Origin: Chlorokybus atmophyticus
Lineage: Eukaryota > Plantae > Mesostigma and Chlorokybus algae
Direction of reading: 5' to 3'
DNA length: 64,000 bases
NCBI GenBank assembly: GCA_009103225.1
Contig: RHPI01002262.1
Coordinates: 474,317-538,316, forward strand
The position numbers were made by a program, and so were the translations under genes. The notes under the pieces are model-generated. The model was given only the letters and a program-made list of their open reading frames with translations. It did not search any database and had not been told where the DNA came from. Positions 1-64,000 of this stretch are shown piece by piece. Numbering within the stretch: the first letter of the stretch is position 1; every line of letters starts with the position of its first letter.

Positions 1-1357
1 AAATGCCCGTAACTTGGCTGTCAACAAATCCCAAAAAACATGCATTATTACAAGTTGTGCCAGCGCGCTCGTCACATGCGGTTTTTGTAGCATAATACGG
101 GAAAACAGGGTGCTTGCAAACTCGGCGCTATTGCGGTAACTTTCGACATCCTGCTAATAGATTTGTACCAGTTGGCATCTTGCGCATTGTTATGTTGGTA
201 CTATGAGATGTGAAGAAGCACGCAGTGTTTTTGTGTCAATGGCCAATTGTTTTTTAGCAAGCTATCAAAGATTACAATAGTGTGCATACAATGGCAATCA
301 GGAGGATGTGTTAATTAAGAATTTGCATCTACAACTCAAGCACACGTTGTCTCATAACCAGTTTTGACATGTGGATGCTGTAAAATATAAAAAGTAATGG
401 CCAGCACCCTTGTGTTCTGGGACTGTTAGCCATAACTCTATTTACAACTTGGCAACTATGCGAAGCGAATTATAAACGTGCATGTTGCATTGCATCCGTG
501 TTGATGTTTTTCTTGATATGTTTGCGTACGCGTTTTGTTATGCATAATGATAGCAAGAAATCATAATTGCTACTACTACAATATAGCCAATTGGTATTCT
601 AGTATTGGAGTTGTTACCTTGGATTGAATGATGGTACTCTTGGTGCTTATCTTTGCACATGCGTGAGATAATCGGAACCACAAGCAATGCAATCATCAAT
701 CATCATTAAAGCATGAAAGACTTAAACTTGGCAGATCACTTTCAAGTAACACAGGTCATCAACCAAATTGAAAAGCGTTGCTGATACATGAGCGCTTCAA
801 ACATAAACCGTCCGGAAGATGTTCTGGGTGATGCCAGAGTTACCAGGTGAGGTCTCCCTTGGTCATGTAAGGTATGAGGGTGACTACAGCAGCCCAATGT
901 ACACGGCGCCACCACGACATCAGAGCGCTGCGCCGCGCCGTACTAACTAATATGACATGTCACGTGACAGCCGATTTAGCGCGAAGTCACGTGTACTCAC
1001 TCCTGCCACCACCGTCCGATGCGCCATTCCCGCAGGATCGGACGGCCTCAAGGCCCTGTTGCCATTTCCAGCCACATACGAAAGCATAGCTCAGAGCTCA
1101 CTCACAGACACGCGCACACATACACACACGATTGTGGGCAGGAAGCTGTGGCATACACAGGCATTGAAGCAGTGGGTTGAGCTTGGAGTAGCATAGCATA
1201 GCAGAGCTGTGAAGTGTACACACAAACACACACACTTGAATCAAACACACTTGGCACGCAGTGTGAGTGTGGTTGGTGCTGCTGCAGTAGGTGAGGGAAG
1301 GTTTGAGGCTGCAGGAAACAGCAGACACAGAGAGGGAAGAAACAACCAGCAGCAGCC

Positions 1358-2452
1358 ATGGGTATCTTTGGAAGGTGAGAGACTTCCAGAGGAGTCCACC
1401 TGTGAGCGTGCGTGTGCGTGTGCGTGTGTTGTGAGTATGCGTGTGTGTGCGTGCATGATTACATGGGCATATGTGTGCGTGTGTCTGAGTGTGTCTGTGC
1501 GTATGCGTGTACATGTGCCTTTTGTCTCTACGTGACTGCATGGGTGTGCTTGTGTTCATGTGCTGCCAACACCAACATTGCAATCCGCACTTGCAGGAGG
1601 CGACTGCCAAGATCAGAGGCTGCTGCGGCCGCAGCGGCAGATTGCGGCGCAATCCGGATGCAGTTGGATGGCACCACAGTCCTGTTTGAGAAGGGTCAAT
1701 GGCGCTGCGGTGAGTTGATCAATTGCTGATGGCTTATCATCGTTCTGCGTAGAAGTGTGGAAGTAGCAGTGGCTGACTGGGAGCTCACAAATTGTCGCAG
1801 AGGGTATGCAAGGCCTTCCCAACTCAAAGGAAGGCATAGAGCAGGAGCTTATGGAGCTGAGGAACACCAACAAGAAACAGGTATGTGCCATCTAAAGCAC
1901 ATCGCTCTATATACAATTGACCATAACCCGCACAGTACGTCCATGCTGCAAGGTACATTATTCAAGTCTGTTGGTGTGCCTGCTGGAAGGCAGAATGCTT
2001 GATTGAAGTCGATCTCCCTTCAGTTTAGCTTTCTGATGAGATATCCTGCGATTACTAGGTCAAGGAGCTTGATAGGCTAAAGGCCAAGTTGGGAGAGAGG
2101 AAAGAACTGCAGGAAAGGTGGAATCTGCTAGACTTCAAGTATCAGCTCCTCATTGACATGGTGAGAACATGTCTCTTTGACTGTGTGTGCGCGCATGTCC
2201 TTGAGTTATATTTCCGTCGCTTACTCTTCAGCATGCTAAGTGATTCGCTTCTGATGTGTGGGGATGTTGTTTGCACAGTGGACTATGAGGGTGCTGGACA
2301 ATGAGAAGGAGCAGAAGGAGGGTTATGAGGTGACTGCGACACAAGGGCGTCACAGTCATCATGAGAAGACCGCAAGCGAGTACTCGCATCCTGGCGAGAA
2401 GAAGAGGGAGTCACGGCCTCATTCTCTCAAAGCGCACTCCATGTACACATAA
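1358..2452 (+). CDS. CBY1: Chibby (CBY1)-family ciliary/basal-body coiled-coil protein, 5 exons
   Basis: Exons 1358-1374, 1597-1709, 1801-1880, 2059-2160 and 2279-2452 join in frame with GT-AG introns. Product: MGIFGRRRLPRS...MQLDGTTVLFEKGQWRC...ELQERWNLLDFKYQLLIDMWT. These blocks resemble the Chibby N-terminus (MPxFG), the MNLAGQSLKFENGQW block and the LEEENNLLxLKxDILLDML coiled coil (recalled). Confidence 0.75.
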
Positions 2453-2772
2453 AACCCCAACAACACGCCATGTACAGATTTGGTATCAGGTAGCTTAGCT
2501 GGGGGATGCATACATATCCACTTAATAAAAACCAACCGTTTCAAGCCTGCTTTGCTTTCATGCGCATAACGCAGTCACGTGTAACATTCTTGAAAGACTG
2601 TTGTAACTCATCCCACGCAAGTCTTCTCAACCACCAACGCAACCCATAAAATCGCATATACGTGTATGCCTGTGTGCACACATGTACACAACCACACAAA
2701 GCAGCGATTCCATCCAGGTAATTTTGGTGTTGTTCCAGTCCATCAACAGGTACAACACCTGTCCTATTCCAT

Positions 2773-5700
2773 TCACAGCTTGAGGGCCTGCGCTTGGACT
2801 GCGGGTCTTTCGGCATTTTCTTTGGCTGTCCTGGCCCTCTTGCTGCCCCCAACGCCCTGTGCTGCTGTGCGCTCGTCCTCCAGCTGCCCAAATAGCTGCA
2901 CAGATACAGGAAGGCAGGGTTAATGTGTGTTTGGAAATCAGAAGCAAACGAACAAATAAACAAGTTGACGACGACGAGCAGCAACACATCCAACAGTAAG
3001 CAAGCTCGCACGTGCACAAATACTGATGGGAGATGCAGGTGAACAGCAGTGCATCGTGCCAGCTCATCAATGCACACATATACACACGCGGGCATTTGCA
3101 CAGCTGCTGCCAGCTGTGCATATGCTGAACACGTGAACATCATGCACACTCTGAGAGCACCAGTCGTACTGCCCGTGTAAGCAATTTTAACATGCCTTCT
3201 ATACACTCTCGTGCGCACATGTAGCCAATGGCAGGTGACATACAGCATCACACATGCATGCACATCATATGTACGTATACACACCTGTGTGGATTTGGTG
3301 TAGTTGGCGCCTCCGTCCCGCTTCCGTGTCGCCCCTCGCATGGCCTTTTCGGCATCTCGGTCCGCCCGTGTTGACCTCCCGCGTGCCTGAGCCTCGGCAT
3401 CTTTCGCCTTTTGCGATGCCTCTCTGGACACATCTGCCGCTGCACACGACAACAGGAGAGATGAGTGGGCAAGAAGATAGGTTGTTAACTGCAAGGAAAT
3501 GTAACTGCTTGACACAACATGCACACAATGCCTTGTCCCTTGCCTTTCTTCTGGCGCTTCCTCTTGGCTCGAAGCCGCTTGCGTTCCTCTTGCGTAAGCT
3601 CGCTCTCGCCCTTCACGGCCCCTCGCGCCACGCCTCTCACTCCACCCCGTTCCTCACCACCTATGGACAACCAAGATTATGTTTTGACAACACTGATCAG
3701 AAATGTGTCATGCATTCGCCAAGTCCAACACTCCAACTGCAACTGTTCACACGTGTACACCACTGCACAAAAGTGTGCTATGTGCTGCGACCAAAAGTCC
3801 ACATGAACTGAACACACCCAAGGACTGGATGCAGCTCAACACCACAAGTCTGCATTAGTTCCATGCATGTGTATAATAGGGTCATGACTCCTTCTTGCCT
3901 TGGAATATCTCTTCGGGGGCCAGGAGGTTGGCGTCGCTGACACCAACAGGGGCAACCTCTTCGAGGGCAAGGGCGGGGACGTCCGCGCGCACGGCCATGT
4001 CCTCGATGACGGGCTTCGGTGCATAGTGGTAGTGCGACAGGGCGTCGAGCTTCACACACAAGGCCTTGAAGAGCAACTGAGCCTGCGTGCAAGACATGAA
4101 CTTGTTCGTGCATGACGTACACATGTATGTGTATGTGGAGTGAATTGCATGTGCTCATGTATCTGTGCATGTGTGTGCGTGTGTATGTCTATATGTGCAC
4201 CCACCATGTGTGCATGTAGGTGCTTATATACACTGCATACGTACGTGCATGTGCGTCAGGTGGCGTAACGACTTGGCAATGTGCGTGCGTTTTAGGTGCC
4301 TCAACGGGTACATGACCAGCACAACAAGCATCAACAACATCATACCTCCTTCTTGATCGCATCTGCCTCACTGACAGATGTCACGGCATCAACCCCCGCA
4401 GCCACCCGCATGTAATCCTCCTCATAGATCTCCGCCAGGCCTTTGCTACTCTTTTTCTCGTCCTAAGCAGCAAAGCTACACCTTCAGGCACACAACAACA
4501 AACAACAAGCCTCCAACATGACTTGAAAGGCTGCTTCTGCAGCTATACACCCCACATCACACAAAAACCCCAACCTATGGAGCAGCAAGTCCACATCTTT
4601 CCAAACTCACCACTTCTACACGATCTTTAACCGGCGCAGTTGAAGGTGGCGCTTTGCGCTGGACATCATCAAACTGGGCCTGCACACGTGTGTTGCATAT
4701 GAGCAGACTGGCAGCGTGTTGTGTATGCGTGTGTTATCTCCAATACACTCACATCGGCAATGCGCTTCTTTATGATGTCTTCGAGCGTCTGCGTGACCTC
4801 CTCAGTGATGACGGGGGCGGGCCTCTGCACATGCTCAAAGTCCAGTTGCGCCGACAGCACGCTGTTTTGGGGCCGCTTCGAACCGGTCACCTGTTGTTGT
4901 GTGTTGATGAGATGCGTCACGGCAGAGCGAGGCACAAGTATGGCAACAAACACAATAGCCACAACACAACATTACCTCTCCAGCCATGAGCCAAGCTGCA
5001 GGGGACAGGTTGGCGTCTTCAAGTGCAGCAACTTTCTGTGCCAGCCTTTGCGCGCGGATCTCATGTGTTGACTGCATTGGGTACACGTATTTGTGATGCT
5101 TCAGCAACTTTCTTTAGGAGCAGAAGTGGACATACACATAGATGCCATTGACACAACATGTGCACGTACCAATTTCCCGTTGCTCTCTTTCTCGTTGGAA
5201 CGACCGCTGGGCTCTGCAGTTGAAGCAGCTTGGATGCGCTCGTATGCAACCTACAGGAGAAACGAGTGCGCACTTCAGCAAAAACACATGTACACAACAC
5301 AAGCAGCAGAGTGTAAGCAAGTGAACTCACAGTCAAAGTCTGCTAGAAAACAACGACAACTTACGTCATCAGTGTCTTGAACGTCGTCTTCTTCATCACC
5401 AGACTCCTCGCCCTCATCCTCATCATTGTCCTCGCCCTCATCATCTTGTTGACCGCTATCATCATCAAAGAAGTCTTTGTACTTAATGCTCTTCTCTCTC
5501 CTCGCTTTGTGTCGCCCGGCCAACTCCTCAAAGCCCTCTTCATCCTCGTCACCCTCATCCCCCCCATCCTCGTCATCTTCATCCTCATCTCCCTCTTCAT
5601 CTCCCTCTTCACCTTCCTCATCTTCCTCATCTTCATCTTGATTGTACTCTCTGTCTTCCGCATCAGCAACGAAGCGTTCCATATCATCTAGACTGAGAAA

Positions 5701-7356
5701 CTCATCTTCGACAGGGCGCTTCACCCCCTTGGCAGTCTTGGTAGCCACTGTTTTGACTTTGCTTTTAGCGTTGAAGTTGCGCATGACTTCCGTTTCATTG
5801 CGTTGGTCAGGATCGCTGGCAGAGGGTGCCTACAAAAGCAAGGACAAAGCAGCAGACTTCAATGACAGTTCTGAGGAGCCCGCACACAACACCCACCATG
5901 GTTTGGGCGTATGCACATGCGCACGTGTGTGAGTGTGCATGCGTGGGCATGTGCGCGCGTGTGTGTGCACGTGGGTTTGTTGTTCAAGCAGGCGTGCAAC
6001 AATGACTGCTTGCGCTGATGTTGGGTTTGCACACCTCGTCACCGGTCTCTTCAGCGGACTGATTCGCCTGCTCGCCATTGGCATCCCCACGTAAAGAAGG
6101 CTCTTGGTCCTGCACATCATCGCACACATGGTTGTTCACTACCCAATCAAGTGCAAAACAACACAAGAAACTGTAACAAAGGCACATGCACACGCATGCC
6201 ACTTCAGAATATACACACGCACCTCTGAAATAAGCTTTATGTCATCACTCCTGGCCTCAACCCTCCGCAGCCTGCGTCGTGCGGCGGAGAGCAGCGGCCC
6301 CGTCAGGCTGTCAATTTGAACCCAAACCTGCTCCGGGTCCAGAACAGGGTCGGCATGCAGGGCGCGCTGGGGTGCTGAGGGGAAGAAGAAACAGAAAAAA
6401 GATTTTGTTGGGCTCTTTGGAGAGGAGATGATAACAACTTACTCCCACATACACGGGATGAGAGGAGAGGGACGCAGCCACATACAGCACGAGACTGCGG
6501 TTGGGTAAGGACAAAGGTGCAGTAAGATGCTTGGGAGCAACAAGTGACAAGTTGAACGAACGCTCATGTACCCATCACAACGTTCTTCCTAAGTGCGCCA
6601 CCCGAGTTCAATTCAGTGACAGATGTGCACGCAAACCTTGTACGTACAGTGAGACTACGCAAATGCATGTACCTCTGATGTGACTGCTTAACAGCGTCAA
6701 CAGTTGCGCTCACAAACGTAGCATGCGACACAACAAAGTGCATGCAAATTGCGTCATCCGTGCATGCCCTGATAGTGTTTGTGGGCTTTCAAGTAATGAT
6801 TGTAGTGATGCAAGCCTGTGCAGAGAGAACAGAAACTACTGGACAACAGCATTGTTGCTCAATAATGATGCCAGCCTGTGGAGATTCACGCTCTCTCTCA
6901 CAATGCTACTGTGCAAGACGTTACTACAACAAGCCTAAAGCCTGATTACATGCAGGTCATAGTTGATAACGCCATGTCAAGTTACCTGCAAGTAGGGTTG
7001 GTAGAGTACAAACCCTACCAACGCACATACATGCACAGGCTGGCACGTACAGCACCTGCTTACTACATTGCTGAGTTGTTTATTTCGTGCAACTTGCCAG
7101 AGACTGCGAGAATACAAATTGAACAAGTCTGCACGTAACCATGCATGATGCTTTCAAGATCCAGATTGCCTTGGCCTGGCCTAGTACCTGAAGTCAGACT
7201 GGCGGCGGCCTGGGCGAACAAAGCGGCGGCGGCGCTGCGGGCGGCGGCACCGAGCTCCCCAGACGGCGTCAGGAACGCCGTCGGCCCGCCCGCCACCAGC
7301 TTCCCTGCCCACTCCTCCCATCCCCCTCCCGCCCCCAACGCCACCGGCGCCACCAT
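2773..7356 (-). CDS. MPP10: U3 snoRNP / SSU processome protein Mpp10, multi-exon
   Basis: Exon peptides: AFLTPSGELGAAARSAAAALF; LDPEQVWVQID; a long D/E acidic tract with KSIKYKDFFDD; RPQNSVLS..LDFEHVQRPAPVITEEVTQTLEDIIKKRI; KSSKGLAEIYEEDY; LDALSHYHYAPKPVIEDM..VPALALEEVAP; ELTQEERKRLRAKRK; C-terminal QALKL* (stop 2773-2775). ATG at 7356. Internal exon borders were only partly traced. Confidence 0.92.
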
Positions 7357-7589
7357 GTCGCCGACCTCCAATTGGTTGTCGGCGGCGGTGGCGGTGGCGG
7401 TGGCGGTGGCAGTAGCGTTGGCGGCTTTCGTTACGGCGCGAGGAGCACAGCATCGTAACCGGATGTTACCCCCGGCGGGACGACGGCAGGAGGCACGGCG
7501 AGCCGACGGTATCCCCCGTGCGATCGTAATCGACCGTTTTCCGACCTCATCCGGGACAGCGACCGGTCTGGGGACGCTCCAGTCTACCC

Positions 7590-7835
7590 CTTTAAGAGCA
7601 TACTATGTGTCCTCCGCTATCTAATTCACTTGGCGTCCAAGAGCATATTATGGTGTCAAGAGCATAAATACGCTTTAAGCGTGGTTTCATCACGCCCATC
7701 ACGCCTACTGCATCACGCGTATTCACGTTAATTGCGCCATCACGCCCGTCACGTTAATTGTGCGTCCCACTTTGCCATCGCGCCCTAATCATCACACGCG
7801 TCACGCGTTAAGCCACTCCCGTCACACGCTACTCC
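7590..7835. repeat. Short-motif cluster: three AAGAGCATA followed by about 9-10 TCACG(C/T)-like motifs
   Basis: AAGAGCATA occurs near 7593, 7638 and 7658. CATCACGC/GTCACG motifs recur from about 7688 to 7830, and TCACGTTAATTG occurs twice. Confidence 0.7.
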
Positions 7836-10800
7836 CCCGACCTTAAAATGTCGCTCATAAAAACTTGCGGTTAGTACATAAAATACATATATACTCTTCG
7901 CAGTTAAGCATATTCTCTCAGGCACCAATATTTGTCTATATTTCATGTGATGGTTGCTTTACAATAACCATTAGACAATTTAGGGCATCAATTCAGCAAG
8001 AGTCGTTGCATCGCGGAGTATTCACATCGCTATCGCACAAAAGTTATATTCATGGGAAGCAACCGGGCATAGCTAGACTGCGACGGCACTTCGCACCCTA
8101 TTAGCGGTATATTTCGATTCAGCGGCCAGCATCTTGAGTTCTTGCTCAAACAAAAGAATGTAAGGTTTTTCCTCGCATATTATTATCCTCACCACTAATC
8201 AGGTGTGGTTGATACCAACATCTCAATGGTCGTATCCTTTGAATTGAACTTAAAACCACACAACCACAGATATGGCTACTAGCTCGCGCAGACGCAAGCT
8301 GTTGTCAGGTCAGGTGCTGCTGAGTGATGAGTATTTGACCCTTCTCGCATGCAAGGGAATTGCAAGTTATGTACGCGAGTCTCCTGCATGCAAGTGGGTT
8401 CTGCACGCGTCTGACTGCAATTGACGTAAGATGAGTGCTGAATGGACGTACCAGCACTGACATGTGTGCTGCCATGGCCGTCTGCATGTGCTCTACTGTG
8501 ACAGTTAACATGTATCAGACGAAAGCTTTACTTGTCATTTGCTTATTGGTAACTGTTATACTGTCAATACGTATGTAGTTAATGGCCTTGCCCATGGCCT
8601 CGCGAACATGCTTGGAACACCAGGGGTTGCTCACAACCACCATTTGTTAATTACACTTTTCATGCTTTGTAATAGATATGAGTATTAATTTCCTTCCTCG
8701 ATTAATAGACAATTCAAGGCTGACAATGCGATGACAACCCTCCCACAAGTGCACAACATGAGCGCCGAGCGGGCGGCGCATCTGAACCTCTCAATGGGTA
8801 CAGTGGCTTTGCCTGATGTGGCAATAAAACGAAGCCTTGCTGCAAAAGATATCATTTGCATTCACGATGGTAATAGACAAGCATATTACGTTACAAAGCC
8901 GGCCCGTACATGCAGCGTAGAACGCTCGTGTGTTACCGCCGTAAAAGCAGGAAAGACCCTTCATAGAAGGATTTATTTCATTGCAAAAAGATGATAAAGC
9001 CACACAAATCTATTGAGAGGGTCAAAACTTGCCGCCAGATTGGCGCTCATATTGTGGGAGGGTTGTCAACGCGTTGTTGGCCTAGAGCAGTTTGTATATC
9101 GAAACAGGAGATCAATATTCATACCAACCTATCACAAAGCACAAAGAAGCAAGAATCCGTATTTGATACTTAATACTGCTTCATTTATTAACATTTATAT
9201 GACATTCAATTCATCTCGAGTGTGAGACATCGCTCGACCTCAACTCTGTGAGAACATGGTAGGTGCTTGTGCTTAATAGAATGTTAAAAGTATGCGTTTT
9301 CAATCAACACTCACTCAACACGTTGTGCAGCGTCGCGCAGAGTGTGTCGTACAAACTTGATGCTACACAAGTGGCCTTGCGAGTTTGTGCTGCCGTTGGC
9401 AGCTACAATCAAATTGTCACCTTACTGTGCACATAATACAATGGCGATATCATGTGCGTGTATCATTCAGTGGTGTTGCCACTGGCTACTTGGTCGACAT
9501 CGATGCTAGCTACCATAGTGGATATCATGTTGTCGGCATTAAAAGTGCGCTATCAAATTACAAATGTTGTTGGATATCGTACGGCGCAATAACAATCATC
9601 AATCACCAACTATGCATGCTATCCATGACATATGTCTCAAACATTTACTTTATTAGGACTTGGCAGTCATGTGTTATATGACCGCAATCCAAGCCATGGC
9701 CATGGCTATGCGGGCTGGTGCAAGCGCAAAAAATGAAGACTCTCTTTATCAGGTGCGCTATTCTGTCACAATAACATGAACTTGTTAATCAAAGTCCCCT
9801 TTGTCACAGAGCAAGGTGTAACCTTGCAATGTGGTGCCGCCGATATTTATGTTTATACCGTCAGCACCATGTGGTGGACTATATTAAATTATTTTTTATT
9901 AAATGTGGTCTTTAACGTGTTAGAATTTGCTGCTAAACCTTGCATGGCTTGTGGAGTCTACTTTATAAGCGCCACTTCTGATATGTTAAGCCCAGCAGCA
10001 GCATCGATCGTGATAAAGATTGCTCCGCACAAACAGTAGTTCATTACCTGTCAGCGTTTGTATGTCGGCCAGTTGCAACAAGTGAACACTCGGATTACTG
10101 TTTACATAGTATGCTCTTAACACCAGCTTATACCTTAACTCCATTCAAGATGAATGAAGTGCTCCAATTAGACAAACTTTCAAACGCACACAGCTTCCTC
10201 GAAAAATCGCGGTACTGCACCACCTCGGCATGCACGACGTGTTGAGTTTGCCTTAACTTAGTAGCAGAGGGTACTCTTATTGAGTGCATTCAGGCATCCC
10301 GCATGAAAGGTGCAGCTGCTGTTCTCACTACAAAGTGTGGAGCACCTCTCCTGCCAAGCTCTGGCACGTTACCGATCTTAAACATGACAGCCCTGCAGCA
10401 GCTTGCTGCTGACCTGCTAGAGATCTTATTTTCTTGCAAGTATACTGTTGTAGCTGCTTTTCGCATTTGGATAGCCGCATGATAAGCGCGTGTGTGTATG
10501 GGCGTACCCACGCTTGCAGTCCATGGGGTGCTCGCTTAGGCCAACATTCTTCACTTTGAGCACAACAAGGACGTGCTTCACAACGATTTGTGTCCGGAGA
10601 ACAGTGCTACTAGTATACTAGTACACGTGCACGTGATGATGGTACTCGATAGGGGCCGTTTGACCTAGGCGGCGCGATGTGCGCGGCGATAGGCATCAAA
10701 GAGCCAGCATTTGGCCGTTATTTGTATAGCTCGCGGACGTGGAGCTCTCAGTCGGCGTCCCATACTTGCACGGGGACTGCGAGTCCTTAGTGTACACGCT

Positions 10801-12474
10801 GCTAGCTCTCTCCGTGATAGTGCACACGCCTCTGCCGTGGGCGCACGCCGCTCAGCAGCGAGACACACACATAATAAGCCTCTGCGCCCGGCGATGGGAC
10901 ATGATTAGGCTGGCACCCCATAAGAAGCCTCTACGCGCGTTTGCAGATGGCGTGTTTGCAAGCATATAGAAAAATCAGCCGCATGCAATGCCGGAGTAGG
11001 TGTCTACGCAGGGAGCTTCTCTGACTCCTGAAGCTTCAAAGTCCTTTTAAAGCATGTGCCTGCAGGGCCTGATGGATCCCTCCCTTGGCATGATGTCCTC
11101 CTCAACAATGTTGTGAAGGGTAGAAAGGTCGCATGCAAGCAGTAAATGAACAAAGAGAGCCGGAGGTTGAGATTAGCAATGGGTATTCGTGTAAGGTGAC
11201 AGAGTCCCGCAGGAGAACACGTGTGCTGTATGAACTGAACACTGCAATGACTGCACACATGCTTGACCTCAGTGCCACTCACGGCACGGTGCACCTCCTG
11301 ATCGAGGCTTCCAACATAAGCGCCCGTGCCAGATTATAGGTCAAGCCACCAGCTTTCCGGCATCATTAAGCCGTAGTGGCCTGAGAGACTGCGAGAAGAT
11401 GGACCCATATCAGCATGAGAAGAGGTACTAAGAACAGCAACAGGAATAACAATAACAACATTGACATGACATGAAGTCTTCTTGTGTGACCTGCAGCATG
11501 CTAACCACGCAATGGTCTGCGCATATGGACAACTACAATATCAACACAACGCAGTTGATGGCACCAGTAGTTTGTTGCTGGAATCACTCACTTCACATAT
11601 AGTGACAGCGTAGTTGTAGTAAGGCCAGTTTAAGGCCAGTATAGTGTAGGAGATGGTGCAGGAGGTTGTGTATGCTGTGCTCATCGAATTCAAGCCCGCT
11701 TTGTGGTAGTGGCAGCGATGTTAAAACCACCACTTCTGGTGATGATGTTGCTGTATACAAGTATTGCTGCTACAACCACAAGTACTACTGCCTCCACATG
11801 TAGCAGTACTGTAGGGTATTGGCACTGTCAGTCATACTGCCACACTAGTATTGACGCAAGCAACAGAACTGCTACAACAGCAGCAGTGGAGACACCACTT
11901 CTGTGATGCCACTACAACATCACTGCAAATAGTTCCACGACAACATGCACAGTACCACTCTGCGCACGCCAGTCATGCCTGCCTCTTTGTCCATTTGATT
12001 CAGGGCGTGCAAGTCAAGGAGAGAGGGGGTAAAGAGGTGTTGGGTCGGGTGCCAACACCAGTGTAGAGACAGAATCACTGGCAAACAGGCATGATGGAAA
12101 CATTGAAGAACCAAACCAAAGTGTGGGTACACACGCATACGCACAAAAGTGTGACACAACACACCCATGCGCATGCATGCGCACACACGTGCGCTTATGA
12201 GTGAGGGTGAGTGTTTTTGTACGTGCACATGTGCATATCTGCGTGCATGCGTGTATGTGCGTATCAAGTGCGTGTGTCTGTGTGCGTCTGTGCGTCTGCA
12301 TGTGCGTGTATGGCCTCCTGTATCGATATGCGTGTGAGGAAGTGCGCGCAAGCGTGTGCACGCATATGTGTGTTTGCTGCCAACATCACCAGTACATTGC
12401 CACTCTTGCAGGCAGCTGCAAAAAATGGAAATGCCTTCGGCCGCCAAAGACTTTTCTACTACAGTGGACTGGCA

Positions 12475-15400
12475 CTAGCGTACTGCGCTGCGTTCATTGT
12501 CGACAGTCGACCCGGCTGCAGCTGCAGCTGAGCGGCCCCAAGGGTGGCTTGTCACCAGGCGGCGGCGAAGGGTTGCAGAATAGGTGTGATTTGCAGGTGC
12601 TACATATGATTCGTGCTTCCGAATGTACGTCAGCATGTAAATCAGTCCCGTAATCGAGCAGCCCAGCTGAAGTACACAACACATGAACATAGACCAGCGA
12701 CAACCGAGGCCCAAGCAATGCATACGTGCACAGGGCCACTGATGAAACAACACTTGAGATACAATGAAGAGTCATGAAGACAAGTACTGTTGCACATATT
12801 ACCAATATCTAGTATCTAAGAATGCCTAAAAGCACCCAAATAGAGTTGAGTATTCACAACATTTGGCTTCTGAAACCAGCATTGATTACCCCAAAATCAT
12901 CCCAACCTAGACCCCACGCCCCAGACCATGAAGATGAGGATCCAAAAGAACAGAAGAATCGTCCAATACCTCGTCGGCCCGTTGTGTATACGCGGCAGCA
13001 CACACTGCCAAATGGTGTACTTGATCAAGGCATAATGCAATGCGTACAGCTCTGCAATACAAAGATAGACTTACCAGCTTCAACCAAATGACTGTGACGG
13101 CGCCAAGAATAAACCCAACAATGTAATTTACCCCCGCAGTTCTCATCTGCGACAACACAAATTCCATATCAATAACCTTACACAATTGATGCCGGGTGTG
13201 TGGCTGCAGTGCAGTCAAGTTGTTACAAAAGGGTAACACGCACACGTGCATGCCTGCCTAGGAGCACACAGAAGTGCACGCATGTGCATGTGTGCTTGCT
13301 GGCACGCGCGTGTGCGTGTCCACACGCTGACACGTGTGTGCATTTGAAAACACATATTTCAGTCCATTCGCTTCATGCCAGCAAAACCAGTGGTGACGGC
13401 ATGCAAGACACGAGTGTGCATTGCTTGGTGATGCACATGTACACGCATGCTGCCAATAGCTGGCTGCACTTACCGCCTTCCCAATGCTCCCGAGGAGCTT
13501 CGCATACGTCAAGCCCAGTAGCACGGTGGCAGCGACGGCGGCAGTAATCTCAAAACACCTTTTTACTACTTGCTGCTGATACGGGCTCAGACGGGCAAAC
13601 AGCCCCATGCCAGGCATGTAAACAGCCTGCTGTACAGCAAGAGTAAGGTAAGCATGGCATGCGCAAGCGCGAGCTGGGCAAGTCTTAACCACACCCTGCT
13701 ATTGTTTATATCAGAGAGGCATGATTTGGAGAGGGTGGACATGCAGCGACCATGACTAACCATCAAAGCACAGGTACGTGAAGGGTGTTGTCAACTTTAC
13801 TACTCAACATACCGGCTAAGCACAAGCTCAAGCAATCAAGCATGAGGTGACAAAACACACCATGCTGCTTACATGGAAACATGCATGCTGGAAAGATTAA
13901 AGACCTTATAAACACCAATCAGCACCAGAGCACGGCTGCATAGAGTTCGTGTTAAGCATTTGTATACTTGTTGCCGACAAGTGCGAGCTACTAGGACAGC
14001 TCCAACTGGCAGAATGGTTCTTTTATCCAGCGCGTGCATAGAGTCAGTATCTAATCTAGGCTTCATGGTTGCAAGAATTGGCACGCAAGGCAAGACCCGA
14101 CCTTGGAACTCATGCGTGCATCAGTCATAGAGTGGACGGAACGCACACCATACAGAAAAAAGCCATAATTATCTCTGCTTACCCGTCTTCGCGGCGCGCT
14201 GACAAGGATCCAGAACGGCTCGTTGTCCCGGTTGCTATTGCCGTCAAGCACCGCACTCGGGGTGGGTAAGAAATTCAAGAGGTCATCGCTGCGCACATTC
14301 TTCGCAGTCTCCCCGCAGATCTCGCAGTCGGCGCTCCCGCGTGGTGCGAACCAACGCAATGCACAGGCGTAGTGAGCCAACCCAAGATCGCCGCGACAAC
14401 TGCAACTGCAAGAGTGAACAACTAAGTAACGCTCGCAAGCTCATACCAGTCAAGCATGTCACTCGACGTGCATGCATAGCTTACACGTGAGTGGGACTGC
14501 AATGTTGGGTTGTAAAAGCAAACACATGGACTCGAGGGCTTACTTGAGGAATATCATGCATTTTCCGCGGTCGTAATAAGATTTCCCGCACACGGGCTGC
14601 GGTCCACAAGCAGCATAATGCTCAAGATCCACCCCGCTACCCTGAGAGGCTGCTTCAGATTAGCTTGTTTACAAGCAATGGCTGAGCAATGTTTTGATAC
14701 ATTCCGTTCAGCTACACAATTTGTTTGGAGGATGGGTAGAAGAGGTGCATTTCTTGGTGATATAGACACACATTCGAACCTGATGTGTACACTCAATTAC
14801 CGCAGTATACATGTTCATACTTGCATGTAGTGCAGAGCTGTATGCAACACACATAGGCACATGTGCAGGTAACCAAGGCTGCAGTGCATGCATGCATGAC
14901 TAACATGGGGGCAGTAGGGGTAAAGTTGGGGGTAGAGGGTAGGTAGTACGCAAGCGCGTGGCTAAGCAAGGTGGTCGCGTGTGTAACATGGAGGTGAGTG
15001 TTGGTGCAGTATGAGGTTTGGTGCATGGGTGTTCACACTATGTATGCGCACAATATTCTTTGCATCTTTTGTACACATGTCTAGCGCAAGCAATTCCATG
15101 ATGAAAGCAACAGCAATTCATGGTCGACAACAATATGTTACACATGGCGACGTAGCCATCATGGCATTGACAACATGACCATGCGACAAACCTGCAGTGC
15201 AGAAAGTGCTCGGGGAGGCAGCGCGGAAGCGATGTCAAGCTCTGCGCTCTGGCAAACTCGACACGATGGTCCTGCCGCTTCATCCTGCTCAGTCAATAGC
15301 AAACACAATGCGTCAACGAGGGAAGGTAACCTTGTTGTCTCATGTCCGATGACAGAAATGAGGCATGGCATTCTGTTTAAAAAGAACAAGAGCATGTTGC

Positions 15401-16163
15401 AACAGTGACAGCAATAGAACACGAGTGCTTGTTTATTGCAAGACTTTCAGCAAGAAGAAAGAAGAAGCAGAAGGCATAAACTAGAGCTAACTATCTTGCT
15501 AGCCCATAGGGGACTGCTCAATACGCTTCAGAGAGGGGTACTGGCACACTACATACTGCCATCGACACGCAGCATTCGCAGTCATGATATATACACTGCA
15601 CGTATTACACTACATGTGCTAATGACATTATCGCACATGTAACGAAAACAGCCAATACTGCACATGCAATAACTTGAAATGAGCGTGACAAGTGGTTGCT
15701 GCTGTTTCGTGAATTAGTGGTTCCACTGACTTGAAGTTTAGACACAATGAGGTTGACCTCAATCAAAGTGCAAGCGTAAAGCTTCAACCAATCGACCGCA
15801 GCACGGGAGCAGCGGTGTTTGAAAACATACAATACTCTAATTAAAATTAAATCTCAATCTCTCCTGAACCCTAATGCAAAAGGGCAATCAATTTTCCGCA
15901 CGGCGCTTTCAACACCACAAACTCACCCCTGTGGTCCCCCGCTGAAACCCGTCAATGACAGCAGCGGCGGCGGCAGGGTTGGGCAAGGACGCTGCTGGAT
16001 TGGAGGCAGCATGACGCCCCGAGGCGGAGGACGATGAGGAGGACGATGAGGGCGAGGAGGGGGAGCCGATTGGGGAGGAGGACGTGGGCAGCACAGGCGG
16101 CGAGCGCAGGCCGTTGTCGCTGTCGCCGGCGGCAACGTCCGTGGCGCCAGGCAATTGCGGCAT
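12475..16163 (-). CDS. RING-CH (C4HC3, MARCH-type) membrane E3 ubiquitin ligase with two C-terminal TM helices
   Basis: From ATG 16163 (MPQLPG, Ser/Pro-rich) the exons give PSCRVCQ...FLNCSCRGDLGLAHYACALRWFAPRGSADCEICG, i.e. C-x2-C..C-x-C-x7-H-x2-C-x12-C-x2-C. Hydrophobic segments ITAAVAATVLLGLTYA and VNYIVGFILGAVTVIW follow; the last exon ends ERSAVR* at 12475. Confidence 0.85.
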
Positions 16164-16570
16164 GGTGGCAACGGGATGTAAAAGGGGGTTAGCTGCTGAC
16201 CCATGGAACGCACGCCATGACGGAGGCCAGCGCCAGCGCCAACCCCCCCGCTGCCGCCGCCGAACCTGAGGACACTGTACCAGTTGGTGCACGTGTCGAC
16301 ATGCTCGCAGTACAGTCGCTGCACCGCATCCTGTGCGCACAGTACAGCGATAGTTCTGCGAGCGTGTCGACACGCGCAACTGGCACATGACACTCATGGC
16401 ACACATGTAGCATGCGTGACGCATCTTGCATTACGCATGTGACACGAGTCGTGTCGGACGATCTGCGACCCTCTCCGGTTACAGGCCTCGGATCGTTATG
16501 CACAGGGCGACAGCCTCGATTTGCGGATGGTGTTGCCAGAACCAGCAGGAGTGCATGGATCGTACACGTA

Positions 16571-17207
16571 CCGTATTTACCCCCGTTTCAACACAGTAAT
16601 TCAATCCACCCCTCGATTGCTGCGGGGACTGTATTCGGGGGGGTGTCGGTGCTGGGCTGCGTCGTCAGGCATCGGAAAAGGTGCTGAGTGACGTTTGATG
16701 TCGATAGCACAGGTTACCGTCGACAAGAAACCAACTGTCAACGATACCTGCACGCGACCAATCTCGCCCCGACACCTGTCGACAACGCGTTTACTTCGCT
16801 GTATCACACGCAATTCTCAGGCAGCAAGGAAAGCTGCCTTGGCGTTCCAATTGGGGGACTGTGTTGCAAGTTGGGGACAGGATGTAGCGTACGCGCTAAG
16901 AATACGCGCTACACCGAGCAAAGGTAGTGTATCGCAGCCGTTATTGGCGTATACAAGCAATTGTTGACAATCATTATAAGTGTATTGTATATGGATTTAC
17001 CGTACAGGCCGCAACTTAGCCAGCCGTACGCGTCTGATGTGCACATCGGCGCCAATCATGCGCGCTCCAGGGCGCGGCCCACAGGGGGGGGACTCTAAAC
17101 AGAGGGGGGGATGGTAAGGTGATAACAAGGTCCCTCCCTCGATATCTGCAGAGGGGGACTGTATTCGGGGGAGGGGGGGGATTGTACATTTAATGGAGTA
17201 ATTACGG
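16571..17207. mobile_element. Probable non-autonomous Tc1/mariner-pogo (Tc2-like) element or MITE relic
   Basis: TA dinucleotides flank it at 16569-16570 and 17208-17209. Imperfect TIRs: CCGTATTTACCCC versus the reverse complement of the right end, CCGTAATTACTCC (11/13). An internal diverged direct repeat CCCTCGAT..CTGC..GGGGACTGTATTCGGGGG lies near 16610-16642 and 17136-17172. No transposase ORF. Confidence 0.45.
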
Positions 17208-17227
17208 TAGTGAGGCAGCACACGGTC

Positions 17228-17282
17228 ATACAAGGTTAAGTGCGCTGTTCTATAACCTAGAACAGCGCACTTAACCTTGTAT
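17228..17282. repeat. Perfect inverted repeat, 25-bp arms with 5-nt loop
   Basis: ATACAAGGTTAAGTGCGCTGTTCTA (17228-17252) - TAACC - TAGAACAGCGCACTTAACCTTGTAT (17258-17282). Confidence 0.95.
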
Positions 17283-18732
17283 ACGACATAACAAAGGCTT
17301 ACATGAACCGCACATGTGCTCTCGGTTGACATGTTGGTGTACACAAAAATCACATGTTCAAAACTCAAACAGCTCACTACAATATATTTGCCATGTTAGC
17401 AATTGATGGTGTCCAAGCAACTGGCAGTAATAGATTCATATGTCATGTATTGGTTAACATGAGACTGTGAACAAAGCATTCAACAATAATCACGAATGTA
17501 ACCATAGCATTAGAGTTGTGATTCATGGTAGCAAGCAAACGTTTCTACCTTTCAGGCGGCAATTTCGCTTCACTTGGCATGTGCTCGCAAGTAAGCATGC
17601 ATAGCTGAAATATCACTCTTTTTCTTGCAGTAAAACGCAGCACACCGAACCCGTGTTTTAAGCTTTGCTTATGCGCCGTGCACTACACCCACAGTCGGAC
17701 TTACATGATCAGTGCAAGTACGGTGTAGTGGTGAGCCAGCTCATACGTTTCATGCATTTATGTTCATTCAAGATATATTGCAAGCATGCAATGGTGAATT
17801 TGTTTATGAATATAACATATGGGTTATTTCACGCGGAGGTGATTGGTCAAACAGCTGCGTTCCAAGATATTCACAATACATGGAGTGGCGTATGATACAA
17901 CACCACGCAGGTTGTATCATAGTATAGCACGTTCATTAGCTCATGAATTATGGGAAGCACATTAAGGTGCCCGTTTTTGGGTGTATTAACACCACCTATT
18001 GTGGAATGCTACCAGCAACTTGCTCTGTTGCTATTGCTAACCGTGGGCTACACGCATAAACGTTTGCAACCGGTTTTTTACGGTAGGTCGCAGGCATTTC
18101 GCAACCGGTCGTGACACTCTACCAGTTGGTAGCGCCACTCTGAGCAGTTGCCCACAAGGCAATTTGCTCAGTGTCCTTTGTTCAGGTGCGCGGGGGTTTG
18201 GCTGTTGCTGTGGGTGATGGGCTGCACACACCACAAGCGCCCATTGATGGTGATACCTTGATTGCTGTTGTCTAGGGGCTTGAGCCAGTCCGTTTGTAAA
18301 CTATTGCTTGTATGTTTGCAGCTGCAATGCGTGCAATTGATTGCTTGTGACCATGATACGCAGTGCGCAATTCGCGCACAGTCAGTCGCAAGCTTTCTAA
18401 TATTATATGCACACAGTAACTGATGACAAGATGTAATTTGTGGACAACGCAGAACTTTCATACACAATTAATGCCATATAGTACAGAGTAGTGTAGTGTG
18501 GTAGGTAAACAAGCAGCAAGTATAGCCCGGTGGTGGTGTATGTGAGCATGTTTGCATGCTGTTTGGTATGCTACTGTATGACGTCATGGATGTCGCTAAC
18601 TGTCTCGGGCATAGCCTATCCAACACACCGCTATACAATAACTACAAGCGTTTGAAGATCAGTCCACACACCTATACAAAAGCTTCATGCAAGTTCAGTC
18701 TGTACACTACAACGATGTTCAACAACACGTCA

Positions 18733-21234
18733 TCACCGCAACGTCCTCACGGCACTTGTGGCCAGACACTTGTCAATGCTTGCTGGTTCTACGGCTGCCA
18801 TGGGGCCATGGCTAAGGGGAAGGGCAGGTTGTTGATGTTCATCAACATGAAGCGCTTTGGCATTTGCATCTAACGACGCTTTGTCTTCCGGATTCGGGAT
18901 TTGTACTGCTGATGTGCTGCTGCCTGACCACCTGGCAACGGGCCACGAAGGCAACCAGGAAGTTGCCACAGCGCTCGTGACTTGCGCAAAGGCCTGCAAG
19001 CCAAAGAGAATGTGTGTCATAGCTATGTGTCGAGCTATGCCATATGCAGAATTAGGTGCATACATAAGCGTAGTAAAATTGTATCTCTGTGAGTGTTGGT
19101 GGGTGGTTGAATGCGTGACAATTAAGCTGGTTTATGATATGCAGGTATTTGTAGGTAAGTTGTTTATCTTGATTGTGTCTTAAACTTACTTGTGTGTTCT
19201 GTACAAGTGTGCTGGCACCAGCTGCTACAGCAGCTCCAACAGCAGCTCCTCCTTTCGCACCTTGTGAGGTAATTAGAATCAGCCGCGATGCGACAACACC
19301 ACATGCAAACCCTAGAATGTGACATGAACGCAACTATGGTTTGCACTGACCAGCTGCTAAGCCGAGCGGGCCAGCGATAACGCTGCCGGCAGCAGCGCCG
19401 ATAACGGAGCAGCCGGCTACAGTTAGAGCAGAAGGCATGTGCGTGGGAACGATATCCATCGGCCAAATTGTGGCAGCCCAACTTGATGTGCTTGCCTGAT
19501 CCGACGCGCTAGCTGTTGTTCCCTCTCCGCAGGACTTCTGCTCAGTGCTGTGTTCAAAAACAGCAGCAGCAGGACAAGAGCTTTCTGTTGGGTTGTTGCT
19601 ATTAACATTCTGTACAACGGTGCCGTCGACGGGCGGCGTGCACACTGCCGGCTCGATTGTGGTGTTTACAGTTGTGGTATGTACAAAGGCTTGGATCGTG
19701 CTTTCGGCAATGTCAGATGGGTGCTCGAACCAACGGGGTGAGAGCGGCCGCTGAGGGATGATGTCGGGGGACGGCTGTGTCAACAACACCTGCTGCATGT
19801 CGTCAAGATCCGTGCTGAGTGCGCTCTCAAGCTTGCTGCTTTCACTTGACTTGGCTGCCTGAAACCATGGCACCATGGCGCTCCAGCTGCTGGCACCTAT
19901 TATGGAACTGAGTGGGTGCATTTCGTGCACATACAACAACAGATAAACTGCACACCCGTTCCGCCATTCAAGGCCAAGTCCATGCGATGCAAGTGTGCAT
20001 GTGTGGCAATATAGCGCAAGGTGCACAAGCCGGGCCCTTTGCGCTATACGCGCAGGGGACATACAGAGCACCCCGACTGATAGCAAAATCTTGCACAATC
20101 AACCTGTACTCACAAGGCATGCACTGCATGACATAAACACCGTACCGTCTGCAGTTTCAGACGGCTGGTCCGCTGCTGGCACCAGTGCTGCGGTTTTCTT
20201 CGGATTGGACCAAGCCAACCACTGCAGGAAGTCTGTTTGAGTTGGGTTTGGAGCTATTGCCTTCAGGTCTTGAACCTCAGTCCCAGTCTGCCCTTCCGTC
20301 TTTAATGTTGACCCGCTCATCCACGGGAGCCATCCGGAGTAATATGCAGGAGCCTCGTGCGGTTGTTGCTCAGCAGCTTGGTTGAGAGGGGGAGTCCGAG
20401 CATCGGTCTGCGAGTGCCCTTTCCACCTCAACCAGCTGATGTAGTCTAGCAGACTCTGCTGGTCAGCACTGTCGGGTTGTGGTGTCTGCTGGAGCTGCTG
20501 TGTTTGCTGTTGTTCTTCACTTAAATGTGGCAAGTCGTTGCTGTTGTTAGCTGAATGGGCCCTCCTCCATGTTAGCCACTCAAGCCAGCTGGCTGCGTGC
20601 GCTTCCGTTGATTTGGATAAAGGGACAGCTTCTTCCTTCTCCTTCAGTGCACTGGAACACACCACTGCTCCTGACTGCTGCGCAGGCTGTGCAACGCCAG
20701 GTTGGTTCCCGTCCCTTTGCCCATCAACAACACCAGCAGGGGTATGAGCCTTCTGCCAGCTTAACCACTGCAGCCAGCGGGCCTTTGCAGCAGCTGCAAT
20801 CGGATCATCTGGCTGCAGCTGCTGCAAGCTGCATTCTTCAGGTTTAGCCTGCACTAACTTCTGTTAGAGTGACTGCTGCTGTAGCGAACCGCAACATGGA
20901 TAACCACATCCAGCAGCAAGTACCAACATCAATCAATTATCAACAAGAAGCTTCTAGGTGCAACCGTAAGCTAATTCTCTACCGTACTGTAATATGTGCA
21001 AACTTCACGAGTCTACGTAAGCCGCAATGGCAGTTGAGGAGCCAGTCGGGGGACAAGGCTTAAAAGAGCAAAGCACCTCCTCCAACAACAATTGCCAGCT
21101 TTAGCCTTGATACAGCTCACAGGCATAGCGACGCTATGACAGCGTAGTCCTCTCACCTGCTGCTGCTGTCCAGCGGCAAGTGCGTCCTGAGCCGGCTGCG
21201 ATAAACCTAGATTCAGGTATCCGCCAGCGCTCAT
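18733..21234 (-). CDS. Uncharacterised ~552-aa protein with repeated Trp-rich WLxWLxW motifs and a C-terminal glycine-zipper membrane hairpin, 5 exons
   Basis: Exons 21234-21157, 20848-20146, 19896-19351, 19260-19190 and 18993-18733 total 1659 nt and join in frame with GT-AG introns. The glycine zipper AGCSVIGAAAGSVIAGPLGLAAG|AKGGAAVGAAVAAGASTLV continues across an intron. Confidence 0.8.
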
Positions 21235-21886
21235 TGCAGCTGCATAGCTCTTGCTACATGCTGGATGACGCGAGAGCCACCAACACCGCCGCCGCCGCCG
21301 CCGCCGCCGCCGCTGATGACCGTGACCTGCCCCAGCGCCACACCGGCCAGCCCGAATAAGATTTATTTGTCATGAATTTATCCACACCCTATAATCTTGT
21401 AGCGAGCGGCCAACACTGTGCGTAAAGCCGGGGTGTTAGTCGCCATCAGCATGCGTGCTAATCCTATTCTATTATTCTAGCATGTGCTGCCTGTGACTTC
21501 ATGGCTTTGTGAAGTCTGTTTCTTGGCTTGAGCACAGTGGTGCGATTCAGCGCATCAGGGCACAACTCATAACTCATGACATGATTCACATAGAGGACAC
21601 TGCGTGAGCCACTACAAGTAGTGTCAGCCACTTCATGCACACTGCTTCATTTCATTTCATTTCATTTCATTCGTGTGCGGTCACATTCATGGTTGAACAC
21701 ATAAACGTGTTTGTGTTCACTGTTGAATTTCTGCTATTTGTGCATAAAATATGCACATGTAGCAGCTACACCATACAACACAACAGCGCATGGTCACAAC
21801 TAGCACTTGGTATACGTTACCGCACTACTGTTATGCAACATACTTATGTTATTAATGCCACATCCAACTACAGTGCTGTGTACGTG

Positions 21887-24828
21887 TTATTTTGGTAATC
21901 GCAGTCGATCACCAGGGTATATCAAGTCGGGGTTCCTGACAACATCAGAGTTCAGCACGGCAAGCGGCTTCCAATGCCGAGTACGACACCTTTCTTCAGA
22001 AATCCAGGTCAGACAGTCTCCGCGTTTGACAACATACCTGCGGTGCACAACAACCACATTACTGTGATGTTTACATTGGTTGTTATGGAGCATCACCGCA
22101 CCTCACACTGTCTTAGCACGAAAGCACGAACGTGCACTCAGACACATGCACACACAGCCAGACACACAGAGCGGCACACATGCGCTAGCATGCACGCACA
22201 TATGCACTTACTCTCTAGCTCTGAATGCGCTGACGCCAAAAGATATTGTTGCAATTACTGCAGTGGCGAACCCGCCAAAGAAAAACCCTGTGCGTTTTCG
22301 CTTTACGACAGGCGCCGCGTCCTCTTCGGGTGTCGCTGGTACTTCCACAGCCTCAATTGTCCCGCTCAAAGGCAACGCTACTTCCTTGATGGCAAGTGGA
22401 GGGGTACTTGCAGCTTTATATGGTTGTTCCTGGTACAAACGCAAAGTCAACTTGTTCACATGCTGTCATACATGGACTTGAACGGCATGCAGCAAACCAT
22501 CAATCGGTATGTGGTGCCAATGCACAAACAATGTCTTGTAGTGGAGCTTGAAGCACAGGGGAAGTGCCTTAAACAATGCACATTGCATGCAGATTGTTGT
22601 GGGTGCCAGGCTTACCTCTGGCAATGCTGTTTGGGTCCTTGACAATAGTTCCTGTACTGCAAGTCCTGTTGAAGCTGCCTGGTGTACATCTCTGTTATAA
22701 CTCGCATCCTCATTCCCAATAGACACAGCGGGTGCCTCTTCTTGTTCATGTCCCGAACTTGATGGCGCGAATGTTGGCTCATCAACAGGCAACAGACTGG
22801 CACTGTCAGGCAAGGGAGCCTCCTCAGGCTCAATCACCTCTTCTAATGGTGCTGCCACTGCTTGTATTGTTGTGGAAGTTTCAGGAGGTGGAATGGTCAC
22901 AGCGTGCAATGGAACATCCTCCGGCTCCTCCGGAGACGTATTACCCGCTGATTGTGTTATTGTGCTTTCGTGAGCTGGTATTGTCACAGCGGGCAATGCA
23001 ATCTCCTCCAGCTGAGACATATCAGCCACTGGTTGTGTTATTGCGGTTTTGTGAAGTGGTATTGTCACAGGGGCCAACAGGACATCCTGCAGCTGGGACG
23101 TTTCAGGAGGTGTTGCCTTTGACTCTGATGATGGCAACAGGCTAGAAGGCTCTGGTGTCTCAGGTGGAGGCGCTGCTGGTTCCTGGGGTGGCTCGGTTGA
23201 GGTTGCTTCTTGCCCATTTGCGTGTGAAGCTTCTGTTGTAGACTGCGCAACCACATGCGCTGGCTGGACGCCTTTGACTGGACTCCGCTCCACTGGCGTG
23301 ACAGATACACTGTCTTCAGGCTGCCAAACACACCTTGCTTTCAACAATGTGCACACGCACGCATGTACATCAATGTTCGTGCAAGACAAAATGTCAGCAG
23401 GGTGGAAGCCGTGAGTAAGGCTTGCAAATCCAAGTCCTTACCTTGCGTGCTGGCATGCGCCATACTCGGCCACTGACTTCATCAAAGTCCAATACCTAGC
23501 AGTTAACAATAAGCTGTCACAGGTATGCTCAGCTGTAACAAGTTCGTGTAGAGCCAGCTACTACTACTATGCAGCCACTACCACCATGTTTAAGCCAAGG
23601 CGCAACCTTCAAGCGTTCAGTACACCATCATAATCATGACCTATGGGTTAAAAAGGTACACAAGAAGGTTACTGCTATAGCTGATGTACTTACGTCCAGT
23701 CCTTGTTCAAGTGCATTCTTTGCCAATAAGCGAATGCAGGTACAGACGCGGCGTGTATTGCGCTTGTCAACAATGTCTGCAGACGAGCACAGCTCCACAT
23801 CATTTACACCAAACTCTTGGCAAACCTAAAATACAAGAATAGTTGCTGGTGAGACACATCCCAATGCAGCTCACAGCATGAAGATATACGTGCCATCTCC
23901 TCACAATGGTGAAGTCGCTGGCTCGCGCGTAGTTCATGAAGCCTCCCGGCGCATTCTTCTCACGCTTGCCAAAAGCTGCAGACTTGATAATGTTGGGTTG
24001 AGTTCGCATGCGCTTCAGGCCCTTTGCCACCTGCTGCCTGCAACGAGAGCATCGCTATCAGGCAATGTCTGTTGCCTACGCTGTAGAACACCAGAGCACA
24101 CGAACAACAAGCATTGCAGGCAGAAATTTGTGAGAAGTCAAGACTGCCATGCATGCGATTGCTTTGACATGCGTGTGTACAAGCATTGAGCCAACTCTGC
24201 CAGCGATGTCAGTGTGTAAACCTTGCGCTAGCAAACAAGCTGCCTGGTGTGCAAGAGAACGAGTAAGTAAGTGACTTACAGTATGGTCCCGTCCTGTATG
24301 AGGGTCGCGAAGTCGTCGGTGCTGCCAAAATCCTGGTTCAAAGTGGCTTCCAGCCACCATCTTGACCGCCTCTGCAAAGCGTTGTGTGCGTCAGCACCCA
24401 GGAGCACTGCGTATGCAGGCAGTGGCCTGGACCTGACACTGCATAAAGATTCTTGCAACGAAACGCAGCAGCTTGCATGTCTACCATGCAAGCTCCTGCA
24501 TTCCGGTTCTTCAACACTAATTCGTGTGGACACATTCATGCACACTGCCCACCCATAATTTCTAACCAATGTGCGTTGCGTTAGTAGTTTATTCGCAGCC
24601 TTAGCCAAGCCAAACAGCCAAGATACCAGCTAGACTAGAAGGACATAAACACAGCAGACCGGCATGGACGCAACAAGCTTTGTCGTGCAAGTGAGCAGCA
24701 ACGATGTGGCTCAGGAAATGTTACATTTGTGTCACGTCGAGAACTAAGCTCACCAGCAGAAACTCGACGTCTTCAGCGGTCATCGCTTCCCGCCGCCCAT
24801 CCACACCGCCGCTCTTCCTGGCAGCCAT
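21887..24828 (-). CDS. ~519-aa protein: N-terminal calponin-homology (CH) domain, Pro/Thr/Glu-rich linker, single TM helix, C-terminal LysM domain; 8 exons
   Basis: Exons 24828-24754, 24371-24280, 24037-23905, 23825-23694, 23495-23442, 23320-22616, 22429-22212 and 22037-21887 total 1560 nt; all introns are GT-AG and phase-compatible. CH-like: RWWLEATLNQDFGSTDDFATLIQDGTIL...SDFTIVCQEFGVNDVELCSSADIVDKRNTRRVCTCIRLL. TM: KRKR-TGFFFGGFATAVIATISFGVSAF. LysM: YVVKRGDCLTWIS...LAVLNSDVVRNPDLIYPGDRLRLPK*. Confidence 0.85.
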
Positions 24829-25158
24829 CCTGACACACCCTCAACCCACAGCGGGGTGGCCTTCTCACTAGCCCAACCACTGTTCGGCACCAATTCAAGA
24901 CTCAGCGCAAGTGCTTCAACATGACAACAGTTACTCCTGTGCTAAGTCTCCTCTTCCTCGTCGTTGTTCACCTCCTCCGCCACCGCCATCCCGCCGCTGG
25001 CAGAGGCATGCTGCACTGCACACCGGACCACTTTCCGCAAGCAGCCAAAGTGAAGCAAAAGCTAGCTATGCTGCATTACGCCATCGCAAGCTGCACAACT
25101 GTGTGGGAAAGTTGCTACTGAACTGCTAAACGCAAGCTGCTTTGGCTAAAATGTACTA

Positions 25159-28100
25159 ATGTTGGCTAAGGTTAGGTTACAGAGGCAGCTGTGCGTTTGG
25201 CTTCGGGTTGGCGGGAGCATGAGCGGCGGCGGCGGTGGCGGCGTCAGCAGCGGTGAAGGCGGAATTGGAGGGAGACAGGTGCCTCTTGAAGAAAGTAGTG
25301 GTAGGGTAGAAATCTCACAGCAGCAGCAGCAGCAGCAGCAGGAGGCTAAGCAGGAGAAGTCCCCGCCGCCAATCGCTTACCACAACAAGCAGGCGCCCGG
25401 GCCGCACAGGTGCAACGACCGTCTGGAGGACTTCATTCAGGTGAATGCCGCTGAAAGGCTTGTCTCGCTGTGCATGCTTGTCATGTCACGCATGCATTGA
25501 ACGTCGCGTCTTTGGGCGCAGCTGTTGAAGCACGAGCTCCATGCTCACAAGTGTTTTTGTGCAAGCGCATTTGCATGCAACATGCTTTGCGGCTTTTGGG
25601 TTGTGCGTGCTTCAGTGTATGACTGATTATACGCTTGCTGCGTGCTCTGCTCAGGCTCTCTACCAAGGAGACCCCCGAGTGACTTTGCCAACACCGTGGC
25701 GACTGTTGTGGCAGTGCCTGCGCTCTGAGAAAGGGTGCGTGTTACTGTTTTCAGGTGTGCTTTACTCCATGTCAGCCGTACTTTGAGGCTGAGTTGAGGT
25801 TAACTAAATTCAGATTAAATACGTGTATCTTTTGACCACTGGTTAACACTGTAGACCCATGCAGAGCAATGTGAGTAGCAATGTCCTGTTGATAGGGTGC
25901 TGAACCAAGTACATGGGTGCTCAACCAAGGGCTGATGAGACTGCTGGCTGTCTGTTGCAGGCATGAACCAACGGATCCCTTTGTGTATTTGAAGAAGTGA
26001 CGCACAGGGCTATGCTCCCGGATGTTGCTCCCTGGCGAGCGAGTAGTAGCATTTGTTGGACTGTGCTGTTATGTCAGCTCGAAGCCCAGGATTAGGGAGG
26101 GTGCTGCTTCCTCCAATCATGGCGGCCATGCAGTCCCTCTTCGGTCGGTGCGACATGCGTGTGGTACTGAACAGCCGACCTTTCTGCGCCGGCATTGGCT
26201 TACAATCACACACCAAGCCGCCCAGGACAGGGCGGCCGCCCGCAACTTGTGCGGTCAATAATGCACGAATACGGTGTGTAGCAACTGCGTCCAAGGCAGA
26301 TGTGCAGCCAGTTGAGGCAAGCCACACCTCTTTTGTTGCATCACTATTGAGTTTGACCATAACCTATATTGCTGAGATGTACAGAGCCCTTGCAGGAAGC
26401 GCAAGATGGTCTTCTGAAAGCCATACGATACGAGTGGCGGAATGGCTTTTGTAACACGCAAGGAAACTTTTCCAGGTCGGCAGGAGTAGTTGGCACACAT
26501 GCAACTATCTTTGTTGCTGCGGCTTTCTGACTATTGGTTCCAATGCGTCCAGGTTCGATAGCGTCCTTTGTCGGCATCTGCAGGCGCTCAGCGAGAAGAA
26601 CTCTACCTTTGTGGACTTGTTACCTGCAGCATCCAAGTACGAGTCTTTGTCCCTCCCTCAGCGGCAGAATCTACTACAGCAGGCTGGTTGACTGCGCATT
26701 AGGCTTGCATCATCTGACCATACTGTTTTAGGCCCCTGTACACCCTGCCATCAATGATGTTTTACGTTATGACCATACAGTATGAAGCGTGTGACACGCG
26801 TGTGTTACCATCAAGTCATACAAATCTTGTTTGCAGGCAGAGGCTGCACTCAAAGCCACAAATGCAATGTCCGCAGCTGATGAGACAAACATCACCAAGG
26901 TGACACGCAAGCGCGCAACCAGGAGAGCACCAGCAGATGCAAGCTCCAGTCTGCAGGAGAGTACTGGAAGTGTCGAACGTGCCACACGTAAGCGATCCGC
27001 TCGCAAGAGCAAAGCAGTCGAACAAGAGACTGCGCAACCATCGGATTCAAAATCAACATCAGCAAGTGTTGCATGGGCACAATCGGTCATGGAGGTCCCC
27101 TCATCCATCAACGCTGCAGCCGAAATTCCTGCAGAGTTGTCTGCAGGGGTTGCTATGACTGTAGATGCGCAGGAGGATGATCTGCTTGAAAGAGGCGACA
27201 TTGCAAGCGACAGCCAACCATCAACATCATCATCGCAGTTTGCACCTTCTCCCATTGATGTGTCAGTATCTCGTATCAGTACACTGACGCCCTTACAGAA
27301 GAAGAAGCTTGAGGGCTCCAACATTCATACGGTATTGTGCCTGCTGGTTGTATTTGTGCATGGATACGCATGCGTCAGTCATGCACATCCGTACTTGTAC
27401 AGTTGAGGATGCTTCTTCGTCACTTTCCTCGGCGCTACGCAAGTGTTGTTTCCTGGCATGAGGAAGGCGCACTTGAAGAAGGCAAGCATGTCACCCTTGT
27501 TGCCAGAATCAAGTCCTGCCGGTACACATTTATAGTTTGGTGATGTCACGTTGTGATTGTGCGTAACCACCTGCTACAACGAGTGACGACGTGCCATTCT
27601 TGTGCAGAGCGTTTCCCAGCAAGTTCAAGGGCTGCGTGGAGATCTGCATCGCCCCTGCAAGTCTTTCTGCCTTCGACAACCCGGACAACAGTAGTAGGCC
27701 AGAGCAACTCTGGCTGTACATGTTCTTTCACGGGCCGAGGTTCACCAAGCCTGGTTTTCTGTTCTACATTGCGCGTCAGTACCAGATTGGCAGCACCGTA
27801 GCAGTGACAGGCGAGGTGCTTGTTGTAGCGGCTTTGGTTTGGCTGAAGTCACTTTTTGTCTTCCTGATATGTTGAACGTTGCGCACTGCAACAACTAACA
27901 TCAGCACTGGGCACAACAGTTGCAGTATGGATCACGCGGTTGGACCATGAAGGCTGGGTTCGAGCTAGAGGTATTAGACGAAGCTGTCTCTGATCTTCGT
28001 GCAAGCGAAGCACCCAATAGGCTCATGGCGATGTACTCGTCACGAGGAAGTTGCAACCCTGCATTCTTCTCTTCTGTCGTTCAAAGGTGGCAAGACAGTT

Positions 28101-30733
28101 CTATAGCATTCCTTGCAAGCAATGCTCGTGCAGCGAAGTTGTTCTGATCCCACTCTATGCCTTGTATCAGAGCACTGCAGGCTCTGCCAGAGTCCATTGA
28201 TCCTTTGCCATCTGCGATCCGCACAGCATACAATCTTGTGCCTTTAGAGCAAGCTTATCTTGACATCCACATGCCAGTGGATGCGTCAGCCGCTGATGGC
28301 GCAAGAAGAAGACATGTTTTCGACGAGTTCTTCTACTTGCAACTGTGGCTGCTGCTCTCGCGCCAAAGACAACAAGCGCAAGCACCACCGGCATCCTGTC
28401 AAGAGGTGCGGCAACCTGTCATATACAATAGCCTTACCACCCGATGTCAGCAACAACCAACTCAAGTATTGTGTGCTGCAGGGCAGGCTGAGTGGAGTGG
28501 CGAAGGCGGTGCTGGACACTCTGCCCTACAAGCTGACTCGCTCTCAGAAACAGACATTGCAAGAGATTGTTTCAGACATGAGGCGTCCTGCGCCAATGAG
28601 CCGCTTGCTGCAGGGTGATGTGGGCAGCGGAAAGACCATAGTTGCTTTCCTGGCACTGATGACAGCTGTTGACATGGGTTTCCAGGTCAGTGTGCTTTTG
28701 CAAACGAACCGCTACCATGTTGCCTTACACTTGCAGTTGCTCAGGCTTCATTGTTGCCTTTAGGGTGCACTCATGGTGCCAACAGAGGTTTTAGCAGAGC
28801 AGCACTATGAGCGCTTAAAGGCCCTTGTGGAGTTGTTGCCAAGCAGCACGAGACCAGAGGTCGCCCTGTTGACTGGTTCCAGTGGTGCACGAACGCGCAG
28901 GGGTGTGTATGAGGTAACGCTACAAACTTGTCATGACTGAAGTCACCATGTTCTCTACCTTTGCTTAACATTGATGATCAATACTCTCGTTAGCGTAATT
29001 GTAGCACTACTCAATGTGAAGACGGTTGGGGCGCTAGGTAGTTGTCAGTGTTGTGCTGTTTGCACTGGCCTTTTGCTGACGGGCACTCATGTTGCCTTCT
29101 TCCCTGCTGTACAGGGTTTGCAGACAGGGCGAATACATCTGGTGGTTGGCACGCATGCTCTCATCAGCAGTGGCGTGGAGTTTAATGCGCTGGGCTTGGC
29201 TGTCATTGATGAGCAACATCGCTTTGGCGTTGATCAGCGGACGGCATTGCAGGTATGGGCGGTGCATGCGCATCAGATTGAAGCTGTGCCAGTGCACTAC
29301 CTACATGGAGTATTTATATTCCTGGTTGTTGCAGCAAAAGGGTAGAACTGCCTCGAACGACTATGCTGCTCCACATGTACTGGCGATGACAGCTACTCCC
29401 ATTCCAAGGAGCTTGGCGCTAGCCACATACGGGGACATGGCGCTCAGTCAGGTATCTTCAACACTCCACCTGATGGCTTTCAAGGAACTGTACTAGCAGT
29501 TCACTGGATTTGAGCGTTGTGGTTTGGAATATGTCTTTGCGAAGCATCACCCTCTCTGCAAGCAAACCGCAATAAACTGCCAGCTGCTGTCAGTCTTGCC
29601 TTCAAGTATTCTTTGCCAATGTTCAAGCTGTTGTTTCCCTTCAGATAACTGAGCTCCCACCAGGCCGCTCCCCTGTGGCAACCAAGCTCATAAAGGCCAC
29701 AGCCACGGGTAGAAAGGCGTCGTACAAACGAGTGCGTGCTGAGCTAGATAAGGGCGGCAGAGCATTTATCGTGTTCCCTCTTGTCGAGGACTCTGAAACC
29801 TTCCAGGTGCTTGCATAAAATAAGCTGCTGCAGCATGCACAGGCTGCTGTTTGCTCGCTTATGCACAATCTGCACTGTGCAGGATATGCGGTCTGCCACA
29901 TCAGAGTTTGAAAACCTTCAAGCTGATGAGCTCGCCGGCTACCCGTGCGGGCTGCTGCATGGACGCATGGCACCAGAGGAGAAAGATGCAGCTTTGCAGG
30001 GCTTTAAAGATGGACGTACAAGCATTCTCATCGCCACAACCGTCATTGAGGTGGGTTTGTTGCAGTTCATATACACAATTGCTGCACTGCTCGCAACCTC
30101 AGCATAAGGTATGCACTGTTGTTGCAATGCTGTTTGTTGAGTGCCAAGTGATGAATTGATGTTGAGTCATGACTGTGTGAATAACAGGTAGGCATTGACA
30201 TCCCAGATGCGACTATCATGCTGGTTGAGCACGCGGAGAGGTTCGGGCTGGCACAACTGCACCAGTTGCGTGGGCGGGTTGGCAGGGGCAGCAAGCCGTC
30301 GCAGTGCATACTCTTGTGCAGCACCGCTGCAGCGATGGAGAGGCTGCGCATTATGGAGGCCTCGCAAGACGGCTTTGTCATAGCCAATGTCGACATGCGC
30401 CTGCGCGGCCCCGGTGAGATGCTGGGCACGCGGCAGTCCGGCAAAAACCTCGCATTCACCCTCGCAAGCCTCATGGATGACGCCGACATTCTAGAAGAAG
30501 CGCGACAAGCTGCTATGGTAAGTGATGACAGCACATGTATGATAAAACAGACTGCACCACATGTACAATCTCAGATTGTACATTGTCATATTGTAAAAGG
30601 AGGTTACCAATCTTGATATTGGATAACTATTTTTGTGCAGGACCTTCTGAGGGACTACCCGCAGCTTGAAGGACTTGAAAAGCTTCAGCAGGAGCTAGCC
30701 TTTAGCCGTGTGCCTGCTGAGGTGGACGGCTGA
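25159..30733 (+). CDS. RECG: Organellar (plastid/mitochondrial) ATP-dependent DNA helicase RecG, multi-exon
   Basis: Wedge domain LLRHFPRRY...HVTLVARI and FFHGPRF; FDEFFYLQL; motif [12 protein letters not shown]; [12 protein letters not shown]; VVGTHAL; [13 protein letters not shown]; [11 protein letters not shown]; LLHGRM; [15 protein letters not shown]; [11 protein letters not shown]; [17 protein letters not shown]. Last exon ends VPAEVDG* (30731-30733). The start codon and N-terminal exons are less certain. Confidence 0.95.
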
Positions 30734-31695
30734 TTGACTCACCTGCTGGAACTCCACATACGCTCACTGTGTCGTGCAGCGTGTCGCATACATGACACTG
30801 GGTCTGGTGAAACTTGGAGAAGTCTTGTGTTGTGGCCGTTATATGTACCACAGTATCCGCCGTCTGCGTTGCTAATGCGTGACAACGCATGGGCTTTAGT
30901 CAGCCCACGCGATCAGATGCAAGTGGTGAAGGCATGTATCTGATTGATTGTGCCACTCATGCATAGTCACTGGATAGAAACACTCCAACCAGGCCAGCAA
31001 ACAAGCAGCCATAATCCAATATACCAGGCTCCAACTAGGTAGGGGGCCTACTGCAGCAAAGTGCAAGCAGTGGCTGCAGGAGAGGTTAGTCGATAGTTGA
31101 GACACAGCAGTAGAACACAGGGTGCTGCTGCTGTCGCTTTGTGCCATTGTACATGCAGTGCAACCGTTGATTTAGCTCTGCCGCCAGCAGCAGCACAACG
31201 ACCAAAACATGACAGCGACAACAACGGCATGCTGATGTGTCACATAGCAAGCAGCAACGGGTGGCATCAGCGCCTACCGAGAACAACCCTGCCGCTCCAT
31301 CTCAGGCAATCTCGCGCTTTACATGTACTAAAGGCAGGTATAGTCATATACAAGCTGCTCCTTTAGAGGGTTAACACTCTCTATTATTTAGTAGTGCCTG
31401 ACAAAAACAATAACAGTCCAAGGTCACCTAAACCCAAATGCTGGTCGCAGCATTGGCACTGCTGCTTACAGTATTGGCATGGTAGCAGCCATCTTCCTCA
31501 CAGAGACTGTCGCTGGTTGCCTGCCATCCATGATATCGGTCATACCACTGCTACATCCGAGTCAAGCTTGCAAGGGACCCTCATGTCTGTCCCTGCAGCG
31601 TTGGAAGGAGCCAGCATGCCGCACACACCATGATAGTTTTGTACGTTCTCAAAGTCCCGTCTCGCCTCACAGCAGGCTCAGACACACTCCAGCTG

Positions 31696-34295
31696 CTACT
31701 TGTTGACAAGGCGCTCGTACAGTTCGAGCCACCGCTCCTCGCGCAGCCGTGCCTCGCGTTCCAGCTCAAGCCTGAGCTGCAGCAGCTGCTGCTCAAACTG
31801 CTGGCGGCGCTCCTCAGTGCGTGCCTCGTGCTCCAGCCTCATCCTGTGCAGCTCCTTCCTCAGCTCGGCCTCCTGGTGCTTGGCCTCACGCTGGTCCTTC
31901 TGCTGCTGCTCCAGTAAGTGCTTCAACAATGCCGTCAAACTCTGCAGTACAGACATGCTTGTCAACAGGCAACGTTCTCTCAGCAGTAACACTCCAGATG
32001 CTATATTGAGTTAGGCCGTAAGTTGACTATCGATACAACCTTGACGGTTGTATCACCGCCAGCACCAATGTCACAAAGGAAAACAGCACCCAAGGTACAG
32101 CCGTGTTCAGCACGTAACCTTGCAAACATTGATGTTGCATGCGCGTTGTTAGAAGAAGAGTCATATTGTCATCGGCATAAGGGGTTGGTTGTGATAGCAG
32201 TGGCAACAGCCATCAAGAACGCCATGATAGTCAAGTGCGAAAATATAGTATATAACAAACTGAAGGGCAGTACGTGTACCTGTTTCTCACTGTCTCGTTT
32301 CCGCTTCTTCGTAGACCGCGACGAGTGTCGATCCGGGTCTTGCTCATTGTTGTCCTCATCACCATAGTCAGACAGCAGATCATCCGGCAGAGAGCCATCG
32401 CGATGCCTCTCTCCGACCTGATCCGAATGCTCGCTGCTGCCGCTCGGCCCAGGGCTTCCCCCTCGCCCCCGCTTAGAGCGCGAGCCGCGCCTGTAACCTG
32501 CATTGACTGCACCTGCGCTGCCGTTTGCGCGCTTCTGCACAATCTTTGTACGCACCTGTAAAAAATCGGCGTGTGTGCATGCGTGCGAGTGTGCATGCCT
32601 GCATGTGTGCTCAACGACTGCATGACTTCATGACGGTTTGCTCACAGATCACGCAGCAGCATGCCAACATGTAACGCACTGCAATAGCAGGATAGCATAC
32701 CTGTGAAGTCCCATGCAGCTTTTCCATGATGTCATAGAAGGCGGGTTTCTCCAGTATCTGTCCTGTGTTGGAATCGATCAGGGGTTCGGTTGGTGGAACG
32801 CCGCTGGCAAGCGAGTTGTATGTCTGCATGAGACGATTGCCATCAAACAAGCATTGTGCAGCGCATGCGAGTGAGGAGATGATGACGTACCACAAAAGGG
32901 GTTTTCACAGCGTTGAACTTATTTTTGTGCTGTTTGGGTGTGAGGGGAAACCCAGTCTTGGAGGCAACCATCACCCATTTTTTGCTTGGCTTCACGCGGC
33001 CTCTTACACCTGGTTGTTGTGCCACACCACGCACCAACTGCGTCAACGGTTGGGGAGTTGCTGCTGATCAGGCCATAAGGTCCACATAACTGTAAAACGA
33101 GCTGCGAGAACACTTGCGTCAACATGCAATGTGCTCCTCACAACAACACGAACCTGTTCCACTTCATGTTCCATCAGTATCAGCAACTCCACACGTTGGT
33201 ATGTCCATTGCCACATCTGCCCATCAATGTCGCGCACCCATGCACGTGACGTGTCCACCTCAGCTTCCAGCGCATCTCTTGGAACCTGCAGCAGGCTTGC
33301 ATGAGAGGCACGCAGGCTTGCACACACGCATATTGTGATGGAGTACTGGTAATTTCAACTTGCCATGCAGCAAGTCAGCTGTAATGCATGTTTCTCTTCC
33401 TTGGCTCTCATGCACAAAAGCAATGTGGCTATAATTGGTTGCAGGATACGATGAGTTGTCATACAAGCTTAATTGCTGCTGCTTAATCTTCCAGCACCTA
33501 CTGCGTTGCTTCATTGTTGATTGCTTGAAGAATGTGCTTTGCTAAATGCTCTCTTCTCCCGTTGATATCAAGTGCCATCCAACTCAGTAAGCACTGTTGC
33601 CACGGGCATGCACCTCATATGGTCCATCTGGGCAGCTAGCATGCATTCCCGATAGACAAACAGACGAAGGAGCTCAGTTGTGCATGCTGCACGACACATG
33701 TCACAACATACTGTTCAATCAACTGAAGACAAGTTTCCTGGTACGCTCAACATGCCACCGCAATACTACGAGGAAATCTGCTTGTAACGAGTTTGAAAGT
33801 AAGTGTGACAACCAAGTGTGAAAACGGATGCCACTGCAATTCTGCAAAGAATTCTTCTTGTAACGAGTCTGGGATTGATTGTGACAACCAAGTGCAAAAG
33901 ATGATGTTGTGGTTGCAAGTGTTAGAACTGATGTGGTGCCTTCAGCAGCAACACATTTTGGCCTGAATGCAACTAAGTGTGATGAGACAGCATTCAATGT
34001 ACACCGAAATGATGACTCAGCAACAAAGACTTGCATGGTGCGTGTGTAATTGTGTTGCCGATACGTGTTACTGACTCACCACATCCATGCCGGCGCCATT
34101 GGCGTCCATGTGCTCTTCGGCGCCGCTCTCGTCAGGCACAGCATGGGCGACAAAGCCATGGTGCTCCGCATGGTGGTGGTGATGATGGTGCTCCACGTCG
34201 ACGACGGCGTCGGCGACAACGCCCACACCCACGCCCACGCCCGCCCTGTCCATGCTCGCCATGTCCCCAGGCTGCTCATAATCGCCCGGGTCCAT
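31696..34295 (-). CDS. Trihelix (GT-type, Myb/SANT-like) transcription factor with C-terminal coiled coil
   Basis: Exon 1 starts MDPGDYEQ and contains a His7 tract. Helix signature WTYQRVELLI...KKWVMVASKTGFPLTPKQHKNKFN...PAFYDIMEKLHG; basic TKKRKR; terminal coiled coil ELEREARLREERWLELYERLVNK*. Confidence 0.75.
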
Positions 34296-35038
34296 CTACC
34301 CAAGCTGCTGCTGCCCCTCCTTTAGTGCACTGCCCTACTTAGCTAGCAGCAAACCACTGAACCAAGCTAGCAACACTAGCAATGGCCTGTTGTAGGAAGC
34401 TTGTTGATGGCGTAAACAACCATGGTCAAGCATAATCAAGAGCGCGCAGGCAACGTTGAAGCGTGTTTAAGCTTGTGCAAGCTTGTGCAAAGCTGGTTCT
34501 CTTGCGAACTTGCGCTAGCTTGTGCGAGCTTGCTTCGAGAAGTGTTGCCAGCAGTGTTAACGTAAGCAGGCAGAGCACCAGGCTAACTGCTTCAAGACAA
34601 CTTCAAGGCAAGTAAAGGCAGCAGCAGCGGCGGAGGCGGCATCTTCGACGGGTGAAGCGTATCAACTTTTACCAGCTGAACCACCAAGGGGTTAAACACT
34701 CATCAACCACCTACTGAAGTACGACAGGTTGGTCGCCGCCGCTACCGCCGCCTCTGCCGCTGCCGCTGCGTTGCCTACAAACAGCGTGCATTCTCTGTCC
34801 GTCGACCGTCGACGTCAGCACAGTAGTAAGCTAGCAGCAGCACTGCTGCACTCATAACTTCTGATAAGCTCTGAGCCCTTCTGTCAGCAGCCCTGTGTCA
34901 CAGGCGGGTGCCACACGCTGTGTGTGCCCTTGTGCATGCGGAGGAGGCTGGGGCGAGAGGCGGCGGCGGCGGCGGGGAGTAATAAGGGTGGCACGGGAGA
35001 GCAGAGAAGGGCGGGCTTGCCCAAAGGTTCAGGAAGGC

Positions 35039-36665
35039 ATGGCGCTTCGCTTCGCCTCGATGATTTCGCTGTGCTGCGCTAAGGCGCCCCATGGTGTGCG
35101 CGTTGCTGCTCTCAGCGCCTTCGGTCGCAAGGATGAGGAAGTTGCCCGTGCTGCTGCTTCTGCACCGCTCTGCTCCTGGAGTCATGCAGCGCCATTGGGC
35201 GGGAGGGAGCCCCCCAGCGTCAAAGCCTGCTTGCTGAGTGCAGAAAGGTGAGCGGGTGGTGGTGATGTTGGTTGTTTTGTTTTGGGGGAGGGGGGGGGGG
35301 GGGGGGGGGGGNNNNNNNNNNNNNNNNNNNNNNNNNNNNNNNNNNNNNNNNNNNNNNNNNNNNNNNNNNNNNNNNNNNNNNNNNNNNNNNNNNNNNNNNN
35401 NNNNNNNNNNNNNNNNNNNNNNNNNNNNNNNNNNNNNNNNNNNNNNNNNNNNNNNNNNNNNNNNNNNNNNNNNNNNNNNNNNNNNNNNNNNNNNNNNNNN
35501 NNNNNNNNNNNNNNNNNNNNNNNNNNNNNNNNNNNNNNNNNNNNNNNNNNNNNNNNNNNNNNNNNNNNNGGGGGGGGACGCGACACGCCAAGTACATGTT
35601 TCACCGACAACCATCAAGATGGCTAGCGCTTGTCGTTTTAAACAAGGTTCAACACACTGTGTGCATGCATAGCAACCAGTGCACCACTGAGCATGGACGC
35701 ATGCGCTCAGTGAAGATAACAGCAACAACCGATATCAGATTCAACAGAGGAGTAGCCCTTTCAATTAACCTTGATCACTGGAAATGCGGTATCAATCGAG
35801 TGACACAATGCCAGTGTTGTTCCGCGGTTGGGACCATCAACATCATTGTTCACATCGTATGCTGTTGATGTTTCCTGTATTGCATGCACAGTATCAATAC
35901 AACGCCACTGCAGTCAAAGCAATGTCATGACGTGCCTACTTTGGCAGCTGTTAGGCAGCGGTTAGGGTGCATCTCATGCTGATCGTGCCACGGCCGGCAC
36001 ACTTGTCAACCAGCGGCTGCTAATGTCACAGCTTTTTGTCGCCCAATGTGGCGGTGCACATATGTGACACACATCTATACCTGAAACTGCTAGTGCATGC
36101 AGGTCGACCTGGAAGTCTGTCACCCTGCGTGCAACTATGCGGACGCAACAACCACGCGACGACATCGCTGCCCGTATCAACTCCAAACTCTCTCGGACAA
36201 GTCTCAACGCATACCTGGACGTTGACCAGCAGGCTGTGGAAGAGTACCTGGTGCAGAATGGTGTGAATGTTGATGCTTTCGAGCAAAGTCTGAAGGTGAC
36301 AAAGTGGTACATAAAGACCCACTGTCCACACAATCATGACTTGGACTGGGAAAATTATATATACAAATATGACAGCGACCTTGGCCTCCATGTCATTGGT
36401 TCATCCTTTTCAACAACCTTCAGCGACCATCGGTTTGGAAACCAGATTTATTTACCAGCGCCAGTATACACTCCAGAAAGGTTTTCCATTTCCGGACAGC
36501 CTAAAGTCAATCAATTCCATACGCGACGATGTTACTGCCCAGCAAGCGGCGCAAGACATTAAGAGGTGCTTTGTGGACGATGAAGAGTTTATGAACGTTG
36601 CGGACTGGTTGACATCCACTGCACAGCACTGCAAGATTTATGAGCGGGAGTATCTCGGTTGTTAA
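35039..36665 (+). CDS. Uncharacterised protein with an N-terminal organelle transit-peptide-like sequence
   Basis: Exon 1 MALRFASMISLCCAKAPHGVRVAALSAFG...SAER ends at a GTGAG donor near 35248. After the gap come exon-like blocks STWKSVTLRATMRTQQPRDDIAARINSKLSRTSLNAYLDVDQQAVEEYLVQNGVNVDAFEQSLK and RQYTLQKGFPFPDSLKSINSIRDD...EREYLGC*. An assembly gap interrupts the model; no family recognised. Confidence 0.5.
35312..35569. other. Assembly gap (N run) flanked by poly-G
   Basis: 258 N characters between G homopolymers. Confidence 1.
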
Positions 36666-38536
36666 TGCGTCATTGCACAACGGCTTCCCTTCGCGGCTGG
36701 TGACACACTTCCATTTGTTCAACGCTGCCAAGAGTTCAAGCAGTGCCTTTAGAAACACGTTTGGGTCGGGCCCCACAAGTAGAGCTGAACAAAATCGCAG
36801 CATAACCAATCCACAAACCCGTAAACTTGGGTGGAGTCGACTGAGTGTCTCATTGCATTGTGTGTATGCACCAGAGGGCTGTGGCACTGCGTTGCACTTT
36901 GACTTCACGTTAATAAGTGCATCTGCTTTATGTGTGCAGCAGTAGCACAGCAACCAGCGCTTTGCTTTCGGCAGATTATAGCGGTTGTGCAATTGCCGTG
37001 ATGGTGGTGGTTTGCATGCCAAGCCTATATGTGCTACCTGTGCCAGTAGCTGATGTCAGCCGCTTCATTGTATCAACTGGATGCGCGAGTCTTAAACAGA
37101 ATATGACATCATCAGCTGATGACCATCACCCAGCAGCAACAGATGTTGTTACAGTACAAACTCGAGCAGCACAACCTCCGCTTGCCTTACCACTGTGATA
37201 GGTTATTGCGGCATTGTAATGTTAGTACGTATTACAGCTTGTGTTTAGCAAGCATGGTCAAACAAATGCCCGCCAACAATCTACCCATGGCCACGCCAGC
37301 TGACACCCTGAACACATGGGTGGTAATGACAGTCATGCGGGAGAGTATGCGCATGTTTGCGTGTGTGCAAATGCGTGAAGTTTTACTACACAGCAGCATG
37401 CTGCACATGAACACTATCTGTGTGCGCTGCACATGTGTGCATGATTATATTCATGCAGCCATTGTGACACAAGTAGGAACATTGTCAGAAGGCAAAGTGT
37501 CCGTTGCACGTTTTGTGTGGCACACGTTGTCCATGCGTGCAGTTATGCAACGATCATCCCCTTCATAAATTCTTGACACGAGCCTGCCACCAAACCTCCA
37601 AAGTCCTTGCATGCAAGGAGGACAGTGTGCAAGCGCGTGTGTGTATGCAACTATTTAACTGAGCTAGGTTTAAGGCCATCAGTCAAAGGAACCTCCTTTT
37701 CGGGTGATGCTGAGCGCAAGGCCCCTTCCCTGCGTGGTGGGCAGCAAGAGCAGCTCCTGTGACGTCACGTTACACCCCGCACATGTTGCTCTTCCCGCCA
37801 AGATCGGTGTACGGCGATGTCGCATGTCGCTGAACGCATTGTTGTGTGCGTAACTGCCAGCCCGCATGTATGGTACATACGGTGCACACACGCACTTGTG
37901 TGTACACATACGCATGTGTGTGTGGGCGCGCGCACGGGCGCGTGTGTGTGTGTACTACATGTATGCATCAGTGCGCGTGCGCGTGCGAGTATTTGTTGTG
38001 GCAAGTGTGCACTGCGCTACCCTGATCAAATAAGATGCTGGTCCCGATGCAAACCTCAATGACTAAAACGCAGACAGTAAATATGTTTACTGGTGTTCAC
38101 CCATTGATATCTCACACACCCACCGTCAGGTAGGACATGTACAGCGCCATTGAGTTTGGTTTATACGTAACATGTAACTTCCATGCTGAAGCCTTTCAAG
38201 CAGGTTCCGAGGAAGGTCATTGTGATGCATCTCAAGGATGCTGCCGGCACAGTCCACTCGCGCTTGCACCACACGGTGTTGGGTATCCGTGAGACACCTT
38301 TAGTACAGACACACCGCGCTGGCCGCCACAAACGGCATCGAGTACTTCAAGGGCTGCTGTGGCTGCCGGGTCACTGGCGGGCGTAGGTCACCGGCCCGGC
38401 ACGCCGTTCGGCGTGCACCGGGTGCACGCCCACACACACAAAATCATAGGCATATGCGCTTGCATGCTCACGTACACACGTATCAATGCAGCTCGCACGC
38501 AAACACGTGCAGCCTCATTCTCCAAAGCAAACCACT

Positions 38537-39521
38537 GACAGTCATGCCCAGGAGGCCGCGCTCTCCGCTGCCACTGAAGTCCTGAACACGTCGATGAGGA
38601 CCTTCTTGCTCTTGGGTGCGTGGACGCTATCAACCACAAGCACGCGGTGGAGCTTCTCTGCCATATGCAACAATATTGTGGACAGGGTGGTGACGGTGAT
38701 GACCAGACGGAGGAGATGAAGAAGGGAGGTGAGGAAGAGCGTGCCTATGGGTATGGCTCTGGCGCAGTAGCTTTGGCTTGCGCTGTTTGGTTCACTGTGT
38801 CAGTTGGTGTTGACGACGTCCGTAACGTTGTGGTGGTGGCGAAGATAGCAATTGTGTACGCTTTCGTTGGTTTAAACAAGGCTGTCCTGATCAGTTTATA
38901 CACCTGTTATTTGTACACACATGCTCAAGCAAGCCAGCGATACCAGCAACGAGTGGTTGCTAAGCTTACCCACCCAGCGAGCTTGCACATGAGGCGCCAG
39001 CATTAGGAGCCTTGCAGCATACGTACGGGCCACTACTCAGCTAAAAACCACTGCACAAAAGCTCCTGACTCCTCTCCTCCTTGCCCTCCTCTACCGCCTC
39101 CTTGTCCTGAGCATACATGGGCACTGGGCCCATCACCCAGCTGGCCTATTAAAGACAATTTTCGATATCTGTGTTACTCCAACGATATCGACGACAGTCA
39201 GACACCCCACAGTTTGAAAAACCCACTGTTGTCCGACAGACACTGCACTTTGGCACCGATATTTACGCCAGTGCCCACCTGTGCTTATCACTCTGACAGG
39301 CCAGGCCCTCTGAGCTGCTGGGCCGCGGCGGTGGCGGCGACGGTGTTGGTGTTGCTGGCGTTGAGCACTGTGAGGCGTGGAGGTGGTGAGGTCCTGCGGG
39401 GCCAAGCTTGGCGGAAGGGAAAGCAGGCGGAGTTGCTGCCGGTGGCTGAGTGTGGACCACTCTGGGAGCCCCGGAGCCCGTTACCAGGTTCGGTACGCAT
39501 GCTGCATTTTTCGACAGACAC
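38537..39521. pseudogene. GC-rich exon-like islands; possible small or decayed gene, strand unresolved
   Basis: A minus-strand join GLS-D|EPNSASQ...IPIGTLFLTSLLHLLRLVITVTTLSTILL...SWA* is phase-compatible. The plus strand also shows a CAG acceptor near 39300 and a GTACGC donor near 39493. No recognisable domain. Confidence 0.25.
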
Positions 39522-40395
39522 GCTGTGCTCAATGTGCTCGGATTACCTGCTTTATGTCGTAGCCCCAGCGGTGGCTTTCATGCGCCTTGCCTTACACCTA
39601 GCTATTGTCAAGCCAGCCTGCGTTGTTACAAGAGCACACACTCGTTGATGAGCAGACACGCCACACGACCAGCACGCATCCGCTGGCCTACATAGGTGTA
39701 AGCTCCTAGGTGGGCGGTATCAAGTTAGTCGACCAAGCTGAAGTTGGCGAGAGCTGGTCGCATGCTTATCAGCAAATCAAGCATAGGAAAAGCTTGACAC
39801 ACATGCAAGAGTTGCATGTGGACATGAATTCAAAGCACAATTGCAGCATGCAGATGAATCTGAGACCAGCGCCGCTATTTCAGCGGATTGGGGTAATCAT
39901 GCACGCACAATCACTATGATAGTTGTCGATATGCCAGCTTTCCTTGGGGTTGGTAACTCTAGTTTGCACGCATGTCTATGCTTGTACTGTATACACCTTC
40001 ACCTTCGACATAACTAAGTGCCGTATAGTGTTTGTGTGTCAAAACGTCAGTGCCATGGTTTGGTTTCAATTGCATTGCTTTTACCGGTCAAGGGCATAAG
40101 TGTCAAGCACACAAGCCAGTGAGCTATGAGTACAACCGCACACAAAGGTCCAGCATGCGTGTTGCCCGTTGCGGAGGTAAGTCTTAGGATCTCAAGGCAA
40201 CCGTGTGATATCAACTTGCAGACCGCATGGTGACACGGGTTCATAGCGATAGGAACTGCTGACGCTGCGCGTGCTGCTTTCCAGCGAGCATGCTGGAGGT
40301 CTCCACATGTACTCTCTTAACGCGTTGGCTGGCACCTGTACATAGGTGGTAGACCGCCGACCGCGTCTGCCAGAGGTTAGCGCTCACTGAGCGAC

Positions 40396-42220
40396 ATGGC
40401 AATGGGAAACATTCGCGACACTCTACACTCTACAGTGAGTTCCCACATCCGAACTTGTGTGTGCATGTGAGGGCTCCAGTGCAGGTGCTATGTCATCTCA
40501 ATTTTGTGCACGCGTGGGTTCAGGCAGGTTTCATGTGTGCGCAAATGTTTACGCATACATGCTTGAGCCGCCACTATGCGCTTGTGTTGATTGTTACAGG
40601 CAGAACCTCACCTGCCAACATGCATTACCAATCTGCTTGTCCGAGAGCAAAGGTGGTCCCGCACCACTTGCGCGGACGCCCCCGCGCCTATCAGAACCGG
40701 TATGTGTTTCCTAATGCATTTGCTGCTAGACTACATGCATGCACAGACGCACGCCCGCCTACATGCGCGCGTCTGCGCATGCATGTAGGGTACAAACCTC
40801 TGTGCAGGCATTTTGCGAAAATTCGTACAAAGCAGTACACCAGTGAGCCGCTTGCACGCAGTTTGCAAACGACAGCTGGCACTACAACCCCTCTGCACAA
40901 GCGTAGCAGATATGGAATCGCTGCATCTAGCTCTCTTTGGTAAATTAACAGTTTTTCAGAACTGCTTCCTATAGCAGGGGCTTTGTATGACAGCTCTGCA
41001 GCTTTCAACGATGCACTTGAGCAGCCTGCACACGACAGCGGGCAAGTGTGCGTTGCTGTGTGATTGGTGACTGTTTGATATGTCTTTAATGGTATTCAAC
41101 GCAAACACGCACATGCATTGCATACGCGCTTATAACCATGTGCTACGAATGCACACACGCGTGCGCATACGCGATCAAAACAAACACAGATACGAATATG
41201 CACGCAGATGAGCGACCTCTGGCTAGCGAGATCTATCTGCACACGGCAATGCTGGGCTTATGCAAAATTCGGTATGATAACCTGTTGAGTTGATGGAAGT
41301 CATCCGTAAGTGCGCAACAAGGCAACTGACAGCAATGCAGTCAGCCCCATTGGCTATGCGAAGCGAGCAATGGAGATGGTCACTCAGGTAGAAAAGTCTA
41401 GAAGTTACTGGTTCAAGCATGACGCATCGGCGCTGTTGTTCAATTGGAATGACAACTTGGCAGCGCCACGGTGGTTGACATATGAAGACCCCTAATGCAG
41501 CGGCAGGGGTAGCGCGGCTGTTTCGTGCACATGCGCCTGTACTGGCTTTACAAGTTGCACAATGCAACGGGTGTTTTGTTTGCGGGAGACTCTGCTTGCA
41601 TGCGGCGGCATATGTGTATGGCGCCATCTACGTTGCAGCGATAACACACGAAACAAGTTTTCTGCTCAGATGAGCAACGCAAGGAGTGCACGCATGAAGA
41701 CTACATGTACTCAGCATCATGCTTGGCAATGGTAATTGTCCATTGCCTTTCGTGCAATGCTGTTCAACAAAATGTTTTGGATGAACGGTCAACACGCATG
41801 CTGGTTGATCATTCTTGAACCCACGCACGTGCATGTTTTTATCAGCCTGTGCAAAGGCCTGTGTACTGCAGAAGAAGTACATGACTAGTAAAGTTTCCCT
41901 CATGTGCGTTTCCTTTTGCTGCACAGGAAGACAAAAGCGTGGTGGGCATGAGTGACGTCAAGTGCCGCTCCGACTATGTCACTCTGCATGCTGCTGACTG
42001 TGCATGCCACTATGCATGTGCATTGCCTTTTCGTATTGTATGTACGTACATGCAGGAGGTAATGGTCGGTTACCGTGTCAAGGGCATCGGCGCCCCCAAC
42101 AGCCTCATGCGCAGCATTTACAGATGGACAACTCCGCAATGCTTGTGGCTGCTCAACACCCTCAATACCGTCACTGACTTGAAGAAATTTGGGAGTCTCC
42201 GCCCAAGCTCGTGTGGTTAA
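40396..42220 (+). pseudogene. Chain of exon-like segments of an unrecognised or decayed gene
   Basis: ATG at 40396 with donor GTGAGT at 40435; exon 40600-40699 with donor GTATGT; further CAG-bounded blocks near 41341, 41927 and 42055 (EVMVGYRVKGIGAPNSLMRSIYRW). I could not build a fully phase-consistent model and recognised no homology. Confidence 0.25.
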
Positions 42221-42389
42221 TGGAAAGCATAATCGAAAGGCTTGGTTGCTAATGCGTGCATCCTGTATGCTGATGTGCTGTGCTGGCGGTGTGTGCCTTG
42301 GTAGTCATGTGGTTTTGGAGCCTCACATCTTCAAAGAGCATGATGCATAATTGTCTTCTTTGAACTTGTGTGCGAGTATATGAACCACA

Positions 42390-42900
42390 AGTGTACTCTA
42401 CTGTGTATGTGTTTACATACATATATACACATACATGATATGTATACATAGCTAGACATATATATGTGTGTATATATGTATATATATATATATATATAAT
42501 TGTATTCATAAATATACTTACACACACATACACATATACACGAACACGATATGTACATATATTTCAACGTATATATATCTGTAGCATATAGCACATACAT
42601 TCATTTAATTTAAAATGTATGTATACACATACATAAGTTATCTATTATCGATGTATGTGTGCAAAACATATATATGTATATATATATATGTCCATATATA
42701 CATATATGTATATATGCATATATGTATGTATGTATATATACATATATGTATATATAGTAACGTACGTATAGTAATGTATAATACAATATAATACATATAA
42801 CAATTTTTTGAATATTTTAATATACAACATATGCTATTCATATGTGCATGTGTATGTGTGCATATGTACATATCATGCTATGCACGTACTATAGTATTTG
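42390..42900. repeat. Degenerate (TA)/(TACA)/(TATG) microsatellite-like AT-rich tract
   Basis: Near-continuous TATATA/TACATA/TATGTA runs over about 500 bp. Confidence 0.9.
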
Positions 42901-45488
42901 TATGCACAGTTTTGTTACTGTATTTCTTCAAATGTGATTTTGCTCAGTGCCTTTCAAGGGACTATGTTGAGTCAACATAATCGTAATTATGCCTGCACGC
43001 GTTTTAAGACTATTGCGTTCTATACCGTCAAATGCAATGCCCTCGCCATAACAAGAAACCTTCGTGACAGACCGTGTTTTTATAGTGCGTGTAGACTGTA
43101 GTATGACTCAGATCATAATGGGTCAAGCAGCGCCGCAGTACAGTGTATGTCATCATTATGTGAATGATCCCAATGATGACTGGCATTGAAACATTAATAG
43201 TTGTAATTACTCAAAACGTAACACGGGCATCGTAGCCACCAGGCTTTTGCAGCAAAAGTCGCTGCCATAGGAGGAATTACATGCCATTAATACATGTCCC
43301 ATAATGGTTATGGGACATGTATTTATTTCAGTGTTATGTAAACGGAAATCGGAAGGCTAACACATTAGCATGCATATCAACATATGAACATTGCAAGAGT
43401 GTTCCATTGCATGCAGTACATTAAGCTACATGTGCATATGTGAAAGGCTGCATTAGACACAACAATTGTTTACTATAAGCTTGTGGTAAATTAAACTTAA
43501 GTTTAATACATTTTTTAATATTTGTATTCTATTGGTGAATAACGGATCACATGCTCAGTGAACAATAGATAAACCTTTATAATTTATGCATGATTTGGCT
43601 TGTTTGAGTACAACAGTTAAACATGTAACCTAATGTTATACTTTGATGGATATGACACTAGCATAAAAATATCAGCCACTTTAATATGACACGTACGTTT
43701 TATATCCATGTATAGACCGTTTATCGTCGGTCATATATGCATATAAATATGCAACGGTTACGCGTGTCAGATATGAGACTTATGCAATGTACAAATTTTT
43801 GCAACATGTGATATACAACTGAGAAATATAATGTTCAATTGTAACAATGTACAAAGTTATTTGTGAACAAACATGTTTCACCAGCTGTACATCAAAGAAT
43901 CCTTGTTTGATGTATGATATCAAATAATGTTTTCTCTGTTTTATGCATGCTTTTTGCAGCAAATTAAGACTCATACTCGACATGTGGCTTTTTGCGGCAG
44001 CAACTTTTGCTGTCATATAATAATTCTTACTTAACAGGCAATGACTTAGGATAATCCATTCATATATCATCAGGTATAGTATTGGGATCAACCGATTTAC
44101 AATAAAGATTCCAAAGTATGTAAGCTGATAGGTGTTTTCACATTACCGCAGAAACATTGAGCCGATTTTGCACTTGTTATATATCTTACAATTTATAGCA
44201 TAGTCTACTCGGGCTACAAGTATCGGTTATGTAGGTTTAAATGCCTTGTGAACATAAAATCTCCAGGGGCCGATGGTTTACCTACTAAATACTGTTGGTC
44301 GTAAGTAATACTTTTACCGACATGTACATATATTTTTTGTATGAAATTCTCGTAAATTGATAGAGCATACGGGTCGCACGTTGCGTGACGCCGCTGGCTC
44401 ACTGTAGGTAAAAGTATGCTTACAAAGCAAAATGCGAAGCATTATGCACTTATGCTGTCTATATGCATACTTTAAAGTTATATATATATATATATGTAAA
44501 TAAATATACCTATATAATGGTGTATATTGATGCCTTATGTGCATATGTTTTTTGGGACCATGTATATACTTATGAGGTGAATAGACCCATTGTAGACTTA
44601 TTATCTTTGTAAATCATGCATGCGGCTCTATTGTTTACGAATAGTACTTACTACTGCGCTGTGCTGCTTGCATTGAAAACGCATGTAATGAAAAAGAGCA
44701 TATTTCATATATCATGAGCACAGTCATGTACAATGGAACCCCCTCCCATTCTTACATAAGTGTAACAGCCTGGAGCATTTTCTGTATTTTCTGTATTTAT
44801 TGTACATAAAGCACTTGCTTTGCCGTTTTTGCTAGCCCTATGAAGGCTAATTAAGGGGTGCTCGGCTGCAGCGCGCGACTGCACCTGCGACCTACCCGTG
44901 GCAGCTGACTGCCGGCGACGTGACCTACTGCCAGGCAGCAGTGACGTCGTTGCTGACTGGACCCGCGCTGTGCAGAGGCACATGATGTGACGCGGACTGC
45001 CCAGTGCGCGAGTGGCAGCAGCCTGCACTTGGTCCCGTACTTTGGATTTGCTGTTCGTGAATAAATTGCCCTTTAATTAGGCTGCTATTTCCTTGTGCTT
45101 GTATAATAGGAAAACCCTCTGTGTAATACCAACTATGCTTTCTGCTCTCTGCTGTGAGTGTGCTGGTGTATGCTTGAGAGAGGTGTCATCCAAGGCACAC
45201 TGCTGCGTTCTTGCTTGGCGTGAGATATAGTAGTTTGCGTGTGCGTGTGCGCGCTTGACGCATGCGTGCGCAAAGGAAGGCGAGGTTCCGGTGTGAAGAC
45301 TGTGCTCAGCTGCACACATGTGTTGTGTGACTTGTGTGCTGTGTATGTGAGCACGAGCATCGTTACAATAAGTTCCCCACCTGTGTTGATGCGATTCCCC
45401 TCGAGAGCTCATAAAACATTCAATGTTTTGTATAAAGTTCACAGCCCCAAATACATGCTGTATCTGTGCTGTGAGGGAGAGGGGAAGG

Positions 45489-45497
45489 NNNNNNNNN
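45489..45497. other. Small assembly gap (9 N)
   Basis: N run inside a G-rich stretch. Confidence 1.
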
Positions 45498-48400
45498 GGG
45501 GGCATTGAACAAGTGGGGGACTCGAATTAAACAGTTTACACTTGTGAGCAAGCGTAAGTTACATCGTGTAACTCTCGAGCGTCAAGTGCAAATCACGGTA
45601 CATAGCTCTGACAAAAAACGGGCTTGCATTGTTCGGGGGCTTGTAAGCATAAGTTACAAGACGCGCAAAGCATGGAGGAGGGTTTATCCGAGAAAAATAA
45701 CATGCACATATATGTCATGTGACATACATATGCATATTTGTACGAGCGTTGCGCATGCCGAAGTGAGGCTCATCACGCTATGAGTGCACCACGTGCAAGA
45801 ATGTGAATGTTAAATGTTTCGGCCTTTAGCACATCATTACGACTTTTCTTCGTTCATGTGTTATACACTGCTTGTATGCGTGTGTGTATGTGTGGGTGAT
45901 CTTAAAAAGAATAAGTAATGCCTTTATAATGTGCACTATAAAGGAAAGATGTTACCTTCGCAATTGAGTTATTGCGTATGGCGCATATTGTGTGCTTGTA
46001 TAATCAGTATGTCTACTTAATGCACAACACTTACTACAATCTGTACGTGTGCCGCATTGTAATGTCTGGACCTTTCTTACATTATAAGTGAAAAGCGCAT
46101 GTACGCGCGTGTGTGGGATACTTTCTATGTGCGATTGCACAAGCAGCGCGGTATTAGGGATATAATTAATCACCATTATCATGTGGTGCACAAATGTTTT
46201 AACAATCGGAAACATGCACGGCGTTTAAGCATAACAATGTGCAACCACAATTTTATATTTGGCAGTCGATGAACCTCCCACAGCTACCATTTAACCTGGT
46301 CTGATCTCATCAACCAATACGCATCGTACACCTATAATCTCTATAGCATAACAGGGAATCCATGAATTACGTACGCAACAAACTCGCGTCAAGAGTTCTG
46401 TGTGCAAATGCTTGCATGCACGCCCACATGCCCATGCATGCGCGCGCGCACGTGTGTTTTTGTGTCGCGCGCAGGGGGGGGGGGGCGGCGGCGGGCGTGC
46501 GTGTCGCCGTGAGTGCGTGAGTAATATATGTTAACTTACCGTGCGCGCACAAGCACACGTGTGGTTGAGCTTGTATAAGTGCAGGTCTGGTTGCATGTAC
46601 AATTAAGTGTGCATATACATTGCATGTGGCGCGTGTGTGCTTGTGCATTGTACGAAGCCGCATCATCTTGTGCAAACGCGCCGCAAATAACTGACAACTG
46701 TTGGCAAGAATGTACTTGCACCACATGCCGCTGCGGAGCAAGCTGCCAGCAGCAAGCTCAAACCCTGATGCATGCAGATTCTATCGCTGCTCGTGTGTGT
46801 GTGCACATGTGCACGTGGGTGCCTGCATACATGCGAGTGTGTGCAAGTGCTGGTGGGTGATTGTGTGCGTAATGCGTGCAATTGTCTGTATGCACGAGTA
46901 TGTGCCTCTGTGTGTATACATGGGTGCGACGGTGGTGTTTGTGCCACTTTAAATGCATGCAGGCAAGCACGCCGCGTATGTCTCTTTGAGCGTGCATGCG
47001 TGTGGGAAATTATATTTGCGTGCGTCGTAGGAAACTATCAAATAAACTGGATAACCTAGTACCTTTTACTATCAGCCCTGCCAGTTGCCTGCTGAGAAGG
47101 AGGCGCGCAGCAGTGGGAGCGGGCAGCGGCGGCAGAAAGTAACAAAACACGCACATGCTTGCGCGTACACACCAACACATACGCAGAATCTCACCTGCTG
47201 GCAGGCTCCGCCGCCGCTCTCGCCGCCCCCCTGACCTGAGCCGGCATGGCCGCCTGCTCGCGTGGGCTTCATGACAGTGGCCAGGCCAGCTTGGCCTGGC
47301 CAATGGCATGCGCATGAACAGAAATTTGTTGGCAACGCTCGCAGGGCACGTGTGTTGGATACAACGTGGCGCCTGGCGGGAACGAGCATGGTGCCTCTCA
47401 CCCTGCAGGCTTGTATATAAGTCCAAAGATTCGAAAGGCCGCGACCCTCTGGGTGGTATCTTGGGCAAGCCGTGTGACCTGCAAGGTGCGAAGAGACATG
47501 ACTCTATGTTCCTGATTTGCGTACGGTACAGATTTGGTTATCCAGACTTTGTGGCAGTACTGTCAGAGCACTGCAAGTGCGCTCCGCACTACAGCTTGTA
47601 TAACCGCCGAAGTTGGCAAGCCAGCTGGCTGTGTTTTGTCAGCCATCATTGGCAGGACGACGGGTCCCGCGGGCCGCACTCCCGCCCTGCCACCGCCTGT
47701 TTAAGGTTTAGCTCGTAGCTTTGTTTTGCTGGCCATGCGACAACGACAGTGCCGCTCTCAGTCAGCTGGCTGCAGTTTTACCACCCTCAGCACTTGGCTG
47801 TAAGCATGAGCTAAACATCGCCAATCATCGTGTGCGCAGCAATTCCTCTGCAATGGTAATATCTTTGCCAGGATCTGGTACCGCCGGTGATTTGAAGGCC
47901 ACACGAGAGAATAGTGTCAGCAACCTGATGTAAATAACCGTGATAACGGCTTTTGAAAGTTCTGGACGTGAACTGTGTGAAGAAAATATTATTAATTGTT
48001 CCAAACATTGTGCAATGGAGCAGCCCAGTCCCTTGTGGCGCAAACGGCCTTCTGCCCGCGCTCTATCACTTACATACGTGATGTACACTGCACATTGTAC
48101 AGCGTATCTGATCACGCCGGCAGTACATGCCAAATTTCAACCCCCTTCCAGAGCTATGCACAATTCATGTATACTAAAAGTCAAGCTAGATGCCAATACA
48201 TAATGCATACATCAAAGCCGCCAGTCAAAATATGGTCACCCTGTACATGTAGCCTGTCGAGACTGACAACGCTGTCGGACATCACCAGCTGCGAAGTCCG
48301 ACTAACTACCAGTCATAGCGGGTTGTATTGGATATTGCATGGGGCCATCCTTCACGCGTTGTCGCAGACCAAGTTGTCGGTATGCGGCGCTTGATTTTTG

Positions 48401-50799
48401 ATCCAAGACTCGCGTTGTCAGAGGTACCTGAGTACATGCAGGTCCCCTGTCCCGCCTTAAACTTATTGGTACAGTGTTCCAGTGATGACAAAGGTCGCGT
48501 TGTTCCTCGAGCCATTGTACAATTGAGCTGTCAATACAAGTTGCTCATTGGTCAGCCGTACTGTGCTGCATGTCCTGTGCAAACACAAACACAGCACACC
48601 GGACGGTCATGAGCACCGTTCAGAATGCCGACTTGCAGGTACTGCTTGTGTAACTTGTCACTTAAGCTCCATACTATCAATGTAAAGTTGAACTTATGTC
48701 TTATTATTACTCTACAACTTGTTCAGCATGAACCGACGCGCGTAGCAAGTTGCGCCTGCCAGTTCGTGGCTTGCTGGCCGATCACTAACGCGCCATCACT
48801 GTTGGTTTGGTTGTTAGGTTGCGGTTTATGGAGACTTACCGTAGGCCTCCCGCGCTGTACTTGCATGGACGCTTTTTGGCCCGCGGACATGAAGGCGGGA
48901 GACAAAGCAGAGCAGAACGCTCCGTATACTTCAAGAAATACAAACCCCGCGTCATTGTCGCTGTTTATTGAGCTGCTGAACACCGTCATGTAAAAAGTGT
49001 TGCATATAGCATGGATACTGAATTATGCCTTGGTCTATAGCGCGTCAGTTGCGGCGCGCTATTCCCCCGCTAGGGACAGCTTAGTGGTGCTGCTCTGACC
49101 GGCATAGCCTCTGAACACTTCATGCATTGTGTGCATATAATATTCACTACTGTGTTCTCTCCGCTTGCAGTTATCCTCTGGCATGAGCATAAGTGGCAAG
49201 GCGTAGTCGAAATAACGGCAGTACGGCAAATGAATTGAAGGGTGGTTGCCCCGCTGAGTCCATTCAATGCATCGCCACAAGAGCCTCATGCAGGATTTTT
49301 CGAGAGAGATATTGAGATATTGTCCAAGCTCACCGACAAGCAGTTGCCGGCGGTTGGAGAGGCGCTATCGGTCAGCAGTTTGGAGCACAACCGGTCGTAG
49401 GAAGGAGCAGCTGCCGGACAGCAAGGGGCTCAAAAGCTGCAAAAAGCAAGGGGCGGCGGCGGGTCGGCGGTTAGGGTAAGCGCGGGCTGCCTACTGACAG
49501 TACAGTGCATGGGACAGGGGGAAGCCCTTGCATAACGTTATCTTGGCCGCGGCGGCCGCGCTGAGCGCAGGCTAACGTTCTCTCTTCGTCGCCCATGCAC
49601 AAAGAGGCGCCAGCAGCGGCAGCTTCTACTGCATGCCTGTGCAAGCAGCTGCGGCGGCGGTGGCGGCGGTGTAGCCGGCGTGTACCTGAAGCTGTCGTGG
49701 GGATCGGCACGGCTGGGCGTTCCTGAGCTGCGATCTGTCACCCCAGCTGCGTATTGCATGCCTCTAGCCGGCGATCTACTGCGCTGCACCATCACTGTGC
49801 TTCACGGACTTGCTCGCCTACAGGTGATGATCGGGCATAGATCCAGCCTGCCTGAGCGCCTTTCCTTGCTGTGGCGTGGTCTGAGAGGTTAATGTCTGCG
49901 TTTTCAAGCCGTTTCTGGTGCACCATTGCATAATGCCAGCACGATCTTGGAGTGACCCCACTACGGCTGTTGTCCGGGGTGTTTCTTGCCAGATCTAAGC
50001 CGTTGAGGGTTGCTGTAGCCAGTGTTGGTCATGCTTGGCCTGTTCTTGTTGGTCGTTGTACGGTATCTGGCCGTCAACAAGATGTGTATGGTGCACCACC
50101 TTGTAGCCTGGATCGGCGCTAGTTTCTTGCGTCCGTCAAGGCACGGGTCAGTGCAAGCCTCTATTGCCATATTAGACTCGGTTTGTCACCTGGAAACCAT
50201 AGATCCAAGCGCTAGTGGTCATTAGCATCCGTTTGTTGTAGCGCTTTCCACTGCCAGCCCATGCGGTCGTGCCGTGTTAGAGTTCGTTGTTCTTTGCTTC
50301 ATTACCTCGCTGTTGCTGTTTGCTCGCTCGGCATGCACAACACGATCTTGATGCTTTGGCCTGTCTTCGCGATATATGTCAGTGGATAGGTTATCTGCGT
50401 TTGGTAGAAACTCTTTGCAGCAGCAACCTGTAGACGATCTAGCACGCTGCAGTGCTCACATTTGCTCCAAACCTCAGCTGACTGGTTGTTGCTGTTGCAG
50501 TTGCACACATGCACACAAGCTTGCTAGCGTTGGCGCTTCGACTCTTGTAGTGTTGGAGCCAAGCCGATTACGCCTTGTAAATCTTGTTCGTTTACCAATG
50601 GCATCCTAATGCAACTGCTGGTACGTATGCATCCCGTCTTTATTTCGATCAGGGCCACAAGCTCTTCCCAACAGCTGCACAATCAGTGCATGCGTGCAAG
50701 CACCATGCTAATTGCGGTTTTGCATGCAGCACAACACGGTTCGGGAGAGATTGCGGCAGCTCCCAAGCCGAATTCTCAGCTTGGCCTTTCGATCTAGGC

Positions 50800-52041
50800 A
50801 TGGATCTTCACTGCAGTGAAGGGCAGTTCTTGAGTCCCATCCTCATCCCCGGCAGCAGCCCTTACAACACCCCCAGCTTTTTCAGCGGCGAAAGCTTGGA
50901 AGAGGACCTGCGGTTTCAGGATGTTGCAGCGCACGATGTATATGCTGAAACTCCAGAAGAGAACTGCAGAGCGATTGCAAACCTTTCCGTGTTGCAGGTG
51001 TGTGGTATGGCTGAGCCAGCATCTTGCCGCTGATCTGTGCCAATCGGATGTCTGACCTTGACTGCTTGCTATGCAGGTGTTGCACATGCCGGATGAGGGC
51101 TACGCAACAGTTCTAAAGGAAAGCTGGTTCGATGCTCACACACGGCAGATATTTGTACAGTGGATGCTGGAAAATGAGCGCAAGTTTCATTTCACAGCTG
51201 TCACCAGCTGGGCTGCAGTCAACTGCTTTGACCGCTTCATGGCACGAGGGCGAAAGCACTGGGAGCACGAAGAGGGTCCTGCAGTGGCTGCTGCGATTGC
51301 TTGCCAAGCCATCGCAGCCAAGCATGTTGAAGGCGGCTCTCCGGCACTCTCACGACTGGACTTCTTGGTACGGCTCATCAGTTGGTCTGCTTCGTACCTT
51401 CTGACCTGTCCCTTGTGACATGCTGCTACCAGTCACATCACTAGTCTGGCTCTCAACTGAACTGATGCGACTGGTTGCTGCAGGGTCTGAGAATTGCACT
51501 CTCTCCCACCCTGGTGCAGCAAATGGAACTGCTTGTTCTTTGCGAACTGGAGTGGAGGGTAAATTTTGTGACGCCCTACTCGTTCCTGGACCGGCTGCTT
51601 GCTGCCATGGCTGTGGCTTGCCCTGAATGGGTGCCATACACGCGCATCCATGCCAACAACTTCATTCGGGCTGCATTGCTGGAGGTAAGGAACTCTTAAC
51701 AATGTCTTCAATGTGCATTTATACCTACTCAATGCTGCAAGGCAAGGGACTGAGATTGGTGTTTGTCACAACAGGCAAGGTTTGCAACATTTCTTCCGCT
51801 TGTGATCGCGGCAGCCGCTCTGCTGTGCGCACTTGATCTTCCTGAATGTGCTGCGGAGTTTGCCGCACACGGTCTTGACCTTGACCAGGGTTGCAGCCAG
51901 CTGTTGTGCGTCATTCCCGATGCCGACATTGAGCAACTTCTTGTGTGCAAGAAGTTCATGGAAACCGCCCTGGCAGGGCCACACGCAACGCCCACCTCCG
52001 TTTTGGATTCAGATGATGCGCTGCGCTCGCCATCGCCTTGA
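50800..52041 (+). CDS. CYCD: D-type cyclin
   Basis: Starts MDLHCSE, an LxCxE retinoblastoma-binding motif. Cyclin box RQIFVQWMLE..FHFTAVTSWAAVNCFDRFM, IACQAIAAKHVE, QQMELLVLCELEWRVNFVTPYSFL, FATFLPLVIAAAAL; C-terminal HATPTSVLD typical of plant CYCD. Four coding exons with GT-AG introns. Confidence 0.9.
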
Positions 52042-53040
52042 GTCTACAGTTGTTAATCCCCGTTGCAAAGACACAGAGAGCTTCATGCTTCACGTTTGAA
52101 GGCAGGCTCCGCCCTGCCGGTCTACAGCCAAACAACAAGGCAGTTTTGCTTCAACGCGTTTTGCCTTCTTGGCAGTTGACAGAAAGGGTGTTGACCTTTT
52201 TGGAGCCATACTTTTCTTGGCTCATCCTGTTGATTCGGTCTTGTCGATTTCAAGCTCCCCCTGAACACCTTCCATCTTCTTCAGCCAATTGTTTATACGC
52301 CTCTTACTCGAGCTCAAGTATTGTTTGCACGTCACCGGCCAAGCAAAGTTGGCGCGCTGCGGATTGCCTGTCATCTGACAGGATGCACATGTTACTACTC
52401 ACAGACAGTATATAGTGTATGTAGAGATTGGGTTGCTGCACGTTGGTAGGCACGACGATTTTTGTGTGGTTTGAGAGACATTGCACTGAAATACAGCTTT
52501 TTGCTGACTGCACTGCCTGCTGCTGCTTGCCACCAAACAGCATGTGCACTTTGGCAATGGTGATGGATTCTCTTACAATGCACCTTACTTGATTACATTG
52601 ATCTGAAGTCCTTGGCTGCAGATGCATATTGGTTTGATGAGTGACTGCGGGGGTGTGCATTGCATGTTGCAAGCATGAGCGGTTTGCATGCATGGCACAG
52701 TATACTAGTTCAGTATGTCTGTACCACTTGTGATTGCTTCATGTACATCTATCAGAAATCACCATAGACTGTGTCAACTGCTTGCTTGCTAACATACCAC
52801 AACACCATCAAAAGTAGGTGTCAGTTAGTTTGTGATAGCACGGTACAGCGGTTGGTAGGACATGTCACTGCATTGCGATGCGTTGCATTGTTCTCCCTCT
52901 GCATTATGTTGGAAGGTTTGCATTGGTGGCCGCCGAAGTATGCATGCAAATAGGGATTGTGCTGCTCTTGTGGACGGAATGGAGTTGTAATTTATTGCGA
53001 GCTGTACGCAAGTGGAGGCATGCTTCAAACTGTTGTTGAC

Positions 53041-53086
53041 TGCCGCACGTAGTCAGAGAGCACACTTGGTCTGACTACGTGCGGCA
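53041..53086. repeat. Perfect inverted repeat, 17-bp arms with 12-nt loop
   Basis: TGCCGCACGTAGTCAGA - GAGCACACTTGG - TCTGACTACGTGCGGCA. Confidence 0.95.
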
Positions 53087-53642
53087 ATTGCGTGACTTTG
53101 TTTGCAATGCGCGCCGAGATGTACAATTTGTGTGTGTGTACATGTTAGAAATTGTTTAGTGTAAGCAAAAGCGCTGGTCTGGGCCCCCCTAGTGTTTGTT
53201 TTGTTTCTAGCTGCTACTTATCGTTGTGTTTGTTGTTGCACAAACGTTCAGCTTGCATGTTGCCTGGGGAGTATTTGTTAATGCTGATTAACCTTACCCC
53301 ACTCCAACTGGCAGACACAAGCATCCAACGTCATCGTACAGTGTGTGCATGGGCAGCACTGCATCGTGAGCTGTCAAGCAATGCTGCCCTTCTGTATCTC
53401 TGCAGTCACCAGCAAGACCTCCAATAGCGCAAGCAGACACACATGCGCACAGCTGCCAACCATCGTGACATTCACCCAATTTTACAATGGAGGAAGAGGC
53501 AGAAACAGATGACAACGCCATATGATGTACACAAACTTACAGGTAACACTAACGACAAGGGTATCTCCTGCGCAGCTTTGCATGGTCGCAGCAACAGGAT
53601 TGCTGAACTGATGCGCTGCGGCCGTGCTTGTGAGGTCAGCTG

Positions 53643-55624
53643 TCATTCTCTTGTTGTCCCTGATGGGTCAGCATTTGCAACAATCCAAGGGTGCTCCAGC
53701 ACTTTCGCGAGAGGCAATCGCTGCTTTGGGTCCTTCGCTAGCAGCTGCGTTACAACAGTGTGTCAGCAGAAGAAGAGAGGTCATTGCAGGTGCTTGTGCT
53801 GGTCACAATATGTGGTATAAAAGATAGCAATTATGAATTGACAAGCACAAGCACAAGCACACGCGCACACACATATACAACTGCACAATGCAAGAGTCCT
53901 CACCTTAACGATGAGGTTTTTAGCATCAGTGCTGACTGCCGGCATTTCGGGGAATCGCAAGTCCACGCGCGTAATGCTGCGCACGCATGCATTCGTAAGT
54001 GGCAAGCCATCGTGCAACCTGAGAGCAGAGCATATTATGCCAAACAACTGTTGAATGCACACCGTTTGTATGTCTCGCTGTGTCCTGCAGCCTCAAACGG
54101 CGGATCTCCAAACAGAAACTCGTAGCACAGGACACCGAGAGACCACACGTCCACGCAAGTGTCATGTTCTTTGCCCTCCACTGCAGCATTACTAGTCAGC
54201 ACATGTGCAGCTTCCACAACTATCGACACAACATGTGAAGTTGTAATGCACTGCAGTTACAACAGCAAGCTCACCCATCTCGGGTGGGAGGTAGTCGAGA
54301 GTGCCGCACAGTGTTTGACGGCGGCTGTTTAAGGCGTGTACTGCCCAGCCAAAGTCTGCAATCTTGAGTTCACCCTGCATTCGACACTCTCACGCTTACT
54401 TGCTTCATTGATACACTAGTGGCTGATAATGCCATGTCACATGCAGTGTTGTTCCAAATCCAATACAACGATACCGGTGCCGGTGCATTGTGCATTGTTC
54501 GATTGCGTACCTTTGCACCAATGAGTATGTTTTCTGGTTTGATGTCTCTGTGAATGACGTGCTTGGAGTGGCAGTAGACAAGCGCCTTGGTCAGAGCAGC
54601 AATGTACTGCTCAAACACAACACGTGTTTGATACAGTGGCAGCAAGGGAGGTGTCCAGGGAGGTAAGGTACGGGACAAGGCGGCCACCCTCACCGTTGCA
54701 GTGCGGCGCTCGCTGAATGTCTTGCAGCGCTGCAGCTCTTTGTACAGCTCGCCACGCGCCGCATACTCCAGAATAAGAAACACGCGCGACTGAACACAGC
54801 ATGTGTGTGCAACCAGCAGATAACTTGCAGGGTTGATGGACAGGTCGACAAACATGTGATCTCACCTCGTCGTAGAAGTACCCAAACAGGCGCAGAATGT
54901 TTGGGTGGCTGCGCAAACAAGCAACATGTGAGGCATTGACAGCCAAAGTCGCAACGAATGGACAATGATTGGAGTTGCTTTCTGCAATGCTTTTTAGTTG
55001 CGCCTAAGTACTGTACCGAAGGTGGCTCTGGATCTCAATTTCACGCCGCAGCTGGTGCTCAACTTGCGAGTGCTGAAGCTGCGACTTGAACAGCACCTTT
55101 AGTGCTACAATGAACTTCGTCTGCATCATGAAACCCAAAACAGTGTGGTCACGCACAGCAGATACCAAGCCTTGTTGTGTACACAACGTGCACAGCGTAG
55201 CTGCTGAGTAAGGACTGTGATGCAGTGCTGGCTTACCCGCTTCTCACGTGCCAAGTAAACATTGCCAAACTTCCCTCTTCCCAAAGGCCTCCCAACTTCA
55301 AAGTTGCTTAGTTGCCACTGCTCGTTGGGCGCTGTGCGTGCTGAAGCCGTTGGAGGCCTCACGACAGGCTCAGCTCTGTGTGCCTGGCAGTGCACAAACA
55401 CACAATCTGTCAACCGGTCTCAGTGATGGCCACCAGTGGACAGATGAACATGCTACACAGGTGTGGATGTAAATGCAGACAACAAATTCCTCCACAAACA
55501 CTGCCCAGCATTGTGGCAAATTCCAGCCGCAAACAAGCCACTCTCCCGCTCTACTTGCCTCGCTGTCTTCTGCAGCCTGCTCCTGCCGTCGCCGGCTCTC
55601 CTCCGCAGCAGCACGGGCGGCCAT
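53643..55624 (-). CDS. AUR: Aurora kinase (plant alpha-Aurora-like), multi-exon
   Basis: [26 protein letters not shown]; [28 protein letters not shown]; [13 protein letters not shown]; [12 protein letters not shown]; [10 protein letters not shown]; [27 protein letters not shown]; [13 protein letters not shown]; [33 protein letters not shown] (stop 53643-53645). ATG at 55624. Confidence 0.97.
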
Positions 55625-55918
55625 GTAGCTTTGTACTGCCTTGCGCTCTGCTTGCTCCTTTGCTGCGGTCGTCGCCACCGCCGCCGCCGCCGCCGCCCGC
55701 TAAGCTACTGATTAGGGTTTGTAGCCGTTTACAGTTCGTAATTCGAACAGCTGAGAAAGGCGCGGAGAGGACATGCGTAACTCAGCGTGTCCTGACAAAT
55801 GTAATTGCAATACGTCATCGACGATTGCAAGTTACGTCTCCCCAGCAAAATTAGGGTTGTTGCGGCAGCAGCGGCGGCAGAGCAGGAGCAGAACGAGGAG
55901 AGGGAGGAGGCGGCGGAG
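55625..55918. promoter_or_regulatory. Bidirectional promoter between Aurora and the TMEM70-family gene, with telo-box and MSA-like motifs
   Basis: 294 bp separate the divergent ATGs. ATTAGGGTTT at 55711-55720 (telo-box AAACCCTAAT reversed) and ATTAGGGTT at 55850-55858; TAGCCGTT at 55722-55729 (reverse AACGGCTA, MSA-like); (GCC)n near 55676-55697. Confidence 0.45.
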
Positions 55919-57221
55919 ATGGCTTTCCGCGTGGCTGCGAGAAGACTCGTCGTTGTTGGTTTGGAGGGGTATGATGCGCATGCCGCCCGGTCTGGCGTCT
56001 TCGGCGGCCGACGCCTACTTGCGGATGACGGCGCTGCCAAGCATGCCGGTCACAGAGGTGATGCCAACTTGTCATTGCTGTCAGCATGGGATTGCGTCAT
56101 ACCCGGTTAGCTTACGTGCAGCATGCATGCTAGCATGTTGTGGACTTCGCATTGTCCGAGTCTTCACTCTGCGCTTGTTGCACGCGCTTTTGCCTGCTGC
56201 AAGAGCTGATGCCAGCAACCAATGAACAGACAAGGTGCAAGCAACTTTGCATTTATTGCATACATTGAGCGCTGTGCATATCATCCTGCAATGCATGTTG
56301 AATCAGTCAAGCCGAGCGCTGTGTCTAGTTCCATAACCACAACCCTCCAAACAGCTGGTCATGTACTGATCGCAAGGCAACTCGTACAGGCGACTCTTGT
56401 TCTGCTGCATCCACTTCAAGCCCTACACAGGAATGCCACACCACTAGGCGGGTACACAGTTCCTTGCGCACTTTCTCTCTCAGCCAGCACGAAAGGAGCT
56501 GGCACTCACAGCACGCAGAGTGCATTAGTGTTCGCACATGCTCGACAACCACAACATCAGCAACAGAGAAACCATCTGACCTTGCGGGAGGTGGAAATGT
56601 TGAAGGCAGTCCTCAGGAAGGCAAGCCCGTGTTGATATACACTGGCCCCATGTCGGGATCAGTTAAGGGGGTCAAGCTGCTGAGCCTCAGCAGCGCCATG
56701 CTCACGCTGGTCGGCGCGCCACTCTTTGTACTTACCAATCCGAACCTTTCGCCCACGGGGCGTATAGCCATTGCCGGCACAATGATATTCTTTGGACTTT
56801 CCACCACGGCTCTATTGCACTGGTTCTCAAGGTGAACCCCTGCATGCTTTCAATTCCTGCAATGAATTTCATGCTGTATGCACACACCACAGGACTCACA
56901 ATGTTGTATCAGTCGAGCATTGTGTTGTGTCTTCAGTGCAGTGTAATGCTTCTCACATGCATGTTCTCCTCTTCCTGCAGCACGTATGTGCACAAGATGT
57001 GGGCGATACGTGGTAGTGATCGCGTTGAGGTGGAAGTGCTGAATGTCCTTGCGTCAAAGAAGCGCGAGGCTTTCTCACTGGGGGATGTGCAGTACTCGCA
57101 AACCCTCCGCCCGCTGGTTTCGTTTGAAGCCGACAAAAGGCAGTATTATGTTGATGAAGAGGTTCTTGATGAAAACGTGCTGCGACAGCTGATGCCTTGG
57201 CGAGTTCCAGAAGACTTGTAA
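55919..57221 (+). CDS. TMEM70/TMEM186-family mitochondrial inner-membrane protein (ATP synthase/complex I assembly factor-like)
   Basis: Presequence-like N-terminus MAFRVAARRLVV; LIYTGPMSGSVKGVKLLSLSSAMLTLVGAPLF..IAIAGTMIFFGLSTTALLHWFSR|TYVHKM fits the two-TM pattern of the family; last exon ends PWRVPEDL*. Confidence 0.75.
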
Positions 57222-58619
57222 CAATCTGTGCGCATTAGGACGCGGATTTGTGTGCTGTGACAAAGAGATTTGCATGCAGAGGTTGTGCTGCCTTGGACAA
57301 GTGGTACACATCTTGTGTACATTGAAATCGATGCCATTTCTGATGTGCTTCACAAGTGACGTATTGGCGGGTATGTATTGCAAGCTATACTCAATGCAAG
57401 TGGCATACTGAATAGCAGACGTTGTTGACACTACTGTGTTGCATCTGGTTGGGCACCCCAAGCATACCCATGAGCATTGACCTCACAAGTTCACGAGTAG
57501 TGTGGGTATGCTTGAAAAAAATTGTGTTTTCACCAACTGAAGTTGTGCATAATGAACAATTCCATTTGCTGCAACTACCGGTATCAAGCTGCACGTCTAG
57601 AGTCTGTTTCACGTTTGCTCACACATGCCTAACAGGGAGGTCTAAACTAGTACAGTGTAGTGAGGTTGGAACGAACAGTGTGTATAGCCCTGTGGTTGTG
57701 GTATAATGTGCTTGCATGCTGTTTTGTATGCTGTGAGTGATGTCAGGCATGTCTACGATTACTGGCAGCATATCCTGTACATAGGGTAGTGTACATATGT
57801 GGCATACGATCTTTGTACAATTGTACCTGTGTGCATACAGTAGGGTGCTTTCTCATATTTACTTGGGTTGCCTAGGTGGTGACTTGCACAACTGCAACAG
57901 CAGTGTAGCGCCACACATTGAAATAAAAGTGGTTTCCACCCAGAAATAACTCATGTATTACAACAAAAGCGCACATGATGGTTGGTATGATTTCCATGCT
58001 TAACAGGTGGTTTCCAACCTCTGAAGCATTGCACAAACTGCGCAAAAACGAACTGTCGGCTTGCACCGAGCGTGGTGCAGTGTGTACAAAAATGGTGGAT
58101 TACACGCATGCAAACTATGCCGGTGGCATATATTACAGCCCATTATACTTAGTTCGTTACACTTACACATGCACATTACCACCAGGCTACACGCTGTGCT
58201 ACTGCAGCTCTGCGACTCAATTACAGCATTGACTATCCACCTATCCCACTAGGCATGCGTAGCAACTCAAGCGGTGATAACCTGCACATATGTGTGCTGT
58301 GCGCTGGGGGATGTGCTATGGGCCATGCATTGAGGTGTCAGACGCGTGACATGATAGTTAGACAGCTATTACCAGATGTGTTGTTGTAGCAGAATTATAA
58401 CAATATTATTTTAAGCAGCATGCGCTATAATCCTACTGACAAACACTTGTTTAGACACCCATGCCTGATGTGCATGTAGGCCTCATACAACGCCTTTAAG
58501 CAAAAATAAATCACTAGTCAACACGCATCAAGGCCGCAGGGTTCTGCTAGTTATACACAGAATACATAACGCTACAATGCTATCGTATCAACCATCTGTT
58601 GAAAGAGTGTCAACCCAGC

Positions 58620-60660
58620 CTACGCGCGAGATTTTCCTCCAGAAACATTCAACACTGTACCGTCCACGTAGCTGGAGCGCTGTGATGCCAAGAAAGCGAC
58701 TGCCAAGCAGACAACCGATCAGCGGCATGCCACTGCGAGATTATGACAAGCTAATTGACGTATGCAATTGTTAGAAGAGACCAGTGACAACTAGGAGCAT
58801 GACTGCATGTCAACAACTAACTGCATTACAACGTATATGACATGGCTGTAGAGCAGGCATACCTGCATTGGCAACCTCCTCAAGAGCGCCGGGCCTGCCC
58901 AAAGGCACATTGGAAGAGCCATAGCTTCCCTTCATTGCCTCCACGGTGGTGCCGCGGGTGTATGCAAGGGCGCGCTCGTACTCGGGAGAGCGCAAGCCAG
59001 TCGGCCGGAGGATGCCGGGGGCAAGACCGACAACGCGGATGGCGTGCTTACCCAATTCCTATAAGACCAAGTCAGCCATTGGCAACAGAAGGCATGCTGT
59101 AGGGCCACATGCAGCTCAAGTTGGGCTTGGGTGCTCATCGCCTAGCAGTATGCTCCAGCATTGTCATTATGTTTGTACCTTCGCCCATGAGCGTGTCATT
59201 GAATATAGAGCAGCCTTTGTGGCAGCATACACGCTCTGGCCCTCTGAGCCCTCCAAGCCCGACTCTGATGCCATGTTGATAATGACACCAGGGCGGCAAG
59301 CCTGCACAGTGCATGTGTGAGCCATTGTCCACTTCCTGCTCGTCATGCTACCACTGATGCATGCAGCCACTCACCTTGATCATCTCACGTGCCACAGCCT
59401 GCGCCATCAGGAAGCAACCCTTCATGTTGACATCGGAAACCTGGTCCCAGATCTCCTCCGTCAGTTCCTCCTGACCCGCGGGATCAACAAGCAAGCGGGG
59501 GATATTGATGCCGGCATTGTTCACCTGCATGACAAACACTGAGAGACATGCATAGGCCACGCGTGAAATCAAACGATTGACATCGTGGTAGACTCTCACC
59601 AAAATATCAATCCTGCCGTACTTCTCGATCACAGTAGCCAATAGATTGTTCACGCTTTCAACATTGCTCACATCCACACCATGGCACATATGCTGGTCGA
59701 TGTTGTCAGGGTAGAGGTGGTTCAGCTCTTCCAGCACCTTTTGGTTCTTCTCTGGGCTGCGATCCGCAATCACCACCACAGCACCATTTGCAGCCAGCTC
59801 CAAGCACACAGCACGGCCAATGCCAGAGCCACCACCTGAAATTGATCCGATCAGCACTAGCTTACCACATTCCCTTGCTTCGCTTCGAGGGCAAAGCAAT
59901 AAGCACTGTTTATAAGTATGCTACCTGCACATGCACGCTGCCTTGCTGACAATCAATACTGCTGCAAGGCTATGCAGCTTGCAACGATGATATGCGCCGA
60001 AACACTCAACATCAAGACCAATACCAAATTAGCCAACACACAGTAGGTAAGACAACCAGCGCACCTGTCACGATGACAACGCAGCCGCCAATGTCGAGCC
60101 AGTTCTCATTGCGCTTGGTGTCCAGCGGCTTGAGGATGGGCAAGGGCTGCGTCTTGACTTCAGGCTCTGCAACTGCCCGAGTGACGAGGGTGGCAGCTCT
60201 GCGGGAGGACTGCGACGTCTTCAAGGCCAGCGGCACCTTGCTGCTCAGGAAGCTGGAGTTCAACCGCTCATTTCCCCTCTGCTGTGCACCTGCACATCCG
60301 TCCACTCAGCAGAGCGCTTGAAGTGCCGGTTGCACACACCCTATGCGGTAGCAACGCAGCCGCGTTTACATAGTACGCATGCACATAGTACACGTTACTT
60401 GGCCTATGCGGTAGCAACGCAGCCGCGTTTACATAGTACGCATGCACATAGTACACGTTACTTGGCAATACAAGAAAAGAAACTGCAAGCCGTGCGCTGC
60501 CTCAACTCAAGCAGTTAACAGGCTACCGCTAGCAGATCAGTTTGAAAAGGACTGTTGAGGAGCTGCATGCACAGGCTGGCGCACCTGACGGCGTGGAGGT
60601 GGAAGCTCGCAGAGACAGCACAGCAAGGCTCTCAGCATGGACAGCGGCAGTGGAAACCAT
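58620..60660 (-). CDS. Short-chain dehydrogenase/reductase of the bacterial sorbitol-6-phosphate 2-dehydrogenase (SorD-like) type with N-terminal plastid transit peptide, ~361 aa, 7 exons
   Basis: Exons 60660-60585, 60289-60065, 59835-59600, 59524-59375, 59301-59179, 59058-58863 and 58699-58620 total 1086 nt, all GT-AG and in phase. Motifs: NWLDIGGCVVIVTGGGSGIG; VNNAGINIPRLLVDP; MASESGLEGSEGQSVYAATKAA; ELGKHAIRVVGLAPGIL..TGLRSPEYERALAYTRG; PLGRPG..EEVA; SYVDGTVLNVSGGKSRA*. Confidence 0.88.
60340..60465. repeat. Exact 63-bp tandem duplication in intron 1 of the SDR gene
   Basis: CCTATGCGGTAGCAACGCAGCCGCGTTTACATAGTACGCATGCACATAGTACACGTTACTTGG occurs at 60340-60402 and 60403-60465. Confidence 0.95.
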
Positions 60661-62197
60661 GTTGCTGACAAGAGACGATGACGCGATGCTTGTCTTTGTA
60701 GTCGTCGTCGCCTACCTCGCCGCGGCCAGGGATAACACCCGACCGAACAATTGACTACAGCTGCACCGTGCAACTTGCAAACAGCCAAGTAATTAGGCGG
60801 CCTCTTTCACCCCACCGCTTGCGGCCTTACAGCTGGCACGCTCCCAGTCCACCAGTGGACCACCACGCAAGCAAGCTGCCTCCACAACAACACTGCGCGC
60901 CTGCTTAGAGGCTTGCACTGCTTCCACTGCTTTCCACTGCTTTGCACAAAGCTATACCATGCACTCCTTTTCAACCACAGTCAAACGACTCATAGGGCCC
61001 AATCCAAGCCTTCTCATGAAAACATACCATGGGTAACGCGGAAGTGTCGCATGCAAGATGTCAACGGAGTAATGTGGGGCCGTTATGGGGGAGCGGTTCT
61101 CCGGACAATGGCCGCCGGCCAGTTGACAGGTGTCGGCACCGGCCGACCGCAGACTGCGCCTGGGATCCTGTCAGTGCGCTGCCTGCAGCGGCCAGTAACC
61201 GCCGTATGACCGACAGGCAGGACTCCTGACATCTTTTGTAGTGGTTGCCTGTGGTTGATGAATGTGTCTTGTTGCATGAGAATCTGACCAAGCGGAATCA
61301 ATAAACACATACATGGAATCCTGCTGCTTACGTGTGGACGTGCACGGGGACGGCCCAAACCGTGAGATCAAAACCAACCACAGCGCAGCCGTTCGATTAG
61401 AGATCTAGACTACAAACAGATGTCCACAATCTATTACGTCGGCCTACACAGTACTAGCCTAGTACGCCGGTCATACCCGTACAGATTCCCTGCCGTATCA
61501 GGCTGCACTGCACAGATATATTCTGCTACGAAGATAGCCATGTACGATATCTTCTGAGGTGCGTGTAATGCCAAAGAACTAGTGGTGCGGCTGTTTGGTC
61601 CGGCCGGACCGGAAGCAAGGTCACGTACACAACACACGCGCAAGGTCCATCAGTCAGTGCAGTGATGGGCATCACACATAGCACCCGCGACTGCCGGGCT
61701 GCGCTGTAGTGTGCCTCTCAGTTGGCTGGGCGGCGAGTACTAGCGTTTAACAGTTGGATATGCCAATAAATGACAATAATGAGCACAGTATGCACAGCAT
61801 GTGCCATGGCCACATGTGACGGCATATTGTTCAGTTGGATATGTTTTGAAGAATATAAGATTATAATAGGTAGTACATGGTGAACTATAGCAGAAGATAA
61901 TTGTGTACTACACATATGGCCGCATATAAATGTATGTATGTATGTATGTAAGGGAATGGTTACATCCAATCTTCAATTGGTGAATTGAATAGAATAGGAA
62001 CTTGCTTACTCGATCCGTATACTATTAGTCGTCATCGTCCAAACCTACCCCTCGTAAAGTAGCCTATATAACCATTTCCTATTGTACGCCGCCAAAAACG
62101 TTGTAAAAGACCACTTCAATAAGCACAATTAAAGGTAACGGTTTCGACTCTGTATGTAATATCATAGAATTGCATCGAAGTCAGTCTATTATTTTAA

Positions 62198-62927
62198 TAC
62201 CATACACAAAAAGTGGCGCAACCGTTACGCCGCAATGCGGTAATCCAAATTGTACATAAATTAGGCGGTAGCGTCGTTGAAAACGAAGTTGCCAAGCACT
62301 GCGTACAAAGCGCGTTGAATCTTGGGCGCGACATGGCAATGGCGAACGAGAACGGTGCGTTAATAGTCGCGCGCGTTGGCAGACAGCGACAAAGTTACGC
62401 ATCAAAACGTGTTTGACAGAACGCGTCATCCATAGGTACGAGGTTGGACGGTACCCCATACCCCAAAAGAATCTTTGAAACTATCCTACCAACAGCAATT
62501 ACCATGTTCGTTAAAACGAGATCTTTCGTTATCGTAACCAATTTCGTTTGGCCGCCGGGTTATACGTCAGCTGAACAAGTACCTAAAAATGATGTACCAG
62601 TAATGCGATTCACCCCAATAGAAGCCACCCCCGAGAATATCGTAGTGCCACGAATGGTTTGTTACATAATTAATTGTGTAAAGGCCCTTTACAACGACCC
62701 CAAAACCCTTCCTGGCAATAACTATGCATTTTCCGCTGTGTTTGCAAAAAAATGCACAGTTGCGCAATATTTTCACAAAAAAAAAAACTATACTTTCGAC
62801 GCTCGTCACGAACAACCTAAAGCACGACCATAGTATGATGTCCAAATGGAGGCATTGTTTTAGACTCATTTTTTACCAAATGGAGGGGGAAGGGCTATAC
62901 AGCAGGTGGGAGGCTTCAATAGAGTGA
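62198..62927 (+). pseudogene. Intronless, relatively AT-rich degenerate ORF (possible transposon or viral relic)
   Basis: One frame is open from 62198 to 62833 except for a single TGA at 62414-62416 (..SKRV*QNASSIGTRLDGTPYPKRIFE..FVWPPGY..). A-runs near 62745-62788 may mark a frameshift into a frame ending at 62927. No family recognised. Confidence 0.4.
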
Positions 62928-64000
62928 ATACGACATCATGTGAATACCATATAACATGATATGTGTAGGGGTTGAGTTTAATTGCGTCATTTTAGTTCAC
63001 ATAAGTTTTAAATCAAGCGACGACATGATGCATATAATTTGTAAGTGTATACTTGTAAAAACTTGTTAATAGTGTATATATATATATATATATATTATTA
63101 ACAACTGTAAGCATTTAAACAATGTGTTAAAATATTCACGTTACGTACTTATGCTTGTCACAATGCATCGTTCATTGGGCAAAGCCAACACCGTAATCAT
63201 AAACGCACCGTTTTCATTATATATTATAGTTATTTAATGACCCACCATTCTGTGTTACAATTAAGTTTATAAGATTCAGCATGTCAATAATAATAATCAA
63301 CTCTTACATAGCAAGATCGCAACAATTTAAATTAAAAATGGTAACCAATATGATACAGTGTATTTGTATTGATATTTTGAATAATTTAACACTTGTTAAT
63401 TACGCAGTTTAAGTTGTACAACGATGTGTACAACGGCGCTTTAACGGCATTTGTGGTTGTTATGCAAGTGGCGAGGTATCACAATTAAGCAGCCTTTTAA
63501 CGATGCGCAACATGCGATTAACAACATGCCATCTTAAATAAAGAAATTCATGTCAGTATGTATAATTAGGCGTAAATGCATAGTCCAGCTTAGACAACCT
63601 TAATGAGATATAATATTGTATAAAGCAAGATGAGGCTCATTTTTTTGCTTAATGCTGCTGTAAAGGGCAGTAGGAAGTGGCTGCTAGCCAAAGGCAAACA
63701 TCGTTTGTAGCAAATGAGTAAGCGCATGCTATTGCTTATAAGGTTGGCACGTACGTAACATCACAACAGTTGCTGTATAGCAAGCTCATGTCGGAAAGGG
63801 GCCAGATGCAATTTGCACAACAGCAAACATGACTTTACGAGGACCAAGGCTAAGCGCATCACCTAACATAAATGAAAGACATGCCTAGGCCTTGAACTCT
63901 GACCCTAAGAGAGGTTAGCCTATAGCTAGTCCACGCCGTTGGGTTAACGTTTATGCATAACGACGATAAAACGTTGCAACTTGGCTGCTCAAACGTTGAA

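Follow-up and report, generated by a model that had tools for sequence, protein, structure and literature searches.

A predicted membrane-anchored CH–LysM protein of Chlorokybus atmophyticus, from a streptophyte-wide family some of whose members are called OPAQUE10

The window, a 64-kb stretch of Chlorokybus atmophyticus DNA, carries on its minus strand (21887-24828) a nuclear gene that combines an N-terminal CH domain, a long spacer, a single hydrophobic helix and a terminal LysM domain. With good confidence, we take this to be one real gene encoding a C-terminally anchored CH protein, most likely a membrane–actin tether with its LysM domain on the far side of the membrane. The gene is the Chlorokybus orthologue within a streptophyte-wide family of C-terminally anchored CH proteins, some of them called OPAQUE10. 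The family is almost unstudied and its LysM tail has been lost in flowering plants. The public Chlorokybus gene model is corrected here, as the annotated protein is devoid of the membrane anchor that defines the family.

Results

Independent rebuilding of the gene gave eight exons in phase, with a CDS of 1560 nt and a product of 519 aa; the introns are GT-AG and 7/7 donors read GT[A/G]AG. Exon 1 (24754..24828) contains the start ATG and residues 1-25, i.e. the N-terminal lead-in and the beginning of CH helix 1, and is followed by the CH-encoding exons 2 (24371-24280), 3 (24037-23905) and 4 (23825-23694). Exon 6, queried through the stop-free ORF surrounding it, is a 100% match to the eukprot entry jgi/Chlat1 Chrsp22S03511, and the whole CDS at 21887..24828 represents a TM-containing splice form of that gene. 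Exon 7 (22212..22429) encodes the spacer end, the KRKR cluster, the TM helix and RAR(E), closing on the strong donor AGA/GTAAGT, and exon 8 (21887..22037) the LysM domain (residues 471-519) and the stop codon TAA. The intron after ..EFLL, at the end of exon 1, is found at the same place in the Selaginella and Closterium orthologues; altogether the three species share the positions of four introns in the CH region and of the one separating TM from LysM, and in Selaginella and Closterium too the LysM domain occupies a last exon of its own. The original prediction of a single, phase-consistent eight-exon gene encoding CH, TM and LysM is thus borne out by the rebuilt exons, the GT-AG introns and the conserved intron positions. 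Two separate genes or a chance ORF are ruled out by the phases, the domains, the orthologues and the intron conservation. Scans for tRNA, Rfam families and neighbouring ORFs added nothing to the gene. A word search of the sequence collection with the whole protein matched only the protein itself, and the same search with the last 100 residues matched only a bacterial LysM protein; neither brought up fragments derived from transcripts or a close relative of Chlorokybus. An exact-sequence look-up of the 499-aa JGI protein found no contig.

The public JGI model of Chrsp22S03511 is a 499-aa protein without the helix, obtained via a weak upstream donor (CGG/GTTCGC at 22272/22271) which converts 60 nt (22212..22271) into intron. 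Splicing at the 22272 donor reproduces this model exactly and deletes FATAVIATISFGVSAFRARE. The skipped 60 nt are in frame, the helix they encode lines up with the TM in all orthologues, and the JGI model leaves an alignment gap precisely over the family TM; the order basic cluster, TM, basic cluster, LysM is collinear in all family members. The orthologues and the conserved intron positions consequently support the TM-containing version over the JGI model. That the public annotation is right, and the main product a soluble cytosolic CH–LysM protein of 499 aa, is very unlikely in our view: the donor GTTCGC is unlike the seven donors of the gene, the removed in-frame helix is common to all orthologues, the exon/intron layout is conserved, with the TM at the end of the penultimate exon, and only 0.64% of all 20-codon windows in the 64 kb, counted in six frames, are at once open and this hydrophobic. 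Weighing on the other side are the use of the 22272 donor by the JGI/eukprot model, the genome paper's combination of ab initio, homology and transcript evidence in its gene models, most of which are transcript-supported (PMC7027972), the existence of intracellular, non-secretory plant LysM proteins such as LysMn and F-box-LysM (PMC2728734), and the two annotated Mesostigma isoforms that differ at the TM–LysM junction. A soluble isoform without the TM may exist, because the published annotation is partly transcript-built and uses the other donor (PMC7027972).

The predicted N-terminal CH domain was recovered at residues 31-136 (23718..24356), spread over exons 2-4 with introns 2 and 3. In the annotated 499-aa protein it scores 35.1 bits against Pfam PF00307 (E 1.6e-8, cut-off 26; model positions 10-105 of 109), and the AF2 model (pLDDT 84.1) displays seven helices in an all-helical CH fold. 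The whole annotated protein was needed for this call since the single CH exons are pieces of only 30-44 aa, on which Pfam gave no matches. Foldseek ranked transgelin, GAS2-CH3, calponin and IQGAP1 best (E 1.6e-4 to 1e-3, probability 1.00); the fold match to EB1 had a probability of only 0.47, which disfavours a CH domain of the microtubule type. Likewise, the family CH profile retrieved from the PDB the CH domain of GAS2 (5.3e-13) and IQGAP1 (7.6e-9), followed by Rng2 and calponin. Profile and fold together show that the domain is a type-3, GAS2/IQGAP/calponin-like CH domain. Not all single type-3 CH domains are actin binders; F-actin binding is here a candidate function, suggested by the likeness to those type-3 domains that do bind actin. 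GAS2-CH3 has been solved on F-actin (9kbx). Among solved CH domains, GAS2, IQGAP1, Rng2, calponin and transgelin come nearest by profile (E 5e-13 to 4e-6) and fold, but they differ from the Chlorokybus domain in that identity is about 20% and in that the Chlorokybus family has a post-CH motif of its own. This motif, (V)LDFDEVSGRVWRMP (residues 145-162; 23442..23495), is encoded by exon 5 and has the consensus VPDFDxVT..MP in alignment A2, with F148 invariant and D149 present in at least 90% of the sequences; the Chlorokybus version reads VLDFDEVSGRVWRMP, as befits a family member. The invariant positions of the CH-region alignment A2 are W31, G53, L56, F98, C102, G106, D117, R132 and F148.

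The LysM domain comprises the last 49 residues, in line with the original prediction, and is identified by Pfam, the family HMM and the AF2 fold; HMM searches rejected neither CH nor LysM. On its own, exon 8 gives 21.2 bits against Pfam PF01476 (model positions 1-43/43), passing the cut-off of 20.9 by a small margin; in a scan of the whole annotated 499-aa protein this stretch drops to 13 bits. Against the family LysM HMM, exon 8 reaches 50.7 bits (E 1e-15). The AF2 model (pLDDT 94.1) has the beta-alpha-alpha-beta fold, with helices at 9-17 and 22-28, and LysM domains make up most of the best 50 PDB fold matches listed (TM-score 0.73-0.91), among them the chitin-binding plant and fungal LysMs of Ecp6, CEBiP and Volvox chitinase. 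Pfam LysM was found in 28/28 sequences of alignment A1 (19 family sequences and 9 bacterial LysM rows; best E 1.9e-21), where G6, L9 and N29 are invariant and D7, I12, P36 and I39 nearly so; these positions are also structural. Binding of GlcNAc polymers is a candidate function of the Chlorokybus domain, and a single LysM usually binds weakly. The best PDB phmmer match to exon 8 is E. coli Kbp (YgaU; 7pvc, E 0.002, TM-score 0.88), with which, as with many bacterial LysM-only matches, it shares the C-terminal signature NPDLIYPG-RL-LP (bacterial form NPDxIYPGQxLxIP). Kbp differs in being a soluble cytoplasmic BON-LysM potassium sensor without CH or TM.

Exon 6 (22616..23320) encodes a disordered spacer (residues 163-397) consisting of 15% P, 13% A, 12% E, 10% S and 9.5% T and devoid of Pfam matches. 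An 81-nt tandem repeat within it (22933..23106; TRF period 81, 2.1 copies, 76% match) gives rise to ~27-aa repeats of the form ..AVTIP..E.T.I.Q... Further downstream, the basic cluster KRKR (residues 440-443; 22292..22303) forms the cytosolic flank of the predicted TM helix GFFFGGFATAVIATISFGVSAF (residues 445-466; 22223..22288). As had been claimed, KRKR directly precedes one weakly hydrophobic helix: GFFFGGFATAVIATISFGV is the only 19-residue window of the protein with a Kyte-Doolittle value above 1.6 (1.74), and the helix is the least hydrophobic of the family (median ~2.2). Basic residues N-terminal of the TM are common in the family.

Hydropathy revealed no N-terminal hydrophobic segment, and a signal peptide was judged absent on hydropathy alone. 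With no signal peptide and one C-terminal TM, the CH domain is predicted to be cytosolic and the LysM domain to lie across the membrane; this topology, already part of the original prediction, agrees with the same arrangement in the LysM-bearing orthologue clusters described below. With the 22212 donor, and only then, the helix is followed by RAR and a tail of 53 aa; the protein thereby has the family pattern of a single TM 40-60 residues from the C-terminus and then a basic cluster. Tail length is conserved in the family, with a median of 54 aa for LysM-bearing and 51 aa for LysM-less members, the relatives spanning 47-110, and at least two K/R occur in the six residues after the TM in 68/72 members (18/19 LysM-bearing, 50/53 LysM-less). 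Net tail charge is +4 in LysM-bearing and +8 in LysM-less members. Tail-anchored proteins in the strict sense have a single C-terminal TMD, no signal peptide and a C-terminal element of at most ~30 residues (PMC8644595). The first two features are present by hydropathy, but the 53-residue tail exceeds the length limit, and the predicted protein is hence tail-anchor-like rather than a strict member of that class.

Exhaustive phmmer searching returned 214 matches at E ≤ 1e-3, and the CH-bearing top matches all have a C-terminal TM; family members match the Chlorokybus protein at E 1e-26 to 1e-10. The complete CH–TM–LysM architecture occurs in about 20 clusters from algae to ferns. A CH domain, spacer, TM and C-terminal LysM were found in Mesostigma, Zygnematophyceae (Netrium, Closterium, Spirogloea, Mesotaenium), a liverwort (Riccia), mosses (Sphagnum), lycophytes (Selaginella, Diphasiastrum), ferns (Psilotum, Ceratopteris) and a probable gymnosperm. 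The last of these, SRR8442434, is assigned on the basis of 38% identity over 644 aa, spacer included, to a Taxus protein. Members appear in databases as 'LysM domain-containing protein', 'CH domain-containing protein' or, in Selaginella and Thalictrum, 'protein OPAQUE10'. The Pfam CH model was not reported in 6/7 land-plant members scanned, so that CH and LysM would rarely stand together in Pfam-based architecture tables; the combination is also absent from the architectures listed in a survey of plant LysM proteins (PMC2728734). The suggestion that the architecture was undescribed therefore holds for the literature, in which our search found no paper describing CH–TM–LysM, but not for the databases, where a streptophyte-wide family is already deposited.

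Branching in the CH tree agrees with the species phylogeny. Every named angiosperm falls into a single clade of 65 clusters (SH-aLRT 100), none of them with LysM. All 65 clusters keep the CH domain, the TM and a basic tail of ~50 aa, and all that is left of LysM in this clade is the last-strand motif (V/I)YPxE(K/R)LK(F/L). In a profile comparison (hhalign E 5.6e-5) this motif pairs with the final LysM strand, and as the alignment covers the last 15 columns only, the designation 'degenerate LysM' rests on orthology, position and length. The ancestral family form carried LysM, and angiosperm members have a basic ~50-aa tail in its place; judged from the tree, the angiosperm loss was a single evolutionary event. 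LysM has also decayed elsewhere: one Physcomitrium paralogue has GD replaced by AD and scores 17 bits, below the Pfam cut-off, the other has a truncated LysM, and a Pteridium/Adiantum paralogue is without it.

Maize OPAQUE10, known here from its published description, and the OPAQUE10-like or 'CH domain-containing' proteins of seed plants are placed in the same family by the CH-region tree, by database naming and by the Selaginella homologue used as outgroup in the O10 paper. OPAQUE10-like proteins share with the Chlorokybus protein a conserved N-terminal region of ~160-270 aa, a variable, repeat-rich middle and one C-terminal TM with a basic cluster. From its paper's description, O10 (1059 aa) has its TM at 1002-1024 and a tail of about 35 aa, compared with ~50 aa in the angiosperm clusters examined here. 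The seed-plant members of the angiosperm clade differ from the Chlorokybus protein in having no LysM and in being longer (about 300-1,680 aa). The one functional study of the family, that of maize O10, was retracted in 2022 over unresolved figure and data problems. It reported localisation to the ER and protein bodies, a requirement of the C-terminal TM for ER localisation and binding of the N-terminus to lumenal zeins; it called the gene a cereal-specific fusion and missed both the CH domain and the descent from a LysM-bearing form. 'Cereal-specific' OPAQUE10 is thus part of a family with members down to the earliest-diverging streptophyte algae and with an original form ending in LysM.

Discussion

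The architecture puts a single membrane between a predicted cytoskeleton binder and a predicted glycan binder. Without a signal peptide and with one TM ~53 residues from the C-terminus, the protein would be inserted post-translationally, in the manner of tail-anchored proteins, leaving the CH domain and the spacer in the cytosol and LysM in a lumen, in an intermembrane space or outside the cell. The CH domain would then hold F-actin, the spacer would set the reach of the tether, and LysM, across the membrane, would grip a polymer containing GlcNAc or some other partner. The protein becomes a candidate for mechanical coupling of plastid peptidoglycan, or of an ER/lumenal glycan, to the cytoplasm. 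Nesprins follow a similar outline of CH, spacer, TM and far-side domain. The likeness to nesprins, ANC-1 and MSP-300 covers an actin-binding CH domain at the N-terminus, an extended spacer and a C-terminal TM followed by a short domain that grips a partner in the intermembrane space; nesprins differ in their paired type-1/2 CH domains, their spectrin repeats and a KASH peptide that engages SUN, compared with a single type-3 CH and LysM in Chlorokybus. KASH motifs are short lumenal tails ending in PPPx (animals) or xVPT (plants). Membership of the KASH/LINC system was rejected, as the tails here end in ..RLRLPK or ..EKLKF(xx), without a KASH terminal motif.

Which membrane is spanned can be graded only tentatively. 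An ER or nuclear-envelope tether to actin, as claimed for OPAQUE10, in which LysM, facing the lumen, could recognise the N-glycan chitobiose core or some partner there, is a doubtful but genuine possibility. The nesprin-like succession of CH, long spacer, TM and short lumenal domain fits it, as does the kinship with OPAQUE10 seen in database names and in the Selaginella outgroup, with the TM-dependent ER localisation reported for O10; the ER is also the default destination of post-translationally inserted C-terminal anchors (PMC8644595). However, the O10 paper is retracted and the binding of lumenal zeins that it reports for the N-terminus is at odds with the topology inferred here, the tails end in ..RL(K/R)(L/F) with at most three further residues (two in Chlorokybus) and not in the ..PT of plant KASH-type proteins, and a tail this basic, with a conserved dibasic motif, is unusual among ER tail-anchored proteins. 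According to a review of plant tail anchors, nonpolar or acidic C-terminal elements go with the ER, and basic elements with a TMD-adjacent dibasic motif with organelle outer membranes (PMC8644595). A kinase-free glycan sensor or wall anchor of the plasma membrane, with an extracellular LysM on chitin, microbial peptidoglycan or a wall glycan and the CH domain on cortical actin, we regard as improbable: the topology would permit it if the protein moved from the ER to the surface, and Ecp6, CEBiP and Volvox chitinase among the fold matches are chitin binders, but no observation here favours the plasma membrane and the usual weakness of a lone LysM speaks against it. In plant LysM receptor kinases and LYPs a signal peptide and three LysMs are combined with a kinase or GPI anchor, and all of these are absent here; a LysM receptor (LYK/LYR/LYP) was rejected on the single LysM, the missing N-terminal hydrophobic segment and the lack of a kinase match. 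LysMn, itself without TM and CH, illustrates that a plant LysM need not be extracellular (PMC2728734).

The basic cluster after the TM, resembling organelle outer-membrane tail-anchor signals, favours the originally suggested place in the plastid outer envelope, where LysM on intermembrane-space peptidoglycan and CH on actin could serve plastid positioning or division. We rate this reading as somewhat unlikely, and the plastid-peptidoglycan idea as compatible with the data. LysM is intact in streptophyte algae, a liverwort, Sphagnum, lycophytes, ferns and the probable gymnosperm and lost from 65/65 angiosperm-clade clusters; all core peptidoglycan enzymes are reported in streptophyte algae, bryophytes and ferns (PMC7455551), and spruce has a functional peptidoglycan set, with core genes missing in many angiosperms (PMC12681378). 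A precedent is DipM of glaucophyte, moss and charophyte plastids, a nucleus-encoded LysM + LytM protein that acts on plastid peptidoglycan and in moss has no predicted transit peptide (PMC4015805); DipM, however, is soluble, a hydrolase with LysM in several repeats and nothing cytoskeletal, and its homology is confined to LysM. With a single angiosperm loss, however, the correlation has n=1, and it would be broken if, as one paper claims, peptidoglycan persists in angiosperm plastids (PMC9954125). Moreover, Physcomitrium depends on plastid peptidoglycan, yet LysM is decayed or truncated in its two paralogues; Pteridium and Adiantum have LysM-less members though their lineages keep peptidoglycan; the only localisation reported in the family is to the ER and protein bodies (maize O10, retracted); and the nearest solved LysM by sequence, that of cytoplasmic Kbp, is no wall binder.

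A wider form of the plastid-envelope reading, which we consider unlikely, would make CH–TM–LysM an ancestral streptophyte staple that fastened the peptidoglycan-walled plastid to actin via the outer envelope; its LysM would have decayed to a short linear motif along with the dismantling of the classical peptidoglycan wall in the angiosperm lineage, and OPAQUE10 would be a late, repurposed descendant. If so, plastid peptidoglycan would gain its first protein partner facing the cytosol, and the protein would represent a plastid–actin link in a pre-CHUP1 style. CHUP1 combines an outer-envelope anchor, N-terminal in its case, with actin binding. It is a functional analogue of the proposed plastid tether, likened by description only, since its domains are unrelated and it has no LysM. 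The function of the plastid peptidoglycan layer of plants is openly described as unresolved (PMC10784329), and the single LysM loss apparent at the base of the angiosperm clade offers a clean evolutionary contrast.

Gene model and domain composition

The stretch is nuclear DNA of the streptophyte alga Chlorokybus atmophyticus. The stop-free reading frame around the largest exon gives a 100% match to eukprot jgi/Chlat1 Chrsp22S03511. The gene model was rebuilt independently by six-frame translation and splice-site inspection. It comprises eight exons on the minus strand (24828-24754, 24371-24280, 24037-23905, 23825-23694, 23495-23442, 23320-22616, 22429-22212 and 22037-21887), separated by seven introns of 79-382 nt, all of the form GT(A/G)AG...AG. 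The phases are consistent and the 1560-nt coding sequence yields a 519-aa protein, at exactly the coordinates originally predicted for a single 8-exon ORF (21887-24828).

The predicted N-terminal calponin homology (CH) domain was recovered at residues 31-136, scoring 35.1 bits against a Pfam CH cut-off of 26. For the C-terminal LysM domain, Pfam gave only 13 bits when the full annotated protein was scanned, and 21.2 bits (cut-off 20.9), spanning the whole model, for exon 8 in isolation. Because of the weak score within the full protein, the LysM assignment was examined in three further ways, which bear it out: a family-specific HMM matches it at 50.7 bits (E 1e-15), AlphaFold2 models it from a 28-sequence alignment with a pLDDT of 94.1, and most of the best 50 PDB matches listed for this model are LysM domains (TM-score up to 0.91). 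Between the two domains lies a predicted transmembrane (TM) helix, GFFFGGFATAVIATISFGV, the sole 19-residue window above 1.6 on the Kyte-Doolittle (KD) scale (KD 1.74), immediately preceded by KRKR. A hydropathy scan found no N-terminal hydrophobic segment, in agreement with the predicted single helix and absent signal peptide. Windows of 20 codons that are both open and equally hydrophobic make up only 0.64% of all windows in the six frames of the 64 kb.

The spacer is rich in P/A/E/S/T, and its exon holds an 81-nt tandem repeat (22933-23106) encoding repeats of about 27 aa. Relatives carry lineage-specific repeats of their own, such as the repeated blocks of a 1684-aa Taxus protein, and seven repeats were described for the spacer of maize OPAQUE10 (O10) in a later retracted paper (PMC4991801). 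The family spacer therefore appears, from these sequences, to lengthen repeatedly by tandem duplication.

Donor choice in exon 7 and the membrane helix

The public JGI/eukprot protein of this gene (P0001, 499 aa) is identical to the rebuilt model apart from the missing FATAVIATISFGVSAFRARE, and is reproduced exactly when exon 7 ends at 22272 (donor CGG/GTTCGC) rather than at 22212 (donor AGA/GTAAGT). Use of this weak GTTCGC donor, 60 nt upstream of the consensus GTAAGT donor, deletes the TM helix (22212-22272, minus strand). As P0001 lacks the helix, the central inference of the original prediction hinges on the choice of donor. According to the genome paper (PMC7027972), transcripts were one of three kinds of evidence behind the gene models, alongside ab initio prediction and homology. 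No transcript fragment was recovered when the last 100 residues served as query, and a look-up of P0001 placed it on no contig.

Comparison with orthologues favours the downstream donor. In the C-terminal alignment a basic cluster, the TM, a second basic cluster and LysM are collinear in every member, and the JGI model alone is gapped, exactly over the TM. Moreover, the exon maps of Selaginella and Closterium have intron positions coinciding with those of Chlorokybus, both in the CH region (junctions ..EFxx/..WLE, ..DGxIL/, ..Fxx/xC..G and ..V/xDFD) and between the post-TM basic cluster and LysM, the latter always being encoded by its own last exon. In combination, the alignment and the conserved introns indicate that exon 7 as originally predicted is correct, and that the public JGI model would represent a mis-annotation or a minor isoform. 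Such a minor soluble isoform without the TM may exist; if real, the alternative 5' splice site would decide whether the protein is anchored or soluble. In Mesostigma viride, the two annotated isoforms of Mv18291 (P0013 and P0168) diverge at the same TM/LysM junction: RA.1 runs on into LysM, while RA.2 stops directly after the TM and lacks LysM. Isoform variation at this intron may be a family feature.

A streptophyte family including OPAQUE10

A word search for relatives returned only the Chlorokybus protein itself. Since the claim of an undescribed architecture rested on this absence of relatives, an exhaustive search was run; 214 proteins passed E ≤ 1e-3, 61 of them also E ≤ 1e-10. The best matches (108.9-75 bits) have the CH region in common with the Chlorokybus protein and, in almost all cases, a TM of strong hydrophobicity (KD 1.9-2.9) near the C-terminus. 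A terminal LysM, with the consensus YEVKxGDTLSxISRRxGKSSWxELVxLNPxIxNPDLIYPSERLRL, is found in about 20 clusters, whose named members range from the early-diverging streptophyte alga Mesostigma viride through Zygnematophyceae (Netrium, Closterium, Spirogloea, Mesotaenium), bryophytes (Riccia, Sphagnum) and lycophytes (Selaginella, Diphasiastrum) to ferns (Psilotum, Ceratopteris). Pfam LysM matches all 28 sequences of the LysM alignment (19 family members and nine bacterial matches). The architecture is consequently not unique to Chlorokybus, and the original interpretation is supported in part; architecture and topology are conserved across the family, which argues that they are functional.

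Among the members scanned, only the Chlorokybus and Closterium proteins reached the Pfam CH cut-off; Mesostigma fell just short of it, and no match was reported in the land-plant members Selaginella, Riccia, Physcomitrium (both paralogues), Pteridium, Amborella, Thalictrum and Canna (clusters without a reported match include P0003, P0009, P0016, P0022, P0025 and P0026). A family CH HMM built from land-plant members and relatives scores Selaginella, Ceratopteris and Physcomitrium at 180-220 bits. As Pfam CH misses the land-plant members, CH and LysM would rarely appear together in Pfam-based architecture tables, and this insensitivity may be the reason that the combination stayed unnoticed.

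The Selaginella member is named "protein OPAQUE10" at NCBI, and a Thalictrum member "Opaque10". The maize O10 paper describes a 1059-aa protein whose first 268 aa are conserved, takes a Selaginella homologue as outgroup and interprets O10 as a fusion of three unrelated parts specific to cereals, without reference to CH or LysM (PMC4991801); it was retracted in 2022 over unresolved figure and data problems (PMC9668117). Our literature search found no paper linking OPAQUE10 to calponin homology or LysM, and none describing a CH-LysM protein. The family to which the Chlorokybus gene belongs can be seen in databases but has remained uncharacterised, and the finding revises the account of OPAQUE10 origin. 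The CH-TM-LysM observation itself is confirmed, with a rebuilt model that improves on the public annotation.

Retention and loss of LysM

In a maximum-likelihood tree built from 95 rows of CH-region sequence, the branching follows the species tree: Chlorokybus/Mesostigma, Zygnematophyceae, liverwort and mosses, lycophyte, ferns, a transcriptome-derived protein (P0004) with Taxus, and then a 65-cluster clade (SH-aLRT 100) containing every named angiosperm (Amborella, Aristolochia, Canna, Thalictrum, Telopea, Dionaea). LysM is intact in P0004, which shares 38% identity with the Taxus protein across 644 residues, fast-evolving spacer included, and is therefore probably a gymnosperm protein.

None of the 65 clusters of the angiosperm-containing clade has LysM. 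Their TM and dibasic cluster persist and lead into a low-complexity, basic tail of similar length (median 51 aa, vs 54 aa with LysM) ending in (V/I)YP(A/G)E(K/R)L(K/R)(F/L), with Y-P invariant. In a profile-profile comparison this motif aligns to the last LysM strand, NPDLIYPGxRLxL (15 columns, E 5.6e-5, probability 66%). The tail is most simply read as a decayed LysM, on the basis of orthology, position and length more than of the short alignment. One Physcomitrium paralogue has GD changed to AD (Pfam LysM 17 bits) and the other ends mid-domain; Pteridium and Adiantum members lack LysM. In P0006 and P0007, of the moss clade, TM and LysM are set apart by a long insert rich in Ser and acidic residues, giving tails of 94-110 aa, so the far-side domain can apparently sit on a tether of its own.

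Predicted topology, candidate ligands and possible membranes

The CH region of the family is single and of the type-3 class. Its profile matches GAS2 (5e-13), IQGAP1, Rng2 and calponin, and the predicted structure superposes on transgelin, GAS2-CH3 (solved on F-actin), calponin and IQGAP1, whereas EB1 CH scores poorly in the fold search. The Chlorokybus LysM is nearest to the Kbp/YgaU type by sequence and, among the matches listed, to chitin- and peptidoglycan-binding LysMs by fold. Given the lack of a signal peptide and the position of the only TM, 53 residues before the C-terminus, CH and spacer would remain cytosolic and LysM would cross the membrane. The protein is, we infer, tail-anchor-like, although its 53-residue C-terminal element exceeds the limit of about 30 aa in the strict definition (PMC8644595). 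It would tether the membrane to actin, the repeat-prone spacer setting the reach and LysM engaging a partner on the opposite side. The family may be viewed as a variation on the membrane-to-actin tether theme with a LysM ectodomain, and the Chlorokybus protein as a specific candidate for connecting the cytosol to a glycan across an organelle membrane.

The original prediction had raised the possibility of a linker from plastid peptidoglycan to the cytoskeleton. Placement in the plastid outer envelope, with LysM on peptidoglycan, agrees with the retention of LysM in lineages reported to have the full peptidoglycan toolkit and its loss in the angiosperm clade: the toolkit is reported from streptophyte algae, bryophytes and ferns (PMC7455551) and from spruce, while many angiosperms lack core genes (PMC12681378). 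However, the angiosperms contribute a single loss, two of the three LysM decay events (Physcomitrium; the Pteridium/Adiantum paralogue) fall in peptidoglycan-retaining lineages, the seed-plant toolkit is patchy rather than absent (PMC10784329), and angiosperm plastids were found in one study to be surrounded by peptidoglycan (PMC9954125). Asparagus and Citrus are among the angiosperms reported to retain the complete toolkit. In favour of the outer envelope, DipM, another LysM protein, sets a precedent by acting at plastid peptidoglycan (PMC4015805). The flanking charge also favours it: in 68 of 72 members, two or more of the six positions following the TM are K/R, and the tails carry a net positive charge, a feature that a review of plant tail-anchored proteins links to organelle outer membranes rather than the ER (PMC8644595). 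Conversely, the sole localisation claim in the family is to the ER: the retracted maize O10 paper reported that the C-terminal TM is required for ER and protein-body localisation (PMC4991801). The ER or nuclear envelope is a tentative possibility for the membrane holding the protein, the plastid outer envelope a slightly less likely one, and the plasma membrane is improbable. The plastid link is presented as a hypothesis with mixed comparative support.

Other features of the window

A (TTCAT)5 microsatellite (21646-21671) lies just downstream of the CH-TM-LysM stop codon, with a (CCG)9 run further downstream (21286-21313). An AT-rich island at 42400-44500 (GC 26-39% vs about 50% elsewhere) gave no Pfam match in its ORFs and no Rfam or tRNA match; a second low-GC stretch (GC 0.39) spans 62001-64000. 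Tandem repeats occur at 33752-33894 (76 bp, 1.9 copies, 80%) and 60340-60466 (a perfect 63-bp duplication, 2.0 copies, 100% match). A minus-strand ORF at 59351-59899 strongly resembles short-chain dehydrogenases (adh_short, E 4.6e-26) and probably forms a single exon of an SDR gene. About 390 bp upstream of the CH-TM-LysM start codon, on the opposite (plus) strand, an ATG opens a GGC-rich, Gly-rich frame (25219-25300), which may be a head-to-head neighbour with a common promoter region.

Follow-up and report, generated by a model that had tools for sequence, protein, structure and literature searches.

The gene at positions 58620-60660 on the minus strand of the window, the whole 64,000-nt stretch of Chlorokybus atmophyticus DNA analysed here, encodes a 361-aa classical short-chain dehydrogenase (SDR) in seven exons separated by six introns, all with GT-AG borders, as obtained by script splicing of the window. 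We regard it, with some reserve, as an ancient bacterial capture that probably now provides an organelle-imported NAD(H) enzyme, most probably acting on fructose-6-phosphate and sorbitol-6-phosphate. The gene would have been acquired from bacteria long ago and would since have come to carry six spliceosomal introns, an 87-aa N-terminal extension and a base composition like that of the host. Its product would be imported into an organelle with subsequent cleavage of the presequence, and the enzyme, by way of an Asn-Ser241-Tyr254-Lys258 tetrad and NAD(H), would convert a ketose phosphate and a hexitol phosphate into each other. The gene structure, the residue-level membership of the family and the position among bacterial sequences are shown by the analysis; what the enzyme acts on, in which direction and compartment, and to what physiological end, is inferred.

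The gene is real and intact and belongs to the nuclear genome of a green-lineage alga, with splice junctions predicted from the DNA (Table 1). The spliced coding sequence comprises 1086 nt with a single stop, at its end, and the introns measure 295, 229, 75, 73, 120 and 163 nt with phases 1, 1, 0, 0, 0 and 1. Splicing of the minus strand thereby bears out the six spliceosomal introns counted in the first-pass annotation. Exon 2 offers no ATG in frame, so that translation must start in an exon further upstream; the ATG at 60660 has an A at -3 and a G at +4. Intron 1 contains a perfect 63-bp tandem duplication (60340..60466; 2.0 copies, 100% matches).

Table 1 Features of the dehydrogenase gene, in positions of the window
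Feature	Position	Strand	Content
Exon 1	60585..60660	-	Start codon (60660-60658) and first 25 codons of the N-terminal extension; donor GTGCGC
Exon 2	60065..60289	-	Remainder of the extension to 60105; dehydrogenase domain from 60104 (NWLD...VTG)
Exon-2 share of the 64-aa presequence-like region	60174..60289	-	Ends VTRA before VAEPEV; the other part is exon 1
Exon 3	59600..59835	-	Glycine-rich NAD-binding motif; beta-2 with Asp125 (59764-59762); as far as IDILV
Intron 3	59525..59599	-	75 nt, in frame, stop-free
Exon 4	59375..59524	-	NNAG and family-specific GINIPRLLVDPAG..ELTEEIW segment
Exon 5	59179..59301	-	Catalytic Ser241 (59268-59266), Tyr254 (59229-59227) and Lys258 (59217-59215)
Exon 6	58863..59058	-	Substrate-loop region: PG motif, TGLR.PEYE.ALAYTRG; Arg288 (59007-59005)
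Exon 7	58620..58699	-	C-terminal strand, GGKSRA end; stop TAG (58622-58620)

Because the family is overwhelmingly bacterial, a bacterial contaminant, an assembly chimera or a dead gene has to be considered, but these readings are contradicted by the gene structure and are highly improbable. Six canonical introns interrupt the domain, the spliced frame is open and nearly all family-invariant residues are retained. The flanking open reading frames look eukaryotic, the surrounding DNA has split genes of eukaryotic type and the same GC content, and the GC content of the introns (0.495) equals that of the window. Contamination is thus ruled out by the six introns and the eukaryotic neighbours.

All motifs named in the first-pass annotation can be located in the spliced protein: TGGGSGIG (residues 100-107, split by intron 2), IADR (123-126), NNAG (181-184), GINIPRLLVD (184-193), the SE.GLEGSEGQS.YAATK block (241-258, including Ser241, Tyr254 and Lys258), TGLR.PEYE.ALAYTRG (290-306) and VTRA/VAEPEV (61-70). 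The hallmarks of classical SDRs, TGxxxGxG, NNAG and the Ser-Tyr-Lys residues, are present, and Pfam PF00106 (adh_short) matches exons 3, 4 and 5 (53.6 bits for exon 3). Asp125, after beta-2, is conserved in 100% of 224 bacterial family members and fits the NAD(H) preference that had been predicted from it.

Membership of the bacterial SorD/GutF-type family is supported by profile matches and by conserved residues. Family searches were carried out with the individual exons and with the stop-free read-through of exon 3, intron 3 and exon 4 (153-aa and 183-aa references), and the spliced 361-aa model was used for local alignments, trees, residue counts and the proxy profile score. The best NCBIfam match of exons 4, 5, 6 and 7 is NF004817 (PRK06171), with 52.4, 67.3, 84.8 and 26.4 bits, respectively; this is also the top family for the read-through, and generic SDR models are best for exon 3 alone. 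Exon 6 matches almost no other family, and searches with this exon alone gave no Pfam match and no PDB sequence match. The exon-wise NF004817 scores sum to ~265 bits (of which ~33 are added by exon 3), below the whole-protein cut-off of 304 bits, but end penalties lower the score of each piece. With a profile of the PTS-operon clade as proxy, the window gene scores 384 bits, bacterial members 404-428 bits (416 and 404 for the references P0007 and P0002) and the algal sequence P0173 340 bits. As the whole-protein NF004817 scores are 358-364 bits for bacterial references (P0007, 358) and 308 bits for P0173, interpolation from the proxy scores suggests ~335 bits for the window protein.

Family-invariant columns, defined by at least 97% conservation among the 224 bacterial members, are retained at 72 of 76 positions, and in the normally variable substrate-loop region at 16 of 18. 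The four losses are the bacterial start Met, A103G, E288R and L312M, so that Arg288 stands where the family has an invariant Glu. Membership of the E. coli SrlD type (NF009050 / PRK12384) was rejected, as it is matched by exon 3 alone (40.6 bits) but not by exons 4-7, and the plant aldo-keto reductase type was rejected on account of the Pfam assignment to the SDRs. A PDB sequence search found no solved structure in the subfamily, and a protein atlas search returned generic SDR clusters only.

Closest to the mature domain, at 63-66% identity over 270-272 columns, are proteins of 270-272 aa from uncultured bacteria, and the named relatives belong to the Planctomycetota, Phycisphaerae and Lentisphaerae. 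Identity to the PTS-operon enzymes, at the Klebsiella SorD position and in the Clostridium pasteurianum homologue, is 52-57% over the whole domain. An all-library representative search with exons 3-4 gave a closest relative at 54%; several of its top matches resembled mis-spliced eukaryotic genes but turned out to be genes with frameshifts, on bacterial long-read contigs of low coverage. A scan of metagenome contigs with exon 4 retrieved bacterial-type loci only, at no more than 80% identity, and no alga-like orthologue, while the matches listed from a scan of genome contigs with exon 6 peptide patterns include one distant gammaproteobacterial relative.

In an outgroup-rooted tree, the window gene lies deep within bacterial diversity, and a careful tree of a 51-row sequence set places it outside the Firmicutes PTS-operon clade, which is supported at 99/95. 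The internal branches are weakly supported, and all near relatives are bacterial except for one algal clade. The mature domain nests among bacteria, in agreement with the horizontal acquisition that had been proposed, and a bacterial origin of the gene is well supported by these phylogenies. The best explanation of its position would be a donor related to uncultured PVC-type lineages, and not to the PTS-operon-bearing Firmicutes and Enterobacteria. A literature search retrieved no paper on Chlorokybus horizontal-transfer lists.

The family is also present in a clade of uncultured green algae (P0173 and P0271-P0274, on metagenome contigs L001, L010 and L011), and the gene is therefore not a peculiarity of one alga. 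The genes of this second clade are intronless, reside on gene-dense contigs of 67% GC, carry a basic, acid-poor N-terminal extension of 35-45 aa and retain 67 of the 76 invariant residues. The green-algal nature of the contigs is indicated by a PsbQ-like gene and VTC nearby and by a neighbouring SERCA pump whose best named matches are trebouxiophytes (62-64%). It is the sole other eukaryotic clade found, in searches where length limits and clustering at 50% identity could hide algal orthologues of 330-400 aa.

Since the family extends beyond this one alga, the gene may have been transferred once or more than once, and early or late. A single ancient acquisition by the green lineage, or an alga-to-alga transfer at a later date, with retention in Chlorokybus and the uncultured chlorophyte clade and loss elsewhere, is a tentative possibility. 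The best maximum likelihood tree unites the window protein with the P0173 clade (72/83), N-terminal extensions are found in both groups, and five derived residues are common to both, of which Met219 and Asp348 each occur in only 1 of the 224 bacterial sequences. However, this union is weakly supported and both branches are long (0.79 and 1.21), and the mutual identity of ~50% is below the identity of either to bacteria. With one group left out, the remaining one comes to lie close to different bacterial sequences, and no named alga or plant is found among the best 120 relatives of P0173.

The window protein carries an extension of 87 aa ahead of the start of the bacterial homologues, with homology to the bacterial N-termini beginning at residue 88, and no bacterial homologue compared has this extension. 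In it, a 64-aa part rich in Ser, Thr, Ala and Arg is followed by a 23-aa linker of mixed charge. The Ser/Ala/Arg-rich extension of ~65 aa described at first is thus found as the 64-aa part ending in VTRA, but the full extension is longer. The composition of these 64 residues (S13, T6, A10, R6, K2, D0, E2; net charge +6) is hydroxylated, basic and acid-poor, with two acidic residues, as expected from the transit-peptide-like character ascribed to it; NCBIfam and Pfam searches with the extension gave no match. Cleavage may occur at VTRA/V, a site proposed from the sequence, whose Arg at -2 is also compatible with a mitochondrial presequence. Import of the protein into an organelle is plausible from this composition, with the plastid being a somewhat more likely destination than the mitochondrion.

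The studied members of NF004817/PRK06171 are SorD, SorF and GutF, all of them sorbitol-6-phosphate (D-glucitol-6-phosphate) 2-dehydrogenases (EC 1.1.1.140). The gutF gene has been described as encoding a sorbitol-6-phosphate dehydrogenase (PMC5723342). In C. pasteurianum, L. plantarum and K. pneumoniae, family members are encoded in PTS operons for L-sorbose or sorbitol, in the last case beside sorE. The bacterial PTS-operon enzymes had been put forward as kin of the algal protein, and they indeed belong to the same family and share its blocks, but they form a clade of their own, and sorbose-type PTS genes were found with sorbose-type probes at 0 of 33 well-flanked environmental loci of the closest relatives. 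A Zn-dependent alcohol dehydrogenase lies within 300 bp at 13 of these 33 loci, and sulfatases occur nearby at two. As the nearest relatives lack a sorbose-type PTS and often stand beside this dehydrogenase, the substrate assigned to them is itself putative.

The algal protein could accordingly be of the same family and the same bacterial origin and act on another anionic sugar, polyol phosphate or sugar acid unrelated to sorbitol, as in the two-gene module that its relatives form with the Zn-dependent alcohol dehydrogenase. This is in line with the gene neighbourhoods, with a partner that scores below the cut-offs of all curated families, with the position outside the PTS-operon clade and with the replacement of the invariant Glu288 by Arg. 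On the other hand, the invariant columns (28%) extend over PTS-linked and PTS-free members alike and take in much of the substrate loop, which argues for a single common substrate. Furthermore, SorE of the PTS operons is also a Zn-dependent dehydrogenase, so that the pairing is common to both groups, and the PTS probes were of the sorbose type. Taken together, a substrate unrelated to sorbitol is rather unlikely. The identification as a sorbitol-6-phosphate dehydrogenase is thus upheld at the level of the family, by NF004817 and the invariant residues, but is weakened by nearest relatives that are not PTS-linked and by Arg288. In PVC-type bacteria, a large branch of the family lacks a sorbose-type PTS and often goes together with a Zn-dependent dehydrogenase, so that the automatic name 'sorbitol-6-phosphate dehydrogenase' may mislabel thousands of database entries.

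A role of sorbitol as an osmolyte, suggested in the first-pass annotation, runs counter to a review according to which polyol osmolytes do not accumulate in Streptophyta (PMC4873514), and is speculation. Neither a HAD-type phosphatase partner nor a Zn-dependent dehydrogenase partner is found within the 64-kb window, and literature searches on algal sorbitol-6-phosphate dehydrogenase, EC 1.1.1.140 in microalgae and trebouxiophyte sorbitol synthesis retrieved nothing. If fructose-6-phosphate is indeed reduced in the plastid, a land-plant relative of subaerial habit would have a simple route to sorbitol, in a lineage said to be devoid of polyol osmolytes, and one more metabolic gene would be added to the bacterial genes acquired by early streptophytes. 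A yet broader proposal, that an organellar, NAD-dependent route from fructose-6-phosphate to sorbitol-6-phosphate was acquired once before the split of streptophytes and chlorophytes and survives in Chlorokybus and the uncultured chlorophyte clade, is improbable; if true, the route would supply the missing enzyme by which air-exposed green algae make sorbitol, and would differ from the aldo-keto reductase route of plants. On present evidence, the gene represents a well-supported but fairly ordinary old bacterial gene capture.

Among known systems, the SorD, SorF and GutF enzymes of Klebsiella, Lactobacillaceae and Clostridium belong to the same SDR subfamily as the algal protein and have the family blocks, the catalytic tetrad and the NAD-type Asp in common with it. 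The algal protein differs by its introns, its 87-aa extension and the Arg in place of the invariant Glu288, while the bacterial genes are part of PTS operons for L-sorbose or sorbitol and cluster apart (99/95). The closest sequences, in the same region of the tree, are the 270-275-aa proteins of uncultured Planctomycetota, Phycisphaerae, Lentisphaerae, Spirochaetota and Fibrobacteres, which are bacterial, intronless and without extension, and often paired with a Zn-dependent dehydrogenase; their annotation reads 'sorbitol-6-phosphate dehydrogenase subunit'. The P0173 clade resembles the window gene in being a eukaryotic family member with a basic, acid-poor N-terminal extension, but is only ~50% identical to it, intronless, shorter in its extension and poorer in invariant residues. 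The E. coli SrlD/GutD type (NF009050 / PRK12384) shares the name of the reaction and the SDR superfamily, but constitutes a different subfamily. Finally, the aldose-6-phosphate reductase of Rosaceae (EC 1.1.1.200), an NADPH aldo-keto reductase with glucose-6-phosphate as substrate, also makes sorbitol-6-phosphate, but has a fold unrelated to that of the SDR encoded in the window.

In the window, the SDR gene is predicted to consist of seven exons and six GT-AG introns of 295, 229, 75, 73, 120 and 163 nt (phases 1, 1, 0, 0, 0 and 1). In-silico splicing yields a frame of 1086 nt that encodes 361 amino acids and has no stop codon except at its end, confirming the six-intron SDR of the first-pass annotation, and all motifs named there are found where expected. 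As exon 2 lacks an in-frame ATG, with the next Met falling past the nucleotide-binding motif, a 5' exon is needed; the candidate start ATG at 60660 stands in a context favorable to initiation. The coding sequence has a GC content of 0.576 (GC3 0.669), while that of the introns (0.495) equals the GC content of the window. By their sequence appearance, the ORFs near the gene resemble split eukaryotic genes, and the kinase-like and membrane protein-like ORFs support a native eukaryotic setting. Contamination as the source of the gene was excluded on the basis of the GT-AG introns, the intron GC content and the eukaryotic-looking neighbours. The tandem repeat in intron 1 probably reflects a recent slippage or duplication event. 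Retention of intron 3 would add 25 residues just ahead of the NNAG motif without truncating the protein.

Features of the window and of contigs carrying the P0173 clade (uncultured green-alga homologs)
Feature	Position	Strand	Remarks
SDR gene	60660 to 58620	-	7 exons, 6 introns
Duplication in intron 1	60340-60466		63-bp perfect tandem, 2.0 copies, 100% identical
Intron 3	59525-59599	-	75 nt, in frame, stop-free
Arg288 codon	59005-59007	-	PG-x-x-x-T segment adjoining the active site
Putative small membrane protein gene	56460-57220	+	ORF fragments
Putative split Ser/Thr kinase	~54370-55410	-	ORF fragments; HRDIKPEN motif, Aurora-like
P0173-clade gene, contig L001	8001-8927		intronless
P0173-clade gene, contigs L010/L011	10001-10921		intronless

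Family and database searches were performed exon by exon and with exon 3-4 spans of 153 and 183 aa, which are usable as queries since intron 3 keeps the frame and lacks stops; the joined protein served for local alignment, trees, residue counts and a proxy profile score only. Pfam adh_short was found in exons 3-5. The SorD/GutF-type sorbitol-6-phosphate dehydrogenase family NF004817 (PRK06171) is the top NCBIfam match of exons 4, 5, 6 and 7 (52.4, 67.3, 84.8 and 26.4 bits), with scarcely any other match for exon 6. Exon 3 gave a generic match, and the E. coli SrlD-type family (NF009050), matched by this exon alone in the exon-wise search, was rejected. Whole-protein NF004817 scores are 434 for Clostridium pasteurianum, 364 for the Phycisphaerae protein P0034, 358 for the bacterial P0007 and 308 for the algal P0173, with a cut-off of 304. 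Against a profile made as a proxy from the PTS-operon clade, the window protein reaches 384; by interpolation between bacterial P0002 (404) and P0173 (340), it would very likely exceed the NF004817 cut-off as well. The protein retains 72 of the 76 columns with at least 97% conservation among 224 bacterial members; those kept include Asp125 after β2, the catalytic residues and, within the substrate-loop region, 16 of the 18 positions that are invariant there. Four columns differ: the start Met of the bacterial proteins, A103G, L312M and Glu288, which is replaced by Arg; this Glu is invariant in 224/224 bacterial members and also kept in the P0173 clade. No solved structure of the NF004817-type subfamily was found. 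The proposed membership in this bacterial family is thus well supported by the exon 4-7 matches and the conserved columns.

The 183-aa query retrieves bacterial proteins of 270-275 aa, the named matches being Planctomycetota and Phycisphaerae MAGs, and P0007, P0011, P0004 and P0002 are 63-66% identical to the window protein over the full domain. An all-library search without length limit revealed no relative closer than 54% over exons 3-4. Several of its top matches (P0121, P0124, P0127 and P0130) come from long ENA contigs on which the called genes are truncated or frameshifted; the one contig inspected, that of P0121 (L002, ctg339207_4x_l), belongs to a low-coverage long-read bacterial assembly, and genes called in this way may pass for eukaryotic genes with faulty splicing. 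In an outgroup-rooted quick tree, the window protein and the P0173 clade both lie deep within bacteria. A 51-row tree (LG+C20 PMSF) sets the Firmicutes PTS clade apart (99/95) and places the window protein within a grade of PVC-type sequences whose branching order is poorly resolved. This nesting of the mature domain in bacteria agrees with the bacterial origin first proposed, which is well supported.

P0173 (308 aa) is an all-library match unlike the frameshifted bacterial ones. Together with four relatives (65-86% identity) it forms five sequence clusters, all environmental and without a name, that carry basic, acid-poor N-terminal extensions of 35-45 aa. Their contigs have 67% GC and are gene-dense, with few introns, and contain PsbQ-like, VTC and split SERCA genes; the SERCA fragment near P0173 has its best named matches in trebouxiophytes (62-64%), followed by land plants. 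The extension, these neighbours and the SERCA matches point to an uncultured green alga as the host. The family is therefore present in at least two green-lineage groups, and a restriction of the gene to Chlorokybus finds no support. This may reflect one old green-lineage acquisition or two separate transfers. The best tree unites the window protein with the P0173 clade (72/83), and the two have five derived residues in common, two of which are nearly missing in bacteria. However, this support is weak, both branches are long, identity is only ~50%, and either group attaches near different bacterial sequences once the other is removed.

Family members occur in L-sorbose-type PTS operons of three species. 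The C. pasteurianum operon contains the SDR, EIIA-D and a Zn-dependent dehydrogenase; on Lactobacillus plantarum plasmids a regulator and a Zn-dependent dehydrogenase diverge from SDR-EIIABCD; in Klebsiella pneumoniae the order is regulator, SDR, EIIABCD and an annotated sorE (L-sorbose-1-phosphate reductase). The SDR at this position is SorD/SorF, the D-glucitol-6-phosphate dehydrogenase. In lactobacilli and Pediococcus, gutF is the gene for a sorbitol-6-phosphate dehydrogenase supplying fructose-6-phosphate to glycolysis (PMC5723342). PTS genes are absent from all seven inspected contigs of the nearest bacterial relatives, four of which have a Zn-dependent dehydrogenase of 324-345 aa adjoining the gene. 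Among 80 metagenome loci matched by exon 4, 33 are flanked by at least 1.5 kb on either side; the dehydrogenase lies within 300 bp in 13 of these, and sorbose-type PTS components, the one PTS type probed, in none (0/33). The sequence blocks said in the first-pass annotation to mark PTS-operon enzymes thus do so only for a sister clade. A conserved two-gene module of SDR and Zn-dependent dehydrogenase is seen in uncultured PVC-type bacteria (L015, L016, L017, L005/L006 and the 13 loci among L019-L098); the partner reached no curated family cut-off, and the automatically given name 'sorbitol-6-phosphate dehydrogenase subunit' may misdescribe the enzymes of this module. The strong invariance seen in the substrate loop favors a substrate that would be common to the PTS clade and its PTS-free relatives.

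Bacterial homology of the window protein begins at residue 88. Residues 1-64 are rich in S/T/A/R, contain two acidic residues, have a net charge of +6 and end in VTRA before VAEPEV, while residues 65-87 form a linker of mixed charge. Judged by composition, this extension would fit a plastid transit peptide and, given the Arg at -2, also a mitochondrial presequence. According to a review, polyols are not among the osmolytes that streptophyte algae accumulate, in contrast to the case in many air-exposed chlorophytes (PMC4873514; see also PMC3749462), and no literature on Chlorokybus polyols was found; the window contains neither a phosphatase nor a Zn-dependent dehydrogenase partner. The PTS ancestry, plastid location and sorbitol role assigned by the first-pass annotation are unsupported or tentative. 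The window protein is 56.5% identical to the C. pasteurianum protein, 53% to that of Klebsiella and 52% to that of L. plantarum, and its gene represents an intronised and putatively retargeted metabolic gene of bacterial origin in an alga.
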